From Vulcanimicrobiota bacterium (GTDB lineage Bacteria; Vulcanimicrobiota; Vulcanimicrobiia; Vulcanimicrobiales; Vulcanimicrobiaceae), in NCBI GenBank assembly GCA_963820825.1, contig CAWGBN010000006.1, forward strand, positions 608,001 through 672,000: a stretch of DNA of 64,000 bases, written 5' to 3'. The translations under genes and the position numbers were made by a program. The notes under the pieces are model-generated. The model saw only the letters and a list, made by a program, of their open reading frames with translations, was not told where the DNA came from and ran no database searches. Positions 1 through 64,000 of this stretch are shown here, in pieces (positions within the stretch are counted from its first letter, which is position 1; every line of letters starts with the position of its first letter).

Positions 1-2825
1 CGGTTTGGGTCGGAACGGGTGAAACGAATCCGCGCAACGACGTGAGCTACGGAGACGGCGTCTACAAGAGCACCGACGGCGGCGACACTTGGGAGAACGT
101 CGGCCTCAAAGGGAGCCGGTACATCTCTCGAATTCTCGTCGACCCGCGCAACCATAACCACGTCGTCGTCGGCGCGCTCGGCGACGTCTTCGCCGACAGC
201 ACGGAACGCGGCGTCTACGTTACCGACGATGGCGGCAAGACCTGGAAGCAGACGCTCTCGGTTGGGCCGGAGAGCGGCGCCTCGGACCTGGCGATGAACG
301 CGCAGAACCCCAGCGTCATCTACGCCGGCATTTGGAAGTTCCAGCGCCGCCCGTGGACCTTCGTCAGCGGCGGCGATGAAGACGGTCTTTACCGCTCGAC
401 CGACGGCGGAGAGAGCTGGACGAAGCTGGAGGGTCACGGCCTGCCGGCGGCGCCGATGGGGCGTATCGGGCTTGCGGTCGCACCGAGTGACGGCAATCGC
501 GTCTACGCGTTGATCGAATCGAAGGAAGGCTTGCTCTGGCGTTCGGACGACGGCGGCGCGAACTGGTCGATGGTCAGCAAGGATACGCGGATCAACGCGC
601 GTCCGTTCTACTTCTCGCACGTCGAAGTCGATCCCAAAGACTCCAACAAGGTTTACGCGATCTCGTTCGAAGTGATGCTCAGTCACGACGGCGGTAAGAC
701 CTTCAAAGCGATCGCCGAGGACGTCCATTCGGATTTTCACTCGATCTGGATCGCATCGAACGACCCCGCTCGAATCATGCTTGGCGAGGACGGCGGTTAC
801 GTTCTGACGCTCGACGGCGGCGATAACTGGTTCTTCTCGGCAAACCTACCGATTGGGCAGATCTATCGCGTCGGACTTGGGAACGATAATCCGTACACCG
901 TCTGCGTCGGGTTGCAGGACAATAACGGCTGGTGCGGTCCCTCGAATTCCCTCGATCCTTCCGGAATTCAAAACAAGTATTGGATCGTAACGGTCGGCGG
1001 CGACGGCCAATGGGGAATTCCCGAACCGGACGATCCGAATTGGATTTGGTCGGATTCGCAGGACGGGTCGCTCATCGTCTCCAACCGCGTCACCAAAGAC
1101 GGCTGGTTTGCGGCACCCTACGTACAGACCTCAAAAGAATCGTGGCTGCCCGCCTCGAGCAAGTACCGCTTCAACTGGGAATCGCCGATCGCGTTCGCGC
1201 CGTGGCGCTCGACTGACGGCAAGGTCATCGGCTGGTATGGCGGCAACGTCGTCTTTCAGACGACCGACCGCGGCCGCTCCTGGACGCCGATCAGTCCCGA
1301 TCTGACGCGCAACGTCAAGGAACATCAGCAGACGGCCGGCGGTCCGATCACCAACGACGTTTCGGGTGCGGAGTACCACGACACGATCCTCGACATCGAG
1401 GGTTCGGCGCTTCGCAAGGGTGAGATCTGGGTCGGTACCGACGACGGCCTCGTCCAGCTCACCCGCGACGGCGGAAAGCATTGGACGAACGTAACGCCGC
1501 AGGGCGCTCCACAGTTCGGACGGTTCGCGACGGTCGCACCCTCGACGCTCGTCGCCGGAACCGCATACGCCACGTCAGACGCACACTATATGGGCGACAA
1601 CGCGCCGTACGTCTTCGTGACCCACGACTTCGGACGCACCTGGACGAAGATCGTCAACGCTCTTCCGGCAAACGAGTGGGCGCGCTCGATTCGTCCCGAC
1701 ATTCACAATCGCGAGCTCGTCTATCTCGGCACCGAAGAGGGTATCTGGATCTCCTTCGACGGCGGCACCACCTGGCAATCGTTCAAGAACGACCTGCCCT
1801 CGGTCTCGGTCCGCGACATTCGGATGCAGCCGCAGTACGACGATCTCGTCATCGCAACGCACGGCCGCTCGGCCTATATTATGGACGACATGTCTCCGGT
1901 CCAGCAGTTGGCGCAGGCCGTCGCGCGCGGGAGCTGGCTCTTTACGCCGCGCCAGGCGTACCAATGGTCGCTCCAAGAGAACGACGAGGGAACGTACACG
2001 AACTACGCCGCCGACAATCCGCCCAACGGCGTGACGATCACATTCTACCAAAACGCGAAGCAGAAGGACGCACCGGCGCTCGATATTCTCGACGCGCGCG
2101 GCCGCGTGATCCGCAGCGTTTCGGGAACGCATAAGGTCGGCGGTAAGGACCTTCCCTACATCTCCAACAAAGTCGGGCTGAACCGCTACACGTGGGACTT
2201 CAGCGTCAACGGTCCGGTGCGATGGAACGCCGGAAACGACTTCTCGAAGGGGCCCGAGAACGGCCCCGGCGTGGTGCCCGGCGATTACTCGGTGCGCATG
2301 ACGCTTGGCGGACACACCTACGTGCAGCACTTCAAAGTGCTGCCCGACCCGCGCTCGCACTTCACGCAGGCCGATTACCAGCGCATCTACGATAACGCGA
2401 TGCGCCAGATGGGTTACCTCTCGCAGGTCGATGCGATGCTCAACAGCCTCGACGATCTTCAAAAAGCGCTCGACACCGCGCTCGCATCGGCGAAACAGGC
2501 GAACAATGCGACGCTGACGAGCAAGCTCCAGGATGCTTCGACCGCGCGCCAGACGCTCTTCGATTCGCTTGCCGTGAACATTCGCGGCGAAGGAACCGAG
2601 GATGAAGGCCGGCTGCACGAGGATATGCTCGGCGCGTTCGGAACCGCGCAGGCGCCCGTCACGCCGGCGCTCACCGAATTCGTGACGCGCGTCCACGCCG
2701 AGTATCGCGACGGGATCGCTCGCTATAACGCGTTTGTGACCGGCGTGCTCCCGGGCGCGAACGCGGCCTTGCAGAAGGCTGGAATGAAGGCGCTTCCAAG
2801 CGTCAAAACCGTCAATGCGTTATGA
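1..2825 (+). CDS. VPS10/BNR-repeat (WD40/YVTN-like) glycosyl hydrolase family protein, 5'-truncated by the window edge
   Basis: The frame is open from base 3 (VWVGTGETNPRNDV...). It has many SxDGGxTW Asp-box repeats and a helical C-terminus. Confidence 0.85.
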   Translation, partial: VWVGTGETNPRNDVSYGDGVYKSTDGGDTWENVGLKGSRYISRILVDPRNHNHVVVGALGDVFADSTERGVYVTDDGGKTWKQTLSVGPESGASDLAMNAQNPSVIYAGIWKFQRRPWTFVSGGDEDGLYRSTDGGESWTKLEGHGLPAAPMGRIGLAVAPSDGNRVYALIESKEGLLWRSDDGGANWSMVSKDTRINARPFYFSHVEVDPKDSNKVYAISFEVMLSHDGGKTFKAIAEDVHSDFHSIWIASNDPARIMLGEDGGYVLTLDGGDNWFFSANLPIGQIYRVGLGNDNPYTVCVGLQDNNGWCGPSNSLDPSGIQNKYWIVTVGGDGQWGIPEPDDPNWIWSDSQDGSLIVSNRVTKDGWFAAPYVQTSKESWLPASSKYRFNWESPIAFAPWRSTDGKVIGWYGGNVVFQTTDRGRSWTPISPDLTRNVKEHQQTAGGPITNDVSGAEYHDTILDIEGSALRKGEIWVGTDDGLVQLTRDGGKHWTNVTPQGAPQFGRFATVAPSTLVAGTAYATSDAHYMGDNAPYVFVTHDFGRTWTKIVNALPANEWARSIRPDIHNRELVYLGTEEGIWISFDGGTTWQSFKNDLPSVSVRDIRMQPQYDDLVIATHGRSAYIMDDMSPVQQLAQAVARGSWLFTPRQAYQWSLQENDEGTYTNYAADNPPNGVTITFYQNAKQKDAPALDILDARGRVIRSVSGTHKVGGKDLPYISNKVGLNRYTWDFSVNGPVRWNAGNDFSKGPENGPGVVPGDYSVRMTLGGHTYVQHFKVLPDPRSHFTQADYQRIYDNAMRQMGYLSQVDAMLNSLDDLQKALDTALASAKQANNATLTSKLQDASTARQTLFDSLAVNIRGEGTEDEGRLHEDMLGAFGTAQAPVTPALTEFVTRVHAEYRDGIARYNAFVTGVLPGANAALQKAGMKALPSVKTVNAL

Positions 2826-5800
2826 TCTTCGCTTCGACGGTTCTGCTGGCGGCCGCGGCTTATGCTAACCTCTCATGGCGCTCGATCGGGCCGGCGGTCG
2901 CCGGCGGCCGCGTAGCGGCAGTTTCGGGAACGCCGCAGGACGATCAACTCTACTACCTCGGCACGGCGGGCGGAGGCGTCTGGCGATCGATCAACGGCGG
3001 CGCCACGTGGGAGCCGGTCTTCGAGAAACAATCGGTCGGCGCAATCGGCGCGGTTGCAATCGATCCGCGCGACGAGCGCGTCGTCTGGGCGGGAACCGGG
3101 GAAGCGAATCCGCGCAACGACGTCAGCTATGGAAACGGTCTCTATAAGACCAGCGACGGCGGCAAAGACTGGACGCGGGTCGGACTCGCCGGCGTCTGGA
3201 GCATCTCGCGCATCGCGATCGATCCGAACGACTCGCGTCACGTCGTCGTCGGCGCGTTCGGCGATCCGTTCAAAGATTCGGCCGATCGCGGCGTCTACGT
3301 AACCTTCGACGGCGGCCGGACGTGGAGTAAGTCACTCTACCTCGGCCCATCGAGCGGCGCGAGCGACCTCGCGATGAATCCGGCCGATCCCAACGTCGTC
3401 TACGCGGGCATGTGGCACTTTCGCCGCGTGCCATGGACCTTTACCAGCGGCGGCGCCGACGACGGCCTCTACAAATCGACCGATGGCGGCCGAACCTGGA
3501 AGCGGCTGACCGGAAACGGATTGCCGAGCGGTTACACCGGACGAATCGGATTGGCGATCGCGCCGAGCCGCCCCAATCGGGTCTTTGCCCTGATCGAGGC
3601 AAAGGGCGGCATTCTTTGGCGCTCCGACGACGCCGGCGCGCATTGGACGATGACCAGCAACGATACGCTGGTCGACCAGCGTCCGTTTTACTTTACTCAC
3701 ATCGCCGTCGACCCGAAGAATCCCAATAGAGTCTACGCCGTCTCGGAGATGCTCTCCGAGAGTAAAGACGGCGGCAAGAAGTTTACCGAGATCGCGAAGG
3801 GCGTTCACGTCGATTACCACGCGATTTGGATCGATCCCGCCAATCCCAAGCGCATCATCGTCGGTGAGGATGGCGGCTACGCGTTAACCAGCGATCTCGA
3901 GCACTGGTCGTTCTCTCGCAACCTGGCTATCGGACAGGTCTATCACGTCGGACTCTCCGACGAGAATCCATACCTCGTCTGCGCGCCGTTTCAAGATAAC
4001 GGCGGTTTCTGCGGACCCGAGAACTCGCTCGACGGCGAGGGGATTCTCGACCGTCACTGGACCGATGTGATCGGCGGCGACGGCATGTGGGCCGTCCCCG
4101 ACCCGATCGATCCGCGCTACGTCTGGTCTGATCTCGAAGACGGTGCGGTTACGATCTTCGACCGCAAGACCGAGGTCAGCCGGTTCATTCGCCCGTACGA
4201 TGCCTTCCCCGGAAGTTTTCTCGGCCCGTTCGATTTGAGCAGCGTGCCCTACCGCTTCAACTGGGATTCGCCGATCGCATTCGCTCCTTGGGAAGGACAC
4301 GTCGGGTGGTTTGGCGGGAACGTGCTCTTTCAAACGACCGATCGCGGCGAGACCTGGACGACGATCAGTCCCGATCTCACCCGAAACATCAAAGCGCACC
4401 AAGTTCCCTCGGGCGGTCCGCTCGCCAAAGACGTATCCGGAGCCGAGTACTCCGATACGCTCCTCTATATCGAAGGATCGGCGATCGATCGCGGTGAGAT
4501 CTGGGTCGGAACCGACGACGGTTACGTGCAGATGACGCGCGATGGCGGCGCACATTGGAGCAACGTGACGCCGCCCGGCACGCCCGAGTTCGCGCGCATC
4601 GAGACGACGGCGCCGTCGCCGCTCGTCGCCGGCACGGCCTACGCCATCGCCGACAACCACCGCATGGGCGATTACGCACCCTACGTTTTTGTGACGCACG
4701 ACTACGGTGCGACCTGGACGAAGATCGTCGAGGGGCTGCCGTCCGATCAATACGTGCGCACCGTTCGCCCCGACACGCGTAACCCGTACCTGCTCTATGC
4801 GGGGACCGAGAACGGCATGTGGGTCTCGTTCGACGCGGGCCGCCACTGGCAAGATTTTCGCATCAACCTGCCTGCCGTCTCCGTTCGCGACATTCGCATC
4901 CAGCCGCAGTTCGACGACCTGGTCATCGCGACGCACGGACGCGATGCGTGGATCCTCGACGATCTCGGCTCGATTCAGCAGCTCGGAAGCGCCGCGAGCG
5001 CCGGCAGCACGCTCTTTCCGCCGCGCGTCGCTTACGAGTATCACTATCACTCCAACGATCTCGGAATCTACACGCGCTTTGCCGGCGAGAATCCGCCGAA
5101 GGGCGCGATTCTCGATTTCTATCAGAGCGCGCCGCAGAAGAGCGCGCCGAGCTTAGAGGTTCTCGACGCTTCGGGCCGGGTGATTCGGACCGTCAAGGGC
5201 ACGCACAAAGTAAAGGGCAAAGAGGAACCGTACGTTCCGAATAAGGCGGGCATCAATCGCTACGTCTGGGATTTCACCGAGGATCCGCCGGCGAAATGGT
5301 TGGGTGCGGCCCGCGAGGAGTACCAAGGCCCGAAGACCGGACCGGCCGTCGTTCCCGGAACCTATACCGTACGGCTGGTGCTCGGCGGCCAATCGCTGCA
5401 ACAATCGGTCGTCGTCAAACCCGATCCGCGCGACGATTGGACGCCCGCGCAGTATCAAGCCGGCTTCGAGTACGCGCAGAAGTACTCGGCGATCTACGGC
5501 AAGATTGACGTAGCGCTCAACAACCTCGACTCGATCAAGAAGGGTCTGGAGAGCGCGTCGGGTGTGGCAAAGAGCGACCCGGCGCTCGCGCAGCAGATCG
5601 CCGACGCGCGGCAGCGCCGCGAGCCGGTCTTCTCCGCCTTTACCGCCGATTACAAGAACGACGAAGACTCGATTCAACGTGGAGGCTCGCTGCGCGAGTC
5701 CGTGCCGCGGACCGGCTTTGGCGGGCCGCAGCTTCCGCCGACTGCCGCCCAACTCGACTACGCGAAACGCTTCGACGCCGCGTACGCTGCCGCGATCGGC

Positions 5801-5899
5801 GGCTACAACGCGTACGTCGCTTCGCTCGCCCCGTTGCAGGCCGCGCTCAAGAAGGCCGGCATGAAGCCGCTCGACGGAGTGACGCCGCTAACGCCGTAA
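2822..5899 (+). CDS. VPS10/BNR-repeat glycosyl hydrolase family protein (tandem paralog)
   Basis: Signal peptide, WRSIGP..GGRV start motif, Asp-box repeats and an ATHGR motif. ATGA overlap with the upstream gene. Confidence 0.85.
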   Translation: MIFASTVLLAAAAYANLSWRSIGPAVAGGRVAAVSGTPQDDQLYYLGTAGGGVWRSINGGATWEPVFEKQSVGAIGAVAIDPRDERVVWAGTGEANPRNDVSYGNGLYKTSDGGKDWTRVGLAGVWSISRIAIDPNDSRHVVVGAFGDPFKDSADRGVYVTFDGGRTWSKSLYLGPSSGASDLAMNPADPNVVYAGMWHFRRVPWTFTSGGADDGLYKSTDGGRTWKRLTGNGLPSGYTGRIGLAIAPSRPNRVFALIEAKGGILWRSDDAGAHWTMTSNDTLVDQRPFYFTHIAVDPKNPNRVYAVSEMLSESKDGGKKFTEIAKGVHVDYHAIWIDPANPKRIIVGEDGGYALTSDLEHWSFSRNLAIGQVYHVGLSDENPYLVCAPFQDNGGFCGPENSLDGEGILDRHWTDVIGGDGMWAVPDPIDPRYVWSDLEDGAVTIFDRKTEVSRFIRPYDAFPGSFLGPFDLSSVPYRFNWDSPIAFAPWEGHVGWFGGNVLFQTTDRGETWTTISPDLTRNIKAHQVPSGGPLAKDVSGAEYSDTLLYIEGSAIDRGEIWVGTDDGYVQMTRDGGAHWSNVTPPGTPEFARIETTAPSPLVAGTAYAIADNHRMGDYAPYVFVTHDYGATWTKIVEGLPSDQYVRTVRPDTRNPYLLYAGTENGMWVSFDAGRHWQDFRINLPAVSVRDIRIQPQFDDLVIATHGRDAWILDDLGSIQQLGSAASAGSTLFPPRVAYEYHYHSNDLGIYTRFAGENPPKGAILDFYQSAPQKSAPSLEVLDASGRVIRTVKGTHKVKGKEEPYVPNKAGINRYVWDFTEDPPAKWLGAAREEYQGPKTGPAVVPGTYTVRLVLGGQSLQQSVVVKPDPRDDWTPAQYQAGFEYAQKYSAIYGKIDVALNNLDSIKKGLESASGVAKSDPALAQQIADARQRREPVFSAFTADYKNDEDSIQRGGSLRESVPRTGFGGPQLPPTAAQLDYAKRFDAAYAAAIGGYNAYVASLAPLQAALKKAGMKPLDGVTPLTP

Positions 5900-5908
5900 C
5901 CCGCAGGG

Positions 5909-7297
5909 CTACTCGTAATCCGGCGCGGTGTAGTCGTTGGGGAAAGGATGCATGAAAAACTTGGGCGGATGCGGCGCCGCGATCGGCACGAACGGACGCG
6001 GCTGCTGCGCGAAGTCGAAGCAGTCGACGGCCGGCGAGGCCGCGCGCTTGTCGGCTTTGGCGAGCTGCGGAAGGCCCCAAAGATCTTCGGCAAACCGGAG
6101 CACGCTCGCCGTTTCGTACTGAACGTGTGAGACGTAATCGGGCTTGGCATATGCCGAGAGCACGATCAGCGGAACTCGGAAACCGAGGCCGTCGCGGTCG
6201 AGGTACGGCGGCGGAACGTGATCGTAGAGACCACCCCAATCATCCCATTGAATGAAGATCGCCGTCGAGTCCCAGAACTTGCTCTTGCCCACGGTGTTCA
6301 CGAGCGCTGCGACCCACGACGGTCCGTATCCGCCGGGGCAGTTGACGTGATCGGAGTCGTCGCAGACCGGCGTGATCCACGTGAAGTTCGCGAGCTTACC
6401 GGCACGTACGTCTTTGATGAACTTCCAGTTCGGCGAGATGACGTCTTTGGCCCAATCGGGGCCGTCGCGAATGTGCTTGACGGCTTGGTACCCCGACCAT
6501 TCTGCACCCGCGTCGCTCGACGGACTGCCGTAGGTTGCCGCGTAGAAGCGCCACGAAAGTTTGGCATGGTCGAGGTCGTCGCCCAGCGTTTGATAATCGT
6601 AGCAGGGCTTGATCTCCGGTCCGTAAGGGCTGCGCGTCTCCGTGATCGTCGCGACCTTGTCGTAACTGCCGCCGCCGCAGCCCCAGGTGCCACCCGGCAG
6701 ATCGACGCTCCAATCCGCCTGCGCGGCGATGACGTACTGGTGCGCGACGAAGCTCTCGTCGAGCTGCGACTGAAACATCCGGTCGGCTAAGACCCCTTCG
6801 TGCGCCATGTCGAAGTACGGCTTCGATTCGTTGTGGGGCACGTAGACGTACTCGGGATTTTGTGGACCGCCGCCCGATGCTTCCTGATCGAAGCCGTCCA
6901 TGCGGCAATCGGTACCGGGCAGCTTTCCGGTTCCGCGGCAGGCGGCAAACATCGCCTCGGCCGAGTGGTCGATAACGTACCACGCGGAGAGACTCTCGGG
7001 TTTCAGTTTGATCGTCTCGCCTTTTGAGTTCTTGCCGCTCGAATGCGTGTCCGCATGCGGATAACCCTGAAAGAGATTGTCGAAGCTGCGGTTCTCCTGA
7101 ACGATATAGACGATGTGCCTGATCTTTCCCGCACCCGTGCCGCTGAGCGCGTGCAACACCGATGCACTCTGCATGTATGGCACGACACCAGTCTCACCCT
7201 GATTCTGTCGAAGGGGCGAGCCGAGCGAGCACCCGGCGAGAGCGAGCGACAGAATTGCTATAAACGGCAGAGTCGAGAAGCGCTTCATGAAGCGCAC
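5909..7297 (-). CDS. Phospholipase C / phosphoesterase family lipoprotein
   Basis: LAGC lipobox; HIVYIVQENRSFDNLF, WDDWGGLYDHV and GFRVPLIV motifs. Confidence 0.9.
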   Translation of the reverse strand: MRFMKRFSTLPFIAILSLALAGCSLGSPLRQNQGETGVVPYMQSASVLHALSGTGAGKIRHIVYIVQENRSFDNLFQGYPHADTHSSGKNSKGETIKLKPESLSAWYVIDHSAEAMFAACRGTGKLPGTDCRMDGFDQEASGGGPQNPEYVYVPHNESKPYFDMAHEGVLADRMFQSQLDESFVAHQYVIAAQADWSVDLPGGTWGCGGGSYDKVATITETRSPYGPEIKPCYDYQTLGDDLDHAKLSWRFYAATYGSPSSDAGAEWSGYQAVKHIRDGPDWAKDVISPNWKFIKDVRAGKLANFTWITPVCDDSDHVNCPGGYGPSWVAALVNTVGKSKFWDSTAIFIQWDDWGGLYDHVPPPYLDRDGLGFRVPLIVLSAYAKPDYVSHVQYETASVLRFAEDLWGLPQLAKADKRAASPAVDCFDFAQQPRPFVPIAAPHPPKFFMHPFPNDYTAPDYE

Positions 7298-7334
7298 TAT
7301 GCCGCGCGCGCGGGGGCTTCCTTCCGCACGTTGA

Positions 7335-8171
7335 CTAGCTGAAAAGCCGCTTCAGAAAGGCGTCGTGGCGATAAGACGAGCTCTTGCCGAAGTGCACGGC
7401 CGCCAAGCCGAGCGAGGGCACGAGATAGAGTGCTTGTCCTGCAGAGCCGCTCGCATAGACGAGATCGCGCGGGGCCCACGGGGCACCGAGCCACCACGCC
7501 AGTCCGTAGCGGGCGTTGACCGCCGAGCCTTCGAAGCAGGGCGCCAGTTCGCGCCGATGCGCCAGAACGAAGCGTCCGTATGCCAGCCAGTCGCTGGGGC
7601 AGAGCGACGCGCCCGTCGGCAGGGGATTCGTTCCGTCGCTCAAGGTGCGCCAGGCCGCGATCCGCACGCCGGCGCCATCGAGAACGCGGTCGCGCACGTA
7701 CGCGTGCGGCGTCTCATTCCGATTCTCGAGTTTGCGCGCGAGAACCGCGCCGAAGACCTGCAAGGGAATGCCGCCGTAAACGAATCGCGTTCCGGGCTCG
7801 TCGCGCAACGGCATCGCCAGCGCGCGGTCGTACGTCGGGACGCTCGCGCCCAAGCCGCCGAAGGCGAAGCCCGCCGTCAACGAGAGCAGCATCCGAATTG
7901 TGACGCGCCGCTTCCACGGGTCGTCCTGCCACGATGCGATCGTCTCGGCGACGGTTTCGTCGAGCGCGAGCAGCCCGTCGGCGCTCGCGTAGAGCGCCGC
8001 CACGCCCCAAAAGCTCTTCGTCCCGCTGTAGAGCGGGTGCGGCGTCTCCGGCCCGAAGCCGGGTCCGAACTCTTGGCGCACGAGCTCGCCGCCGCGAGCG
8101 ATCGCGAGCGCGTGCAGGCCGTGACGACGCGCGTACTCGAGCGCGGCCTCCACGTTGAGTGCATGCTCCAT
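7335..8171 (-). CDS. Serine hydrolase, beta-lactamase family (start uncertain)
   Basis: SGTK (SxxK), LLSLTAG, PGTRFVY and ASGSAGQ motifs. Confidence 0.8.
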   Translation of the reverse strand: MEHALNVEAALEYARRHGLHALAIARGGELVRQEFGPGFGPETPHPLYSGTKSFWGVAALYASADGLLALDETVAETIASWQDDPWKRRVTIRMLLSLTAGFAFGGLGASVPTYDRALAMPLRDEPGTRFVYGGIPLQVFGAVLARKLENRNETPHAYVRDRVLDGAGVRIAAWRTLSDGTNPLPTGASLCPSDWLAYGRFVLAHRRELAPCFEGSAVNARYGLAWWLGAPWAPRDLVYASGSAGQALYLVPSLGLAAVHFGKSSSYRHDAFLKRLFS

Positions 8172-8209
8172 TGGAGGAGCGTTCGCTTGCGGCTCGCAAA
8201 AGCGCCTTC

Positions 8210-9532
8210 ATGCGGGCGTACGTTTTGTTGGTGGCGTCGGTCGCCGCGCTCGGAGGCTTGCTCTTCGGCTACGATACGGGCGTCATCTCCGGCGCGATCC
8301 TGTTCATCACCAGGGATTTCGATCTCGCGACGCGCCTCCAGGCGTTCACCATCAGCGTCGTTCTCATCGGTTGCATGGCGGGCGCGGCCGTCGCGGGCGG
8401 CGTGGCCGATCGCATCGGTCGCCGGAGCACCCTGCTCGTTGCGGGGCTGATCTTCTTTGCCGGCGCAATCGTCTCGGCGCTGACCCCCAACGAGACGGTA
8501 CTGCTCGCCGGCCGTTTCGTCGTCGGCATCGGCATCGGATTCAGCTCGGTCGTCGCGCCGCTCTACATTTCGGAAGTCGCGCCGGCGTCATCGCGCGGTG
8601 CGCTCGTCTCGCTCTACCAGTTCGCGATTACCGTCGGCATCTTGGCCGCCTACGTCATCGACTTTGCGCTCGCCTCCGGCGGTCAGTGGCGTTGGATGCT
8701 CGGCCTCGCGGTCGTGCCGTCGCTCGTGCTGATCGGCGGAATGCTGGTGATGCCGGAGAGTCCGCGCTATCTTTTCAAGATCGCGCTGGGCGATCGTGCG
8801 CGCGCCGAACTGCAGCGGATCTACGACAATCCGGGCGAGAGCGCCCGCGAAGAGCAATCGATCGTCGAGAGTCTGCGAACGAAGAGCGCGGGCCTCGAAG
8901 CATTTCGGCAGCCGGCGGTGCGGCTCGCACTCTTCATCGGCATCTCGCTCGCGGTTTTGCAGCAGATCACCGGCATCAATACGGTGATCTACTACGGCCC
9001 GCAGATCTTTCAAATGGCGGGAATCGCCTCGGCCTCGGCCTCGATTCTGGCCCAATCGCTCGTCGGCACGGTCAACTGCGTCATGACGCTCGTCGCGATC
9101 TTCTTCGTCGATCGCATCGGCCGCAAGCCGCTCCTCTATATCGGTCTTGCCGGCATGTTCGTCGCGCTCGCGACGCTGGCGATCTCCTTTGCGCGTCCAA
9201 CGCTCGCCGGATCTCAAGGAACGATTGCGCTGGTGAGCATGATGGTTTACGTCGGCTGCTTTGCGTTTAGTCTCGGCCCGATCGTCTGGCTCCTGATCTC
9301 GGAGATCTTTCCGCTTCCGGTGCGCGGTCTAGGCATGTCGCTCTCGACGCTGGCAAACTGGGTTGGAAACTTTCTCGTCTCGCAGTTCTTTCTCACGATG
9401 ATCGCTCGTTTGGGGCGGCCGGTCACCTTTTGGATCTACGCGCTGCTCTGCATCGTCACCATACTCTTCGTCCGCTCGATGGTTCCCGAGACGAAGCAGG
9501 AGCTGCTCGAAGACATACACGTCACTGCGTGA
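8210..9532 (+). CDS. Sugar porter family MFS transporter
   Basis: GGLLFGYDTGVISGA, DRIGRR, PESPR, QQITGIN and PETK motifs. ATG at 8210 chosen as start. Confidence 0.93.
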   Translation: MRAYVLLVASVAALGGLLFGYDTGVISGAILFITRDFDLATRLQAFTISVVLIGCMAGAAVAGGVADRIGRRSTLLVAGLIFFAGAIVSALTPNETVLLAGRFVVGIGIGFSSVVAPLYISEVAPASSRGALVSLYQFAITVGILAAYVIDFALASGGQWRWMLGLAVVPSLVLIGGMLVMPESPRYLFKIALGDRARAELQRIYDNPGESAREEQSIVESLRTKSAGLEAFRQPAVRLALFIGISLAVLQQITGINTVIYYGPQIFQMAGIASASASILAQSLVGTVNCVMTLVAIFFVDRIGRKPLLYIGLAGMFVALATLAISFARPTLAGSQGTIALVSMMVYVGCFAFSLGPIVWLLISEIFPLPVRGLGMSLSTLANWVGNFLVSQFFLTMIARLGRPVTFWIYALLCIVTILFVRSMVPETKQELLEDIHVTA

Positions 9533-11079
9533 CGCCGCAACTTAGCCTCGTCATTCCTGTCTTCAATAACTGGTGGCTGACGCAGCGGTGCCTGCGCGAG
9601 CTCGACGGCCTGCGCGGCGCGGGTTCCGTCGCATTCGAGACGATCGTCGTCGACAACGGATCGAGCGACGAAACGCCGCAAGCGATCGCGGATTTTCCCT
9701 GGGTGCGATACCTGCGGCACGAGACCAACCGCAACTTCGCCGGCGCCTGCAACGCCGGGGCGCGCCTCGCGGAGGCACCGCTGACGCTCTTGCTCAACAA
9801 CGACGCCTATCCGCTCGGCGATGCCTTTACGCCGCTCGTCCGCGCCTTCGAACGTGACGAAGTCGCGATCGCGGGCGGCGCGCTCTTCTTTGAAGACGGC
9901 GTTACCCAAGCCGCAGGTCTCGTCGTTCTGAGCAACGCGCACTGGCATTATTATTGCCGCAATCTACCCGGCGAGCTCGAAACGGTCGGCGATTCGCGCG
10001 ATGCGCTCGGTGTCTCCGGTGCCGCGATGGCCTTTCGCACCGCGTGGTTTCTCGAAAATGGTGCCTTCGACGAGTCGTTCGTCAACGGATTCGAGGACGT
10101 CGATCTCTGCCTGCGCGCGCGAGAGCGCGGAGGCGTCATCGCATACGTTGCCGGCGCGCGCTTTGCGCATTACGAAGCGGCTTCGGCGGGCCGTTTCGAT
10201 CGCGAGGCCGAGAACGAACGGCGCTTCTTCGCGCGTTGGTCGGGTGCGATGGCGTCCTTGCCGCGCACCGCGCGCGGCAGCGTGGGTGCGATCGCCGTTA
10301 GCGCCGCTCGCGATGAATCGCCGCTCCTTGCCGCAGCGCGTGCCGAGCTCGAAGCGGCGCTGCGATCGTTCGGGCATCCGCTCGTGCATCGGGCCGTTGC
10401 GCCATGGCAACGCCTCGACCGCCGGTTTCGGGAGGCCGCGTCGCTCGCGTGGTTCGCCGACGAAGCCGAATCGCCGGGCATCGTGATCGAGCGCGGTGCG
10501 AGCGCAATGACGTCGATTCGAACGCGCGGCGCCGTCGAGCTTGCGGTGGCGTGGCTGCCCTGCGCGTCGCCGCAGCGTCTCGAGCAGCTCGTCGTCCGCG
10601 GCTCGGACGACGCTTCGTGCACGCTCGTCGGAGTCGCCGGCGACGAACGCGGTGAGGCGGCCGCGTTGATTGCATCGCTCGGATATCGTCCGATCGCTCT
10701 CACCGCTGAACGGCTGCTCGGTCGCGAGCACGCCGAGCTCGCGTGCGTCGTGCACGCCGGTCTCACCGACGACGCATCGTTTGGGAACGTCTTGCTCGCG
10801 CAAGCGGGCCTGCCCGCCGTGGTGCTTGCCACGGGTGAGCTGCGACGGCTCTTCGCTCCCGACGTCGCGATCGTTTGCGAACGAGATGCGCTCGGCGATT
10901 CGATTGCGCGGATGGTTAGCGATACCGCGCTACGCCGTCGCTACGGCAGCCTCGTCGCCGCCGACTCGCGTCGGCGGTTCTCGCCGCGCCGCAGCGCGAT
11001 TCGCGTCGTCGATCTGCTGTGCGCCGCGCGCTTCGGGCTCGAGCGTCCCGGCGCCGTGCGCAGCAACACGCCGCTTTAG
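9529..11079 (+). CDS. Glycosyltransferase family 2 with degenerate C-terminal GT-like domain
   Basis: SLVIPVFN, VVDNGSSD, LLNND and FEDVDLC motifs. GTG start overlaps the upstream TGA. Confidence 0.85.
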   Translation: MTPQLSLVIPVFNNWWLTQRCLRELDGLRGAGSVAFETIVVDNGSSDETPQAIADFPWVRYLRHETNRNFAGACNAGARLAEAPLTLLLNNDAYPLGDAFTPLVRAFERDEVAIAGGALFFEDGVTQAAGLVVLSNAHWHYYCRNLPGELETVGDSRDALGVSGAAMAFRTAWFLENGAFDESFVNGFEDVDLCLRARERGGVIAYVAGARFAHYEAASAGRFDREAENERRFFARWSGAMASLPRTARGSVGAIAVSAARDESPLLAAARAELEAALRSFGHPLVHRAVAPWQRLDRRFREAASLAWFADEAESPGIVIERGASAMTSIRTRGAVELAVAWLPCASPQRLEQLVVRGSDDASCTLVGVAGDERGEAAALIASLGYRPIALTAERLLGREHAELACVVHAGLTDDASFGNVLLAQAGLPAVVLATGELRRLFAPDVAIVCERDALGDSIARMVSDTALRRRYGSLVAADSRRRFSPRRSAIRVVDLLCAARFGLERPGAVRSNTPL

Positions 11080-11187
11080 GAATCGCGCGCTTAGAAGGCA
11101 GGCTATTCAGTGATTAACTGACGTGAGGTGAGAAAACGGCTCAAGTTGAAACTGTGAGTTCCGGGCCTCTGGCCCTAGGAGACTCAC

Positions 11188-11481
11188 GTGAAGAAAACCC
11201 GCTTCACCGAAGCCCAGATCGTCGCGATCCTCAAGGAGCTCGACGCGGGCACGACCGCGACGGAGCTTGGCCGCCGGCACGGAATTCATGCCAATACGAT
11301 CCGCCTGTGGCGCGATAAGTACGGCGGCCTGGAAACCAGCGATCTGACCCGGCTCAAGCAGCTCGAAGCCGAGAGTGCGCGAAAAGACCGCGTGATTGCG
11401 CGGCTCACGATGGAAGTCGATGCGGTTCGCGAGCTGATCGCAAAAAACGGCTGGGGCCCTCGCACCGAAAAGAAGCTGTGA
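11188..11481 (+). CDS. IS3 transposase OrfA
   Basis: HTH_Tnp_1-like sequence; GGAG RBS upstream. Confidence 0.9.
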   Translation: MKKTRFTEAQIVAILKELDAGTTATELGRRHGIHANTIRLWRDKYGGLETSDLTRLKQLEAESARKDRVIARLTMEVDAVRELIAKNGWGPRTEKKL

Positions 11482-11931
11482 GGGCGCTTGAAGATCATGG
11501 TCTTTCCCGGGTACGAGCTTGTACGATCATCGGGCAGCCCCGCCGCACACTGTATTATCGGCGCAAGCCTAAACCGCACGACACGGCGCTCATCGAGCGC
11601 ACCAAAGAGCTTGCGCAAGAACGACAGCGTTTCGGTTGGCGGCGGCTGATCATCATGGTGCGTCGCGACTTGGTTGGCGTCGGAGAATCGCGATTCCGCC
11701 GGATTTATCGCGACCTTGGGCTGCAAGTCCACCCGAGAAAAAAGCGTAAGGTTCGGTACGTGCGTGGGAACACGATTGCTGCGGTAGCTCGACCGGACGA
11801 GCGTTGGTCGATCGACTTCATGCACGATCGGCTCGCGACCGGCCGAACAATCCGAACGATGAACGTGGTTGACGACTACACGCGAGAGTGCTTAGCAATC
11901 GATGTCGCTTTCTCGTTTGGGAGCCACGACA
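11478..11931 (+). pseudogene. IS3 transposase OrfB, truncated before the second catalytic Asp
   Basis: RFGWRRL HTH and the N-terminal part of the integrase core only. Confidence 0.85.
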
Positions 11932-12436
11932 GTCTGGGCGTTGGAGCTGATGTACAAAGAGAAGCTGCATCCGGCGATGTTCCACGAACTGCAGGACGGG
12001 ATCGTGCGGCTCGATCCCGAATTTGACGGGACTCCTCGCTTCGGTGCTCATGCCGAAGTTCCGGAAGGCCGCGCTAGAGCTCGCGAATGACTACGCCAAG
12101 GAGCTCCGCCGGATTACCGTGCCGCGTCGGCTGGTTCGGGAAGGTCCGAAGCCGATCGCGGAGCGGCGGGGATCGTGGGAACGCTCGGCGTGCGGGTATT
12201 GCAAAAAGCCGCTGCCCCGCAAAGGGCTGAAATACTGCGGACGCGATTGCTATCTGCGCTATAGCATCGAGGTGGCGAAGCCGATCGCAAAGGCGCATGC
12301 GCGTCTCGCGGAAATGCGCGCAATCGGCCTCAGGCCGGGGCACGGGGGCGAAGCCGCGCGGAAGCGAGGCGCGATACTTGCGGAGAATAATCGCCGCGGG
12401 ATCACCGGGCGAAAAGCCGCCCTTTTGCAGGGCTGA
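11932..12436 (+). pseudogene. C-terminal fragment of a stand-alone/casposon-like Cas1 with Zn-finger tail
   Basis: Joined across a +1 T at ~12022 it reads ...MFHELQDGIVRLDPELTGLLASVLMPKF...CGYC..CGRDC...GHGGEAARKRGA. Recognised by motif memory only. Confidence 0.5.
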
Positions 12437-13415
12437 CAACCGCACCCTGGGCGTCGTCGAGTCCGTCTGTAATTTTTATTAAAGCTCTGCCGCCAGCCGG
12501 ATAATCGTAGAGCAAGGCATCGGACATGGCCTGCCTCTTGATGTAGATATTAGGCGCGATAATTACGTCATTTTGAATCCAGAACTGCTTAACGTATCTT
12601 GCACCACTCTTAAGCTGGGTGATACCGACGCCGTTCCCGTTGTATCCGCTGATTGCGAATTCGTAGACGCTATTCAATTGGTCGCCGATCGCGAGGTATT
12701 TGCCATCCCACTGGACTCCGCCGGGAAATCCAATATATTCATCCACCGTAATATTATTGAGTGACCTCTTGCCTTTGCCTAGCTCTGCCAGCCCGAAGTG
12801 TCCGCTTCCCGGTGCAGTTATGCCGTCGACAAAGAGGTCTCCAACGTTATCGTACCCGCAAAAGTAAAACTGATAGAACGCCGAATCTCCGTAGGTGGTC
12901 GGTCTTCCACGAGCAGATTGATAAATTTCAACTGTCGGCGACGAGCCAAAGCCCTCGCTTCCAACGGCCAAATTACCAGTTGTCGGGTCGACCGCACAGC
13001 CGACTGGATCCTTGGTTGGGCTAGCAAGTGTATTTAGGCGTATCTTGCCACCGTGTGCGTATTCAAAGATCTTTCCATAACCGATATCTACAATAAACAC
13101 ATTACCGCTCTTGTCGACGCACATACCAGTTGCAAGATAAAAATGCTTGAGAGTGCCCACAAGCTTACCGTGAGGGTACGAGTAGATCCGAACAGTTTTA
13201 CCGTTTGATATATAGAGCAAATTTTGCGATTTCGCCCCGGGCAAAATCCACGATGCCCCATTTTTACGCGCTGCTGAAAGGTAGCTGCCCGCAGAACTCG
13301 TAGAAATATCTAAATCGTGCGCCGTCATGACGGGAGCTGCTGGCAAGCCGCAAGCAGCAAGTGCAGCGGCCGCGCCGAGAGCTAATACGCAGCGGCCGTT
13401 ATACCGACTTATCAT
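12402..13415 (-). CDS. Secreted beta-propeller-like lipoprotein, AT-richer than the host genes
   Basis: LAAC lipobox; LLYIS, GMCVD, GCAVDPTTGNLAV, YDNVGDLFVDG and GGVQWDG repeats. Confidence 0.75.
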   Translation of the reverse strand: MISRYNGRCVLALGAAAALAACGLPAAPVMTAHDLDISTSSAGSYLSAARKNGASWILPGAKSQNLLYISNGKTVRIYSYPHGKLVGTLKHFYLATGMCVDKSGNVFIVDIGYGKIFEYAHGGKIRLNTLASPTKDPVGCAVDPTTGNLAVGSEGFGSSPTVEIYQSARGRPTTYGDSAFYQFYFCGYDNVGDLFVDGITAPGSGHFGLAELGKGKRSLNNITVDEYIGFPGGVQWDGKYLAIGDQLNSVYEFAISGYNGNGVGITQLKSGARYVKQFWIQNDVIIAPNIYIKRQAMSDALLYDYPAGGRALIKITDGLDDAQGAVVSPAKGRLFAR

Positions 13416-13655
13416 TTAGTCTCTCCCCTCGCTAGAACTGACGAGGAGTCCATTCTACTTCACGAAGCAGCCCTCATTTGCAGAATCTTCAAAACTAAAG
13501 ATATTCCGGTAACCTTGTATACGAGGCGAGCAGCCCGCGCTGTAGCCGGTTCCTAATGACTCGTTTCGCGAGCCAGCGCTGCAGTTATTGACGGGTACCC
13601 ACTTACGCCATCGAAGATAGGTGGAGAGTTTTCGTAGTTGGAGGTCTCCCCGTTT

Positions 13656-13972
13656 TTACTCCGCGGCCTCTCCAGAAATGACGGCGAGCTGAGTGATGTT
13701 CTTCGCGCGCCGGGCGTACTCTTCCGGTGAGAGATTTCCCAGCGAGCTGTGCGGGTGATTGGCGTTGTAATCGCGGCGCCACGCCGTGGCCTGCACGCGG
13801 GCATCCGCAAGCGATCGGAACCAATTCGGGTTGAGCAGTTCCTGTCGCACGCGGTTGTTGAACGATTCGCAAAAAGCGTTATCTGACGGGCGCCCGGGCC
13901 GCGAGAAGTCGAGCTTCACCCGATTCCAGTAGGCCCACTGATCCAGCTGCAAAGATACGAACTCTGGGCCGT
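13656..13972 (-). pseudogene. IS3 #2 OrfB C-terminal part
   Basis: GPEF...SRPGRPSDNAFCESFN...YNANHPHSSLG. Confidence 0.9.
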
Positions 13973-14050
13973 GATACATACAAGACGGGGCGCTGCCCCC
14001 ATGGCGAACGGAGGTGTATCTGACTCATCTCCGCTGGAGGCAACGACCCT

Positions 14051-15313
14051 ATGGCAAAGTTCCGTGCTGCTCCAACGACGCCCGCCTGGCTCGCAATCGA
14101 CGTCGCCAAAAACCGACACGTGGCGCTGCTGGAGGACGAGGCCGGCATTCGCCGGCGTTTGACAGTTCCAAACACGCAAGAAGGTTTCGACGAGTTGGCA
14201 GGGATTCTGGCGCCGCATCTTCCCTGCGAGGTCGCGCTGGAACCAACCGGAGACTATCACCGACCCCTGGCGAACTTCTTGCTCCGGCGAGGCCACCGCG
14301 TTCATTTCGTATCGTCGATCGCTACAAATCGGACGAGAGAAGCGCTGTTCAACTCGTGGGATAAAAACGATCCGAAGGATGCGCAGGTGATTCTGCATTT
14401 GCTCAAGAGCGGTACAACGCAGGTGTTCGCCGATCCACTGCAACGTGGCAACCAAGATCTTCAGGAACTGCTCGGTACCTATCGGCAGATCACCGACCGA
14501 AAGACGCGAGCCTACCATTCGCTGATGACGCACTATTTGCCGCTGTACTTCCCGGAAGCAGAGCCCTTCCTGAGCAATCCGCGCGGCGAGTGGTTCTTGG
14601 AGGTCATGCGCATAGCGCCATGCCCTTCCACGGTCCTTCAATATACCAAAAGGACATTCGTCAAAAGGTTTACTGCAGCGGGAGGGCATTTTACATCTCG
14701 GCAAAGTCTCGTCGCCAGCTACTACGAAATTGCCAAGGAAAGCGTGGGAATTCCAGTGGCGGCGGATTCGCAGGCCGCCCAGATGTTCCAACTCGCGATT
14801 GAGCAGTACATCGGCCTCATGAAGCTTCGACGGCAGCTTCAGGAGCTCATTGACGCACAACTCGAGAACAACATCGATTATCAGCGCCTGCGCTCTATCC
14901 CTGGAATCGGCCCTATTGTTGCTCTAACGGTTCTCGCTGAAGGCGGAGATTTACGCCGCTTCAGCCACCATCGCAAATTTCTTAACTACTGTGGCCTTTC
15001 TTTGTCGACGATGCAATCCGGAACGTCACGCGGCCGACCGCAGCTCTCCAAACGCGGCAATGCTCGACTGCGATGGGCCTTCTGGATGGCAGCCAATGCT
15101 GCCATCAATCAGCGCCGAAACTCGTTTCGGAAAAAGTACGACGACTACGTTCGTCGCGATCCACTGGATGCCGATCTCAAAAGAAGAGCGTATGTCGCCG
15201 TAGCAGCGAAGATTGCGCGCGTCGCTTACGGCTTGATCAAATCTGGAAAAGAGTACCGCCACTATTTCGAAGCGGCGGTGCACGACGGGAGAATCCCTTC
15301 GCTGGGCCGTTGA
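14051..15313 (+). CDS. IS110-family transposase/recombinase (DEDD RuvC + Tnp domain)
   Basis: LAIDVAK, ALEPTG and KNDPKDA (DEDD); IPGIG; QSG catalytic Ser; SKRGNARLR. GGAGG RBS upstream. Confidence 0.95.
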   Translation: MAKFRAAPTTPAWLAIDVAKNRHVALLEDEAGIRRRLTVPNTQEGFDELAGILAPHLPCEVALEPTGDYHRPLANFLLRRGHRVHFVSSIATNRTREALFNSWDKNDPKDAQVILHLLKSGTTQVFADPLQRGNQDLQELLGTYRQITDRKTRAYHSLMTHYLPLYFPEAEPFLSNPRGEWFLEVMRIAPCPSTVLQYTKRTFVKRFTAAGGHFTSRQSLVASYYEIAKESVGIPVAADSQAAQMFQLAIEQYIGLMKLRRQLQELIDAQLENNIDYQRLRSIPGIGPIVALTVLAEGGDLRRFSHHRKFLNYCGLSLSTMQSGTSRGRPQLSKRGNARLRWAFWMAANAAINQRRNSFRKKYDDYVRRDPLDADLKRRAYVAVAAKIARVAYGLIKSGKEYRHYFEAAVHDGRIPSLGR

Positions 15314-15500
15314 GGCGACTACGACCTCGTAGATAATGCTCGGATCTCCCGATCGGCAGCAAACTCCGTTTTGAGCTCGGTGAAGGCTCGTTTCCGAGAC
15401 CTTGTGTCATCATGGTTGGAGCTATTGCGTCGTCGAGGGGCATCTCGGCAAGGGTGTGCAAGCTCGGCTTTGCTGTCGACGGGCATCGTTATGCCTACTA
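15286..15500 (+). ncRNA. Candidate bridge/seek RNA of the IS110 element (3' non-coding end, overlapping the stop codon; 3' boundary uncertain)
   Basis: Stem 15286-96/15342-51 encloses guide CTGGGCCGT (15302-10), inner hairpin GAGG/CCTC and guide GATAATG (15332-38). The guides match both insertion targets. Confidence 0.75.
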
Positions 15501-15525
15501 GTGGGGTTGACTTTCGTACTTAGCT

Positions 15526-16078
15526 CGTTATCGCAGTGGATCCGTTGCGGTGATCCACGCTCGGCAACGAGGCGGCGAAGTACCTCGACGACGTCGGTCG
15601 ATTTGAACCCCGAGGCCACCTCGAGGGCAAGGCTCTCGCGAGTAAATGAATCGACTATGGTTAAAAGGCGAATCTTGGTGCCGTCAGCGAGCACGTCGTG
15701 CATGAAGTCCATGGCCCAGCTCTGATTTGGCGCGCTGGGTACGACCCGTTCTGTCCGCACGACTGCGGCGCGCCGGCGTTTGGGTGTTTTCGTACGGATT
15801 GCGAGGTTTTCTTCGCGATAGATCCGCCGCACGCGCTTGCGATTGACCTGCCAGCCTTCACGCCGCAACAGGATCGTGATCCGTTCGTAGCCGTAGCGAA
15901 TGCGCGTGTGAGCGATCTCCTTGATCCGAGCGCGCAGAATGGGATCGTCGCGCTTGACGGGGCAGTAGTGCACCATCTTGCGATTGATGTCGAGTACGAC
16001 ACACGCCCGCCGTTCGCTCAAGCGCCAGGCCTCGCGCACCTTTGGCAGCATGACTGTGCGGCGCACCTGCCTCACCAC
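15526..16078 (-). pseudogene. IS3 #2 OrfB N-terminal part
   Basis: RYGYERI, WAMDFMHD, IVDSFTRE; ends at IHCDN at the IS110 junction. Confidence 0.9.
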
Positions 16079-16338
16079 TTTTTTTTAACGACGTCCTGCA
16101 AGACCTGACGATCCAGCGTCAGATCTGCAACGAGTCGCTTAAGGCGCGCGTTTTCGTCACGTAGCTGACGCAACTCGCGGATCTCCGGCGTTCCCAAACT
16201 GCCAAAACGCTTGCGCCAGGCATAAAACGTTGCCTCGGAGATTCCCAACTTGCGGGTGATATCGGCGATCGGCGTGCCGGCTTCGGCTTGGCGCAGGGCT
16301 GCGGCGATCTGCTCGTCGGAGTAGCGGGACTTGCGCAC
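16072..16338 (-). CDS. IS3 transposase OrfA
   Basis: MRKSRYSDEQI...ENARLKRLVADL...KKKW. Confidence 0.92.
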   Translation of the reverse strand: MRKSRYSDEQIAAALRQAEAGTPIADITRKLGISEATFYAWRKRFGSLGTPEIRELRQLRDENARLKRLVADLTLDRQVLQDVVKKKW

Positions 16339-16414
16339 GGGCGAACCTCCTGTCGGTCGGTGTTCGCCGCCATTTTCTAGTTATCCGTGGCGTAAAATCT
16401 TGGGAGAAGACCCC

Positions 16415-16900
16415 GGTCCCTACGGCGTCCGTGTCATAGGTGCAGCTTGCAACAACTCCCTCTTTTTCAGTGGAGGCGCTGGCGGAGAATTTCTGACGCC
16501 GACGCAGCAGTACGGCATCTACGTCGAATCCGCCACGCAGGAAAACCTATTCATTCATAATTGCGATCTCACCGGCAATCTGAGCGCGGCGGTGTCGGCC
16601 GCAAGCCCTCCGACAAACCTGCAAATTACGGGGTGCGCTGGCTATAACGACCAAGGCGTCGTGGTCCGGAACGTTATCCCGCCGACGGCCACCACCTTTT
16701 TCAGCTACAGCTTTACCACACCGTATTACGGCCCCGTCGAGTTTTACGTCAGCGGGGTCTCGGGAGCAATCTCGCAAATCAGCATCGACGGGCACGCAAC
16801 GCCGCTGAAATCAGGGAGCTTCTTTCTCGCCCCTGGCGAGAACGCCGAGATAACGTGGTCGGGAGTGTCCTTCCCGATTTTCCTGATGATCGGGAAGTGA
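16415..16900 (+). pseudogene. 3' fragment of a beta-helix (pectin-lyase-like) protein, 5' end removed at the IS3 boundary
   Basis: Protein-like frame (QQYGIYV, IHNCDLTGN, ITGCAGYN) begins exactly at the IS end with no native start. Confidence 0.55.
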
Positions 16901-17143
16901 CTAGCGATCTCTAAACGGCAGAGCGTGCACTCTAAATGTGCTGAGGCGCCGGGCGAGTGGCAACTGCTGAGACCGACTGACGCGTAACCTCGGTCGCTGG
17001 TCAAAACCGGAACTGCGCGGGCTCTTCTGTAGTATCCCATGGGATTTGCCGCGGGAGGTCACCCTGAGCCTTTGGCAGCATCCACGATCCGCCGCGCTCG
17101 GCTACACCCTTCGCGATAGTTTTTAGGTCTTGGAGAAAATCGA

Positions 17144-17335
17144 ATGGCATCTGCAGCGCTCCGCCATCAGTCGCTAAGTATAAGCGCTGCCGCGACATTG
17201 CTCGCGGGGTGCAGTGGATCACAGTCGCCGATCGGCGCGGACGGTGCATCGGCCGCAAGAACGGCCTTCTTACTCGCCGTGGGGAAGGTCCTGGAGACCA
17301 TGCTCGACGAGTTGCGTACTATTACAACGATCTAA
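17144..17335 (+). pseudogene. Orphan lipoprotein leader (truncated secreted-protein gene)
   Basis: GGAG RBS, then ATLLAGCSGSQSPIG signal peptide and an early stop. Confidence 0.45.
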
Positions 17336-17348
17336 CCAGAGGTGCCCC

Positions 17349-17804
17349 TTGAACGAGCTGGGAGCGAACGAAGACCTACGCGAAGCGCGGCAAAGTTACT
17401 TCGAGCAATACGCGTTTCCGCTTTTTAGCCACATCGACTTTCGCGTGAGCAATGCGCAGGCCGTCCGGCCTTTTTACGACGCACTCATGGCGCTGTTTGG
17501 CACCGACCCCACGACCGTACGCGTTGCGCGCTACGGATATACTCGGCGCTACGGATCAGTCCGTGCTGATTTCTTCAACGTTTTCGAAGATCCACAGGCA
17601 CGCCCAACGCCAACGCGCATCGCTTTTGCGGCGCCGAGTAGAGCTTTCGTAGACGAGGTCGCGCGCGTCGTCCGCGAACACGATGCTAGGGATGTCGAAG
17701 GTCCCGCCTATTTCGAGCAGCACCACCCAACGTTCTACGCGGTCTTCTTCGAAGACCCGTTGGGCAACCGCTTCGAGGTTTGCCATCACCGGATGGATAG
17801 ATAG
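17349..17804 (+). CDS. VOC/glyoxalase family protein
   Basis: FSHIDFRV, RIAFAAPSRAFVD and FYAVFFEDPLGNRFEVC motifs. Confidence 0.85.
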   Translation: MNELGANEDLREARQSYFEQYAFPLFSHIDFRVSNAQAVRPFYDALMALFGTDPTTVRVARYGYTRRYGSVRADFFNVFEDPQARPTPTRIAFAAPSRAFVDEVARVVREHDARDVEGPAYFEQHHPTFYAVFFEDPLGNRFEVCHHRMDR

Positions 17805-17871
17805 GCAGCGACAGTATCGACGCCGACGAAGCTCGCAAAACCTCGCATATTGGCGGAAACGGCGTGATATC

Positions 17872-18282
17872 TCAACTCATTGGATTAGCATTCGGCGCCT
17901 TTGAACGTCGCAGATTCCATAACCCTTGCGCTGAGAGGATAGCGGAGAAGACCGAGGTCACGGCGAGCGCGAGGAGAGTCCAAACGAAGAAGAACGCTCC
18001 ACTGGACTCAGCGAGCGTGCCGGCCGGCAGTCCTCCTGCTCTGCTCACGTGAACAGTGAAAACTACCATGCCCGCGACCGATCCGAGGAGCATGATCGCG
18101 TGCCCCGATCGCCGCTCAGCGAGCACCAGCGCCCCGTATAGCCAGATGACGAGGACAGCGATCGCCACGACGTTTGAGGCCGGTGACCTATCGGTCCCAT
18201 AGACGATATCATCCGTCAAGTGAAGCGAGAGGAGGGTGATCGAGAGCAGAGACATGATGGTTAAGACATTGTTGCGCTTCAT
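17872..18282 (-). CDS. Small 4-TM membrane protein
   Basis: Four hydrophobic segments; HLTDD motif. Confidence 0.7.
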   Translation of the reverse strand: MKRNNVLTIMSLLSITLLSLHLTDDIVYGTDRSPASNVVAIAVLVIWLYGALVLAERRSGHAIMLLGSVAGMVVFTVHVSRAGGLPAGTLAESSGAFFFVWTLLALAVTSVFSAILSAQGLWNLRRSKAPNANPMS

Positions 18283-18537
18283 ATGGGATAAGTTTACTAC
18301 ATAACGGCCTTCAAACTTCCGGTCGGGGCCCACCGCGGTCTTTCGGGGACATTTTCGCCCGCCGTTGTCATAGATAACTACATTGGTTAGAAGTGAATAG
18401 TTGGCCGACCTTAAGCACTCTCGTTTGTCTTCGAGCGAAACAAGAGCGTCGAGCTCAGTGGCGTTGGGATAGGTTTCTCGGAGCGGAAACTGGAGGCCAG
18501 AATGCCGTGCGCTTGGCGCTTCTCGGCCATCGCGCCA

Positions 18538-19005
18538 TCAAAGATCCTGAGCCTGGACAAGATTACAGGAAAATGCAAGGGTTTTACTCTTGTTGTAGAC
18601 CGCCAAGGCGACTAAGCCGACGGTATCAGCATACGCCGTCACAGACGTGGTCCCAGTCCTGTCGTTCGTGTCGGCATATATCTGAACTGCGTAACGACCC
18701 GACGGTACCGTGATTGTTGAACTGCCGCTCCACGTCCGGACGTTAGTCGATCCGTCGGGTTGCGTCAGCCGTAACTCAAATGATCGCGATGGCCGGAAAG
18801 GAACGGCAATTGGCGTCGTCGGGAAGGAACGTAGTGAGCCATCGGAGTTGAACACACCTACGAACAAGATGTCATGTGCGCCATCGTACGCCTGTAAAGT
18901 GGTATCGGATAAAGTCGACGGGAAACCGTTATACGTCTCGGTAACCGTAAAGTAGGGGCCATCATCGCCATAGCGGTGAATTTGCATTGTATAGTGGCGC
19001 CCCGA
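18538..19005 (-). pseudogene. 3' part of an unknown gene fused to an IS3 orfA start
   Basis: The ORF begins with IS-derived MRKSRF and continues in unrelated beta-rich sequence. Confidence 0.45.
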
Positions 19006-19100
19006 TCTGAATCGGCTCTTTCGCATGTGAGTCTCCTAGCCGGGCTGTACGCCCGAGAACTCACAGTCTCCGTCTGTCCCGAATCCGCGCCTACCGGTCA
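19005..19100 (-). mobile_element. IS3-family left-end remnant (#4)
   Basis: TGAC end and ACTGTGAGTT..CTAGGAGACTCAC leader almost identical to IS3 #1 (11151-11187), then MRKSRF only. Confidence 0.75.
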
Positions 19101-19198
19101 GGACCCAGATCACTGGAAATCGCGGGGTTTGAGCCCCGGAATCTAGTCCAATGGGAATTGTGGGTTTCCGGCCAAGATGGCCTGCAAAGGAGACCCGC

Positions 19199-19492
19199 AT
19201 GCGCAAGCGACGCTACACCGAAGCGCAAATCGTCGCGATCCTTCAAGAGCTCGACGCCGGCCGATCCGCAGCTGAGCTCGCTCGCAAACACGGCGTTCAC
19301 GTCAACACGCTGCGACTGTGGCGAAGCAAATACGCCGGGCTCGACATCAGCGATCTCACCCGTCTGAAAGAGCTCGAATCCGAAAACTCGCAGATGGAGC
19401 GCATCATCGCGCGTCAAGCCCTCGAGATCCGCGCGATGTCCGAGGTGATTCGAAAAAACGGGTGGGGCCCTCAGCGCGCAAGGAAGCGGTGA
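19199..19492 (+). CDS. IS3 transposase OrfA
   Basis: MRKRRYTEAQI; homologous to 11188-11481. Confidence 0.9.
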   Translation: MRKRRYTEAQIVAILQELDAGRSAAELARKHGVHVNTLRLWRSKYAGLDISDLTRLKELESENSQMERIIARQALEIRAMSEVIRKNGWGPQRARKR

Positions 19493-20008
19493 GGGCGTTA
19501 GAGGCCGAGGGGATGAGCCAGCGGCAAGCGTGCCGCCTCGCGACCTGCCCCCGACCGACCGTACGATACAAACCACGCAAACGCCCCGGCGACGAGCACG
19601 TCCGCGATCGGTTGCGTTGCATTGCGCAAGAGCGGCCGAGATTCGGATGGCGCCGGCTTAAGATCCTGCTCAAGCGTGAAGGCCTCGTGATGAACCACAA
19701 ACGCCTGCGCCGCCTGTATTGCGATGAGCGATTGCAGGTGCGACCGCGCAAGAAGCGACGCGTGCGATTGGTGCGCGGCAACGTTTCACCGGCTCCGACA
19801 AAGCTCAATGAAGAATGGGGACTGGATTTCATGCACGAAATCCTCATGACCAAGCGCAAAGTGCGGTTGCTGACGATCGAGGACCGCTTCAGCCGCGAAG
19901 GTCTCGCGGTCGACCCAGACTTTTCGATCACCAGCCGCCGCGTAATTCGAACGCTCGATGACATTGCCGAGATCCGCGGTTATCCCACGCGCCTTCGCGT
20001 TGATAACG
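19489..20008 (+). pseudogene. IS3 #3 OrfB N-terminal part
   Basis: RFGWRRL, WGLDFMHE, IEDRFSRE; ends at RLRVDN. Confidence 0.9.
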
Positions 20009-21562
20009 AGCTAAGTACGAAAGTCAACCCCACTAGTAGGCATAACGATGCCCGTCGACAGCAAAGCCGAGCTTGCACACCCTTGCCGAGATGCCCCTCG
20101 ACGACGCAATAGCTCCAACCATGATGACACAAGGTCTCGGAAACGAGCCTTCACCGAGCTCAAAACGGAGTTTGCTGCCGATCGGGAGATCCGAGCATTA
20201 TCTACGAGGTCGTAGTCGCCTCAACGGCCCAGCGAAGGGATTCTCCCGTCGTGCACCGCCGCTTCGAAATAGTGGCGGTACTCTTTTCCAGATTTGATCA
20301 AGCCGTAAGCGACGCGCGCAATCTTCGCTGCTACGGCGACATACGCTCTTCTTTTGAGATCGGCATCCAGTGGATCGCGACGAACGTAGTCGTCGTACTT
20401 TTCCCGAAACGAGTTTCGGCGCTGATTGATGGCAGCATTGGCTGCATCCAGAAGGCCCATCGCAGTCGAGCATTGCCGCGTTTGGAGAGCTGCGGTCGGC
20501 CGCGTGACGTTCCGGATTGCATCGTCGACAAAGAAAGGCCACAGTAGTTAAGAAATTTGCGATGGTGGCTGAAGCGGCGTAAATCTCCGCCTTCAGCGAG
20601 AACCGTTAGAGCAACAATAGGGCCGATTCCAGGGATAGAGCGCAGGCGCTGATAATCGATGTTGTTCTCGAGTTGTGCGTCAATGAGCTCCTGAAGCTGC
20701 CGTCGAAGCTTCATGAGGCCGATGTACTGCTCAATCGCGAGTTGGAACATCTGGGCGGCCTGCGAATCCGCCGCCACTGGAATTCCCACGCTTTCCTTGG
20801 CAATTTCGTAGTAGCTGGCGACGAGACTTTGCCGAGATGTGAAGATGCCCTCCGCTGCAGTAAACCTTTTGACGAATGTCCTTTTGGTATATTGAAGGAC
20901 CGTGGAAGGGCATGGCGCTATGCGCATGACCTCCAAGAACCACTCGCCGCGCGGATTGCTCAGGAAGGGCTCTGCTTCCGGGAAGTACAGCGGCGATTTC
21001 TGAGTCATCAGCGAATGGTAGGCTCGCGTCTTTCGGTCGGTGATCTGCCGATAGGTACCCGGCACTTTGCTGAAGATCTTGGTTGCCACGTTGCAGTGGA
21101 TCGGCGAACGCCTGCGTTGTACCGCTCTTGAGCAAATGCAGAATCACCTGCGCATCCTTCGGATCGTTTTTATCCCACGAGTTGAACAGCGCTTCTCTCG
21201 TCCGATTTGTAGCGATCGACGATACGAAATGAACGCGGTGGCCTCGCCGGAGCAGAAGTTCGCCAGGGGTCGGTGATAGTCTCCGGTTGGTTCCAGCGCG
21301 ACCTCGCAGGGAAGATGCGGCGCCAGAATCCCTGCCAACTCGTCGAAACCTTCTTGCGTGTTTGGAACTGTCAAACGCCGGCAACCCAGGCCTCGTCCTC
21401 CAGCAGCGCCACGTGTCGGTTTTTGGCGACGTCGATTGCGAGCCAGGCGGGCGTCGTTGGAGCAGCACGGAACTTTGCCATAGGGTCGTTGCCTCCAGCG
21501 GAGATGAGTCAGATACACCTCCGTTCGCCATGGGGGCAGCGCCCCGTCTTGTATGTATCACG
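20006..21562 (-). mobile_element. IS110-family element, copy B (transposase frameshifted)
   Basis: Near-identical to copy A, bounded by ACG cores (20006-08, 21560-62). Several indels break the ORF; the 3' non-coding end is unchanged. Confidence 0.95.
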
Positions 21563-21877
21563 GTCCGGAAAACGTCGCCGGCGCGATGCTGCAGTGGTCG
21601 ATCGATCACAATGTTCTGCTGCACTTCATTGATCCGGGAAACCCGCACAGAACGCCTGGATCGAGTCCTTCAACGCTCGCGTGCGCGACGAGTTCCTCAA
21701 CGTGCAAGTCTTCAGGACTCTCCTGCAGATCCGCGAAGAGGCCGATGCATGGCTCGTGGATTACAACGAGGTTCGGCCGCACTCGTCGCTAAACTATCTT
21801 ACGCCCAAGGAGTTCATCAAAACTTTTCTACACCAATCCCACAATCGCCGGTGGACTAAGAAATGGGCTCAAACCCC
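21563..21877 (+). pseudogene. IS3 #3 OrfB C-terminal part
   Basis: GPEN...FIDPG(K)PAQNAWIESFN...YNEVRPHSSL, with a 1-bp deletion near 21638. Confidence 0.85.
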
Positions 21878-22273
21878 CGCTAAATGTAGGTTTGCCGGAA
21901 CGCAACTAGCGCGGATCGCCAACACCGCGGCATCGAGTTCGCCGAGCCGCACTATTCCTGCGTAGTGGACGTGCCCGGGATCAGACATCAGAAGGACGCG
22001 CGGATGCGGATCGTTTGCTACGACGTGTTTGTTGGTCAGTAGAAAGCCGTAACCACGCTGTGACTCGATGCAAAATGCGGTACCAAAGCCAAAGCGCTTT
22101 CCCACCCCTGCCGCAACTAGCGCCAGAGATGGTTTGATCTGCGCGTAGGTCGAAACGTCATCAGCGAGCGCCGCGTCGTGCATAACGAGTGCAGTCAGTA
22201 TCGCGGAGAGCGCCGATAGCCGTCGAAAACTCATACCCTGCCGGAAAGGCGTTGGTGCGTTGCTATGGGGCAT
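21878..22273 (-). pseudogene. Trypsin-like serine protease, N-terminal half, interrupted by IS3 #3
   Basis: Signal peptide, GTAF, LLTNKHVV (His) and DAAVL (Asp). The catalytic Ser region is missing. Confidence 0.75.
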
Positions 22274-22296
22274 CGTATCACTCGTTTAGCGAACGT

Positions 22297-23880
22297 TCAA
22301 TGGTCCGCGTCGGGCGGGCCGTAACCGCCGCCGCCCGGGGTCTGAATCGTTAGCACGTCCCCCGGTTCGAACTCGAAGGTCGTCTTTGCCGGCAGCGGCG
22401 TCTCGACTCCGTCGCGCGTCAGCGAGTGCCGGCCGCACGCGCCGGAGCCGCCGCCTTGCGCGCCGGGCGCGCCGCGCACGTGACGATCGGCGAGCAGCGT
22501 GGCACGAGCCGAAGCTTCGACGAGCTCGATCGAGCGAATCAAACCGTTGCCGCCACGGTAACGTCCCGCACCGCCCGTGCCATCGGCGATTTCGTAGCGC
22601 ACGACGCGCAGCGGGTACTCCCGCTCGATCGCTTCGATCGGCGTGTTGAGCGTATTGGTCATGTGGCAGTGAATCGCGTCGATCCCGTCGCTGGTCGGTC
22701 GCGCTCCCATTCCGCAGCCGTTGGTCTCGTAAAAGGCCCAGGTCGCGCCATCGCCGCGCGTTCCGCCGAGCATGACGTTGCTCATCGTTCCGCCGCTGCT
22801 CGCCGGAACGCGATGCGGTACCGCACGGGCGAGCGCCTGCAGGACGACGTCGGCGTTGCGCATGCTCGTCTCGACGTTTCCGCCTGAGACCGGGGCGGGG
22901 CGTCGCGGATTGAGCAGCGATCCTTCGGGCGCGTAGACCTCGACCGGACGAAAGCAGCCGTCGTTCATCGGAATCGTCGGATCGGTGACCGCGCGCAGCG
23001 CGTAGTGCACGCCCGAGAGCGTAACGCCGAAGACCGCATTGAGCGGTGAGGCAAGCTGCGCGCTCGTACCGGTATAGTCGAGACGCGCGCGTCCATCGTG
23101 CAGCTCGAGCCGCACCGCAATGCGAATGCTCGGAACGCCGTCGTCGTCTTCGAGGTAATCTTCGGCGAGGAAGACGCCGTCGCCGATCGAGCGCAACGCG
23201 GCACGCATGCGCAGTTCGCTTTCGTCGAGTATTCGCGCCGTCGACGCTTCGAGCATCTCGGTTCCGTAACGCTCGCAGAGTTCGAGCAGACGCCGCTCGC
23301 CGGTATAGTTGCCGGCGACCTGCGCGCGCAGATCGCCGCTGCGCGCGTCGGGCGTTCGCGAGTTCGCGCGGAAAAGCCCGACGGTTTCGCCGAGAACGCG
23401 ATTCTCTCGAACGAGGCGCAGCGGTGCGACGACGAATCCTTCCGCGAAGAGATCGGCAGCTTGCGCCGGCATCGAGCCGGGCACCGAGCCTCCGACGTCG
23501 GCATGATGCGCTTTATTTGCGGCATAACCGATGAGGCTGCCGCGGTGAAAGACGGGGCGCACGAGCGTGACGTCGTTGAGGTGCGTGCCGGCGATATAGG
23601 GATCGTTGGCAACCCACATCTCGCCCTCGCGCACTCCGCCGTACTCGCGCTCGACGATCTCCAACATTCGCTGCAGACCCCACGGCAGCGAGCCGAGGTG
23701 CACCGGAATGTGCTCCGCCTGCGCGATCAATCGTCCGAAGCGGTCGAAGAGCGCGCACGAATGATCGAGCCGCTCCTTGATATTCGGCGAATACGCGGCG
23801 TTGCGCACCGCAATGCCCATCTCTTCGGCCGCGTAGACGAGCGCGTTCTTGATCACCTCGCTCGTGATCGGATCGGTCAC
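22297..23880 (-). CDS. Hydantoinase B / 5-oxoprolinase family subunit
   Basis: SPNIKERLDHSCA, HIPVHLG, NDPY..GTHLND, HHADVGG and TPGGGGYG. GTG start at 23880. Confidence 0.93.
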   Translation of the reverse strand: MTDPITSEVIKNALVYAAEEMGIAVRNAAYSPNIKERLDHSCALFDRFGRLIAQAEHIPVHLGSLPWGLQRMLEIVEREYGGVREGEMWVANDPYIAGTHLNDVTLVRPVFHRGSLIGYAANKAHHADVGGSVPGSMPAQAADLFAEGFVVAPLRLVRENRVLGETVGLFRANSRTPDARSGDLRAQVAGNYTGERRLLELCERYGTEMLEASTARILDESELRMRAALRSIGDGVFLAEDYLEDDDGVPSIRIAVRLELHDGRARLDYTGTSAQLASPLNAVFGVTLSGVHYALRAVTDPTIPMNDGCFRPVEVYAPEGSLLNPRRPAPVSGGNVETSMRNADVVLQALARAVPHRVPASSGGTMSNVMLGGTRGDGATWAFYETNGCGMGARPTSDGIDAIHCHMTNTLNTPIEAIEREYPLRVVRYEIADGTGGAGRYRGGNGLIRSIELVEASARATLLADRHVRGAPGAQGGGSGACGRHSLTRDGVETPLPAKTTFEFEPGDVLTIQTPGGGGYGPPDADH

Positions 23881-25970
23881 CGTGCTCCTCGTTGCAGCGC
23901 CAAGAGATCGCCGTCGACACTCAGCTCCCATCCCGGCGCGACGTAGGTGGTGCTGTCGTACGCTTCGACGATCGCCGGTCCGTCGATCCTGATCTGTGCC
24001 GCCAAGTCGGTACGCGCAAAGACCGGTGCCTCGACGAACGCGCCGGCGATCCATAGCTTTCGTCGCACCGGCTGCTCGCGTTCGGCGGGATCGCGTTCGC
24101 GGGAGACGCCGCGCAACGGCGCCTCGTCGTTTGATGCGACTTGCCCGTTCGCGGTCGACCGCGCACCGACGATCTCGACGCGCTCGCGGGGCGCGTCGTA
24201 TCCGTAGCGGGCGCGATGCGCGGCATGAAAGCGGCGTTCGACCTCGGCCGGTTCCCGGTCGTAGGCGATCGTCAGCTCGAAGCTCTGCCCGCGATAGCGC
24301 GCGTCGTACTCGCGGCGAAAGGCGATCGTCGACGGCACCGCGCCCTGCTGCTCGAGCGAACGCTGCGCGCGCGTCTCGCAATCGCCAAAGGCTCGTTCCA
24401 CCGCGGCGGCGTCGATTTCGTCCGCGGCGGCGAGCACCGAGCGGACCTCGCTGGTTCCGAGCTGCGCGTTCAACAACCCGCAGGCGGAAAAGATCCCCGG
24501 ATGCGCCGGGACGATCGCGCGCTCGATTCCGAGCTCTTCGGCGAGCGCGCAGACGTGGAGCGGACCGCCGCCGCCAAAGGCCACCAGCGTGAAGTCGCGC
24601 GGATCTAAGCCGCGTTCGATCGTTACGATTCGCAGTACTCTCGCCATCGCGTCGTCGACGAGTCGCACGATGCCCGCAGCCGTCTCTTCGACGCTCATTG
24701 CCAGCGTCTGCGCCAACACTTCGATCGCGCGACGCGAGCGCGACCCGTCGATCGCGAATGCGCCGCCGAGGAGATGCTTCGGATTGAGCCGGCCGAGGAC
24801 GAGATTCGCATCGGTAACCGTCGCGCGCTCGGACTCTCCATAGCAGGCCGGTCCCGGGTCGGCGCCCGCCGAGAGAGGACCGACGCGCAGCGCACCGCCC
24901 TCGTCAATCCACGCGATCGTGCCGCCGCCGGCGCTGACCTCCGCCAGATCGACGAACGGAAAGCGTACCGGATAGCCGCTGCCCTTGACCGCGCGCCCAC
25001 TATGCGTTCTTCCGGCGGCTTCGAACTCGGCGGCGACTTGCGCGACACCGTCGACGATCGCGCCGGCCTTGGCCGTCGTGCCGCCCATGTCGAACGAGAG
25101 CAGCCGGTTCGCGCCGAGACGCGATCCCAGCGCGGCCGCCGCAATCGCACCGCTCGCCGGACCGCTCTCTACGATCGCGGCGGGCCGGTCGATAATTTGC
25201 GGCGCGGCGGCCATCGCACCGTCGCTGCGCATGACGTAGAGCGGCGCAACGATTCGGCGCTCGCGCAGTTCGAGCGTGAGTTGCTCGAGGTAACGTTCGA
25301 CGATCGGCGCGAGCACCGCGTTGACGATCGTCGTCGACGTGCGTTCGTACTCGCGATACTCCGGGTCGACCTCCGACGAGCGGGTCACCCGCAGGCCGGG
25401 GATCGCAGCGAGCGCTTGCGCGAGGCGCCGTTCGTGCGTATCGTTGACGTACGCGTGCAGCAGGCAGATCGCGACCGCGGCAACGTCGCGACGGGCAACC
25501 TCTTGGCAGAGGCCGGCGATCGCGGCGTCGTCGAGTGGAACGAGGATCTCGCCGCGATAGTCGATTCGTTCGCGAACGGTCAGGCGGTCGGCGCGGGCGA
25601 CCAGCGGGCGCGGGCGTTCGACAAAGAGGTTATAGACTTCGCTGCGGTTCTGGCGACCGATCTCGATGACGTCGCGGAAACCGTGCGTCGTGACGAGGGC
25701 GACGCGCGGGAGCTCGAGTCCGATCTGTCCGAGCAGCGCATTGGTGGCAATCGTCGTGGCATGACCGAGAAACTCGATCGCCGGCGGCGATTCGTAGCGA
25801 GCCGTCAGCGCGGCGAGGGCGTCGATGACGGCGCGGTGCGGCTCCCGCGGCGTGCTCGCCACCTTTTGCACGACGAGCCTTCCGCTCCACGATTCAAGCG
25901 CGGCGAGGTCGGTGAAGGTCCCACCGACGTCGATTCCCACGCGTAAAGCGCGCCGCTCCATGGCCGTCAC
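23877..25970 (-). CDS. Hydantoinase A / 5-oxoprolinase family subunit
   Basis: GIDVGGTFTD, TTIATNALL, ESGPASG, DMGGTT and SAGADPGPACY. Confidence 0.93.
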   Translation of the reverse strand: MTAMERRALRVGIDVGGTFTDLAALESWSGRLVVQKVASTPREPHRAVIDALAALTARYESPPAIEFLGHATTIATNALLGQIGLELPRVALVTTHGFRDVIEIGRQNRSEVYNLFVERPRPLVARADRLTVRERIDYRGEILVPLDDAAIAGLCQEVARRDVAAVAICLLHAYVNDTHERRLAQALAAIPGLRVTRSSEVDPEYREYERTSTTIVNAVLAPIVERYLEQLTLELRERRIVAPLYVMRSDGAMAAAPQIIDRPAAIVESGPASGAIAAAALGSRLGANRLLSFDMGGTTAKAGAIVDGVAQVAAEFEAAGRTHSGRAVKGSGYPVRFPFVDLAEVSAGGGTIAWIDEGGALRVGPLSAGADPGPACYGESERATVTDANLVLGRLNPKHLLGGAFAIDGSRSRRAIEVLAQTLAMSVEETAAGIVRLVDDAMARVLRIVTIERGLDPRDFTLVAFGGGGPLHVCALAEELGIERAIVPAHPGIFSACGLLNAQLGTSEVRSVLAAADEIDAAAVERAFGDCETRAQRSLEQQGAVPSTIAFRREYDARYRGQSFELTIAYDREPAEVERRFHAAHRARYGYDAPRERVEIVGARSTANGQVASNDEAPLRGVSRERDPAEREQPVRRKLWIAGAFVEAPVFARTDLAAQIRIDGPAIVEAYDSTTYVAPGWELSVDGDLLALQRGAR

Positions 25971-26000
25971 TTCGACGGCGCGCGTACATCTGCTTGGTGG

Positions 26001-26411
26001 TTAGAACGTTACGCTATAGGTGCCGTTATTCGGGTTGCAGTTCGAGCCCCGCCGCATATCCATACGGAAATGGGCCGTCGTGCTGCCGTTTCCGGCCTGA
26101 TTCGATCGCGTCCAATCGTAGCCGAAGGTATAGGATTGTCCCGGCGCAAGCGGCGGAATGCCGCGATCGTCATGCTTGACTTGATCGACGTAGACGTCGA
26201 CGAACTGCAGAGTGTCCGACGGTTGCCGCTGACTTCCAAGATTGGTCACCGTGCCGGTTATGTGGTAGATGCTGACCGAACCATTGCTGGTAACGTTTTT
26301 GACGACGACCGAGGTGATCGCGGGATTCGCTCCCGTACAAGTTCCTGCCCGCGTTGCCGTCGGCAAAAGCGCGCATAGGACGAGAGCGATCGACGAGGAA
26401 CGAACGATCAC
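26001..26411 (-). CDS. Secreted CARDB/Ig-like small protein (paralog 3)
   Basis: Signal peptide; TCxGANP, TVTNLG, RGIPPLAPG and a terminal Cys. Confidence 0.75.
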   Translation of the reverse strand: MIVRSSSIALVLCALLPTATRAGTCTGANPAITSVVVKNVTSNGSVSIYHITGTVTNLGSQRQPSDTLQFVDVYVDQVKHDDRGIPPLAPGQSYTFGYDWTRSNQAGNGSTTAHFRMDMRRGSNCNPNNGTYSVTF

Positions 26412-26427
26412 GAGGAGCTCCTTTCCG

Positions 26428-26843
26428 TTACACCGTAATGCCGGCGCTTGCTTTTCTCGCCGCGCAACCGCTCGACGCCGACGCCGTTACCGGTCGTACG
26501 CGAAAGTCGAGCGGCGACGTTAAGGTGCCCGCATCGGCCGAGCGTGGCCAGATGTAATCGATGGTGTAAGATGCTCCGGCGGCGAGCGGAGGTATACCGT
26601 GGTCGTCGAGACGCCCACCGTATTGCACGACGTCGATGAACTGCAACGCGTCTCCCGGCTGGGATGCGCTTCCAGGTTCGTTACGGTCGCCGTAACGTGA
26701 TACAAATTCAGGTGTGCGGTGTGGTGAACCGTGCGAAGAGCCACGGACGTAACGGCCGGACTCGCTCCATCACACATCCCGGCGGGGGCGCTAACCGGCG
26801 CCGCCGCTAACGTGAGCGCCAGCGCAACCGCAATTCGATTCAT
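26428..26843 (-). pseudogene. Secreted CARDB/Ig-like protein (paralog 2), 1-bp frameshift at ~26673
   Basis: Restoring one G gives TVTNLGSASQPGDALQFIDV..GIPPLAAG. Confidence 0.75.
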
Positions 26844-26901
26844 CGGCGACCTCCCTCAAAGCCCGAGTTTTGGTTTCGCCCCTATACCCGGCGCGCGCGC
26901 C

Positions 26902-27309
26902 CTAAAACGTCAGGTTGTAGTCGGCATTGCCCGGATTGCAGTTCTCGCCTTGCTGGAGGACGATCCGGAAGAGCAACGTCGTCGAGCCGCTCGCCGAATC
27001 GACCGAGCGCGGCCAGTCGTACGTAAAGGTGTGGGTTCCTCCGGCCGGCAGCGGCGGCACGCCACGCGAATCGAGTTTCTGTCCGTCGTACATGATGTCG
27101 ACGGATTGCAGAACGTTCGCGGGCTGGCCCGACCCGCCCAGATTCGTCACGGTCCCGACCAGGTGATAATGATTCAGCCGTCCGTCGCTCGTGTGGGATT
27201 TTACGACGACCGAGGTGACCGCGGGATTCGCTCCCGCGCAGGTTGCTGCAGCCGCGGCGGCGGGCGCCAGCGCGACGATAAGAAGAGCGGAGATGAGCGT
27301 TCGAAGCAC
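26902..27309 (-). CDS. Secreted CARDB/Ig-like small protein (paralog 1)
   Basis: Same motifs as paralog 3; AGGAG RBS. Confidence 0.75.
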   Translation of the reverse strand: MLRTLISALLIVALAPAAAAAATCAGANPAVTSVVVKSHTSDGRLNHYHLVGTVTNLGGSGQPANVLQSVDIMYDGQKLDSRGVPPLPAGGTHTFTYDWPRSVDSASGSTTLLFRIVLQQGENCNPGNADYNLTF

Positions 27310-27361
27310 CTTGGAGCTCCTTTTGGCCGCTAGACTGTAGTGCTAGCGCTGCCTTGCCCGA

Positions 27362-29167
27362 TTATACCCCCGGCGGCGGCGAGGTGAAACCAACCGAGGC
27401 ACCCGCGATGCGTTCGCGCAGCGTTGCGAGTTCGCGCGCCTGGCGCTCCGCGATCTTCCGCCAGCGTCCGGCGTCGCGTTCCACCCGCGCCGTCTCCAAG
27501 TGATCGAAAGCAACCCCGGCGGCGACGCCCATCGCCTCGAGCGAGGCCGCCTCATCGGGATCGATGTCCTCGCCGTTGGTATGCGCGCCGTAAACGACGA
27601 TCGCGTCGAGCCGCGCGCGCACGAAGATCGGCACGGCGAGCGCGGGATCGCCATCGTGCAATCGCAGGCTATGGCGGCGGCCTTGAAGCTCCAGTTGGAT
27701 GCCCCGCTCGAGCGGCGTTCCGTTGCGGAGAAAGTCTCCCGACGGCTCGCGCGTGAAGAGCTCGGCCGAAACGAGCGCAAAGGCCTGGATCGGCTCGGTG
27801 AGCAGCGCGGTCTCCACGGCGTCGCGGCTTTCGGCATAGGGAAGCCCCGCGGTAATCGCGGCGATTCGGCGTTCGGCCAGACGACGCCGGCGAAAGAGCG
27901 TGCGTTCGACGATGTCTTCGGCGCGGCGATAGAGCGCGTCGAGCGAAAACGCGACGCCGATTGCGGCGAGCGCAACCAACGCGATCGCAACGCCGCTCTG
28001 CTCGAGGACGTGTCCGGCAAACCATTCGATCAAGGCGAAAATACCGAAGACGATCGCGCTCACGCTCGTATAGACGAGCGTGCGGCTAACGACGAACGAG
28101 ATATCGAAGACGCGCTGCCGGACGACGGCGTACGCGATCGCAAACGGCGCGCAGGCATAGAGCACGGCCATCGCCCACACCAAGGCATCGGCACTCGCCA
28201 GCCAGTACGCGTCCGGCCAATACCGCGCCCAACTCGACGCGTAGCTCAAGAGCGTCAGCAGCACGCCGCCCAAGGCCCACTGGAATCGTTGACGCTGCGA
28301 GGGCGCCGCGATGAAGTAGCCCGCGAAGAGGGCTGCGCTGCCGACGATGATCAGTGCGAGCGCTCCGAAGACCGAGCCGTAGGTCATCCACGCCGCCGGA
28401 CTCTCGCCGGCGAAGAGCGAGCGAACATCCCACGCAAGGTTCGGTATGGCGAGCAGCGCGCCGACCGGGAGCGCCAGCCGGTCGATCCAGATGCGCCATC
28501 CCGTCGGGCGATCGTCGGGGAAACGTGCGGCGAAGATGAGCAGACCGATCGGTCCGGCGACGTCGAGCAGATCGGATCCGAGCTGAGCGAAGGGAAAGAG
28601 ATAATCCGGAAAACGATAGAGTGAGACGTCCGTCGCGGAGATGAGATAGAAGAAGAGCCCCAGCGTCATGCGGTTCGGCCGCCGCAGTAGAATGATCACT
28701 GCGATCGCGATGTAGGCAAAGCCGGCCAGGCGTATGAACGGCGCGATCGGCGAGGAGATCGCGTGAAGCGAAGCCGGGCCGCCGAGCAGCGCCGCGCGCA
28801 GCGTCACGGCGCGCGAACTCGTTGCGGCGCGGGCGCGCTCCGCCGGCGCAACCGTGAGATGTACGGGTTCGCCGGGGAGTGCCGGTTGATAGAGCAATCC
28901 GACGATGCGGTCGTGCACCTTTGATTCCGTAAAATCGAGATAGTCGCCGGCGCTGATGCCGGCACGCGCCGCCGGCGTCTCGGGATCGACCGCCGCAACT
29001 TCGAAGCCCTTGGTGTAGATCAGCCGGTAGCCGAGCGTGGTCTGCGGCGTAAAGAGCGCAACGGCGGCCGCAACGTTGAGCGCGAGCGCAACGCTTGCCG
29101 CGAGGAGCGCCGCAAAGCGCTCCCACGAACGCAAAGGATGGCTGCGCTCAACGATCTCCGGCCGCAT
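27362..29167 (-). CDS. PDZ-domain multi-pass membrane protein with C-terminal GAF-like domain
   Basis: VDPETPAARAGISAGD (PDZ), about 9 TM segments and a GAF-like AVPIF..YGAH tail. Confidence 0.7.
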   Translation of the reverse strand: MRPEIVERSHPLRSWERFAALLAASVALALNVAAAVALFTPQTTLGYRLIYTKGFEVAAVDPETPAARAGISAGDYLDFTESKVHDRIVGLLYQPALPGEPVHLTVAPAERARAATSSRAVTLRAALLGGPASLHAISSPIAPFIRLAGFAYIAIAVIILLRRPNRMTLGLFFYLISATDVSLYRFPDYLFPFAQLGSDLLDVAGPIGLLIFAARFPDDRPTGWRIWIDRLALPVGALLAIPNLAWDVRSLFAGESPAAWMTYGSVFGALALIIVGSAALFAGYFIAAPSQRQRFQWALGGVLLTLLSYASSWARYWPDAYWLASADALVWAMAVLYACAPFAIAYAVVRQRVFDISFVVSRTLVYTSVSAIVFGIFALIEWFAGHVLEQSGVAIALVALAAIGVAFSLDALYRRAEDIVERTLFRRRRLAERRIAAITAGLPYAESRDAVETALLTEPIQAFALVSAELFTREPSGDFLRNGTPLERGIQLELQGRRHSLRLHDGDPALAVPIFVRARLDAIVVYGAHTNGEDIDPDEAASLEAMGVAAGVAFDHLETARVERDAGRWRKIAERQARELATLRERIAGASVGFTSPPPGV

Positions 29168-29266
29168 CCGAGGCGATTCTTCGAGGTCGCGGGTAGGCCC
29201 CTTGAGTGCAACCCGCGTACCCACGGAGCCGCTCTAAGGCGTACACACACGGGTAAGGAGAGGGAT

Positions 29267-29929
29267 ATGAAGATCGGTATTATTGGTGCGGGCAACATCG
29301 GCGGAACGCTCACGCGGCGCTTTCGCGCGCTCGGTCACGAGGTATATGTGGCGAATTCGCGCGGCCCCGAGACGCTCGCCGATTTGGCGGCGGAGACGGG
29401 CGCGACGGCGGTAACGGCGCAGGAGGCGGCAGGGCGCGGTGAGGTGGTCGTGGTCACGATCCCGGAGGGCAAGATCCCGGAACTGCCGCGCGACCTCTTC
29501 GCAGATGCGGCGCCCGGCGTCGTCGTGGTCGATACGGGGAACTACTATCCGCAACGTGACGGCCGCATCGATGCAATTGAAGCCGGAATGCCGGAGAGCC
29601 GCTGGGTCGAGAGTCTACTCGGACGCCCCGTTATCAAGGCCTTCAACAACATTTACGCACGGCATCTCCTCGAGCGCGGAAAACCGAAAGGAACGCCCGG
29701 TCGAATCGCCTTGCCGGTCGCCGGTGACGACCCGCCGGCCAAAGCGACCGTGATGCAGCTCGTCGACGAGCTCGGATTCGATCCGGTCGACGCCGGCGGA
29801 CTCGACGAATCGTGGCGCCAGCAGCCGGGTAAACCGGTCTACGCCGACGACTTCGATGCCGGCGGCGTACGCCGCGCGCTTGCGCAAGCGCGCAACGAGC
29901 GGACGCCCGAGTGGCGGGCCGCAGTATGA
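29267..29929 (+). CDS. NADPH-dependent F420 reductase-like oxidoreductase
   Basis: GIIGAGNIG, NSRGPE, DTGNYYP and KAFNNI. Confidence 0.9.
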   Translation: MKIGIIGAGNIGGTLTRRFRALGHEVYVANSRGPETLADLAAETGATAVTAQEAAGRGEVVVVTIPEGKIPELPRDLFADAAPGVVVVDTGNYYPQRDGRIDAIEAGMPESRWVESLLGRPVIKAFNNIYARHLLERGKPKGTPGRIALPVAGDDPPAKATVMQLVDELGFDPVDAGGLDESWRQQPGKPVYADDFDAGGVRRALAQARNERTPEWRAAV

Positions 29930-30732
29930 CCACGCCGTACGAACGCTTTCGAGAGCTGCACGAGCGACGCGAAGCGTTCGTCATGCCGAACGCCTGGGAC
30001 GCGGCGTCGGCAGTGCTGCTCAAGCGCGCGGGATTCGAAGCGCTGGGCAGCACGTCGCTCGGTCTCGCGTTCTCGCTCGGCCGGCAAGACGGACGCCACG
30101 CGGTCTCACGTGAGGAGGCGATCGCGCACGCCGCGCTGCTCGCGCGAACGAGCGATCTTCCGGTCAACGGCGATCTCGAAGATGGATTCGGTGCGTCGCC
30201 GGAGGAATGCGCCGCGACGGTGCGAGCGGCGATCGCGGGGGGACTCGCCGGACTCGGCATTGAGGATACGACGGCCGATCCGGCCCGGCCAATTCACGAG
30301 TTCGACGAGGCGGTCGCGCGCGTGCGCGCGGCCGCACAGACGGCGAACGGACGCATCGTACTTACCGGCCGCACCGACAACTATCTCAACGGCAGACCCG
30401 ACCTCGACGATACGATTCGCCGGCTGGTGGCGTTTGCGGAAGCCGGCGCCGACGTGCTTTATGCGCCCTGCTTGCCGACGATGGAGGCGATCGTTGCGGT
30501 GGTGCGTGCCGTCGCTCCCAAGCCCGTTAACGTGCTCATCGGGCCCGACGATGGAGCGGTTCCGCTCGAGCGGCTTTCGGCCGCCGGCGTGCGCCGCGTC
30601 AGCGTTGGCGGCGCGCTCTATCGCGTCGCGATGAGCGCGGTGGTCGCAACCGCCGGCGCGTTGCGCCGGGGCGACCTGGCCGCGGTAACGGGCGCAATCG
30701 GGGGCGGCGAGATCGCCGCGCTCTTGCCGTAG
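29926..30732 (+). CDS. Isocitrate lyase / PEP mutase family protein
   Basis: PNAWDAASA, GDLEDGFG, IED and AGADVLYAP. Confidence 0.9.
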   Translation: MTTPYERFRELHERREAFVMPNAWDAASAVLLKRAGFEALGSTSLGLAFSLGRQDGRHAVSREEAIAHAALLARTSDLPVNGDLEDGFGASPEECAATVRAAIAGGLAGLGIEDTTADPARPIHEFDEAVARVRAAAQTANGRIVLTGRTDNYLNGRPDLDDTIRRLVAFAEAGADVLYAPCLPTMEAIVAVVRAVAPKPVNVLIGPDDGAVPLERLSAAGVRRVSVGGALYRVAMSAVVATAGALRRGDLAAVTGAIGGGEIAALLP

Positions 30733-30746
30733 CCGTAGCAATCGCG

Positions 30747-32012
30747 TTGCTCCAGCGCATTCGCCGGTTCTTTGCCAACCTCGGACCCGGCCTGATTACC
30801 GGTGCCGCAGACGACGATCCATCGGGCATTTCGACGTATTCGGTCGCGGGAGCGGCCACCGGATACTCGATGCTTTGGCTGGCGCTGATCTCGACGCCGA
30901 TGATGGCGGTGATTCAAGGGATGTGCGCGCGCATCTCGATGGTCAGCGGCGAAGGGCTGGCGGCGATCATGCGCAAGCGGTTGCCAACGCCGCTTGCGTA
31001 CGCGCTTGCCGGATTGGTGGTGATCGCAAACACGTTTAACGTCGGCGCCGACATCGGGGGCATGGCCGCCGCCGCCCGTCTGGTCGTTCCGATTCCGGTC
31101 GACGCGCTCGTCTTTTTCTTCGGCATCGGCCTCATCGCGTTGCAGATCTGGCTCGCTTACGCGACCATTGCCAAGGTCTTCAAATGGCTGACGCTCGCAC
31201 TCTTCGCCTACGTCGTCACGGCATTCGTCGTCCGGCCTCCGTGGGCGCAGGTGCTGCTCTCGTTCGCGGTTCCCCACCTCAGATTCGATTCGCAGTCGCT
31301 CTCGACGATGGTCGGCGTGCTCGGAACGACGATCACGCCGTACCTCTTTTATTGGCAATCGTCGCTGATGGTCGAGGAGGAGAAGGAGACCGGCAAATCG
31401 TCGATCGCCGCGCGACGCGGCACCGATGCGAAGTCGGTGACGAAGATGCATGCCGACGTCAACACCGGGATGATCTATTCGAATCTCGTCGCCTTCTTCA
31501 TCATCGTCACGACGGCGGCGACGCTCGGCGCGCATGGCCAGACGAATATCGCGACCGCGCAGGATGCGGCGCGCGCCCTGCGTCCGCTGGCCGGACAATT
31601 CGCCGAGCTACTCTTCGCGCTGGGCATGGTCGGCACGGGAATCCTGGCCGTGCCCGTGCTCGCAACATCCTCGGCGTACGTCGCCGCGCAGACCTTTCGC
31701 TTCCGCGAGGGGTTGGGCGAGCCGCTCCAGCGCGCTCCGCACTTTTACGCAACGATTGCGGCCGGCATCTTTATCGGGATCGCGATGAATCTTCTGCGGG
31801 TCGACGCCATCAAGGCGCTCTTCTGGTCGGCGGTGCTCAACGGCGTCGCCGCGGTGCCGCTCATCGCCGTCGTCGTCTTCCTGGCATCGAATCGCTCGCT
31901 GATGGGTGACTGGAGGAGCTCGCCGCTCGCTCGCGGATGGGGGTGGAGTACGGTCGCGCTGATGGGCGCTGCAACGGCCGGGATGTTCTACTTCATGGCG
32001 CGGCATTCGTAA
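30747..32012 (+). CDS. Nramp-family divalent metal transporter
   Basis: GPGLITGAADDDPSGI and GTTITPY. Confidence 0.9.
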   Translation: MLQRIRRFFANLGPGLITGAADDDPSGISTYSVAGAATGYSMLWLALISTPMMAVIQGMCARISMVSGEGLAAIMRKRLPTPLAYALAGLVVIANTFNVGADIGGMAAAARLVVPIPVDALVFFFGIGLIALQIWLAYATIAKVFKWLTLALFAYVVTAFVVRPPWAQVLLSFAVPHLRFDSQSLSTMVGVLGTTITPYLFYWQSSLMVEEEKETGKSSIAARRGTDAKSVTKMHADVNTGMIYSNLVAFFIIVTTAATLGAHGQTNIATAQDAARALRPLAGQFAELLFALGMVGTGILAVPVLATSSAYVAAQTFRFREGLGEPLQRAPHFYATIAAGIFIGIAMNLLRVDAIKALFWSAVLNGVAAVPLIAVVVFLASNRSLMGDWRSSPLARGWGWSTVALMGAATAGMFYFMARHS

Positions 32013-32051
32013 CTGAAGGAACCGCGGCTCGGACCGTAGAGAGCCTCTGCA

Positions 32052-33554
32052 ATGGAGTCGCTCTTCGACGGGCCCGGTTCGCTACGCGAACCGTCCGAAC
32101 GCCTGTACTTCTGGCTGACCGCGTTCTTCGCGCTCCCGGCGGCATTGGCGATCGGATACGTGCTGCACGAATCGATCGGCGCTTCACAAGTCGCGCTCTT
32201 TATCGTCATCGCGATGGTCTACGTGACGCTGGCACGGGGCCGGCTCTTGGGCTCGAGCGTCCGCGTGCACCAGCGCCAGTATCCGCGCGTCTTCACCATC
32301 GTGCGACAGACCTGCGCGGCGCTCGAGATCCCGATGCCGCTGATCTTCGTGCGCGAGGACAACTTCGTGCCGGTCGTGGCGCTGGGATTCGGCGAGCCAT
32401 ACGCCCTCGTGCTATCGAGCCACTGGATCGAGCTCTTTGCCGACGACGAGCTCGCCTTCATGGTCGGGCGCGAACTCGGGCATATCGCCGCAGGGCACAC
32501 GCGATTTCACTCGCTGCTCAGCGTGAACGGCAACGAGAACCCGATCGTCTCGATGATCTTCGGCGCGTGGCTGCGGCGCTGCGCGCTCACCTGCGACAAA
32601 GTCGGACTTCTTTGCTGTGGCTCGCTCGATGCGGCGATCCGCGCGATGGGCATCGCCGCATTTCACGAGTTCGGGCGCAAAGTCGACTACGGTGCCTTCG
32701 CCGAACAGCAGGTCGAGGTTGAGAACGATTCGATTTTGCGTTGGGGCGAATGGCTGAGCGCCGAGCCGTACGCGACGCAACGGATTGCGTCGTTGCAGCG
32801 TTTCATGTCGACCCAGCAGTACGCGAACGCCGAGGCGTGGTTCTTGCGCGAGCGCAGCGAAGAACCGCCGGCGATCGCGGCACCGGGCGAGAAGCAGGTC
32901 GTGTTGCGCGATTGCGCCGGGTGGTGGCGCCGCTGCGCTGCCTGGGGCATCGACGCGATCGTCGTCACCGCAATCATCACGTCGTTCGGCGGCCAAGTCA
33001 TCGGGCATAACGGCGAGCGCGAGAACGGCGTCTCGGTCACGCCGGGGCGCGTCCACGTCGCGGCACCGGGGTTAGGAAACATCTCAATCCAGGGTAAGAA
33101 GCAAGGGCCGCCGCCGAGCGCTCCGCCTTCGCCTCCACCGGCGCCGGCACCGGAGGTAACTTTTGGCCCACTCGCATTTACCAATCAGGGTCTCGCGCTG
33201 CGGGTCTACGACGAAGACGTTCCGCTCTCCGTCGATTCGATTGCCGCCGCGATCGGCGAGACCGTCAACAGACTCGGCTTCGCTTTTTGGTTTCCCGTCT
33301 ATCTCGCCGCGCTCGTCATCATTGCCGGGCAGACGTTCGGAATGATGATCGCCGGCCTGCGCGTCGTCACCACGGATTTCAGCAAGCCGAGCATCGCGCG
33401 CACGATCTTCCGCTACGTCATCGTCTTCGCGCTCTGGTGGTTGATCGTTCCGTTGAGCCTGATCTGGCGCCGCATTCTTCTGCACGACCGCTGGACCAAG
33501 ACGCGCCTGGTCAAGGTCGAGCGCGTCGTTGCCCGCATCACCGGAACCGCATAG
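32052..33554 (+). CDS. M48 peptidase-like domain fused to an RDD domain
   Basis: ELAFMVGRELGHI (degenerate HExxH); WWRR..A..ID, GQTFG and LHDRW (RDD). Confidence 0.75.
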   Translation: MESLFDGPGSLREPSERLYFWLTAFFALPAALAIGYVLHESIGASQVALFIVIAMVYVTLARGRLLGSSVRVHQRQYPRVFTIVRQTCAALEIPMPLIFVREDNFVPVVALGFGEPYALVLSSHWIELFADDELAFMVGRELGHIAAGHTRFHSLLSVNGNENPIVSMIFGAWLRRCALTCDKVGLLCCGSLDAAIRAMGIAAFHEFGRKVDYGAFAEQQVEVENDSILRWGEWLSAEPYATQRIASLQRFMSTQQYANAEAWFLRERSEEPPAIAAPGEKQVVLRDCAGWWRRCAAWGIDAIVVTAIITSFGGQVIGHNGERENGVSVTPGRVHVAAPGLGNISIQGKKQGPPPSAPPSPPPAPAPEVTFGPLAFTNQGLALRVYDEDVPLSVDSIAAAIGETVNRLGFAFWFPVYLAALVIIAGQTFGMMIAGLRVVTTDFSKPSIARTIFRYVIVFALWWLIVPLSLIWRRILLHDRWTKTRLVKVERVVARITGTA

Positions 33555-33565
33555 GAGCTGCATAA

Positions 33566-34024
33566 ATGAAGGTAACCGTAACCGCGCTGCTTCTCGCTGC
33601 GTTCGTCGCCGCACCGGCGCGCGCGAGCGATCCGCTCGCCTCGCTGCACTTCCTCGTCGGAACGTGGAACTGCACGTACAACGCGGGCAAGGTGCACGCC
33701 AACTACAAAGCGATCTTCTCCTACGACATGAGCGGCAATTGGCTTAAGGAGAGCGATTCGTGGGCGGGAGGCGGCGGCGACCTGGGAATGTTTACGTACG
33801 AGAAGGGAGGCTGGACCGCCGTCGTGCTCGAGCGCGAGCGCACTACGGCCGTCTTTCACGCCTCGGGGAGCGATTCGAATCACGTCGTCTATCGCAGTAT
33901 CTACCCGCATGCCGGGATGACCGATATCTTCGATCGCGTCTCGGCGACGCGCTTTACCCTGCATTTCAAACAGACCGCGGGCGGAAAGACGACGTCGTCG
34001 AACGACACCTGCGTAAAGACCTAG
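33566..34024 (+). CDS. Secreted hypothetical protein
   Basis: Signal peptide, LVGTWNC and a terminal Cys; AGGAG RBS. Confidence 0.7.
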   Translation: MKVTVTALLLAAFVAAPARASDPLASLHFLVGTWNCTYNAGKVHANYKAIFSYDMSGNWLKESDSWAGGGGDLGMFTYEKGGWTAVVLERERTTAVFHASGSDSNHVVYRSIYPHAGMTDIFDRVSATRFTLHFKQTAGGKTTSSNDTCVKT

Positions 34025-34636
34025 GTGTGCGGTCGGTTTACGCTCACCCAGCCGGCGGCTCTCGCCGCAGCCTTTCCGCGATTTCGGTTTCCGGAGTTCA
34101 GCGAAACGCGGCTCCCGCGCTATAACATCGCGCCGGCACAAGCGGTCCTCGGCGTTCGCAACGACGGGCGCGATCTCATCGAAGAGCTGCGCTGGGGAAT
34201 CCACGGCCGAATCAACGTTCGGGCCGAGTCGATCGCGGCGCGGCACGCGCCGATCCGGCGGCGCTGCATCGAGTTCGCCGACGGCTTTTACGAGTGGTCG
34301 AATCGCCGGCCGTTCTATTACACGCTCAGATCGGGCCGGCCGTTTGCCTTTGCCGGCCTATGGGAACCGCTCGATGGGAGCGCCGCATGCGACGTCGCGA
34401 CCTGCGAGCCCAACGCAATCGTCGCACCGGTTCACGACCGTATGCCGGTAATTCTATCCGATTCCAATCTCGATTTGTGGCTCGATCCGCAGCCGCTACC
34501 GCCGGAAGTCGCGGCTTCGATCTTACGTCCGCTCGATGCGGCGTTGATGGACGTGCGCGAGGTCTCGATGCGGGTAAATAACGCGAACTACGATGCGGCC
34601 GACGCGCTCGCGCCGGCCGATCCGCGCTTGCTCTGA
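34025..34636 (+). CDS. SOS response-associated peptidase (SRAP, abasic-site processing)
   Basis: MCGRF N-terminus, RYNIAP, GFYEW and HDRMPVIL. Confidence 0.92.
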   Translation: MCGRFTLTQPAALAAAFPRFRFPEFSETRLPRYNIAPAQAVLGVRNDGRDLIEELRWGIHGRINVRAESIAARHAPIRRRCIEFADGFYEWSNRRPFYYTLRSGRPFAFAGLWEPLDGSAACDVATCEPNAIVAPVHDRMPVILSDSNLDLWLDPQPLPPEVAASILRPLDAALMDVREVSMRVNNANYDAADALAPADPRLL

Positions 34637-35289
34637 GCGATCAATACGACGCCCGTCGCCACGAGCCAAATCGCCGCCGGGATCGCTCCGAATAGTCCGG
34701 GGCCGGGTTGGCCGGGCGCCATGAAGAGATCGTTTGCAAAGATCGAGAGCGACGCAATCGCCGTTCCCAACGAGGCGAGGTAGCCGAGCCATGCGAGCCA
34801 GTTTGGCGCGCGGTTGTGCCGGCGCATGCTGTGAGCGGCCGCGAAGAGGAAGATCGAAACCGGTGCGTAGCCGAGGCCGCCTTGCGTAAAGATGAACGCG
34901 TCGTAGATGCTCATGAGCCCGCGCGCCTTGAAGATATCCGGCACCGCATAGAGTGCCGCCGTCAATAACGACGCCGCCCATAGCGACGTCGCAACCATGA
35001 CGACGCCGGCAACGAGCGCGAACGTCGGCAGCCCCTCCTGGCGTCCGGGCGCATTGCTCAGATAGGTACGCAACCCGACGAGGAACCAAAGGAAGAACGC
35101 CGCCGCGGGAAACGTGAGCCAGGCTCCCAAGAGCAGCCCGAACCGGTGCGAATCGATCGCGAGCGCGGCATCGATCGGGCGCGCTCCGACCGACGGCATC
35201 CCGTTGTCGAGAAATGTTGCGATCGCGAGGACCGCGACGTAACAGAGGGCCGACCAGCCGGCCGAGCGTTCTGCCGAGACGTTTTCCAT
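34588..35289 (-). CDS. Multi-pass membrane protein
   Basis: About 6 hydrophobic segments. Confidence 0.7.
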   Translation of the reverse strand: MENVSAERSAGWSALCYVAVLAIATFLDNGMPSVGARPIDAALAIDSHRFGLLLGAWLTFPAAAFFLWFLVGLRTYLSNAPGRQEGLPTFALVAGVVMVATSLWAASLLTAALYAVPDIFKARGLMSIYDAFIFTQGGLGYAPVSIFLFAAAHSMRRHNRAPNWLAWLGYLASLGTAIASLSIFANDLFMAPGQPGPGLFGAIPAAIWLVATGVVLIAQSKRGSAGASASAAS

Positions 35290-35334
35290 GGCGTTTACGT
35301 CATACTCGGCCGGAAGCGATTCCTTCCTTGGCCG

Positions 35335-36873
35335 CTAGAGTCCGTAGTATTTGAAGGCGGGCCACATCACGGCCAGCGGAACGCGCGGGCGCGTGCAGAG
35401 ATAGATCGGTAGCGGTCCCTCGAGCATCCATCGGTAATCGTTGCGGTAGACCGCGATCTGGCGGACGCTGCCGAACCATTGGAGCAAGAGGTGATAATCG
35501 GTTGCGCCGACGGCTAAGACCGAGGCGCCGCTGTAGCCTCGCGTGCCCCACAAATAGTACGAGTTATTCGGGCTAATCACGGTCGGTAAGCCGTAGCGCG
35601 GTCCGTAGTAATCGAGCGCTCCGGCGTAGGCGTAGCGATCGGCGAAGACCGCGGTGACTCTGCGTTGCGCCGGCGGCAGCGACCAATACGCGCCCGCTAC
35701 CATCGCGCTCATCGTCTTCCAACCGAGTTGATCGGCGAACATCGGATTGATGAGATGGTAGGCGCCGTCGGGTGGTGCGGGCCGGCTCAGGCCGATAGCG
35801 CGTTCGTAGGCCATGTATGCCGGAAGCGACAGCACCGGCAGCGAGAGCGGAAACATCGGCAGCCCGGCGATGGCGATTGCCGCCGTCAGCGCGATCTTCG
35901 GTGCGAGCCGCTTGGCCGACAAGGCGCGCTCGATTGCGACGGCGCCGGCCGCGAAGAGCGCGGGATAGCAGCCTTGGATGTAATACCCGCGACCGATCGT
36001 AAGAACGAGCACGCCGAGCAGTATGAGATAGGCGACGGTAATGAAGCGATACTCGCGCTCACGCCAGAACCACACCAAGCCCCAGATCCAGACCGGCGAG
36101 AAGACCGGATTCTGATAGGCGAACTGCAGGCCGAACATGTAGAGCGCGTTCTTCCAACGATTCGACGATTCGTCGGCCATGCCGTTGGCGAGCGCGTGCC
36201 GGTTGAGTTGATCGTTATGCAGCACTTCGAGCATCGGCAGACCGTGGGCGATCTGCCAGATGACGTTGGGAAGGACGAGCAAAACGGCGAGCGCAACGCC
36301 GTACGCGAGCCAAGAGGATCGCAAAAGCCTCGCGTGACCGGCTATCAGCAAGCCGATCGCCAGCGCGAGCGCACAGCCCGCGATCGAGTACTTTGCATAG
36401 AACGCGAGCGTTACGACCAAAGCGATCGAGATGTAGAGGCGCCGGTCTTGCGTCTTGACCAGGCGGATGGTCAAGTAGATCAATGCGGTCCAGGAGGCCG
36501 GAGAGAGGAACTCCGTCGAGAGGCCGTACGCGATTCCGATCAAACCCGGGTCGAGCACGATCAGCAAGCCGGTCAAGAACTGCGCGAAGGCGCGGCCGCC
36601 GAGCTCGCGTGCGATCGCGCAGCCGAAGAGCACGGTGACGCCGGCGAGCACCGCGGGGACGAAGCGCAGCCCCCAGACCGGATAGCCGAGTGGGCCAGTC
36701 AGCCAAGTGACGATCGGTGCGAGCGGCGGCTGATCGACGTATCCCCAAGCGAGATGCTTCGCGCAATCGATGAAGTAGAGCTCGTCGCGGTAGTATCCGA
36801 ACCGGTGAGCAAAGGCGAGGTGAAGAGCTACCGTCGCAAGCGCGAAGAGGTACGCGCTTGGATGGAGCTTCAT
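35335..36873 (-). CDS. Glycosyltransferase family 39 (ArnT/PMT-like)
   Basis: YYRDELYF, GYVDQPPL, KYS and NNSYYLWG. Confidence 0.88.
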   Translation of the reverse strand: MKLHPSAYLFALATVALHLAFAHRFGYYRDELYFIDCAKHLAWGYVDQPPLAPIVTWLTGPLGYPVWGLRFVPAVLAGVTVLFGCAIARELGGRAFAQFLTGLLIVLDPGLIGIAYGLSTEFLSPASWTALIYLTIRLVKTQDRRLYISIALVVTLAFYAKYSIAGCALALAIGLLIAGHARLLRSSWLAYGVALAVLLVLPNVIWQIAHGLPMLEVLHNDQLNRHALANGMADESSNRWKNALYMFGLQFAYQNPVFSPVWIWGLVWFWREREYRFITVAYLILLGVLVLTIGRGYYIQGCYPALFAAGAVAIERALSAKRLAPKIALTAAIAIAGLPMFPLSLPVLSLPAYMAYERAIGLSRPAPPDGAYHLINPMFADQLGWKTMSAMVAGAYWSLPPAQRRVTAVFADRYAYAGALDYYGPRYGLPTVISPNNSYYLWGTRGYSGASVLAVGATDYHLLLQWFGSVRQIAVYRNDYRWMLEGPLPIYLCTRPRVPLAVMWPAFKYYGL

Positions 36874-37985
36874 ACTGCGCTAGACTGCGACCCCGCGAGC
36901 AAGAGCTGGCTGACGCAGAGACCGACGATGCCTGCCACGGCAATCGATCCAAAGACGAAGCTGGCGTCCCACCACGTTCCTCCTAACAACGGAACCGCGA
37001 AGGCAAAATAGGCCGCGAAGTAGACCGCCGGCACGGCGAAGCCCAGAAGCCGGTAGGCGTTGGCGTTGCGCGCCGACGGATGCAGCTTTGCGACGATGAC
37101 GTCGCCGGCGAATCCAGCCGCGACCGAGGCGAGAACCACGAGCAGCAGCTCCACGAGATCGGTTGAGAGTTCGCCGCCGATCCAGAGCTTGACGGCGACG
37201 CTGATGACGATGAGTGCGCCGAAATGAAGGCGTTTGCGAAGGCAGAGATAGAGCGTGGCGGCGGCGAGCAGAAGGCTCTGCCAGACGACGATCGAGATCT
37301 CGAGGGCTTGCCGATAAAAGAGGAAGACGGAGAGCACGAACTGCTCGCGCGAGTAGGCCGTCTGGGAGAGCGGATGATCGCGCATCAGCGCTTCGGGATA
37401 GAAACCGTATTGGGTGACGAATTGAATGATCTCGAATGCGAGGCCGAGCGAGATCAGCATCGGAAGCTGTTCGACCAAACGCGAGGCGTTGGGCCGCTGC
37501 AGCGCGCTGCGTACCGGTCCGGTAATGAGGAAGAATAGGCCGGTCAACAAGAAGAGGTGCGGCGGACTCATCAGCAGATCGAGCTGATGCTCGAAACCGA
37601 AGACCGCGTGCCAGACCATATCGAGCGCGCCGCCGAGCAGCAATCCGGCGACGCCGAAGACGCTCTGTAGGTAACCGTCGGGAATCGCCTTCCGGAACGA
37701 GGAGGCACCGCTCTTATAGTTGCGCCAAATGGTGACTCCGAGGACCGCGGCCGCGAAGACGGCGCCGCTGTACATCGTCGCGTGCCACGGATTGAGAAAG
37801 GACTCGACCGCCAAGAAGAGATGCTGGTGGGCGTCGATAAATAGCCCCGTCATGATCCAGAGGCCCGATAGGGTTATTAACCAATCGAGGCGGCTCGGCG
37901 CGCCGGAGCGCCCCAATGCCAACTCGAGCCGGGGGAGCGGAGCCTGCGCTTCCGTCCGGGGCGACAGCAAATCCACGAGGTTCAT
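36870..37985 (-). CDS. Multi-pass membrane protein
   Basis: DAHQH..ESF..PWH and DMVWH..FGFE..PPH repeated motifs. Confidence 0.75.
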   Translation of the reverse strand: MNLVDLLSPRTEAQAPLPRLELALGRSGAPSRLDWLITLSGLWIMTGLFIDAHQHLFLAVESFLNPWHATMYSGAVFAAAVLGVTIWRNYKSGASSFRKAIPDGYLQSVFGVAGLLLGGALDMVWHAVFGFEHQLDLLMSPPHLFLLTGLFFLITGPVRSALQRPNASRLVEQLPMLISLGLAFEIIQFVTQYGFYPEALMRDHPLSQTAYSREQFVLSVFLFYRQALEISIVVWQSLLLAAATLYLCLRKRLHFGALIVISVAVKLWIGGELSTDLVELLLVVLASVAAGFAGDVIVAKLHPSARNANAYRLLGFAVPAVYFAAYFAFAVPLLGGTWWDASFVFGSIAVAGIVGLCVSQLLLAGSQSSAV

Positions 37986-38457
37986 GTATCGGCGCTCATC
38001 CTGCGACTCGCCTAGAAACCCTCTTCGCAGCTTCCTTTGGGCTCTGCCGGCGGGGGCGTGTGCCCTGTTGCTTGCTAGTTGTTCGCCCAAACCGGTAGCG
38101 GTTCCGCTGAATCTCACCGTATCGGAGAAGCAACCGCAAGTATGGCCATCGCCGCCGGTAGCGGCCCCAAACGCGCCGCCGCATATCGTGCGCATCTGGT
38201 TCTCGACGTTGAAGATCGAACCGGGCTCGTGGTTCGATGGAAAGATCCTCGTGAGCACCAACGTCGCGTCGGTTGAAGTGCGTACCGCCGCGTTCTCGAT
38301 CAACAGCGAGCACATCGCTCCGGGCGTCTACCGCTTTCACACGCACGTGCTCGAGCTGCCGCCGCTCTCGCGTCGCCATTGGTACGAGCTGTACATCATT
38401 GCGCGCAACACTCCCGGCGCGCAAGAGATCGAAGAGGCGCCGCTTCGAGTCGAATGA
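37984..38457 (+). CDS. Hypothetical lipoprotein (start uncertain)
   Basis: LLASC lipobox; overlaps the next gene by ATGA. Confidence 0.6.
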   Translation: MYRRSSCDSPRNPLRSFLWALPAGACALLLASCSPKPVAVPLNLTVSEKQPQVWPSPPVAAPNAPPHIVRIWFSTLKIEPGSWFDGKILVSTNVASVEVRTAAFSINSEHIAPGVYRFHTHVLELPPLSRRHWYELYIIARNTPGAQEIEEAPLRVE

Positions 38458-39185
38458 AGGCACTTCTCGGCGTCTTGCTCGCCCTTCCGGCCGTCGTGAT
38501 GTACCACCGGGTCGACGTCGCGGCGCCGGTCGACCGGGTCTCGCAGAAGCTGACGGTTTCGCCGGCGCAGTTTGCCGGCGAGCTGCGCGAGTTGCGGCGG
38601 ATGGGTCTGCACACGATCGGCATCGCCGATCTCGCGCGCGACATGGCATTGCACCGAACGCCCGATCATGCCGTCTTGCTGACCTTCGACGACGGGTACA
38701 GCGATCAGTTTCGTTATGCGTTCCCGATCCTGCGAGAGTTCGGCGATCGCGCGACCTTCTTCGTTAACGTCGGATCGATCGATACGCCGCGCCACTTGAG
38801 CTGGCACGACGTCGACGCGATGGCTCGAGCCGGAATGTCGATCGAGTGCCACGGCGTCAGCCACGCCGATCTCGCTTCGCTCAGCTATACCGCGCAGGAC
38901 TATCAGATCGATCGCTGCATCCGCACGCTGAGCAGCCGATTGGGGGCCGCGGTGCAGGCTTATGCCTATCCGAGCGGAGCCTTCGATGCGCGAACGATCG
39001 AGCTCGCGCGGCGCGCCGGTCTGCTCTTGGGTTTCACCACCGACCCGCGGCTTCAACGAGATCCGCTCTCGCCGTACGAGATTGCCCGTATCAGGGTCAT
39101 CAATGGGATGACCGATGAGTTCTTCGACCTGCTGCTCGAACGAGCGCGGGCGTACGTCGACGTCGAACCCGGTAAACTTCCGTAG
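38454..39185 (+). CDS. Polysaccharide deacetylase
   Basis: MYHRV, LTFDDGY, HGVSH and AYPSG. Confidence 0.9.
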   Translation: MKALLGVLLALPAVVMYHRVDVAAPVDRVSQKLTVSPAQFAGELRELRRMGLHTIGIADLARDMALHRTPDHAVLLTFDDGYSDQFRYAFPILREFGDRATFFVNVGSIDTPRHLSWHDVDAMARAGMSIECHGVSHADLASLSYTAQDYQIDRCIRTLSSRLGAAVQAYAYPSGAFDARTIELARRAGLLLGFTTDPRLQRDPLSPYEIARIRVINGMTDEFFDLLLERARAYVDVEPGKLP

Positions 39186-39189
39186 CGCA

Positions 39190-39868
39190 ATGCGCATCTT
39201 GATTCTCGAGGACGACCCGCGTATCCATCAGCCGCTCGCTGAAGATCTCCGCCGGCAGCACCACGCGGTGGACGTCGTCGAAGACGGTTGGACCGGGCTC
39301 GACTTTGCGCTGACCGGCGTGCACGACGTCGTCTTGCTCGACATTCTGCTTCCGGGCCTCGACGGCTTGGAGATCTGCCGGCGCTTACGCTCGGCGAAGT
39401 CGACCGCCTTCGTTCTGATGATCACGTCGCGCGAAGACGTTCGCGACAAGGTCCGCGCGCTCGACTGGGGCGCCGACGACTATCTCGTCAAACCGTTCGA
39501 CCTGGCCGAACTCTCCGCTCGGAATTCGTGCGGTCTCGCGCCGGCAGCGCGAGGCGCCGGAGGCGGTGTTGCAACGCGGACCGCTTCGTCTCGATCCCAG
39601 CCGCCGCGCCGTAACCTGCGACGGTAGGCCGGTGCCGCTCACCGCGACCGAATTCATGATTCTCGCTACGCTCATGTACAATCCGCTCCAGGTTTTCAGC
39701 CGCGCAATGCTGCGCGAGAAGATCTCGACGTTCGACGAGAGCGAGCGCGATTCGGTCAAGACGCACATCACCAACCTGCGGCGCAAGCTCCGCAGTGCCG
39801 GCGGGATCGACGATCCGATCGAAAACGTCTACGGGATTGGATATCGGCTCGCAGACCTCGGTCAGTGA
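39190..39868 (+). pseudogene. OmpR-family response regulator with +1 frameshift at ~39523
   Basis: Receiver (ILEDD, LLDI, KPF) and winged helix (VKTHITNLRRKL, YGIGY) lie in different frames. Removing one A gives LSARIRAVSRR. Confidence 0.85.
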
Positions 39869-41094
39869 TGAATCCGGCACCGAGGATCGAACGCCGCCTG
39901 CTCGTCTCGTATTTGCTGGCATTCGCGGCGCTCTTCGTGGCCGCCGCGGTTGCCGCGCACTTTGCTTTCGTCGCGATCATCGAGCATCAGCGGGCCGCGC
40001 GTCTGCAAGACGTCGCACGGGCGGGGATCCGCAGCGTGATCTTCGTTGGGAACGGTCTCGCGATCGACCAACGCGAGATCTCGAATGCGCAGCTGCTGAC
40101 GCCCGGCCAGGGCTTACAGTGGTTCGACCGGCACGGCCGCCTTCTGGCAGCGGAGGGCTTCACGCCGGCGCCAGGCGGCCGGCGCCGATTTCACAGCGTT
40201 ACGTTGCCGATCTTTAACCCGATCACGCAAGAGTACGTCGGCAGCGTAACGGCAGGGGAACTGAACGCGCAGGAGCGCGCGGCGGTCTGGTATCTCGACT
40301 TGGGGCTGCTCCTCAGCGCGATTCTCGCGTCGCTCGCGAGCGCGGCCGGGGCGCGCGCACTCGCGCGCCGCGCGGTCCAACCGGTCGAACGAAGCCTGCG
40401 GATTCTGCGCGAGTTCACCGACAATGCCGCGCACGAGCTGCGCGGGCCGCTGACCGTTATCGCGACGAGTGCGGATGCCGCGCTGCGCGACAAGCGAGAT
40501 CCCGCGCACGACCGGCAGCGCTTCGAGAGCATCGCCGACGGTGCGAGGCAGATGTCGCGATTGACCAGCGATCTGCTGATGCTCGCCGGTGCCGACCGAT
40601 CGCTCGAACGCGAGCTCTTCCGGGTCGACCTCGAAGCGATCCTCAAAAAGCTCGCGGAAGATTTTCGCGGCGCGTTCGAAGAGGCCGGCGTTGCGTTGGA
40701 GGTCAACCTGGCCGCTCCCGGAGCGCTCTACGGCAATCCGCACCAAATCGAGCGCGTGATTGCCAATCTGCTCGAGAACGCGCTGCGCTACACTCCGCGC
40801 GGAGGCAGCGTATCGATCGAGTTGCGCCGGCACGGGGCCGATCTGCAGGTGGTGGTGCGCGATTCCGGCGTCGGAATCGCCCCGGAGCATCTGAAACGGA
40901 TCTTCGAACGTTTCTGGCGGGCCGATCCCGTGCGTTCGCCGGAAGGCTCGGGGCTCGGGCTCCCCATCGCCCGTGCGCTGGCGCGCCGCCACGGCGGCGA
41001 GGTCACGGTCACGAGCCGGATGGGGCGCGGCAGCACCTTCGTCGCGTCGTTTCCGCTGCGTCCTCCGGCGACACGAATTCGCAGCCTGACTTGA
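39865..41094 (+). CDS. Sensor histidine kinase
   Basis: Two TM segments; AHELRGPL, NLLENA, DSGVG and GSGLGL. Confidence 0.92.
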   Translation: MMNPAPRIERRLLVSYLLAFAALFVAAAVAAHFAFVAIIEHQRAARLQDVARAGIRSVIFVGNGLAIDQREISNAQLLTPGQGLQWFDRHGRLLAAEGFTPAPGGRRRFHSVTLPIFNPITQEYVGSVTAGELNAQERAAVWYLDLGLLLSAILASLASAAGARALARRAVQPVERSLRILREFTDNAAHELRGPLTVIATSADAALRDKRDPAHDRQRFESIADGARQMSRLTSDLLMLAGADRSLERELFRVDLEAILKKLAEDFRGAFEEAGVALEVNLAAPGALYGNPHQIERVIANLLENALRYTPRGGSVSIELRRHGADLQVVVRDSGVGIAPEHLKRIFERFWRADPVRSPEGSGLGLPIARALARRHGGEVTVTSRMGRGSTFVASFPLRPPATRIRSLT

Positions 41095-41122
41095 CGATTT
41101 CTTGACGATTTTCGATTACTAT
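41090..41122 (+). promoter_or_regulatory. 11-bp tandem repeat (CTTGACGATTT x2) plus TACTAT -10: OmpR/PhoB-type box candidate
   Basis: Perfect direct repeat at 41090-41100 and 41101-41111; TACTAT at 41117-41122. Confidence 0.55.
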
Positions 41123-41131
41123 TGGGGCCTC

Positions 41132-41377
41132 GTGTCCTCGACATTTGGTTCGTACAAGTATTTTGATTGCCGCGAATTCGATCCTCATGGCGGATGCTCG
41201 TTTCGCACCGCCGGGACGGAGGCTGAGGTCCTCGAGGCGGCAGTCCGGCACGCCGTATCGGCGCACGGCTATCGGGGTTGGCAGGAGCTTCGCCTCGTCC
41301 TACGCGCTGCACTCCGAGACGATTCCGGTACACCGTCCTACGCCTCCGTGGCGAGCCGGTACGAGAGCCTGGTCTAA
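41132..41377 (+). CDS. DUF1059-like small metal-binding protein
   Basis: DCRE...C.F...GTEAEVLEAAVRHAVSAHG. Confidence 0.75.
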   Translation: MSSTFGSYKYFDCREFDPHGGCSFRTAGTEAEVLEAAVRHAVSAHGYRGWQELRLVLRAALRDDSGTPSYASVASRYESLV

Positions 41378-41409
41378 CTAAGCCCAGCCCTCTCGCAGTC
41401 TTCCAACGC

Positions 41410-41450
41410 GCGGGTGTGCCGTCCGGATACGGCGCACCCGCTTCGTTTCT
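41410..41450 (+). terminator. Intrinsic terminator candidate
   Basis: 13-bp stem GCGGGTGTGCCGT/ACGGCGCACCCGC followed by TTCGTTTCT. Confidence 0.6.
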
Positions 41451-41676
41451 AAGCGAATGCGGCCGAGGTTGCCACGGCGCTCGAACAGTTTCCCCCAGAC
41501 ACTGCCACCTCGCCACGCTCGGCATCCCCGACCGCATATCCAACCTAGCGCCAACGCATGAAGAAATCATGAAAGGGCGGCCCCCCAGGGCGGCGGTCGC
41601 TTGCAGTTAAATTTGTGAGGTCCGGCGAACCGTGTAAGCTTCCTACGATCCAAATTTTCCAAGGGCAAGGGAAGTC

Positions 41677-42147
41677 ATGAAATCTTCGTTTTCCGGTTTC
41701 GGTGCGGCCGCGTTCGTAGCTGCGCTGACGCTCGGTATTTTGAGTCTTTTCAGCCCATCGGCCGCGCGCGCCGGTGGAACGGTGCTGATCCAGCAGGCCG
41801 ACGGCCGGCGGAACGTCTACGACGACGTCGCGATCAAGGTCATTCACAACGTGCTTTACGTAACGTCGGCGGACGGTCGCGGAACCATCGTGATCAATCG
41901 AGCGGCGTGCTCGTATCAGGGCGAGCTGATGGTCTGCTTACCGACGAGTGCGGCGCTCGTGCAGTCGGGTAAGACGAGCGCGCTCGATTTCAAGTCCGGC
42001 ACGCTCTATGTGAACAGCACCGACGATCCGCTGCCGCTCACGATGTCGACGGCGAAGGTTCAGCCGCACGGCATTATCCTCTCCTTTACGACCAAGCGCG
42101 GCACGTACGTCAACTTGAGCGGCCGTATCGACAAGGTGGTGAAATAA
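41677..42147 (+). CDS. Secreted hypothetical protein
   Basis: Signal peptide, beta-rich body and a Cys pair. Confidence 0.7.
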   Translation: MKSSFSGFGAAAFVAALTLGILSLFSPSAARAGGTVLIQQADGRRNVYDDVAIKVIHNVLYVTSADGRGTIVINRAACSYQGELMVCLPTSAALVQSGKTSALDFKSGTLYVNSTDDPLPLTMSTAKVQPHGIILSFTTKRGTYVNLSGRIDKVVK

Positions 42148-42148
42148 G

Positions 42149-43018
42149 ATGAAACCTCTCTGTTTGATCATGGCGGTTCTTTTTGCGCTCTCGCCGGCGA
42201 TCGCGTCGGCGGGGAGGGGCGGTGGCGGCGGCGGACGCGGCGGCGGCGGCGGCGCTCGCGCGGGTGGCGGTGCACGACCTTCGGGCGGCGGCGCTCGGCC
42301 ATCGGGCGGCTCGCGTCCGTCGGGCGGCTCGCGACCATCAAGTGGCGCCCGCCCATCGGGCGGCGGCGGTTTCAACCTGGGCGGAGACACGGGCCGGCCC
42401 TCGGGCGGGGGCAATCGCGGCAACGTAAGTTCCGGCGCGGGTAATCGCGGTAACGGCAACGCCGGCAACGGTAATCGCGGTAACGGCAACGCCGGCAACG
42501 GCAACCGCGGTAACGGCAACGCCGGCAACGGCAATCGCGGTAACGGCAACAAGAACAACGGCAACAAGAACAACGGCAACAAGAACAACGGCAATTTCAA
42601 CAATAACAACGTCAATCGCAACACCAACATCAATAACAATCGGACCGTCATCAACAACCCGGTCAACTACGGGGGCGGAGCCTATGGTTGGAACCACGGT
42701 GCGGCCTGGTATCCCGCGAGCGGGTACTGGGGCGGCGGATTCTGGGGCGCGATGGCAGTCGGCGTTACCTCAGCTGCCGTCTACGGGTCGATCGTCGGTG
42801 CAAACAACACCACCTACAACTCCTACCAAGTACAGCCGAGCAGTCCCGGTTCCACCTTCCTGTCTAACTATCAACTCGTGCAGGTGCAGTGCGGACCGCC
42901 GAACCTGGTCGTCGTCTATGGTCCCGAGAACAGCGTGATCTGTGCGAATCCGAACAATCTCGTCTCGGCGGGCAACTACACGTTGAATACCGAGACGCTC
43001 GGGCTGACGCCGCAGTAA
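42149..43018 (+). CDS. Secreted Gly/Asn-rich low-complexity repeat protein
   Basis: Signal peptide, RPSGG and GNRGNGNAGN repeats, small Cys-containing C-terminal domain. Confidence 0.8.
   Translation: MKPLCLIMAVLFALSPAIASAGRGGGGGGRGGGGGARAGGGARPSGGGARPSGGSRPSGGSRPSSGARPSGGGGFNLGGDTGRPSGGGNRGNVSSGAGNRGNGNAGNGNRGNGNAGNGNRGNGNAGNGNRGNGNKNNGNKNNGNKNNGNFNNNNVNRNTNINNNRTVINNPVNYGGGAYGWNHGAAWYPASGYWGGGFWGAMAVGVTSAAVYGSIVGANNTTYNSYQVQPSSPGSTFLSNYQLVQVQCGPPNLVVVYGPENSVICANPNNLVSAGNYTLNTETLGLTPQ
42440..42595 (+). repeat. Coding tandem repeats (30-bp unit x~3.7, then 15-bp unit x3)
   Basis: Units GGTAATCGCGGTAACGGCAACGCCGGCAAC and AAGAACAACGGCAAC. Confidence 0.9.
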
Positions 43019-43087
43019 CGGTCCGAACTCTTCAGCGGCGCTTCGCTCTCGGTCGTACACCGCAGGGCGCGGCGCCGCTCCTCTTCG

Positions 43088-44653
43088 GTGATGGCGCGTA
43101 GTCCGGCGAGTTCGTTCGCGCAGCGCGTGCAGCGCAGTGAGTTTTTGGGCGGCCTCGTCTCTTCGTTGACGCTGGCGGGCTGTGCGCGCTCCGCCGTTCC
43201 AACCATCGTGCCCGCGGCGACCGTTGCGGGCAATCGCGCCGGCAAACCTCGGGTTGTTATCGTCGGCGCCGGAGCGGCCGGCGTCACCTGCGCCTACCGA
43301 CTGTATCAGGCGGGGATTGCCGCCCGCATCTTCGAGGCGAACACCCGGGCCGGCGGCCGTACCTGGACGCTGCGGGGATTCTTTCGCGACGGGCAGTACG
43401 GCGAGCACGGCGGTCAGCTCATCGCTACGTCGCAGCATCGCGTGCGGCGGCTCGCCGCCGAGCTCGAGCTGCGCCTCATCGACCTCAACGCGCTCTATCC
43501 ACGCAACGCGGTCGACACGTACTTCATCCACGGTCAGCGCTACACGCACGACGAAGCGGCGCACGACTACGACCGCTACGTTTACGAGCCGCTCAACCGC
43601 GCCGCAAAGGCGGCCGGCTATCCGACGACGTTTTACCGTCACACTCGGGCCGGAGTCGCCCTCGACCGGATGAACGTCGACGAGTGGATAGAACAAAACG
43701 TGGAAGGCGGCGCCGGCTCGAAGATCGGCAAGCTCTTGCTCTTGGCCTGCGTGAGCGAGTATGGCGGCGAATCGCACGCTCAAAGCGCGCTCAATCTCAT
43801 CTATTTGTTCTCCGGGATGCGCCATGGCCGGCTCGACCTCTCGGGTGCCGGCGAGGATGACAAGTATACGATCGATGGCGGCAACGACCGGCTCGTTGCG
43901 CGAATGGTTGCGAAACTTCCGCGCGGGTCGGTGACGCTCGGTGCCGCACTCGAAGCGCTCGCGCGTACCTCCGACGGCTCGTATCTCTGCACGTTCGCCT
44001 CCGGCACGACGACCAAGACCGTTCGCGCCGACGTCGTGGTCCTTGCGATTCCGTTCACCGTCTTGCGGCAGGTAGACTCACGCGCGGCCGGATTCTCGGA
44101 TCGTAAGCGCCGCGCGATCGCCGCGCTCGATCTCGGTTCGAATGCAAAGGTTCACCTGCAATTCACCTCACCGTATTGGTTCAAAGAGCATTTCAGCGCA
44201 ACGGCATACGCCGACGACCTCTACCAAGACTGTTGGGACGCGAGCATCGGGCAGCGCGGGCGGGCGGGAATGCTCGTCTGTTTTCCGGGCGGTGCGGAGG
44301 GCATGCGATATACCGGCGACGCGCACGGCGCCGCGCCCAGCCACACTGCGCAGCGCTATCTGCGATCCCTCGAGCCGTCGCTGCCGGGGGCGTTACGAGC
44401 CTTCAACGGTATCGCCTACCAAGATTTTTGGATCGGCGATCCGTTTACGCGCGGCGCGTACGCTTACTACAAAACCGGTCAATACTCGACGCTCTGCGGC
44501 GTGGAGCGCCTCGCCGAAGGAGGCGTCCACTTTTGCGGCGAGCAGACCTCGCTCGAGTGGCAGGGTTACATCAACGGCGCCGTCGAGAGCGGCGAGCGCG
44601 CCGCGCACGAGATCTTGCGCGACATCGGCCTGCCGGCGCGCCTCGAGATTTAG
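43088..44653 (+). CDS. Flavin monoamine oxidase family protein (Tat-like lipoprotein)
   Basis: VGAGAAG, EA..RAGGR and CGEQTS..QGYINGAVESG. Confidence 0.88.
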   Translation: MMARSPASSFAQRVQRSEFLGGLVSSLTLAGCARSAVPTIVPAATVAGNRAGKPRVVIVGAGAAGVTCAYRLYQAGIAARIFEANTRAGGRTWTLRGFFRDGQYGEHGGQLIATSQHRVRRLAAELELRLIDLNALYPRNAVDTYFIHGQRYTHDEAAHDYDRYVYEPLNRAAKAAGYPTTFYRHTRAGVALDRMNVDEWIEQNVEGGAGSKIGKLLLLACVSEYGGESHAQSALNLIYLFSGMRHGRLDLSGAGEDDKYTIDGGNDRLVARMVAKLPRGSVTLGAALEALARTSDGSYLCTFASGTTTKTVRADVVVLAIPFTVLRQVDSRAAGFSDRKRRAIAALDLGSNAKVHLQFTSPYWFKEHFSATAYADDLYQDCWDASIGQRGRAGMLVCFPGGAEGMRYTGDAHGAAPSHTAQRYLRSLEPSLPGALRAFNGIAYQDFWIGDPFTRGAYAYYKTGQYSTLCGVERLAEGGVHFCGEQTSLEWQGYINGAVESGERAAHEILRDIGLPARLEI

Positions 44654-47600
44654 GCGGGAAGCTCCGAGCGGGTCTGGATCGTATGGGCGTGTTGCTCGAA
44701 CGAACAGAGCAGGTTCGCCAACGCCATCTCTTCTTTCGTGCGGCAGCGGATGTCGAGCAGGCGCGGGCTGCACACGAGCACGGTCGCGGCTCGTGCGCGC
44801 GAAATCGCAACGTTGAATCGATTGCGTTCGAAGAGGAATTCGACGTTACGAGGTACGTCCTCTCCGCTCGACGTCGCCATCGAGTAGAAGACGATCGCCG
44901 CCTCCTGCCCCTGGAATTTGTCGACCGTTCCGACCCGTACGCCCGTTTCCGAGTCGACCTCGATACCGGCGTCGACGAGCTTGGCCGCAATCAGTTTGCG
45001 CTGGGCGTTATACGGCGTGACGACCACGATATCGCGTGCGGTCAGCTTGCGGGAGATGCCGGCGAGGACCGGAGGCTGCGAATCGACGACACAGCCTTCG
45101 GCAATTAACGGCAGAATCAGCCGGACGACTTCATTCGCCTCCTCGAGCGAAGAGGCTCCGTTGCCGCTATGCTCGACTCCCACGAAATAGAGCCCGGCAA
45201 GCTCTCGTGCGCCGGCCGCTACGCAGTGGATTGCGGTGGCCGGTGCGGCGTGGAGCCGGTTCTCGTACGTCGCATCGGAGACAAACGCGCAGATCTCGGG
45301 CTGCATGCGGTAGGAGACGTCGAGAAAGATCCCACGGCTGGGCCGAACCGTGCGATCCTCGCCGAGCAGATGTTCGAGAATGGAACTCTCGGCGCGCGGC
45401 GGATGCGTGCCCTGACTGACCTGTGCGAGTTGCGAGGGGTCGCCGAGCAGCACGACGTTCTTCGCGCATAACGAGTTCGCCAACGCGTCGGCAAGCGCGA
45501 CCTGTCCGGCTTCATCGATGAAGAGATAGTCGAAAGCCCCCTCGAGCTCTTCACGCGCGCAGAGCCATCCAGTTCCCCCCGCGAGTTGGTAATCGGGAGC
45601 GGCGAAGGGGTTATTTGAGTCGACCGACGTTATGAACGGTCTCTCGAGCGGCGACAGATACTTCGATCCTGGATTGCTCGACGTGTGCTTGTACAGACCG
45701 CGGAACGTTCCGCCGCGTTCGAGCATGCAGCGCTCCACGCACTGTAACAAATTGTGGATGGCTTTGTGACTGGTGCTCGTAACGGCGACACGCTTGCCGG
45801 CCAAGAGCAGGTCGCAAATTACTTGAGAGCCGATCGTCGTCTTGCCGGTCCCCGGCGGCCCTTGAATGAACGCGTAACTGTTATTTAGCGCGCCGACCAC
45901 GGCCGAGACCGATGCGGCGCTCACGGTGGCAGGCTGACATCCCTCCGTCGCCGGCGGTGTCGAGGTAAGGCGAGGGTCGCGACCGGTGAGCAGATCGTCG
46001 GTCGCCGGATGATCCTGCGCGAGTCTGCCGGCAACGAACGAGGCGGCGATTCGCTCGAGGGCGTCGCGCTGCACGTGGGAGAGAAACGGCTTGTCCGGAA
46101 TGAGTTCGTGAACGTCTTGCGCGGCGTCGAGCGCGAGCGACGTCTTGAGCCCCAACAGATTGGCATCCGTATCGAGCGAAACGATCGTTCCCGCTCTGGA
46201 TTTCGTACGCGGGTTGACGACGGCATCGCCCACCCCGAGCGCATAGCGCTGTTCGGGAAACTCGAACGTGTAGACCGTGCTGCGGGGTCCAGGGTGCGGC
46301 GCGACGTCCTCGCGTAAGCGCAGCCCTCCGATGGCGCCGCGATCGAACTCGGCGAGCCGGTCGACGTTTTCGCAGCGGTCGAAAAAGGCCCACCACGCAG
46401 GTTTATCTTCGCGTCGATGGTAGCCCATGAGTCCGCCGAGCAGGTGATGGACGGGCTGGCTGGGATCGGCGAGCAGCCGCCGCTCGAGGTCGCTGCGCTT
46501 GGCTTCCTCGCGCTCGTCTTTGCGGCGCTTTTCGCAATCGGCGCAGCCTTCCATAAACTCGGGATGGCAGCGCGCTTCGGGAAGCTTGACGGGCCGCAGC
46601 GGAAGCGCTCGATCGAACTCGCGCTCGGCTTCAACCCGGCGCGCGAGCAGCCACTCGCGTAGCAGAAACGTCGAGCGGCAGTCGTCGGAGTTATAGCGCT
46701 CGATATCGTCGAGTATCCGCTGGTCGCGTTCGACGAGCCAGCGTTCGAACATAACGATCGATTGATCGCCCTTCTTGACCTCGGTTTCACGAGTGAGATC
46801 GTAGAAGCACTCGAGATTTTTAAGACCGTAGCGCTCCTCCGAAATCGCAAGCGTCTGCCGGACCACCGCGAAGAGATCGACGAGCACCTCGCCGCGAAGG
46901 AGATCGTCGACTTCGTTCTCGCGCGTGCAGTGCCGTTGTGCCAGGCGGCGCAGTGCCTCCTTTTCATAGGCGGCATAGTGGAAGACGTGAAGATCGGGAT
47001 AGCGACGGCGCCGATCGACGATGAAGTCGATGAACGCTTCAAACGCACGCTTCTCTTCCTCGCGATCCAATGCCCAGAACGAACGAAAGGGCGGATCCTC
47101 GTCCGGCATCCAACAGCCGAAGAGGTACTCCAACGCCCGCCCCGGTTCGTACAGCGGATCGCCCTCCATGTCGAAGAAGATATCGCCCTTCGCAGGCTCC
47201 GGAAGCAGCGTAAAGCCGAGCGGTGGCACGTGCTCGAGTAATTGATAGACCGGCCGCCCGCTTTTGCGCCCTTGTACTTGAAGTGAGGCTTGCCGCCGAA
47301 GCGTCTCGTAGGTCTGCGGATTCATGCCGGCAGGTCGTTGCGTCTCCGAAGCCGAGGCGAGCTCCGCAACGCGGGCGATGCCGCTCGACTCCAGCTTGGC
47401 GATCTGATCGCGTCGTATCCGAGCGACGATGCTCAAGTGGTCGTCGCGGCGCCGTCGTCCCTCGCAGTCGGCGTCCCACGGGCAGATCGCGCAGTGCTTG
47501 ACTTTGAAGGGATACTCGCGCGGTTCCGCGCCTTCGGCCGAGACGGCTTCGTCGGAAAACTCTACGAACCGGCGTTTGAGCCGAAGGTAATAGGCCATGT

Positions 47601-48162
47601 AATCGTGCAGCCGGAACGCCTCTTCCTCACCGTCGCCGAAGACGACGTGGCCGAATTTCGGCGGCGTTTGCTGTAGGCGTTCGAGGTGTTCGCTATAACT
47701 GCAGAGCTGAACGAGGTAGTATGGACGGGCCGAGAGCCCAAGCTTCGTGTCGATGACCTCATAGCTATAGTTGCCGAGGTTTGACGGCTCGTCGACCCGC
47801 CGCAGAAAATCGGCGTGGCCGAGGAAACTGCCGTCAAAAAGCGTCGCCTGATAAATGATCTGCGCCCCGCCGCGCATCGCTTCGAGCGTGGCGTTTTCAG
47901 CTCGCCGGTACGACTCGACGCCGGTTTTGGGACGGGTGAACTCGACGACCGCGCCGGGATAGAGCGATCGCATCCGCTCCAAGTAGGCGCGTTCGTGTTC
48001 CTCACCTTTTCGCCGTAAGAGATCGGCTTGCGGATCGTCGATGCTCGGGCGCTCGAGCCGCCCTTGCGCGACGAGCGTCTCGAGGTCGGTCAGGCGTTTG
48101 CACTCGAGATAGTCGTTGAGGTCGCTCGCGGAGTAAATGAGCTGCCCGTCAAGCCGCTGCAT
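44650..48162 (-). CDS. TM0106-family RecB-like nuclease / RNase H-like / SF1 helicase
   Basis: SASDL, GHADFL, DTKL, FFDMEGDP, QGPPGTGKT, IDEAGQ and GTVDKFQGQE. Confidence 0.92.
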   Translation of the reverse strand: MQRLDGQLIYSASDLNDYLECKRLTDLETLVAQGRLERPSIDDPQADLLRRKGEEHERAYLERMRSLYPGAVVEFTRPKTGVESYRRAENATLEAMRGGAQIIYQATLFDGSFLGHADFLRRVDEPSNLGNYSYEVIDTKLGLSARPYYLVQLCSYSEHLERLQQTPPKFGHVVFGDGEEEAFRLHDYMAYYLRLKRRFVEFSDEAVSAEGAEPREYPFKVKHCAICPWDADCEGRRRRDDHLSIVARIRRDQIAKLESSGIARVAELASASETQRPAGMNPQTYETLRRQASLQVQGRKSGRPVYQLLEHVPPLGFTLLPEPAKGDIFFDMEGDPLYEPGRALEYLFGCWMPDEDPPFRSFWALDREEEKRAFEAFIDFIVDRRRRYPDLHVFHYAAYEKEALRRLAQRHCTRENEVDDLLRGEVLVDLFAVVRQTLAISEERYGLKNLECFYDLTRETEVKKGDQSIVMFERWLVERDQRILDDIERYNSDDCRSTFLLREWLLARRVEAEREFDRALPLRPVKLPEARCHPEFMEGCADCEKRRKDEREEAKRSDLERRLLADPSQPVHHLLGGLMGYHRREDKPAWWAFFDRCENVDRLAEFDRGAIGGLRLREDVAPHPGPRSTVYTFEFPEQRYALGVGDAVVNPRTKSRAGTIVSLDTDANLLGLKTSLALDAAQDVHELIPDKPFLSHVQRDALERIAASFVAGRLAQDHPATDDLLTGRDPRLTSTPPATEGCQPATVSAASVSAVVGALNNSYAFIQGPPGTGKTTIGSQVICDLLLAGKRVAVTSTSHKAIHNLLQCVERCMLERGGTFRGLYKHTSSNPGSKYLSPLERPFITSVDSNNPFAAPDYQLAGGTGWLCAREELEGAFDYLFIDEAGQVALADALANSLCAKNVVLLGDPSQLAQVSQGTHPPRAESSILEHLLGEDRTVRPSRGIFLDVSYRMQPEICAFVSDATYENRLHAAPATAIHCVAAGARELAGLYFVGVEHSGNGASSLEEANEVVRLILPLIAEGCVVDSQPPVLAGISRKLTARDIVVVTPYNAQRKLIAAKLVDAGIEVDSETGVRVGTVDKFQGQEAAIVFYSMATSSGEDVPRNVEFLFERNRFNVAISRARAATVLVCSPRLLDIRCRTKEEMALANLLCSFEQHAHTIQTRSELPA

Positions 48163-48248
48163 CGGTCACCATGGACCTATCATGCTCGTCCACAGTGCCA
48201 TACGCCTGGCAGTCTGCCGGCGCTACTCCGGCCTTTTGGTCGAGGTTC

Positions 48249-49256
48249 TTACGTTCCGGCGGACCGGCGCACTCCGCTCGACGACGGCGTGGCCATGAAG
48301 CCGTGCGTGGTGCCGTAGGCGTCGATATAGTAGCCGACGAGAGCCTTGTGAATGTTCACGCTGGTGACGACCGTCGTGCCGGCAGCGTTGGGATCGTCGA
48401 TCTCTTCCCACGTGGTGCCGCGCTTCCAGAGGGGCGACACCAGCAAGAACCCGTGCGTATTGTCGCTCTGATCCTTGAAGGAGCCGACGATGTAATCGTG
48501 GGCGGTTACGCCGAGGAACTGCGTGCTGACGCTGCCCGGGTACGAGAAGTTGGTATAGGTGCCGTTCTTGCGCAAGAAACCGACGGTCGTCCCCGAGACG
48601 TCCATATACCCGACGACGTCGCCCGTGCCGTTGATGCCGGTCGCGACGATCTTGTCGCCTTGCGGCGGGACGATCGGATCGTACTTATCGAGCGCGACGT
48701 TGAGCTCGAAGGAGCCGCTTCCCGACGGAGACTTGTAATAGCCGACGGCCGTTCCGTCGTCGTTGATGCCCAGGATTTGGGTGATCGTTCCCTTGCCGCG
48801 CGCGTGCGGCTCCTGGTAGGTCCACCAAATGCCGTTGACCAGCAAGAATCCATACGTCTTGCCGCCCGAGGAGACGTAGTAACCGGCGATCATCTTCGTA
48901 TTATTCAGACACGTGGGAATCGTATCGTGCGCCTTGGGATAGACGACGGACTGATAGTTTACGCCGTTGTAGGGCGGGATCGCGTTGTAGCCTTCGCTCG
49001 GGTCGCTCGCCACGCCGCTGCCATAGTAGCCGACGATGTGGCCTTCGTTGTTAATTCCGAGCAAGCGGTTGACGGTTGAATAGGCGCTGGGATCGTCCAG
49101 CGTCGTAAAGTTATAAGAGACCGTCGAATCGGGGACGGCACCGGCTCCTCGCTCCGCTTGGGGAAGGACCGATCCTGTGGAAGAGGCCGTGCCGCTGCAG
49201 GCGGTCAGGGCGGCCAAAGCGCAAAGCGCAAGCGACTGACGATAGAAAGCCCTCAT
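48249..49256 (-). CDS. Secreted HAF-like repeat lipoprotein
   Basis: LTAC lipobox; repeated GINxxG.IVGYY...HGF units. Confidence 0.75.
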   Translation of the reverse strand: MRAFYRQSLALCALAALTACSGTASSTGSVLPQAERGAGAVPDSTVSYNFTTLDDPSAYSTVNRLLGINNEGHIVGYYGSGVASDPSEGYNAIPPYNGVNYQSVVYPKAHDTIPTCLNNTKMIAGYYVSSGGKTYGFLLVNGIWWTYQEPHARGKGTITQILGINDDGTAVGYYKSPSGSGSFELNVALDKYDPIVPPQGDKIVATGINGTGDVVGYMDVSGTTVGFLRKNGTYTNFSYPGSVSTQFLGVTAHDYIVGSFKDQSDNTHGFLLVSPLWKRGTTWEEIDDPNAAGTTVVTSVNIHKALVGYYIDAYGTTHGFMATPSSSGVRRSAGT

Positions 49257-49349
49257 CGCGAACGATTATGCCATGAAAAGCGTGCGTTAACGCGTGAACG
49301 AAAGCGCCACGCTCGATTAAAAAAAAGCGCGTTAACGACGACGCAACGC

Positions 49350-49401
49350 TTGCAATCCTACCGCCTTTGTGGTACAAAGTCTTTGGCTTTGCACTGCAAA
49401 G
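49350..49401 (+). promoter_or_regulatory. Promoter (TTGCAA-17-TACAAA, extended TG) overlapped by two palindromic CTTTG-N5-CAAAG operators
   Basis: CTTTGTGGTACAAAG at 49365-79 and CTTTGCACTGCAAAG at 49387-401. Confidence 0.65.
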
Positions 49402-49415
49402 TAAAAGGGAGGGAG

Positions 49416-50015
49416 ATGGAGCTGCAGCGTGCGCTCTCCGATCTCGCGGAGGTCCGGGATCGGCTGGTCCGGGTTCAGCGATTTGAGGGTTATTCGGCGG
49501 CTGCCGCGATTGCCAGCGGCGCCGGCGCACTCATCGCCGGCTACGTTCAGCGCCAGATGGTTCCCTTGCCCGTGCTGCCCGAGGCGTTGCACCGCTACGT
49601 CGTCATCTGGATGACCTGTCTCGCGTTCGCGCTTGCGCTTAACTACGGCGCCGTCACGGTCTGGGTTTGGAGGCATCGCGGTCCGGGTGCGGCGAGCGGC
49701 TTTCGCTCGGCGGCGCGTTCGATTGCGCCGAGCGTCGTGCTCGGCGGCCTTTTGACCGTTGCGTTGATCGACCGCGGGGCGTATAGCCTTTTGCCCGGAA
49801 CCTGGTTTGCGCTCTACTCGCTCGGGCTCTTCGCATCACGCGACGTCATCCCCGAGTCGACCTTTCCGATCACGCTCGGCTTTGCCGCGCTCGCCGCGCT
49901 CTTTCTCGTCTCGCCGCTGCAGAGCGTGGCGCTCGCGTGGTGGGTGATGCCGCTCGGATTCGGCACCGGTCAAATCGCGGTCGGCGGATTGATCTGGCGG
50001 GAGCGCGCGCCGTGA
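49416..50015 (+). CDS. 6-TM membrane protein
   Basis: GGAGG RBS and hydrophobic segments. Confidence 0.75.
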   Translation: MELQRALSDLAEVRDRLVRVQRFEGYSAAAAIASGAGALIAGYVQRQMVPLPVLPEALHRYVVIWMTCLAFALALNYGAVTVWVWRHRGPGAASGFRSAARSIAPSVVLGGLLTVALIDRGAYSLLPGTWFALYSLGLFASRDVIPESTFPITLGFAALAALFLVSPLQSVALAWWVMPLGFGTGQIAVGGLIWRERAP

Positions 50016-50377
50016 GCGATCCGCGCGAAGCACCCTTCTCGTACCCCGGGCTGGAACGGATCTTCCACGAGCGCGGCCGGCTGGCGATCTGCACCTGTCT
50101 GATCGCCCATTCCGATGGACTCAGCTTTACCGAACTGGCGGCGGCATGCGATCTCTCCGACGGCAACTTGAACCGGCACGTGCACGCGCTCGCCGATCTC
50201 GGAATCGTCGCAGTCGAGAAGCAGCGTGCGACGGGACGGCCGCAGACGATCTATCGCATCACCAAACGCGGGCGGCAGCGCTTTCTCGCCTACGTCGACG
50301 AACTCGAAGCGGTCGTGCGCGACGTTCACGAGCGATCGCAGCGCGCGCTCGTGAATCCGAAGCTGGCGACGACGTGA
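50012..50377 (+). CDS. Winged-helix transcriptional regulator (ArsR/MarR-like)
   Basis: IFHERGRLAI, LSDGNLNRH and GRPQTIYRIT..G. Confidence 0.88.
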   Translation: MSDPREAPFSYPGLERIFHERGRLAICTCLIAHSDGLSFTELAAACDLSDGNLNRHVHALADLGIVAVEKQRATGRPQTIYRITKRGRQRFLAYVDELEAVVRDVHERSQRALVNPKLATT

Positions 50378-51066
50378 CGCCGCAGCACGTCGCGATCGTC
50401 ATGGACGGCAACCGGCGCTGGGCCGCCGAGCGCGGGCTGCCGATATCCTGCGGCTATCGTCGCGGAATCGCCGCCCTGCGGCGCACGCTGCGCGCGGCGA
50501 GTCTTGCCGGCGTGCGCGTCGTAACCGCGTATGCCTTCTCGGAGGAGAACTGGGAACGCCCGGCCGGCGAAGTCGGGTTGCTGATGCGCCTTTGCGCGCG
50601 CGCTGCGCGCGGCGAACTGCGTCGCCTCGCACGGGAGAACGTTCGCGTGCGCCTCTGCGGCCGCACCGAACGTTTGCCCGCGAGCACGCGCGTCGCGCTC
50701 GAGGGTCTGGTGGCGGAGACGGCGCAGAATCGCGGGATTCTGCTCAATCTCGCGATCGACTACGGCGGCCGGCGAGAGATCGGAGACGCGGTGCGTGCGT
50801 TGGTCGAAGAGGTGCGTACCGGCGTACGCGAAGCGTCGTCGATCGACGAGCGCGCGCTGGCGAGCCGCCTCTACACGGCGGGTCTTCCCGATCCCGACTT
50901 GATCGTCAGAACGGGGGGCGAGTTGCGCCTCTCGAACTTCTTGCTCTTCCAATCGGCATACGCGGAGTTTTGGGCGACGCCGACCTATTGGCCCGACTTC
51001 GGCGAAGCCGAGCTCAAAGCCGCGCTCGACGACTTCGCCGCGAGACAGCGCCGCTACGGAACCTAG
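50374..51066 (+). CDS. uppS: cis-prenyltransferase (undecaprenyl diphosphate synthase family)
   Basis: HVAIVMDGNRRWA, YAFSEENW, RTGGELRLSNF and WPDF. Confidence 0.92.
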   Translation: MTPQHVAIVMDGNRRWAAERGLPISCGYRRGIAALRRTLRAASLAGVRVVTAYAFSEENWERPAGEVGLLMRLCARAARGELRRLARENVRVRLCGRTERLPASTRVALEGLVAETAQNRGILLNLAIDYGGRREIGDAVRALVEEVRTGVREASSIDERALASRLYTAGLPDPDLIVRTGGELRLSNFLLFQSAYAEFWATPTYWPDFGEAELKAALDDFAARQRRYGT

Positions 51067-51070
51067 ACGG

Positions 51071-51814
51071 CTACACGCCGATCTGGGCCAAGATCGAAAA
51101 GTAGCGCTGGGTCTTGGGATTCTCCCACCAGTTTGCAACGATCGCTTCGAGCTCGGGTAGCGCGCGCAGCGCACCGACGTGCTCGTTGATCGCACGCGGA
51201 TTCGGTAAGGGCGCTTCAACCGCTGCGTGCAGCTTCTCGATCATCGCGTGCGCAGCGTGATCCTGAGGAAGCGCGGCGTGAAGCTCGTCGCGGGGAACGG
51301 CCGCCTGCGCACGCAGCAGCGGAAGCAGCGTCTCAGCCTGCGTGATCAGTTCCTCACCGGCGACCATTCCGGTATCGTCGGCGTCTTCGATCTCCTTGCG
51401 CAGGTCGTCGGTCGAGCTCGATGTTGCGGCCGCAACGCTTTCGAGCACGCGGCCTAACCGAGCGTTGACGTCGTCGGCGACCGGCATGAGCGCGTCGTTT
51501 CCGACCACGCCGAGCAGCGCGCGCGCATCGATTGCCGAGACGACCGTCGCTCCATCGAGCCGCTGAATCACGACGTTGCAGGGAAGCAAGAGCCCAAGCT
51601 GCGGTTCGGCCTGCAGCGCGCGGTGGGCTAACTCGGGATTACACGCGCCGAGAATTCGGTACGGCCGGAGCTCCGCACCGATCTTTTCCTGCAGCGTTCT
51701 GCCGACGTCGATCTCGCAAAGCACGCCGAAGCCTTCGTTGCGCAGAGCGGAGCGCGCGGCTTCGATGGCACCGTCGTAATCCAGCGGCGTCGTCACCGAT
51801 TTCCCGTACTTCAT
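51071..51814 (-). CDS. DUF302 protein with extra helical C-terminal domain
   Basis: GFGVLCEID, ILGACNP and LLLPCNV. Confidence 0.8.
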   Translation of the reverse strand: MKYGKSVTTPLDYDGAIEAARSALRNEGFGVLCEIDVGRTLQEKIGAELRPYRILGACNPELAHRALQAEPQLGLLLPCNVVIQRLDGATVVSAIDARALLGVVGNDALMPVADDVNARLGRVLESVAAATSSSTDDLRKEIEDADDTGMVAGEELITQAETLLPLLRAQAAVPRDELHAALPQDHAAHAMIEKLHAAVEAPLPNPRAINEHVGALRALPELEAIVANWWENPKTQRYFSILAQIGV

Positions 51815-51914
51815 GGCTCCTATGCTGCGGCCTTGCCCCGGCAAATGCCTCCGTCGGAAGATTTTTGAGCGGCGGTTGATGGCTTCGCTCCGGTCCGAGC
51901 CGTACCATGAGGGC

Positions 51915-53336
51915 ATGCTTGCGGCGGTCTTGAGCGCGGGACTCCACACCTGGGCGTGCACGGTCGGGAAGATCAAGGCGCCCTCCACCTGCGGCACCTA
52001 CACCGTCTACGAGGACCGGGCAGCGGGAACCGGCCGCACGATCGATCTCAAGTTCATCGTGATCCACGCGATGCATCGCTCGAATCGCGCGATCGCTTGG
52101 AATCCCGGCGGTCCCGGCGCCTCGTCGACGGCGGCCGCCGAAACGATCGTCGACGGCAGCTTTGCACGCGAATTGATGATGCTGCGCGACCGGTACGACA
52201 TCTTGCTCGTCGATAATCGCGGGGCGGGCGGCTCGGCGCTGCAGCAATGCGATTTTGCACCGGCCGATCGCCCGCAGCTCTACTTCGCCCAGCTCTGGCC
52301 CGACGAGCTCGTCAGCCGTTGTCGCGCGCGTCTTGCCGAGCGTGCTAACTTGAGTCTCTATACGACCTCGATCGCGGCAGACGACTTGAACCAGCTGCGA
52401 GCCGCGCTCGGCTATCCCAAGCTCGTGCTCGACGGAGCCTCGTATGGAACGCGCTTCTATCTCGTTTACGCGCGCAGGCACCCCGAGAGCGTCGAGAGCA
52501 TCGTGCTCGACGGCGTCGCACCGCCACACTTCCTCATCATTCCGCTCGAAGACGCGCGCGGCGCGCAAGATGCGATGACGAAACTGATCGCCGAATGTAA
52601 GGCCGACGCCGGCTGCAACGGGCATTTTCCCCAGTTGGACCATCATTTCGATGCGCTCGTGCGCCGTTTCGATCGAGCCAGCGTCGTCGTGCCGCTCGAG
52701 AAGGCGAAGACGGGGCGCGTGGCGCGCGTCCGGCTTTCCAAGGAAGTCTTTGCCGATCGCCTTCGGCAGCTGCTCTACTATCCCGAATCGGCGAAGTATG
52801 CGCCGTTCGTGATCGACCGGGCCTATCGGGGCGATTACGGACCGCTGGCGATGATGGTGAACGTGCTCACGCTTGGCTTCGGCCAGATCCTCGCCGAGGG
52901 CCAGAATCTCTCGGTGACGTGCGCCGAGGACATACCGTTCATTACCGAGAGCGCGGTTGCGACCACGAGCGCAGACTCGTTCGAAGGCGACGAGCGCGTT
53001 CGCGCGCAGCAACGCGCCTGCCGCATGTGGAGCGTCGAGGCGGTGCCGGCGAGCTTCAACGAACCGGTGCGCAGCGATGCGCCGATCCTGATGATCTCCG
53101 GCAGCGACGACCCGACGAGTCCGCCGCAATACGCGCAGCGGGCGCTTCCCTATCTTCCAAATGCTCGAATCTTGTTGATGAAGAACGCCGGGCATGCGAC
53201 GGAGACGACCTGTTCCGACGCGCTGATCGTCGCATTCGTCCACGCCCAAAGCGCGCAGGGGCTCGACCTCAGCCGCTGCGGCGGCGCGTATCGCCGGCCT
53301 GCGTTCGCGACCTCGATGGCCGGCTTCGGGGATTAG
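51915..53336 (+). CDS. Alpha/beta hydrolase (TAP-like peptidase)
   Basis: NPGGPG, DNRGAG, GASYG, DDP and GH triad motifs. Confidence 0.88.
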   Translation: MLAAVLSAGLHTWACTVGKIKAPSTCGTYTVYEDRAAGTGRTIDLKFIVIHAMHRSNRAIAWNPGGPGASSTAAAETIVDGSFARELMMLRDRYDILLVDNRGAGGSALQQCDFAPADRPQLYFAQLWPDELVSRCRARLAERANLSLYTTSIAADDLNQLRAALGYPKLVLDGASYGTRFYLVYARRHPESVESIVLDGVAPPHFLIIPLEDARGAQDAMTKLIAECKADAGCNGHFPQLDHHFDALVRRFDRASVVVPLEKAKTGRVARVRLSKEVFADRLRQLLYYPESAKYAPFVIDRAYRGDYGPLAMMVNVLTLGFGQILAEGQNLSVTCAEDIPFITESAVATTSADSFEGDERVRAQQRACRMWSVEAVPASFNEPVRSDAPILMISGSDDPTSPPQYAQRALPYLPNARILLMKNAGHATETTCSDALIVAFVHAQSAQGLDLSRCGGAYRRPAFATSMAGFGD

Positions 53337-53378
53337 GATCGAAGGACCAACGGAGACGCCGATAAAATGGAGACGGGC

Positions 53379-53954
53379 ATGTCGAACATTGCGTGGGAGT
53401 CCGATTACCAGGGCGCGCTCGAACGCGCGCGTGCCGAGCGAAAGTTCGTCTTTCTGGACGTCTTCAACCCTGGTTGAGGGGGATGCCAAGCGCTGGATAC
53501 CGTGACGTATCCGCAGACCGAGGTCGCCGAAGCGATTCTCGCCCATAGCATTCCCGTTCAATTCGACAACTCAAAGAAAGAGAACAACGTTTTCCTGCAC
53601 GGCATCCACCACATCTGGACGCCGGACGTTCGCATTCTCTACCACGACGGGTTCGAGCTCTACCGCTGGGATGGTTTCCTGCCGCCTGCGGAGTTCGCGG
53701 CGCGAACGCTCTGCGGGTTCGGTCTTGCCTATCTTCGACTGAAGCGCTTCGAGCAGGCCGAGGAAGTCTACGTCGACGTCCTCAAGCGCTTCTCGACGAC
53801 CTACGCGGCGCCCGAGGCGCAGTATTATCTCGGCGTCACGCGTTACCGGCGAGATCCGGACAGCGACGAGCTATTGACCCAGTGGGCAAATCTCCGCTCG
53901 CGCTATCCCGAGAGCGAGTATCGCGTCAAGCAGTCGTTCAAAGATTTTCCGTAG
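53379..53954 (+). CDS. Thioredoxin-fold + TPR selenoprotein (UxxC)
   Basis: IAWESDY..AL..A...KFVFLDVFNPG-TGA-GGC; in-frame TGA at 53475-77; WTP cis-Pro loop; TPR-like C-terminus. Confidence 0.8.
53493..53516 (+). promoter_or_regulatory. Bacterial SECIS-like hairpin
   Basis: GGATAC-cgtgac-GTATCC stem-loop starting 17 nt after the TGA. Confidence 0.6.
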
Positions 53955-54498
53955 GCCTGCGAAGCGACGACTCGATCGACGCGCGCAGCTCGGACGACGG
54001 GGCGTTCCAAAGATCGGTAAACGACTTGAGGATGCGGGCCGTCAGTCCCCAGATATGGTGCCCGCCGTAATCGAAGGCATAAAGCGTTCGTCCGAGCGTC
54101 TTGCTTCGCGTGGTATCCTCGCGCACGGCACCCGGTTCGACGATCGCTGCCAGCGGAACGGTAAAGACGCCAACGGTCTCGGTGTGATCGATCGTCAACG
54201 GCGCGCCGGGATCGAGAATGCCGACCATCGGGGTAACGAGAAAGCGGTTGGCGACCTGCCGTACGCCGGGGAGTTGCCCGACGATGCGAACCCGATCCGA
54301 AGCAACTCCGACCTCCTCGTGCAGCTCGCGCAGCGCCGTGACCGCCGGATTGCCGCCGTCGCCCGGATCGGCGATCCCGCCGGGAAGCGCGACCTGGTTT
54401 GCATGGCGGCGAAGATGCCCGGCGCGCTCGATAAAGACGACGCCGTGCGGAGCGTCGGCGAAGACCGCAAAGATAACCGCCGCGTCTCTCCACTCCAT
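53938..54498 (-). CDS. Nudix hydrolase (CoA pyrophosphatase-like)
   Basis: ALPGG...TALRELHEEVG and IWGLTARIL. Confidence 0.9.
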   Translation of the reverse strand: MEWRDAAVIFAVFADAPHGVVFIERAGHLRRHANQVALPGGIADPGDGGNPAVTALRELHEEVGVASDRVRIVGQLPGVRQVANRFLVTPMVGILDPGAPLTIDHTETVGVFTVPLAAIVEPGAVREDTTRSKTLGRTLYAFDYGGHHIWGLTARILKSFTDLWNAPSSELRASIESSLRRPTENL

Positions 54499-54527
54499 CG
54501 TGTGCCTTTGCGGCGGATTGCCGGCCC

Positions 54528-54959
54528 TTAGGGAGTGGCGGTCGAGGTGCTTGCGCGGATTCGCGCGACCTGAGCCGGGCTTACCGTAGAAGCTTGATTG
54601 CCCCACGCGGTGCGAATGTAGGTGACGACGGCGGCGACGTCGGCGTCCGAAAGCCAATTTCTCCAGCCGGGCATCCCGCCGGTGTAGCGATGACCTCGTA
54701 CCGTGATGTCAACGAGCATCCCGTTGAGGGTCGCAGCGATTGCGGCGCTCGGATCTTTCGCCGTGACGTGCGGATTCTTGGCCAGTGGAGGAAACGTTCC
54801 GATAACGCCTTCGCCCGTTGCCTCGTGGCAGATGGCGCAACGGTCTTGGTAGATTGCGGCACCGTTCGGTGCGGCATCGGCCGGTCCGTCGCGGAGCAAT
54901 GCGAACGCGCATGCGACAGCGATGGAAACGGCGGCGAGCATGCTCTTCGTACTCATCAT
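54528..54959 (-). CDS. Cytochrome c
   Basis: Signal peptide, CAICH, FPPLA, GMP and YIRTAWGN. Confidence 0.9.
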   Translation of the reverse strand: MMSTKSMLAAVSIAVACAFALLRDGPADAAPNGAAIYQDRCAICHEATGEGVIGTFPPLAKNPHVTAKDPSAAIAATLNGMLVDITVRGHRYTGGMPGWRNWLSDADVAAVVTYIRTAWGNQASTVSPAQVARIRASTSTATP

Positions 54960-54977
54960 GAGCGACTCTCTACGCCG

Positions 54978-56330
54978 CTAGAGAGCGACGGTCATGCCGC
55001 GTTCGGCCGCGCTCGCCGCGACGCCGCGCTCTTTGAGAAGGGCGGCGAGCGCCGCAGCGCTCCCCGGCTCGGCGTGGACGAGATAGACGTTCACGTTGGT
55101 CGAGCCGATGGTTCCGAGCCAGCGCAGCAGTTCGGATTGGTCTGCGTGAGCGCTGAAGCCCGCGAGATGAACGATCGTTGCCCGAACGATCAAGCGGTCT
55201 CCGAAGATGCGAACCGGGCTCGTTCCGTCGATGATGAGACGCCCCAGCGTTCCGTGGACTTGGTAACCGGGAAAGACGATCGTCGCGCGCGGGTTGCAGA
55301 GATGGCGATGCAGATGGTGCAGGATGCGCCCGCCCGTGGCCATGCCGCTCGAGGCGAGAACGATGACCGGACCGCTGACCGCGTCGATCGCCTTCGACTG
55401 CTCGGCGGTGACGTCGAGCGTAACGTTTCGGCAGCCGAACGGCGCGCCGTCGCGATGTGGTAACGGCTTACACGCCTGGGGGTAACGCGCAAAGACCGCA
55501 TCGACTTCGATCGCCATCGGGCTGTCGAGGTGAACCGGAATCTTCGCAAGCGCCAGCTCGGTCTCTTGAAGCCGGCCGATTGCGACGAGCAAGTCTTGTG
55601 CCCGCTCGACTGCGAACGTCGGTATCACGATCGGGCCCCCGCGCTCGATTCCATCGAGCAAGGTCGCGCGCAGTATCTCGAGCGAGTCGGACGGGTGAAT
55701 GCGGTTGCCGTAGGTCGCCTCGCAGACCACCGTATCGGCCGCTTCGAGCGGCGTCGGATCGTCGAGCAGCGCCGAATCGTAGCGTCCGACGTCGCCGGAG
55801 AAGATCGTTCGTCTTCCTGCGCATTGCATCGACACGTAGGCAGCGCCGATGATGTGTCCGACGCCGTGATACCTCAAGCGCGCGCCGCAGACGTCGAAAT
55901 CCGTCTCCAATGGAACGGCCTCGAGCTGTCGAAGCGCCGTCCGCACGTCGGCATCGGTGAAGAACGGCGACAAGCCGTGCGAGCGCTCGTGAGAGAATCC
56001 ACGCTCGTGCATATGCCGCTGCAGATGGGCCGCATCCTCGAGCACGATTGCGATAACGTCGGCGGTCGGTGGCGTGCAGTAGATCGGGCCGCGGTATCCG
56101 TCGCGCACGATCTTCGGCAGATAGCCGACGTGGTCGAGATGGCCGTGCGTGATCACGATCGCCTGGAGTTCCGCAGGAGCGATAGGAAGCGGCGCGTGAT
56201 TGAGCGCTTCGATCTCGCGCGGCCCTTGGAAGAGGCCGCAATCGACGAAGAGACTCTTACCGGTGACGGTGACGAGGTGCTTGCTCCCCGTGACGGTGCC
56301 GGCCGCGCCGACGAACGTGAGCTCAGCCAC
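54978..56330 (-). CDS. MBL-fold beta-CASP ribonuclease family protein
   Basis: THGHLDHVG, EATYG, SSGMATGG and SAHAD. Confidence 0.92.
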   Translation of the reverse strand: MAELTFVGAAGTVTGSKHLVTVTGKSLFVDCGLFQGPREIEALNHAPLPIAPAELQAIVITHGHLDHVGYLPKIVRDGYRGPIYCTPPTADVIAIVLEDAAHLQRHMHERGFSHERSHGLSPFFTDADVRTALRQLEAVPLETDFDVCGARLRYHGVGHIIGAAYVSMQCAGRRTIFSGDVGRYDSALLDDPTPLEAADTVVCEATYGNRIHPSDSLEILRATLLDGIERGGPIVIPTFAVERAQDLLVAIGRLQETELALAKIPVHLDSPMAIEVDAVFARYPQACKPLPHRDGAPFGCRNVTLDVTAEQSKAIDAVSGPVIVLASSGMATGGRILHHLHRHLCNPRATIVFPGYQVHGTLGRLIIDGTSPVRIFGDRLIVRATIVHLAGFSAHADQSELLRWLGTIGSTNVNVYLVHAEPGSAAALAALLKERGVAASAAERGMTVAL

Positions 56331-56898
56331 GCGGCGCTTGAAAGGCGATCGATGTCGAACGGCCGCCGCCGGTAAACTGCTGCGTGCAGCGGTCGATCAA
56401 GCGTTCAGGGCTCTCTTCCTCGACGAGCACGGCGCCCGTCTCCTTATTGAAGAGCGCGGCGATCTCGGCGAAGTGATTCGATATGCCGCCCGACTTCAAT
56501 AAGACGCCGACCAGCTTGCCCTCGTCGTACGCGATGCAAAACTCGCCGAGCGTCCCGCTACGGCCGCCGATGAAGATGACGAAATCGGAGCTGTGAATGT
56601 TAGCGATCTCGCGTCCCATGAGCCCCGATCCGGTGAAGACCATCGTCGTGTACGGATCGGTCGGCGATTCGTATACCTGGACGTGCTCTTCGGGTGAATG
56701 CGCGGGCGAAATTCCGAGGCTCTCGCCACCGGCGTCGTGCGCGCCGAGCACCGCAGCGTGAGGAAGTCCGGGGCACGCTCCGGTGACGATCACCGCTCCG
56801 CTGCGGGCGATGCTCGCGCCGACGCGTCGTGCCAACGCGACGTCGTGGTCGCTCAGCGCTCCGCCGGACGACCCCATCACGCCGATCTGCATTCTCAC
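56323..56898 (-). CDS. LOG/SLOG family protein
   Basis: VTGACPGLP and GGRSGTLGE. Confidence 0.85.
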   Translation of the reverse strand: MRMQIGVMGSSGGALSDHDVALARRVGASIARSGAVIVTGACPGLPHAAVLGAHDAGGESLGISPAHSPEEHVQVYESPTDPYTTMVFTGSGLMGREIANIHSSDFVIFIGGRSGTLGEFCIAYDEGKLVGVLLKSGGISNHFAEIAALFNKETGAVLVEEESPERLIDRCTQQFTGGGRSTSIAFQAPRG

Positions 56899-57959
56899 GG
56901 GCTCAAGCTACCTCGGCCCGCGTTCTCCCACCCGAGAACGCGAGCTACCAGTTCGGTGCGGTTCCGGCTCCGCGTCTTGTCGACCATGCTCCTGACATGA
57001 TGCTGAACGGTTGAGTGGGCGATGTTCAGCTTGCGGCCGATCTCCTCGAGCTGCTCTCCATCGAGCAGCATCGCCAGTACCTGCAGCTCACGAGGCGAGA
57101 TATGATAGCGTGCGGCCGGCCCTCTGAGCGATTTCGGCGGCCTAAGCCGGTCGATGCGTACGCCGATGAAGAGTCCTGCGGGGCCTGACATTGGCTGCGT
57201 TCGCACGACTAAAAACGGAACGGGACGAGCGATGCCGGCCGCCTGCGTGCCGGACTCCTTACGCCAGCCGGCGATCAGCCCTCGCACGGCTTCTTCGAGC
57301 ACTCCGGGTAGACGATCGGCAATCCGCGTGCGTAGCCCGGTAAGTGCGACGCGGCGTTGCTGTTCGGACGTCCATGCCAGCACGATCTGAAAGTCGCGGT
57401 TTAGAACGTAGAACGATTCGCCCGAATCTTCCAGCGACTCGGCGTGTCGCGCTTCGTCGTCGAGTCGCTCGTCTACGTCGCGCGCAGTGGAGCGTTCGGT
57501 CTTGGGATCATCGAGACGCAGCGCCGAGAGGCGCTCCGACGTCGCATCGAGTGAGAGCGCCAAGACGCTGATTTCGCTCGAGGTGAAAGGTCCCAACTCG
57601 CCCGTGCGCAGGAGCGTGAGAATTCCAAAGCTGGCCTGGGAGTCGGCGAACAGCAGGGTGATTCCGCTTTCGAAATCGCCGAGCGGACCGAGCGTCGCAG
57701 CGATGCGCGGGCCTTTCTTCACCTTCCCGCGCTGGCGGGCGAACTCGTCCCTGAGCCCCACCAGGTCGCCGCCGTTTCCCCGGGAGTCGAGCAAGAGACC
57801 AGCTAGCTCTCCGTCGGCCATGAAGCGCGCAAAGGCCCAGCGCGAGGCCGGCACCACGCGCAGGATCGCTTTAATGATCGGATACGCCGGATCCGACTCC
57901 GGCACGAAGTCGGCCCGGGCCGTCAGGTCAGGCGATTTCGCAGGATCGGAGCTTTTCAC
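56895..57959 (-). CDS. LuxR-type HTH regulator with N-terminal sensory region
   Basis: ISPRELQVL...STVQHHV..K...NRTEL. Confidence 0.8.
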   Translation of the reverse strand: MKSSDPAKSPDLTARADFVPESDPAYPIIKAILRVVPASRWAFARFMADGELAGLLLDSRGNGGDLVGLRDEFARQRGKVKKGPRIAATLGPLGDFESGITLLFADSQASFGILTLLRTGELGPFTSSEISVLALSLDATSERLSALRLDDPKTERSTARDVDERLDDEARHAESLEDSGESFYVLNRDFQIVLAWTSEQQRRVALTGLRTRIADRLPGVLEEAVRGLIAGWRKESGTQAAGIARPVPFLVVRTQPMSGPAGLFIGVRIDRLRPPKSLRGPAARYHISPRELQVLAMLLDGEQLEEIGRKLNIAHSTVQHHVRSMVDKTRSRNRTELVARVLGWENAGRGSLSP

Positions 57960-58075
57960 GATGGTCAGTCTCTCGCGCCAATGGTATGCTAAACAGGCTT
58001 GTTCCTCTAAGCGGCGACGTACTGCCTCCCCGCGACGGCGACAAATTGCATCGTCCGCCTGAAAGCGTGATTAAT

Positions 58076-58468
58076 ATGGCTCGCGTATGTTTGGCCGTGG
58101 ATCGGAAGGATATCCCGTTGCTCGCGGCCGCGCTCAAAGGTGCCGGCGAGCCGGGCCGCGCGGTTCTCACCCATCTCGACGTGGCCACATTGGGAAAGCT
58201 GGCGCCCGACATTCTCATCGCCGACATCGATCAACAGAAGGTCGATTCGCTCGAAATGTTGCGCCAACTGCGCTTCGTTTTACCGGAGTGCGTCATCGTA
58301 GTTTATACCGGAGCCGGAAGGCGGGCGTGGGCTCGCGCATGCCATCTCGCAGGCGCCAGTTGCGTACTCTCCAAAGAATCGCGCGAACCGCTACTGGTAT
58401 CCGGCTTGCAGTACGCAATACAGTCTGGCTGCTTTACCGATCCGCGCCTTCTTCGTAGCGTGGCCTAA
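58076..58468 (+). CDS. Stand-alone receiver-like domain protein
   Basis: PDILIADID, IVVYTG and GASCVLSK. Confidence 0.65.
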   Translation: MARVCLAVDRKDIPLLAAALKGAGEPGRAVLTHLDVATLGKLAPDILIADIDQQKVDSLEMLRQLRFVLPECVIVVYTGAGRRAWARACHLAGASCVLSKESREPLLVSGLQYAIQSGCFTDPRLLRSVA

Positions 58469-58470
58469 CG

Positions 58471-58680
58471 ATGAACCCGATGGAGCGTGTCTGGATGCGC
58501 ATGAAGACGAGCGCGGCGAAATCTGCGGGTCAAAAGATCGTAGCTAGCATCCAAGACTCGAGAAATACGGTGCTCAAGCTCTGCCGCCAAGAAAAAGCCC
58601 AGACGCCGCCGCGAGAGGCGCTGCAGTTCCTTGTCAAGGAACTACAGCGCCTTACGCTGGAGGCACAGAATCTGGAGTAA
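58471..58680 (+). CDS. Small hypothetical protein
   Basis: Helical 69-aa ORF filling the operon gap. Confidence 0.45.
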   Translation: MNPMERVWMRMKTSAAKSAGQKIVASIQDSRNTVLKLCRQEKAQTPPREALQFLVKELQRLTLEAQNLE

Positions 58681-58706
58681 AAAGGGGAAGCGCCGATCAT
58701 TTGCCG

Positions 58707-59291
58707 ATGCGCCTATACCTAATCCGTCATGGTGAGACCGAATGGACGCTCTCGGGGCGCCACACGGGGCTCACGGATATTCCGCTGACCGCTCGTGGAG
58801 AAGGCGAGGCGCGCGAACTCAAGCCACTGCTTGCGCATATCAATTTCTCCGCGGTGTTCACGAGCCCGAGGCAGCGCGCGCGGCGGACGTGTGAGTTGGC
58901 GGGGCTCGGCCCGATCGCCACCATTGAGCCCGAGCTAGGGGAATGGAACTACGGCGACTACGAGGGACGGCGATCCATAGATATCGACGAGGAACGACCC
59001 GGCTGGAACCTCTTTCGCGACGGTTGCCCCCACGGAGAGATGCCGGGAGACGTCTCGGCTCGCGCCGACCGGCTCATTGCGCACCTTTGCGAGTCCAACG
59101 GCAACATCGCGCTCTTTTCGCACGGTCACTTCGGATGCGTCTTAGCCGTTCGCTGGATCGGATTGCCGGTGGTCGACGGGCAGCATTTCTCGCTGGCTCC
59201 GGCGTCGCTCAGCGCTCTCGGTTACGACCCGGGCCATCCTGACGTGCGCGCGATCGCACTCTGGAACGCGACGCTTCGTTTACAGACTTAG
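58707..59291 (+). CDS. Histidine phosphatase family protein
   Basis: RHGETEW, SPRQRA, EWNYGDYEG and SHGH. Confidence 0.92.
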   Translation: MRLYLIRHGETEWTLSGRHTGLTDIPLTARGEGEARELKPLLAHINFSAVFTSPRQRARRTCELAGLGPIATIEPELGEWNYGDYEGRRSIDIDEERPGWNLFRDGCPHGEMPGDVSARADRLIAHLCESNGNIALFSHGHFGCVLAVRWIGLPVVDGQHFSLAPASLSALGYDPGHPDVRAIALWNATLRLQT

Positions 59292-59950
59292 AAGGGAAAG
59301 TCGCCTTGCGTCAAGCCGACGTTCGTTTTGAAATCGCTGATCGATTCGTCGAGCACGATCTGCGATCCCGAATACATGATCTGCCGGATCGGCCAGTGCG
59401 TCTCTTTTGAGAGATAGAGGATTTGGTCGCTGACGTCGTGATTCGATGCCGGATCGGCAACCTTGAGCTCCACGCGATCCGTTGCTATGCCGCCAAGTTC
59501 GCCGCCGTCGATCTGCGTGAGTCTCCCGGGAATGGTCGCATAGTCGTCGATGACGCTCGGCAATAGCCCCTCGGGAATCGTAACGCCGCGCAGCGAGACC
59601 GCTCGCGGATCGCGCACGCCAATCTTCAGATGGATTCCGGAAAGAATGCCGCCCAGATGGCCGCTTACCTGATCCCCGCCGACCCATACGCCGCCCGCGC
59701 CTTTGCCGTCACCATCGAGGATCAGCGTCTTGACGTAGTGCGGCTTCATGACGACGTACTGATAGACGCGGTCCTGCGTTTGCGTTCCCTTCACCTCGCG
59801 AACGTGCAGAATACACGTGTAGTCGCTGACGCCGGCAAACGCTCGGTCGAACGCCGCGATCGCCGGCACCTCGTTTGCCGCCCTCGCGGCGACGCAACTC
59901 GCCCCGGCGAGCGCAACGAAGAGCGGTAACGCATATCCATACCTGCGCAT
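59288..59950 (-). CDS. LolA-like secreted protein
   Basis: Signal peptide, beta-rich fold and NVGL...DF C-terminus. Confidence 0.6.
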   Translation of the reverse strand: MRRYGYALPLFVALAGASCVAARAANEVPAIAAFDRAFAGVSDYTCILHVREVKGTQTQDRVYQYVVMKPHYVKTLILDGDGKGAGGVWVGGDQVSGHLGGILSGIHLKIGVRDPRAVSLRGVTIPEGLLPSVIDDYATIPGRLTQIDGGELGGIATDRVELKVADPASNHDVSDQILYLSKETHWPIRQIMYSGSQIVLDESISDFKTNVGLTQGDFPF

Positions 59951-60060
59951 CGAGCTATTTCGGCTTAGGAGAGTGAGGCATTCTGTTTCCTCCGTTCCTT
60001 CAGGGACTGAAATAATCCCCGAAAAAAGTGAAGGAAGTCTAAACGTACGGTTTCAAAGCC

Positions 60061-61083
60061 TCACTGCCGCACGACGAGGTCGGTGGGGACGTCCAGCGCG
60101 GTCTTCTTTCCCGTAATCACGGATCGCGGCTTTACGTTGCCTTTCGCGCCCGCCGCAAAGACCAGCACGCTATCGATTCCCGAACCATGGCTGCAGTAGT
60201 GACAGACGGTCACGTAGAGATTGTCTTTGCTATCGAGCGCGAGACCGCTCGGCGCCCCGAGATGCGTCTGCGACCCGGAAATGGTGCGAATCGGCTTTGC
60301 CGGCCCCGACGCAGTCGGTGCAAAGACTTGAATGTCTTTCGCTAGGAGGTTCCCGGCGTACACGTTTAGGTGCGAATCGACCGCGATCGACCGTATGCTA
60401 TCGCCGTGCTTATGCTCGGGTTCCTGAATCTCTCTGATGAGATTGTTTCCTTGCGACTCAGGAGAGAATTCGGAGATCAAATTGTCGCCCGACGTCACGT
60501 AAAGGTCGTCGTTGGAATCGACGGCCTCCGAAATCGTACAGCCGCTGGTCAGCCCGATTACGCGAACCGGGGCGACGTTGCCGTTGGCTTTCGGAGCGAA
60601 GACCTTCACGTTGCCGTAGCCGCAATCGGCGACGTAGAGATACCCTTTTGAGTCGACCGCCACGCCAATCGGAAACAAAAGGCCGGTATTACTCCCGGAA
60701 ATCTTACGTATTCTGCGCGCGTTGCCGTGCGCGCTCGCCGCAAAGACGCCGATCGTCTTGCCGTCGATGGAGGTGTAGATGTTATCGGATGAATCGAGAG
60801 CGATGTTATCCGGGTTACCTAGGCCGGTATGCTTGCCGCTGATGACGAGAGACGGGGCTGGACTGCCGTGCGCGGTCAGCGGATAACCCGTGATGCGGTG
60901 CCCGCTGAAATTCGCTACGAGGATCGAGGACGGCAGCGCGTTTCCCCGGCTCTCCTGCGCAAGCCCGGCGAGCCCCGGAGAGATTACCGGCGGTGCAACC
61001 TTGCCTCCGCCACAACCAGAAAGCAGAACGATGCTTGAAAGGATTAGGCTTCCCGACAAGGCGCGTCTCTCGCAAATTTTCAT
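60061..61083 (-). CDS. NHL-repeat beta-propeller lipoprotein
   Basis: LSGC lipobox; repeated P.GVAVDS...LYV...VFA..A.GN..P.R.I.G..T.L units. Confidence 0.8.
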   Translation of the reverse strand: MKICERRALSGSLILSSIVLLSGCGGGKVAPPVISPGLAGLAQESRGNALPSSILVANFSGHRITGYPLTAHGSPAPSLVISGKHTGLGNPDNIALDSSDNIYTSIDGKTIGVFAASAHGNARRIRKISGSNTGLLFPIGVAVDSKGYLYVADCGYGNVKVFAPKANGNVAPVRVIGLTSGCTISEAVDSNDDLYVTSGDNLISEFSPESQGNNLIREIQEPEHKHGDSIRSIAVDSHLNVYAGNLLAKDIQVFAPTASGPAKPIRTISGSQTHLGAPSGLALDSKDNLYVTVCHYCSHGSGIDSVLVFAAGAKGNVKPRSVITGKKTALDVPTDLVVRQ

Positions 61084-61136
61084 ATTTCGCCCCTCCAAAA
61101 AGAGCAACGCAGCGGTCTATTCCTTCGAGGCTCAGC

Positions 61137-61610
61137 TCACGGTCCCTTACTTGCAAGGCGAAACCGGCCGGCCTTCGGGCACATTTCATCGCACCAGGCA
61201 GTTATACGGTCGCGTATCTGATCGCGAATGATTCGCGCCTGCGCAAGTTGCTGGTCGCGCGAGCCTCGAAGGGCGGCTGGATCGGCGAAGCTCCAGTGGA
61301 GACGCTGGGTTACGCCGGGAAAGATCGGGCAACGCTCGGCGCTGGCTTCGTCACAGACCGTCACGACATACGCGAAGAGCTTGCCTTTCTTAAACAAGTC
61401 GAACACGCTCTTCGTTTGGTTGTGCGAGATATCGATGCCGACCTCACGCATTACCTCGACGGCGAGCGGGTTTAGTTCGCCGGGTTCGAGCCCCGCGCTT
61501 ACGGCTTCAAAGTCGTCGGGGCAGATGCTGTTGAGAAACGCCTCCGCCATTTGGCTGCGCGCTGCATTGTGAACGCAGACGAACAGGACGTTAAGCTTAC
61601 GCGACTGCAT
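61137..61610 (-). CDS. arsC: Arsenate reductase (LMW-PTP fold)
   Basis: VLFVCVHNAARSQMAE, VTVC..CP and HWSFADP. Confidence 0.9.
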   Translation of the reverse strand: MQSRKLNVLFVCVHNAARSQMAEAFLNSICPDDFEAVSAGLEPGELNPLAVEVMREVGIDISHNQTKSVFDLFKKGKLFAYVVTVCDEASAERCPIFPGVTQRLHWSFADPAALRGSRDQQLAQARIIRDQIRDRITAWCDEMCPKAGRFRLASKGP

Positions 61611-62310
61611 CCGACCCTCCGCCATGGCGAAGAAGAACTCCATCGGCGTCGCGCCGCTCGAGCGGCGCAATCCATTGGAATGACACCGTCGCGCAGACGG
61701 CTCCGAGCAGCTGGGCGAAGATAAATTGGGGCGTGTCCTGCGGGCGAATTCCCGCGAAGGTATCGGAGAGCGAACGCGCGATCGTTACTGCCGGGTTGGC
61801 AAACGACGTCGACGACGTGAACCAGTACGCGGCGACGATATAACTAGCGACTGCAAATGGAGTAAAGGCCGAGCGGAAGCGAACGCATCCCCAAATCACG
61901 AGGAGCAAGCCGAACGTCGCAACGAACTCGGCAAACCATTGAGTGGGACCGGCGCGAGCACGATGGGACGCAAAGAAGACCGGAAGCCCGAACATCGTAT
62001 TCGCCGCCGCGACTCCGGCAACCGCGCCGCATATCTGCGCCCCGACGTACACCGGAACTTCGCTCCAAGGCAAGCCGCCGCGCAGGGCATCGGCAAGCGA
62101 CACGGCCGGATTGAAATGCGCGCCGGAGATCGGTCCAAGTGCGGCGATCAGACACATGAGGACGCCGCCGGTTGCCAGCGTATTGGCGAGTAATGCGATG
62201 GCGAGGTTACCGCCGGCGAGCCGCTGGGCCATGATACCGGAGCCGACAACGCCGGCGAGCAGGAAGGCGGAGCCCAGTGCCTCGGCGGCGCTTCGCCTAA
62301 GAAGCGTCAT
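61597..62310 (-). CDS. MIP/aquaporin, arsenite-channel type
   Basis: SGAHFNPAVS and SFANPAVT; lies inside the ars operon. Confidence 0.88.
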   Translation of the reverse strand: MTLLRRSAAEALGSAFLLAGVVGSGIMAQRLAGGNLAIALLANTLATGGVLMCLIAALGPISGAHFNPAVSLADALRGGLPWSEVPVYVGAQICGAVAGVAAANTMFGLPVFFASHRARAGPTQWFAEFVATFGLLLVIWGCVRFRSAFTPFAVASYIVAAYWFTSSTSFANPAVTIARSLSDTFAGIRPQDTPQFIFAQLLGAVCATVSFQWIAPLERRDADGVLLRHGGGSDAVA

Positions 62311-62744
62311 TAGACGACGCAGCAGGAGCGCGTTTCGTCGCCCACCGAGCAGCACGTCGTATTGGCATCGTCCCGATGGTCCGTCTCGTCGTGGACGGTG
62401 TAGATCTCCCAACGGCGGCCTTCAGGATCGACAGCCCAGACTTTTGTTTGAATGGCGTAGCAGCACGTCTCTTCGCGCTCAACGGATGATGCGAGACCAG
62501 TGCGCTCCAGCCGCGCGATCGCGCGTTCCACGTCGTCCGCGCTCTCGACGTACACGCCGTAATGCGCATCTCGGGTTGGTGAAACCTCATCGGTTAGGTC
62601 GAGGGCGAGCTCGAGTCCCGGCTGATCCGTGATGAACAACGCGTAGTCGCCGAGCAGCTTCGTTGGTTTCGCGTCGAGCAAGGTTGAGTAGAACTCCACA
62701 CTCTTGGCGAGATTTACGGTGGCGAGGTTTAGGTGCGTTCTCAT
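62310..62744 (-). CDS. ArsI/CadI-family VOC metalloenzyme
   Basis: HLNL, HYG, TCCYA.Q.KVW..DP.G..WE and a Cys-pair-rich tail. Confidence 0.85.
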   Translation of the reverse strand: MRTHLNLATVNLAKSVEFYSTLLDAKPTKLLGDYALFITDQPGLELALDLTDEVSPTRDAHYGVYVESADDVERAIARLERTGLASSVEREETCCYAIQTKVWAVDPEGRRWEIYTVHDETDHRDDANTTCCSVGDETRSCCVV

Positions 62745-63073
62745 GCAGGCACTTTCTGGCGGAAGACGGAGGTCAACGCATCGCCGAGTCGCTCGTACGC
62801 CCCTGGCGCAAGGCGGTAATAGACCCAGGTGCCGCGGCGTTCGCACGTGACCAGCTCGGCTTCGCGCAAGACGCGAAGGTGATGCGATACGGTCGGCTGA
62901 TTGAGCGGAAGAGCATCGGTGAAATCGCAGACACACACCTCGTGCTCGGCGCGATCGAGCGCAGCAAGAATGGTCAGACGGTGAGGATCGGCCAGCGCCT
63001 TGAAAAGCTCGGCTTCCGTCCCCCGGTCCACGTGCGGAATATGAGCGGGCGGGCAGCACCGTTGCATCGACAT
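62741..63073 (-). CDS. arsR: ArsR/SmtB repressor
   Basis: FKALADPHRL, CVCD, QPTVSHHL and RRGTWVYY; N-terminal CC. Confidence 0.92.
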   Translation of the reverse strand: MSMQRCCPPAHIPHVDRGTEAELFKALADPHRLTILAALDRAEHEVCVCDFTDALPLNQPTVSHHLRVLREAELVTCERRGTWVYYRLAPGAYERLGDALTSVFRQKVPA

Positions 63074-63109
63074 CTTTCGATATTAGTGGTTGAATCGAAG
63101 ATTGTCAAT
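63066..63109 (-). promoter_or_regulatory. Sigma70 promoter with ArsR operator boxes (leaderless)
   Basis: TTGACA (63108-03), 17-bp spacer, TAATAT (63085-80), 6 bp, then ATG. Imperfect palindromes at 63066-81 and 63094-109. Confidence 0.8.
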
Positions 63110-63225
63110 ACAAATGCGGCGAGCGTGGCGGCGGATGTCGTGGAGAAGAACCGGCGAAGGGCTCTTCCTGAGGTTTTCCTCCATCGGCGCTACGATGCGC
63201 TTATCCAAAAATGCGAGGAGAAACC

Positions 63226-64000
63226 ATGATTCAGATGCAGCCAAGCGAGCTAAGGCCGAAGCCGGTCGCGATGATGAAAGCCTTTGTTATGCTAGGTCTT
63301 GAGCGTACGGCCTTTGCTGAAAAGCCGGTGCCGACCGCCGGCCCGAACGACGCAATCGTCAAGACGCAGTTCGCTTTGATTTGCACCTCCGACTCCCACA
63401 CCGTGCGCGGTGCGATCGGTCCGCGCGAAGGCCTGACGCTCGGGCACGAAGCTGTCGGGATCGTCGATTCGGTCGGCGCCGAGGTGCGGCATTTTAAACC
63501 GGGCGATCGCGTCGTCGTTGGTGCCATCACTCCCGATTGGGGATCGGACGAGGCTCAGAACGGCTATCCGTCACAATCGGGTGGAGCGCTCGGCGGCTGG
63601 AAGTACGCCAACATCAAGGACGGCGTCTTCGCCGAGTACTTTCATGTGAATGAAGCCGATGCGAACATGGCGCTGATCCCTGAAGCGGTGAAATCGGATC
63701 GAGCGGTTTATTGTGCGGATATGATGTCGACCGGATTCATGGCCGCCGAGCACGGCGACATTCCGATCGGCGGTACCGTCGCGGTTTTCGCGCAGGGACC
63801 GGTGGGTTTGATGGCTACCGCCGGTGCGCGCCTGCGCGGCGCCGGTTTGATCATCGCCGTTGAATCCGACCAACGCCGGGCCCAACTCGCTCGCGAGTAC
63901 GGCGCTCATCTCGTCGTCGATTTTCAGAAAGAGGATCCGGTGCAGCGCATCCTCGCGGAGACGGGTGGCATCGGCGTCGACACGACGATCGAAGCGCTGG
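63226..64000 (+). CDS. Zn-dependent NAD(P) alcohol dehydrogenase, runs off the window (absent from the ORF track)
   Basis: GAGGAG RBS; ICTSD.H, LGHEAVG, DMMSTG and QGPVGL. Confidence 0.9.
   Translation, partial: MIQMQPSELRPKPVAMMKAFVMLGLERTAFAEKPVPTAGPNDAIVKTQFALICTSDSHTVRGAIGPREGLTLGHEAVGIVDSVGAEVRHFKPGDRVVVGAITPDWGSDEAQNGYPSQSGGALGGWKYANIKDGVFAEYFHVNEADANMALIPEAVKSDRAVYCADMMSTGFMAAEHGDIPIGGTVAVFAQGPVGLMATAGARLRGAGLIIAVESDQRRAQLAREYGAHLVVDFQKEDPVQRILAETGGIGVDTTIEAL

Follow-up and report, generated by a model that had tools for sequence, protein, structure and literature searches.

Two copies of one 1.56-kb IS110-family element lie in the window, the 64,000-nt stretch of DNA analysed here, and both interrupt the transposase gene of another insertion sequence (IS) at the codons of a catalytic aspartate. 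This raises the question of how the element finds such a site and whether the choice is a habit of its whole lineage. Sequence comparison makes it probable that the element is an IS110-family IS whose DEDD recombinase would be guided by an RNA from its own 3′ end and would insert without target duplication at 5′-GAYAA/CG/GNNCNGARTT-3′ (slashes delimit the core). This target encodes D-N-G-x-E-F, which includes the second catalytic Asp of the rve-fold DDE transposases. Insertion is precise at the CG core, and the same site is found in the four copies of the genome and in nearly all of 82 related loci.

Element copies and their hosts

The 2.98-Mb genome of this soil bacterium carries four copies of the element in three different host ISs. 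The two in the window are inverted relative to each other (five contiguous inverted-repeat blocks, 98–100% complementary; Table 1). The copies on contigs C2 and C5 have the same sequence as copy A (100% identity). Five clustered patches, each an indel or substitution, set copy B apart from these three and leave ORF fragments of 252 and 305 aa; the differences may be either real decay or consensus error.

All four copies split D-N-G-P-E codons of an IS3-family orfB, are antisense to it and share the CG(T) core; none sits at an unrelated sequence. Read in host sense, the junctions of copy A split TGC GAT AAC/GGC CCA GAG and those of copy B GTT GAT AAC/GGT CCG GAA, just as the initial annotation had it, and both its ACG core (CG in common at both window junctions, then T, which is ACG on the host strand) and the antisense orientation to orfB of the two window copies were confirmed. 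A third IS3 host elsewhere in the genome is split at TTT GAC AAC/GGC CCA GAG, and the fourth copy is inside a second copy of the host IS of copy B. The two window insertions had been called independent hits, and this holds, since their host ISs are unrelated and only the element aligns between the loci; the same is true between three of the genomic loci. The C5 copy and copy B have the whole host IS in common (2760 nt, 98.8%), with different outer flanks.

A Pfam scan of the host pieces found rve (PF00665) in the N-terminal halves and rve_3 (PF13683) in one C-terminal half, whereas the C-terminal half belonging to the copy B host was recognised by eye; for orfA of IS3 #2 the Pfam search gave no match. 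The claim that the second-Asp codons are targeted is borne out: the catalytic domain of rve-type transposases is split between the second Asp and the Glu, and that IS copy is therefore disabled. Empty sites are known for two hosts. Contig C8 has an uninterrupted copy of IS3 #2 in which only CG stands between the abutting flanks, and contigs from four soil-metagenome runs (two studies) join position 20005 to 21560 of the copy B host, with three bases ambiguous at the joint. An extra C behind 21633, near the frame break of this host, is present in metagenome contigs of four runs.

Table 1. Features of the element and its hosts in the window (positions counted from the first base of the window)
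Feature	Position	Strand	Evidence or remark
Host IS3 #2 orfB, C-terminal part	13659..13967	-	starts PEFVS...; rve_3 E 3e-27
Copy A, IS110-family element	13970..15527	+	CG core at both junctions: 13970-13971, 15526-15527
Short left end, 5′ non-coding, ~80 nt	13972..14050	+	first bases TGATAC = right-donor sequence
Transposase (bridge recombinase) gene, 420 aa	14051..15313	+	PF01548 E 7.6e-21, PF02371 E 8.8e-28
Predicted bridge/seek RNA region	15284..15452	+	57-sequence alignments and covariation; overlaps last codons and stop of transposase gene
Target-loop outer helix, 5′ strand	15286..15296	+	pairs with 15342-15351 (window pairing read from sequence)
Left target guide candidate GGCCGUU	15305..15311	+	identical to target top strand ..NCCGTT; overlaps stop TGA 15311-15313
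Target-loop inner hairpin GAGGCG...CGACCUC	15312..15328	+	98.5% of cells paired, GC/AU swaps
Right target guide candidate GAUAAUG	15332..15338	+	pairs with target top strand CGTTRTC
Predicted donor-binding domain	15364..15421	+	helix 15364-15367/15418-15421, inner hairpin 15383-15389/15396-15403
Left donor guide AGCUCG	15374..15379	+	identical to last 6 bases of right end incl. core (15522-15527)
Right donor guide AUCAUGG	15409..15415	+	complementary to CCGTGAT, left junction 13969-13975
TTGACT, right end	15505..15510	+	17 nt before left-end ATACAT in predicted circle junction; candidate promoter
Host IS3 #2 orfB, N-terminal part	15530..16078	-	ends ...IHCD; HTH_21 and rve; rve match stops at profile position 73 of 102
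Host IS3 #2 orfA, then A-run slippery site	16119..16373	-	ORF listing and sequence
Host IS3 #3 orfA (19151-19492) and orfB N-terminal part (19318-19999)	19151..19999	+	ends ...RLRVD; HTH_Tnp_1, HTH_21, rve
Copy B of element	20007..21561	-	99% identical; reading frame broken
Host IS3 #3 orfB, C-terminal part	21562..21860	+	PENVAG...; read by eye; 1-base frame break near 21633

The transposase

Assignment to the IS110 family was upheld by PF01548 (residues 15–168) and PF02371 (residues 278–363), both above curated cut-offs, and the family trait of precise insertion at the core, without target duplication and in a single orientation, is present. The sequence shows D17, E63, D107, D110 and a Q-S-G motif, which we assign on the assumption that the numbering and spacing of IS621 apply. 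In the window element no inverted repeat rises above shuffles, the best having 5/6 bases, below the shuffle mean of 6.1. Subterminal inverted repeats exceed all 100 shuffles in 10 of 51 distinct elements, with in-register repeats of at least 10 bases in other subclades and up to 15/16 bases in L079.

The target in related elements

Besides two plasmid loci, the census comprises 80 related loci drawn from many phyla, with more than ten phylum-level groups according to the record titles; the transposases are 45–78% identical. Among distinct loci, right flanks begin with TTRTC in 58 of 60, while left flanks end in C in 70 of 71 and encode x-E-[FLYW] in 60 of 71; right and left flank both conform at 46 of the 55 sites where both are known. 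The element is antisense to the host gene at all sites. The consensus is GAYAACGGNNCNGARTT, so that the shared target first proposed, GATAACGGYCCRG, is too narrow. Of the N-terminal halves of 54 distinct hosts, 37 best match IS3, six IS481 and two IS30; one belongs to a cellular oxidoreductase and eight have no NCBIfam match, three of which have rve or rve_3 in Pfam. IS3 thus stands as a host, whereas the restriction to this element and to IS3 falls, the clade being cross-phylum and using IS481 and IS30 too.

The genome contains a single further instance of the full 17-nt motif and the window none, by which chance is excluded. Shorter versions are commoner: there are 60 free GNNCCGTTRTC sites in the genome and nine free 14-nt sites (six in cellular genes, three in IS3 copies). 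The guides as read (~11 bp) under-specify the pattern, and extra contacts or selection must therefore add specificity. In L039, the only insertion clearly within a cellular gene, GACAACGG..GAGCT is still present, which fits recognition of DNA rather than of protein. Transposase genes, being conserved, multi-copy and horizontally mobile, would provide a safe and portable landing site, and the labels "host-neutral landing site" and "hyperparasite" given by the initial annotation might be apt.

A predicted guide RNA at the 3′ end

The longer non-coding region of the window element is downstream of the transposase gene (214 nt vs. 80 nt upstream) and measures 192–257 nt in 62 bounded relatives. 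Comparative alignment reveals in this 3′ end a conserved RNA structure with two internal loops. Three helices are 92.7% paired, as compared with 77.4% in shuffles and 37–50% when slid, and the covariation score of 0.525 vs. 0.23 was matched by none of 500 shuffles. The donor loop matches and covaries with both ends of the element: its helices are paired in 93% and 96% of cells, 10 of 11 pairs have changed on both sides, the two variable positions of the left guide agree with the right end in 96% and 100% of sequences (n = 57), and those of the right guide form Watson-Crick pairs in 100% and 94% (100% with G-U; n = 50). An Rfam search gave no match. Folds of single sequences showed no advantage over shuffles (z −0.9 and −0.7) and failed to recover the comparative model, and since CUUCCAC can pair with either of two covarying partners, the global fold is provisional.

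The first loop appears to read the target, since its candidate guides GCCGU and GAUAAUG fit both target strands. The outer helix of this loop is paired in 88% and 76% of cells across relatives (slid controls 35–71%). Both guides are near-invariant even though the position of the stop codon varies over at least 10 alignment columns; the five bases of GCCGU are kept in 56, 57, 57, 53, and 57 of 57 sequences across different reading frames. GAUAAUG forms on average 6.91 of 7 pairs with the top strand (46 RNA-target pairs), more than in any other of the 3220 registers, whereas the reversed target reaches at best 5.98; G-U wobbles are possible at R and at the core G. The left guide, at 5.78 of 7 against a reversed-target maximum of 5.65, is placed mainly by the architecture. 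It should be noted that the target does not vary within the clade, so that the fit of the target guides is complementarity to a fixed site. It should also be noted that promoter prediction picked out TTGAGG-16-GATAAT in the window, in which GATAAT could instead serve as the −10 element; a −35 hexamer with 4 or more of 6 matches is present in only 16 of 57 relatives.

In the mechanism that we propose, the guide RNA would be cut out of the 3′ end of the transposase transcript. GCCGU on the 5′ side of the target loop would pair with the bottom strand across the core and GAUAAUG on the 3′ side with the top strand, G-U pairing allowing one guide to accept GAT as well as GAC Asp codons. The element would move via a circle, whose joined ends would make a promoter (TTGACT, 17 nt, ATACAT); TTGAC stands at the same place of the right end in many alignment rows of relatives (not counted). 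Each insertion would split a host transposase and inactivate that IS copy.

Alternative explanations

That targeting is loose, with insertion at any short CCGTTRTC-like site and persistence and onward carriage only of insertions in dispensable, multi-copy transposase genes, is unlikely, though less so than the other alternatives. The guides as read span only ~11 bp, the 60 free sites noted above are available, none of the six cellular 14-nt sites is occupied vs. four of the seven in transposase genes, and L039, perhaps also L008, L028, L040, L051 and L081, lie outside transposases. However, L039 retains the distal left motif (GAGCT for GARTT), and the left-flank AAYTC is kept in 60–66 of 71 flanks, which coding constraint can also explain. 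Loose targeting would in any case alter the width of the site and leave the mechanism unchanged. Recognition of the target by the transposase protein, the 3′ RNA only binding the element ends or regulating expression, is improbable. It draws on the fact that covariation is confined to the donor loop, the target guides depending on complementarity to a fixed site. On the other hand, the target loop and the covarying donor loop share one layout, GCCGU is conserved at the nucleotide level across reading frames, and the RNA selects the target in every family member tested, namely IS621, ISEc11, ISEc21, ISKpn4, and ISPa11, according to the parts of the two reports available to us (PMC11208160; PMC11187229).

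For copy B to be a mis-assembled or mis-polished image, leaving one true insertion in the window, is very improbable, even though the clustered odd differences and the frameshifts are seen in copy B alone and its host IS lacks a C found in the four metagenome contigs: its flanks are a different host IS that runs into unique DNA on both sides, elsewhere this host occurs without the element and is joined precisely at the element boundaries, and repeated targeting holds without copy B. We give hardly any credence to hitch-hiking, in which one ancient insertion into an IS3 was spread by its host IS and the common context is common descent. The C5 copy and copy B, with the same host IS and other outer flanks, are perhaps one event that was later copied. 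As a general explanation, hitch-hiking is refuted by the varied hosts and the empty sites: the hosts at the 55 distinct reconstructed sites belong to three IS families and have only the motif in common, only the element aligns between three loci of the genome, two hosts have empty sites, and single genomes hold the same element in different hosts (e.g., L029, L030, L032).

A possible wider lineage of transposon parasites

RNA-guided targeting of a DNA motif, the preferred reading, can be extended to a broader proposal, to which we give even credence. It states that the elements form a cross-phylum, monophyletic bridge-RNA lineage with a guide fixed on the D-N-G-x-E-F codons of IS3, IS481, and IS30, a standing "parasite of parasites" that inactivates ISs and reached the catalytic site independently of ISEc21. 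Its RNA would be of the IS621 two-loop type, placed at the opposite end and over the stop codon, and G-U positions in the guide would absorb synonymous variation. In the literature no description of the cross-phylum lineage or of its target was found.

Targeting of the catalytic-Asp codons of DDE transposases is no quirk of a single enterobacterial element; it has apparently evolved at least twice and, in this lineage, is maintained across phyla and three host IS families. One fixed guide appears tolerant of synonymous variation, and an IS621-like two-loop RNA at the 3′ end blurs the division between IS110 and IS1111 by RNA location. With this lineage one can study in nature how a mobile element restrains others, and it may account for many of the IS3, IS481, and IS30 pseudogenes annotated as split. 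Of practical interest are recombinases of ~420 aa with a defined natural target of 15–17 bp and many natural donor-guide variants.

Comparison with known systems

The precedent cited by the initial annotation is real: insertion of the E. coli IS110-family element ISEc21 at the catalytic position of IS3 transposases was shown earlier, in the available part of that report, which names only IS3-family hosts (ISCfr6, ISEc92, ISEc93) (Siddiquee, 2024; PMC11187229). ISEc21 likewise combines a DEDD transposase and a guide RNA and inserts without duplication, as far as the part at hand describes it (PMC11187229). The claim that both elements hit the same motif holds for the position in the protein and fails for the DNA: ISEc21 inserts at CATAGCGAC/CAGGGAAGCCAG (...CAT AGC GAC/CAG GGA AGC CAG...), coding for H-S-D-Q-G-S-Q, this element instead at GAYAACGGNNCNGA. 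The orientation also differs, ISEc21 lying in the same direction as the host gene and this element antisense. The contrast in non-coding regions was correctly seen, that of ISEc21 being 5′ in the portion available to us and that of this element 3′ (214 nt vs. its 80-nt 5′ end). Indeed, the features of the ISEc21 cluster (transposase of 345–385 aa, upstream non-coding region, H-S-D-Q-G-S-Q target) are absent here. The ISEc21 transposase, of 358 aa, shares 23% identity with this one over 113 aa (BLASTP E 0.11), and in the tree the relatives are monophyletic with ISEc21 outside on a separate long branch. For both reasons convergence on the catalytic site, which had been suggested as possible, is favoured from the sequences. 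The element and its relatives thus form a lineage distinct from ISEc21 and far more widespread, though of a known kind.

The transposase of IS621 is smaller (~326 aa vs. ~420 aa) and its core is CT instead of CG. As IS621 is described, its RNA lies at the left end, whereas the predicted RNA here occupies the 3′ end and extends over the stop codon of the transposase gene, and the target here is fixed across the whole clade, unlike that of IS621. The available part of the IS621 report describes two internal loops, both with the 2-nt core, a donor-loop layout that the donor loop here fits exactly, and a target loop whose 5′ side reads the bottom strand and whose 3′ side the top strand, both including the core, the layout also of the candidate target guides (Durrant, 2024; PMC11208160).

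Members of the IS1111 group also hunt conserved sequences of other mobile elements, IS4321/IS5075 the inverted repeats of the Tn21 family and ISKpn4/ISPst6 attC sites, and like this element they have a short left end and a long right end with the RNA downstream of the transposase gene. Their subterminal inverted repeats of 7–17 bp are paralleled in only part of the clade and absent in the window element, and their transposases have 330–350 aa instead of 420. IS4321 aligns with the transposase only over residues 259–401 (31%); in the tree IS4321 and IS1618 fall apart from the clade, on long branches that make their placement unsure. The order of the candidate target guides, a match to the bottom strand followed by one to the top strand, is that of IS110 and the reverse of that of IS1111, as given in the available part of the report (PMC11187229).

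Insertion of the element into D-N-G codons of IS3 transposases

A 1.56-kb element occurs twice in the window, in inverted orientation (copies A and B, see the table). Its 420-aa protein matches PF01548 (E = 7.6e-21) and PF02371 (E = 8.8e-28), the domain pair of DEDD transposases in the IS110 family, and its non-coding DNA amounts to approximately 80 nt 5′ of the gene and 214 nt 3′ of it. The putative target sequence of the element is GAYAACGGNNCNGARTT. Both flanks of each copy are parts of an IS3-family orfB on the opposite strand. In host IS3 #2, split by copy A, the flanks encode HTH_21 and rve, ending ...IHCD, and rve_3, beginning PEFVS...; in host IS3 #3, split by copy B, they encode HTH_21 and rve, ending ...RLRVD, and then PENVAG.... 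Read in the sense of the host, copy A splits TGC GAT AAC|GGC CCA GAG and copy B splits GTT GAT AAC|GGT CCG GAA, with CG (plus T) found at both junctions. The rve fold has its second catalytic Asp in D-N-G (compare T-D-N-G-S-N-F with D116 of HIV-1 integrase), and the rve profile match, which ends at position 73 of 102, agrees with this assignment. The initial annotation had claimed two antisense hits with a common core at the D-N-G codons of IS3 transposase genes, which the flanking domains and the junctions confirm. It had also considered the two hosts unrelated, and indeed only the element aligns between these loci.

Collecting the copies genome-wide, as the initial annotation had proposed, yielded four in the whole 2.98-Mb assembly, each splitting D-N-G-P-E-type codons of an IS3 orfB. 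The third, on contig C2, splits TTT GAC AAC|GGC CCA GAG of another IS3, and the fourth, on contig C5, lies inside a second copy of the host IS of copy B. Alignment between the copy loci is confined to the element except for the C5/copy B pair, which has the whole host IS in common (2760 nt, 98.8%) but not the outer flanks; there were therefore at least three independent insertion events. An intact GAYAACGGNNCNGAR site is not present in the window.

An uninterrupted host IS #2 is found on contig C8, where the flanks of copy A align at 99.8% and 100% and enclose nothing but CG. In soil metagenomes of two studies (four runs), contigs carry uninterrupted relatives of host IS #3, and these contigs join window position 20005 to 21560, skipping 1554 bases with 3 bases being ambiguous. 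From these empty sites it follows that insertion is precise, without duplication beyond the core. The sequencing runs listed for the element include none of RNA; the shares found in the soil metagenome contigs are small (0.05–0.13), and stretches of the element without metagenome contig cover are uninformative.

Five patches of frame-breaking differences occur in copy B alone; they reflect either real decay or consensus errors, which are indistinguishable here. Near window position 21633, host IS3 #3 lacks one C that is present in the contigs of all four metagenome runs, a loss that puts the C-terminal part of this IS out of frame (HFIDPG|...). Together, the missing C and the copy B frameshifts indicate that this stretch is decayed or poorly polished. 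Elsewhere in the window (approximately 11188–12436, + strand) there are ORFs, and 44 nt show 75% complementarity to host IS3 #2, which suggests a further IS3-like element in pieces.

Positions of the element copies and of the predicted RNA features of copy A in the window
Feature	Position	Strand	Remark
Copy A	13970–15527	+	core counted at both junctions
Copy B	20007–21561	−	core counted at both junctions
Outer helix, target loop	15286–15296 / 15342–15351	+	
Left target guide (candidate)	15305–15311	+	
Inner hairpin, target loop	15312–15328	+	
Right target guide (candidate)	15332–15338	+	
Donor-loop helix	15364–15367 / 15418–15421	+	
Left donor guide	15374–15379	+	
Inner hairpin, donor loop	15383–15389 / 15396–15403	+	
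Right donor guide	15409–15415	+	

Relatives and their target sites

A scan of one genome per species gave at least 583 stretches encoding relatives, of which the best 80 (45–78% identical) were retained and supplemented with two plasmid loci. The record titles of these best 80 of at least 583 name Eremiobacterota/Vulcanimicrobiota, Acidobacteriota, Nitrospirota, Planctomycetota, Verrucomicrobiota, Omnitrophota, Bdellovibrionota, Alpha-, Beta- and Gammaproteobacteria, and others. A protein similarity search found 3412 relatives at E ≤ 1e-20 among 8000 scored, with names that are uninformative.

Junctions of the relatives were located by pattern and then checked by tblastn of the host halves. 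Among the best 80 of at least 583 plus the two plasmid loci, insertions are antisense to the host gene without exception. Right flanks start with TTRTC in 58 of 60 distinct cases; left flanks end with C in 70 of 71 and encode x-E-[FLYW] in 60 of 71; and TTRTC occurs together with x-E-[FLYW] at 46 of the 55 sites with two flanks. The resulting flank logo, in the sense of the element, is AAYTCNGNNC|C[G/A]|...|CG|TTRTC. Six loci misfit the motif on one side (L019, L028, L034, L040, L051, L062). At the left junction, the second base of the core varies among the 71 distinct flanks (A in 34, G in 37), and the right junction is CG in 59 of 59. Both left cores are seen for one element in one genome (CA at L059, CG at L061). 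The right donor guide has a U opposite this variable base, and a CA core adjoins the AAC|GG target.

When 54 distinct N-terminal host halves from the best 80 of at least 583 were compared with NCBIfam, 37 were assigned to IS3, 6 to IS481, 2 to IS30 and one to a pyridine-nucleotide-disulfide oxidoreductase; 8 had no NCBIfam match. E-values are between 1e-5 and 1e-44, with scores below the full-length cut-offs because the proteins are partial, and within each family the alignments stop at the same profile position. Pfam rve or rve_3 is found in three of the 8 hosts unmatched in NCBIfam. Four hosts (L016, L022, L026, L041) had no NCBIfam or Pfam match when their N- or C-side pieces were scanned. 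They have ..lPF...G(i/l)DSDNGSEFIN..L.RYC in common around the insertion and may represent a DDE transposase family, as yet unclassified, in which the same motif occurs. The relative at L039 lies within the oxidoreductase gene, at L-D-N-G-R-E-L encoded by CTCGACAACGGCCGTGAGCTC; it is a natural off-target that retains the DNA motif.

A predicted guide RNA at the 3′ end

Alignment A2 comprises 57 non-redundant 3′ regions of the relatives (the best 80 of at least 583). Its candidate RNA helices show many compensatory changes: 92.7% of the cells are paired, versus 77.4% in shuffles and 37–50% in slid controls, and the covariation score of 0.525, versus 0.23, is reached by 0 of 500 shuffles. Between two of these helices sits an internal loop. 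On the 5′ side of this loop, AG-NN-CG repeats the final bases of the right end, with agreement at the two variable positions in 96% and 100% of the 57 sequences. The 3′ side complements the flank C, the core and the beginning of the left end; at the variable positions, Watson-Crick agreement is 94–100% (n = 50). This loop, matching both ends of the element, is the predicted donor-binding loop, in the layout presented for IS621 in PMC11208160.

When the alignment was extended by 48 nt upstream, another loop with this layout came into view, the candidate target loop. The outer helix of this loop is 88% and 76% paired, and its inner hairpin is 98.5% paired with GC/AU swaps. The GAUAAUG on its 3′ side pairs with the top strand CGTTRTC at a mean of 6.91 of 7 positions, which is the best of 3220 registers (control maximum 5.98). 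The GCCGU on its 5′ side is identical to the top strand across the core and is kept in 53–57 of the 57 sequences. Since the column of the stop codon differs widely among these sequences, the constraint is on nucleotides rather than on codons. The left target guide scores 5.78 versus 5.65 for the control, which by score alone is not significant.

Earlier candidates for the left guide, the columns directly following GAUAAUG and a U-rich stretch ahead of the left donor guide, had scored no better than background and were dropped after the upstream extension of the alignment. At three loci (L034, L042, L055), all with GAC (TTGT..) sites, the right target guide reads GACAAUG instead of GAUAAUG. GACAAUG would be expected to go with GAC if acceptance of an Asp codon depended on the guide base opposite R, but three of three does not reach significance, since G is present at this position in 41 of 59 sites in any case. 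A 7-nt segment of the type CUUCCAC (window 15346–15352) can pair with either of two GUGGAAG-type segments: the upstream one would close the target loop and the downstream one the donor domain. Covariation is seen for each of these pairings (89% and 88% paired; A2 columns 29–35/139–145, second alignment columns 5–12/87–93), which may reflect a conformational switch or contact between two RNA copies. Twice, the CUUCCAC-type segment is followed by a CCACUUGG-type motif, with parallel changes seen by eye.

An Rfam scan of window 12–23 kb gave no match at E up to 1. Folds of single sequences (z = −0.9 and −0.7) are uninformative, the longer one differing from the comparative model. As for transcription, GATAAT might double as a −10 box. 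TTGACT is present in the right end, and in a circle it would precede the left-end ATACAT by 17 nt, so that joining of the ends would create a candidate junction promoter (TTGACT/17 nt/ATACAT), for which there is precedent in the family (discussion in PMC11187229).

Free target sites

The genome contains 60 unoccupied GNNCCGTTRTC sites and nine unoccupied 14-nt sites, three in further IS3 copies (L093, L094, L101) and six in cellular genes, e.g., of DNG-containing enzymes. None of these six genes (contigs C2, C6, C7, and C8 of genome G000; L095–L100), which carry the 14-nt TCNGNNCCGTTRTC at D-N-G-(A/P)-(E/D), is occupied. Two of the six have ..(T/S)TDNG(A/P)EN.TWPDG in common. The guides as read span approximately 11 bp, which in view of the 60 and nine free sites means that specificity beyond the guides is needed. 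It must come from further contacts, from pairing with AAYTC, or from selection against insertions in cellular genes.

Comparison with ISEc21 and other IS110/IS1111 elements

That an IS110-family element can target transposase genes has already been published for ISEc21 (Siddiquee et al., PMC11187229). According to the initial annotation ISEc21 hits the same motif. The precedent is real, but the target DNA and the orientation differ: the ISEc21 locus splits ...CAT AGC GAC|CAG GGA AGC CAG... (H-S-D-Q-G-S-Q) and is codirectional with its host gene, whereas the element in the window splits D-N-G-x-E-F codons antisense to it. The non-coding region, assigned to the 5′ side in ISEc21 and to the 3′ side here, is indeed so placed in the ISEc21 locus and downstream of the gene here. 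The ISEc21 transposase (358 aa) is 23% identical to that of the window (E = 0.11).

The transposase was also placed, as the initial annotation had suggested, in a phylogeny with ISEc21 (quick IQ-TREE maximum likelihood; 3 of 37 chosen loci, L025, L049, and L075, dropped for in-frame stops). The clade, represented by 35 members, is monophyletic (SH-aLRT 99) and on a long stem apart from ISEc21 and the other five of the six references, IS4321, IS1618, ISEsa2, ISBth13, and ISSep2. The order of the references is unsure because they form very long branches. On plasmids, identity to the query is 45% or more for clade members and no higher than 28% for the relatives that come next; the clade is annotated there only as "IS110 family transposase" or has no listed feature. 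The literature found, including two 2026 preprints, gives no account of the clade or its target in the parts available, and the supplementary logos of PMC11187229 may show related targets.

The element in the window is IS1111-like in the placement of its RNA and of the IS110 type in transposase length and guide order; subterminal inverted repeats, another IS1111-like trait, are found in part of the clade but not in this element. In sum, the earlier observation is confirmed and its interpretation supported with corrections. The principle was known from ISEc21; what is new is a lineage that is independent and crosses phyla, with the D-N-G-x-E-F codons as a target DNA of its own, with a host range of IS3, IS481, and IS30, and with a predicted two-loop guide RNA at the 3′ end.

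Follow-up and report, generated by a model that had tools for sequence, protein, structure and literature searches.

A predicted target-binding loop in an IS110-family bridge RNA with natural wobble pairing to active-site codons of rve-type transposases

At the 3′ end of a transposase gene lies a short region that a preliminary description, made from the sequence alone, had interpreted as the target-binding loop (TBL) of a bridge RNA whose guide is tuned to synonymous variants of a protein motif. This interpretation raises two questions, namely whether the region encodes such a loop and whether its wobble pairs with natural targets reflect tuning. With a probability of roughly 90%, we assign positions 15286-15351 of the window (the whole 64,000-nt stretch of DNA analysed) to the TBL of an IS110-family bridge (seek) RNA, the element inserting at catalytic-Asp codons of rve genes. 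The assignment draws on the sequence, on stem covariation, on guide-target and guide-donor complementarity, on empty sites and on the target class in the relatives analysed.

The element, its recombinase gene, its second copy and the interrupted target are arranged as follows:

13973..15528, + strand: IS110-family element, copy A; ends set by four genomic copies, with an empty site at C8
14051..15313, + strand: transposase/recombinase of 420 aa with DEDD_Tnp_IS110 and Transposase_20 domains (Pfam, NCBIfam)
15533..16338, − strand: N-terminal part of the interrupted IS3-like element; orfA at 16072-16338, orfB running to the second catalytic Asp
20006..21559, − strand: copy B of the element, with its TBL at 20183-20248

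The boundary of copy A is ambiguous by 3 nt because CGT is common to target and element; it is assigned here to the right end. The left end (LE) measures 78 nt, the right end (RE) extends about 215 nt beyond the transposase (tnp) stop codon, and the RNA region (15255-15430) lies within the element, 3′ of tnp. The product of 14051..15313 matched PF01548 and PF02371 (E 7.6e-21 and 8.8e-28, respectively) and the NCBIfam model NF033542, 'IS110 family RNA-guided transposase', with 221 bits against a cut-off of 140. In copy B the tnp reading frame is broken, with the first stop at codon 36 and several 1-nt indels. Its 3′ part of 444 nt (20002-20445) is 100% complementary to 15089-15532, and the loops of the two copies are thus identical, as had been proposed. 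The interrupted element at 15533..16338 contains HTH_Tnp_1, HTH_21 and positions 2-75 of the 102-position rve profile. No subterminal inverted repeats of 7-17 bp were evident by eye in copy A. A 7-bp pair, CCTTGAC/GTCAAGG, is present in some relatives, e.g. L019.

The TBL and the hairpin that precedes it comprise the following parts:

15255..15279, + strand: 5′ hairpin before the TBL, ACCGCC...GGCGGT (homolog alignment; inverted repeat)
15286-15351, + strand: TBL of the predicted bridge/seek RNA (sequence and homolog covariation)
15286..15296, + strand: 5′ strand of the TBL closing stem, CGGGAG(A)AUCC (helix 1)
15302..15310, + strand: left target guide CUGGGCCGU (DNA CTGGGCCGT), matching the left flank
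15312..15328, + strand: TBL inner hairpin GAGG-CG-loop-CG-A-CCUC (GAGG-N9-CCTC; helix 3)
15332..15338, + strand: right target guide GAUAAUG, pairing with top-strand CGTTATC or CGTTGTC
15342..15351, + strand: 3′ strand of the TBL closing stem, GGAUCUCCCG (DNA GGATCTCCCG; helix 1)

The coordinates of stem, guides and hairpin in the preliminary description were correct to the base. The final 28 nt of the transposase gene overlap the 5′ stem strand and the left guide. Sharing the sense of the left flank, this guide pairs with the bottom strand; for the target gene, the bottom strand is the sense strand.

The structure was examined by RNAalifold in 66 distinct homologous RNAs, and two internal loops were recovered, both built from a closing stem and an inner hairpin. 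Compensatory changes occurred in 27 of 31 pairs, and 94.9% of cells were paired compared with 33.8-46.8% when the 3′ partners were slid. The covariation score was 0.526, against at most 0.142 for slid partners, and was reached by none of 500 shuffles. In helix 1, 11 of 12 pairs showed compensatory changes and 95.1% of cells were paired; the corresponding fraction in helix 3 was 6/7 pairs, and helices 4 and 5 of the donor-binding loop also covaried. These counts cover the two loops; the 5′ hairpin at 15255..15279 occurs in most homologs. Folding of the single sequence was unremarkable in energy and not significant on its own (z of −1.6 for 78 nt and −0.5 for 263 nt), and the TBL was absent from the full-length single-sequence minimum free energy fold, so that the structural case comes from the homolog comparison. 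An Rfam scan of 13800-15700 at E <= 1 returned zero matches.

The site that the guides are predicted to read is split by copy A into two halves:

13964..13972, + strand: left target half plus shared CGT, CTGGGCCGT; antisense of AAC GGC CCA G in the IS3-like orfB
15529..15532, + strand: right target half TATC; antisense of GAT A (Asp codon plus first Asn base)

The left flank of copy A is CTGGGCCGT (13964-13972), that of copy B is CCGGACCGT (21568-21560, minus strand), and the right flanks of both begin with TATC after ...AGCTCGT. The left guide matched its flank at 9/9 positions for copies A and C2, and at 7/9 positions plus two wobbles for copies B and C5. As the preliminary description had it, the two differences in copy B are U:G and G:T pairs at third codon positions, in CCA/CCG (Pro) and GGC/GGT (Gly); these codons lie antisense to the element. 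Likewise, the right guide pairs at 7/7 positions with the CGTTATC of both targets, including one U:G. Uninterrupted copies of both target elements occur elsewhere in the genome (...CTGGGCCGTTATC... and ...CCGGACCGTTATC...). These empty sites confirm the target CTGGGCCGT|TATC, and comparison of occupied with empty sites showed no target-site duplication. The pattern CCRTTRTC matched 214 unoccupied sites in the genome, of which no more than 4 had a 9-nt left half that was perfect or differed only by wobbles. Each of the 4 occupied sites had such a left half, with zero true mismatches, and three different IS3-like targets in this genome were hit with only wobble differences. Wobble pairing with natural targets is therefore real.

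Downstream of the TBL, a second loop and the right end of the element carry these features:

15364..15421, + strand: donor-binding loop, closing stem CUCC/GGAG (helices 4 and 5 covary)
15374-15381, + strand: left donor guide AGCUCGGU (guide-end covariation in homologs)
15383-15403, + strand: inner hairpin of the donor loop (covariation)
15409-15414, + strand: right donor guide AUCAUG (guide-end covariation in homologs)
15507..15512, + strand: TTGACT, resembling a −35 hexamer and lying 16 nt from the right end (consensus match only)
15520..15528, + strand: right end TTAGCTCGT, the left donor half plus shared CGT (copy comparison)

In the donor loop, AGCUC(G)GU pairs with TTAGCTCGT and AUCAUG with CGTGAT; the left donor guide requires a 1-nt discontinuity, failing which one core base fewer is paired. 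Across homologs, the AG-NNC of the left donor guide tracks TAG-NNC-GT at the right end, and the three bases preceding AU-G in the right donor guide track those at positions 1-3 of the left end (ACU/AGT, GCU/AGC, AUC/GAT, ACC/GGT and AUU/AAT). Regular-expression extraction of the donor guides was patchy, and they were read from alignment columns. At its end, the right donor guide likewise has AU facing the invariant GT of the donor, placing a core U:G where no codon is read. The two-guide internal loop that had been recognized as bridge-RNA architecture thus holds up: the stems covary, the guides fit the target halves around CGT, and the second loop fits the element ends. When RE and LE are joined, a TACATA-like hexamer of LE lies 18 nt downstream of TTGACT, a layout found in approximately half of the relatives; as a sequence match, the two hexamers constitute a candidate junction promoter that may form once the ends are joined. 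No independent RNA promoter or terminator stood out in the region, where 1 promoter-like site (inside the loop) was found against 0.7 expected.

Overlap with the end of the reading frame and the lack of a separate promoter in that search could also suggest that the region is a mere 3′ UTR structure that stabilizes or terminates the transposase mRNA, the identity between a 9-mer and the flank being due to chance. We consider this extremely unlikely. The structure has no U-tract, and the CTGGGCCGT 9-mer occurs in the 64-kb window only at the left junction and in the two loops, i.e. three times compared with 0.73 expected (4/100 shuffles reach 3). Guides and donor ends covary across phyla, and guide-end covariation, stem covariation and the empty sites already contradict the UTR explanation.

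Returning to the bridge-RNA assignment, we analysed 78 relatives from many phyla, including Eremiobacterota, Acidobacteriota, Nitrospirota and Proteobacteria, which have nearly the same guides. A junction finder based on 11-mer guide matches failed at most loci and picked the wrong guide in Granulicella loci; junctions were instead obtained from multi-copy comparison and from searches that presupposed the motif, as well as GT at the right end. Among the insertions that could be identified, most interrupt rve-type transposase genes within the D-N-G-x-E-F codons, which contain the second catalytic Asp. The left flank encoded G-x-[EQ]-[FYLN] in 61/82 copies and the right flank ended in D in 60/82, fractions that are not unbiased frequencies because of the conditioning of the junction searches; unbiased support for the target class comes from the multi-copy comparisons and the empty sites of this genome. 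Pfam rve was matched by 40 of 50 distinct right-flank translations, 37 of which ended at profile position 73 of 102. At the junctions, rve matches stop at position 73-75 of 102 and the flanks read ...D | N-G-P-E-F. The proposal, first made from two copies, that the targets are a protein-coding motif therefore extends to the relatives analysed. A pattern scan of 251 same-phylum genomes, one of them unpublished, intended as a background for codon choice at occupied and empty sites, gave matches at about the level of a reversed-pattern control and contributed nothing to the conclusions.

Because the guides are nearly invariant in the 66 RNAs, the right guide included, most guide-target agreement could reflect a shared conserved target rather than covariation. 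Matching at −8..−5 amounted to 122/228 compared with 108.7 under permutation, and 43 of 10000 permutations reached 122. The guide tracked the x codon beyond chance at −8 (21/57 versus 14.3) and at −6 (75/114 versus 68.4). The guide-target covariation that had been suggested as a check was detectable only at −8..−6 and to a modest extent, in guides that otherwise hardly vary. Only 12 of 57 distinct insertions were without a true mismatch over −8..−1. Left junctions keep the first shared base of the target (A in 26/57), and all right junctions examined kept G, where detection itself required GT.

Near-invariance of GUAGAUAAUG and GCCGU, although the transposases are only 45-78% identical, and matching at chance level at the distal guide positions −12..−9 (51/228 versus 48.6) are features also compatible with loop sequences conserved for protein contact or structure; the protein would then pick the target, and the match would reflect common descent instead of RNA-DNA pairing. 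This explanation appears very improbable, since guide positions −8 and −6, which vary, follow the x codon above chance and the analogous positions of the donor loop covary with the element ends. Moreover, each loop strand matches one target half, the two on opposite DNA strands, in exactly the geometry described for IS621 and ISEc21 (PMC11208160, PMC11187229).

If the loop does pair with its target, are the wobbles a product of tuning? The idea of a guide tuned to synonymous codon variants was only partly supported. In its favour, almost all of the 66 RNAs have G or U wherever the guide faces a degenerate codon position, and U:G is formed at the Asp codon in 38 of 55 insertions made by GAUAAUG guides. 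With G/U at degenerate positions, one guide would accept several synonymous spellings. Against it, wobbles were not enriched over true mismatches, which were tolerated as often at the four-fold sites (third bases of the Gly and x codons), and the core U:G is also present in the donor loop. In addition, relatives with an identical left guide occupy sites with true mismatches.

It is slightly more likely than not, in our judgement, that this is a true TBL whose wobble compatibility is a by-product: positions −8..−5 would be read loosely, with no selected tuning, and U opposite the first shared base would be a mechanistic trait of the right guides, target and donor alike, throughout the clade. 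Among mismatches of G/U guide bases, wobbles numbered 7 at −8 (6.4 expected), 9 at −6 (7.3 expected) and 11 at −5 (11.0 expected), where the guide is always G and yet the targets have G 26, A 11, C 9 and T 11 times. A Granulicella element with the identical guide CUGGGCCGU has a true mismatch at −5, −6 or −8 in 4 of 5 distinct sites, and a true mismatch is also present in one of the two Nitrospirales sites. The AU of the right donor guide stands opposite an invariant GT, where codon degeneracy is nonexistent. Half-match recombination and low stringency described for IS621 (bioRxiv 10.64898/2026.08.31.748434) point in the same direction. Loose reading alone, however, does not readily account for G at −5 in 66/66 RNAs despite the four-fold degenerate base opposite. 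Nor does it account for U opposite the third Asp base, which is kept in 63/66 though GAC is present at 40/58 sites and C would match GAC perfectly. A never occupies the guide positions opposite degenerate bases, except in 3/66 at −2 (G in 63/66), and all four insertions of this genome have zero true mismatches. A more far-reaching alternative is an old clade spanning many phyla, with its loop fixed on D-N-G-x-E-F of integrase-fold transposases and G/U selected to read the peptide motif rather than one spelling, in effect an RNA-guided hyperparasite that would disable many unrelated insertion sequences at the active site; we regard this as possible but rather unlikely. The preliminary description had further expected the guide to be reprogrammable, to which the near-invariant guides of the relatives would lend no support.

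We propose that the RNA, encoded 3′ of the transposase gene, is ordered as 5′ hairpin, target loop and donor loop, and that it is probably transcribed together with tnp as the 3′ portion of that transcript, possibly from a promoter created where the ends join in the circle. The target guides overlap on the shared C-G-T; in the donor loop AGCUCGGU and AUCAUG would read the joined ends TTAGCT-CGT-GATACA. We infer that the RNA is produced and bound by the DEDD/Ser recombinase, which would swap strands at or beside the shared bases, inserting the element without target duplication. The natural target is the antisense of GAY-AAY-GGN-CCN-G, the codons with which rve-type transposases (IS3-like and related) spell D-N-G-P/S/T-E-F, the motif of their second catalytic Asp. 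Insertion therefore places the element inside other insertion sequences, which it disrupts.

These results provide a fully readable natural bridge RNA, with both loops, ends and empty sites, for the IS110 subgroup with a 3′ RNA. An Rfam model for this bridge RNA is nonexistent, and the 66-sequence alignment could seed one. DDE active-site targeting, published for one E. coli element, here appears as the habit of a widespread lineage, a habit that bears on the competition of insertion sequences within genomes. For engineering, rU:dG and rG:dT pairs, as well as a difference between target and donor in the first shared base, are compatible with insertion, and this natural wobble case offers a testable route to a deliberately broader or narrower guide range.

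IS621 has a recombinase of about 326 aa and targets REP-like sites, not coding motifs. In the study that defined the left and right target and donor guides (LTG, RTG, LDG and RDG; Durrant et al. 2024, PMC11208160), its RNA has the same order of 5′ hairpin, target-binding loop and donor-binding loop as found here. In both systems the left guides have top-strand sense and the right guides are antisense, the core is present in all four guides, and IS621 naturally tolerates rG:dT at one target position. In contrast, the IS621 RNA lies in the left end upstream of tnp with a circle-junction promoter, rather than 3′ of tnp. Its core is CT with Watson-Crick pairing rather than C-G-T with U opposite G in both right guides, and recombinases of its branch have 315-330 aa, compared with 420 aa here (PMC11208160).

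The present element represents a system of a known kind, in a lineage that is new and widespread, and its target class has already been published for ISEc21 of E. coli (Siddiquee et al. 2024, PMC11187229). Like it, ISEc21 inserts where a DDE (rve) transposase gene encodes its second catalytic D, has the bottom-strand match 5′ and the top-strand match 3′, and makes no target duplication. By published layout, it differs in its upstream non-coding region (NCR) and 358-aa transposase, compared with a downstream NCR and 420 aa here (PMC11187229). For the present clade or for wobble-coded guides, this ISEc21 target statement was the only one found in the literature searched, and the word 'wobble' is absent from the main texts of PMC11187229, PMC11208160 and two 2026 preprints. 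The IS1111 group (ISEc11, ISPa11 and ISKpn4) likewise has its guide RNA in a long NCR downstream of tnp, but its top-strand match lies 5′ of the bottom-strand match, the reverse of the order here, and it has transposases of 330-350 aa, compared with 420 aa here (PMC11187229). Subterminal inverted repeats in the IS1111 group are long (PMC11187229). The RNA described here is not in the left-end position typical of IS110, although its bottom-strand-first guide order is that of IS110, and the 420-aa recombinase fits the IS110 subgroup of 395-455 aa, some members of which have a 3′ NCR (PMC11187229).

The stretch that holds the target-binding loop (TBL) of the putative bridge RNA overlaps a 420-aa ORF by 28 nt, at the ORF's 3′ end. 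Profile matches identify the ORF as an IS110-family transposase; for NF033542 ('IS110 family RNA-guided transposase') the score was 221 bits and the cut-off 140. Stem, guides and hairpin read exactly as the preliminary description had given them:

13973-15528 (+), copy A of the element
14051-15313, transposase ORF, 420 aa (Pfam DEDD_Tnp_IS110 and Transposase_20; NCBIfam NF033542)
15286-15296, TBL closing stem CGGGAG(A)ATCC, paired with GGATCTCCCG at 15342-15351
15302-15310, left target guide, CTGGGCCGT
15312-15328, TBL inner hairpin, GAGG-N9-CCTC
15332-15338, right target guide, GATAATG
15374-15381, left donor guide AGCUCGGU, reads TTAGCTCGT with a one-base discontinuity
15409-15414, right donor guide AUCAUG, reads CGTGAT
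15507-15512, TTGACT, 16 nt from the right end
20006-21559 (-), copy B of the element

The genome carries four copies of the element, two of them in the window and inverted relative to each other, and the sequence common to all four runs from GATACATAC... to ...TTAGCTCGT. The 444 nt bearing the loop are 100% identical in copies A and B, as had been claimed for the loop itself. Copy B differs from copy A by ~16 substitutions and ~6 single-base indels, clustered in 14144-15131, and its transposase frame meets a stop at codon 36, although its last 400 nt are the same as in copy A; either the copy is decaying or the assembly has indel errors here. The ~4.5 kb between the two (15529-20005, within 13973-21559) contain two different IS3-like elements, each as its N-terminal half, together with ORFs that match no Pfam family (e.g. 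16331-16900), and could be invertible by recombination between the inverted copies. The contig 5 copy (232107-233666) equals copy A except for one substitution at the equivalent of 14078 and a 1-nt deletion at the equivalent of 15354, three bases past the TBL stem.

For comparison across homologs, the best 80 of 583 confirmed transposase relatives were fetched (45-78% identity; hosts in Eremiobacterota, Acidobacteriota, Nitrospirota, Alpha-, Beta- and Gammaproteobacteria, Planctomycetota, Bdellovibrionota and others). A GTAGATAATG-like anchor lay 3′ of the gene in 78 of these 80, the two loci without it being L065 and L072; at L013 the region was truncated by the contig end. The alignment combined the window sequence with 65 of 69 distinct 200-nt regions, leaving out L027, which lies at a contig end and nearly duplicates L026, and L059, L068 and L082, whose sequence past the target loop was divergent or interrupted. 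In the resulting 66 RNAs, RNAalifold returned a closing stem and an inner hairpin enclosing both candidate guides, and, 12 nt further downstream, a second loop built in the same way, with compensatory changes in 27 of the 31 pairs. The tested structure was derived from the same alignment, which is somewhat in its favour; 94.9% of cells were paired, against 33.8-46.8% when the 3′ partners were slid by 1-3 columns, and the covariation score was 0.526, against at most 0.142. On four of five measures none of 500 shuffles came up to the real alignment, and on the fifth 7 did. Both guides lie in unpaired strands of the first loop; the 5′ guide has top-strand sense and the 3′ guide is antisense. In many relatives (e.g. 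L017, L044, L058), alignment columns ~250-270, ~35 nt past the donor loop, hold GGUGGAAGCCAC[C/U]UGG, which repeats both strands at the base of the TBL closing stem, and covaries with that stem. The window copy shows no clear counterpart. Candidate roles are a small hairpin, an alternative partner for the stem and a right-end protein site.

The second loop follows the element's own ends. Among homologs, AG-NNC in its 5′ strand tracks the right-end TAG-NNC-GT (CUC/CTC, UAC/TAC, GAC/GAC, CCN/CCC), and in its 3′ strand the triplet ahead of AU-G is the complement of the three bases that open the left end (ACU/AGT, GCU/AGC, AUC/GAT, ACC/GGT, AUU/AAT). This guide-donor covariation is the strongest evidence that the whole RNA is a bridge RNA. 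Together with the compensatory changes, it bears out the proposal that the two-guide internal loop has bridge-RNA architecture, an interpretation to which we assign a probability of about 0.9.

In this genome, the left flank ends with CTGGGCCGT in copy A and the contig 2 copy and with CCGGACCGT in copy B and the contig 5 copy; right flanks start with TATC, except for TGTC in the contig 2 copy. Two of the interrupted host elements also occur uninterrupted elsewhere (...CTGGGCCGTTATC... and ...CCGGACCGTTATC...), indicating that insertion took place without duplication, at a site sharing C-G-T with the joined element ends, TTAGCT-CGT-GATACA. The interrupted host elements are of three kinds, each IS3-like (HTH_Tnp_1 orfA; HTH_21 and rve orfB). 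The insertions are antisense to the host gene and split GAT/GAC-AAC-GGN-CCN-GAG (D-N-G-P-E), at position 73-75 of the 102-position rve profile. Among 214 unoccupied genomic matches to CCRTTRTC, only 4 fitted the left guide perfectly or with wobbles alone (three are empty IS copies, the fourth a DNGPEN non-transposase site on contig 6, outside the window), compared with 4/4 occupied sites. Selection may remove insertions from host genes, which confounds this contrast. At contig 6 ~246335, a non-transposase gene encoding ...STDNGPENDTWPDG... carries an unoccupied CCGGACCGT/TGTC (slashes mark junctions), a wobble-only match to both guides and a candidate natural off-target.

Junctions of relatives were collected by a motif-conditioned search over 82 copies (78 loci and the 4 own copies) that required GT at the right junction. 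Under this conditioning, the left flank encoded G-x-[EQ]-[FYLN] in 61/82 and the right flank ended in D in 60/82, the misses being mostly contig ends or rearranged copies; unbiased multi-copy comparisons in five other genomes gave the same kind of junctions. Pfam rve was matched by 40 of 50 distinct right-flank translations, in 37 of which the match reaches profile position 73/102 at the last residue of the translation. Eight lacked any Pfam match and bore ...DSD/NGSEFIN-type motifs, one matched DUF5916, probably a false junction, and one matched Pyr_redox, a non-transposase gene. The relatives analysed have one target in common. At L038 (~2718-3300), a relative has inserted outside transposase genes, into Pyr_redox (pyridine nucleotide-disulphide oxidoreductase), where ...ALD/(N)GREL... 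is a look-alike motif. At L033, 170-260 nt past the anchor, the sequence next to the right end ...GGTAGTACGT is TGTACCTTCAAAA, more like a same-family left end than a target, which may be a tandem or donor-half insertion.

In all 57 distinct left junctions, the guide matched the left target half at -1, -3 and -4. Matching at -8 to -5 reached 122/228, compared with 108.7 when targets were permuted among guides (43 of 10000 permutations reached 122), and at -12 to -9 it was not above chance (51/228 versus 48.6), indicating that the guide spans ~8 nt in relatives and that its distal part is read loosely. Only 12/57 insertions were free of true mismatches over -8 to -1, and the window element's guide is one of the best matched. 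Every right junction examined, in a search that itself required GT, keeps the element's ...CGT, and loci lacking a called junction showed no CAT. At the left junction the A or G of the target is retained (13970-13972 versus 15526-15528), with A replacing G at -2 (AAT codon, G:T pair) in 26/57. At the first shared base, nearly half of insertions thus have a target that disagrees with the donor, which would be unexpected were that base inside a strictly matched core; it therefore behaves as flank rather than exchanged core.

The preliminary description held that the guide is tuned to read synonymous variants. Its wobble tolerance is shown: one guide serves three different IS3-like elements with 0, 1 and 2 wobble pairs and zero true mismatches, the single wobble being U:G at GAC and the double one, at copy B as described, U:G at CCG plus G:T at GGT. 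For natural IS621 targets, PMC11208160 already reports a tolerated rG:dT pair. Selection for such tuning would be in keeping with the guide bases facing degenerate positions, two wobble-capable bases that stay fixed across the 66 RNAs while targets vary: U faces the Asp third base in 63/66 of the nearly invariant GAUAAUG right guides (final G in 65/66) and the Asn third base in 66/66, and the left guide, ending G-C-C-G-U, has G at -5 in 66/66 and at -2 in 63/66. Position -6 of the left guide is variable. GAUAAUG-guide insertions of relatives also use TGTC (U:G at the GAC codon) in 38/55 cases and TATC in 17/55. By simple arithmetic on the copy B pair alone, both synonymous alternatives would be wobble-compatible by chance about once in 9. 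An unselected fit is favoured by a guide base that is evenly spread over all four bases at -8, by wobbles among mismatches that do not exceed the expectation from target composition (-8, 7 versus 6.4; -6, 9 versus 7.3; -5, 11 versus 11.0), and by true mismatches in 4/5 distinct sites of a Granulicella element with the identical guide CUGGGCCGU and in 1/2 Nitrospirales sites. In the right donor guide, too, U faces the invariant donor G, so the crossover-adjacent U:G is a property of both right guides, not a codon-reading device. We therefore regard adaptive tuning as somewhat less likely than not, and an unselected fit as slightly the likelier account of the wobbles.

A promoter search of the loop region found no separate promoter ahead of the loop. 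When the ends are joined, a TACATA-like left-end hexamer lies 18 nt downstream of TTGACT, in a layout alike in about half of relatives. This agrees with the junction promoter described for IS110-family circles (PMC11187229); the predicted promoter would drive the transposase gene and, by read-through, the RNA.

The guide geometry (5′ top-strand sense, 3′ antisense) is the same as in IS621 (PMC11208160), and the guide order is that of the IS110-type ISEc21, unlike that of IS1111-type elements (PMC11187229). PMC11187229 gives a 3′ NCR for some IS110-family members and an IS110 subgroup of 395-455 aa, which the 420-aa protein fits. ISEc21, compared here by published description only, is the precedent for this target class, but its NCR lies upstream and its protein has 358 aa, in contrast to the downstream RNA and 420 aa here (PMC11187229). 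The element and its relatives form a widespread lineage in which both the kind of system and the kind of target are already known.
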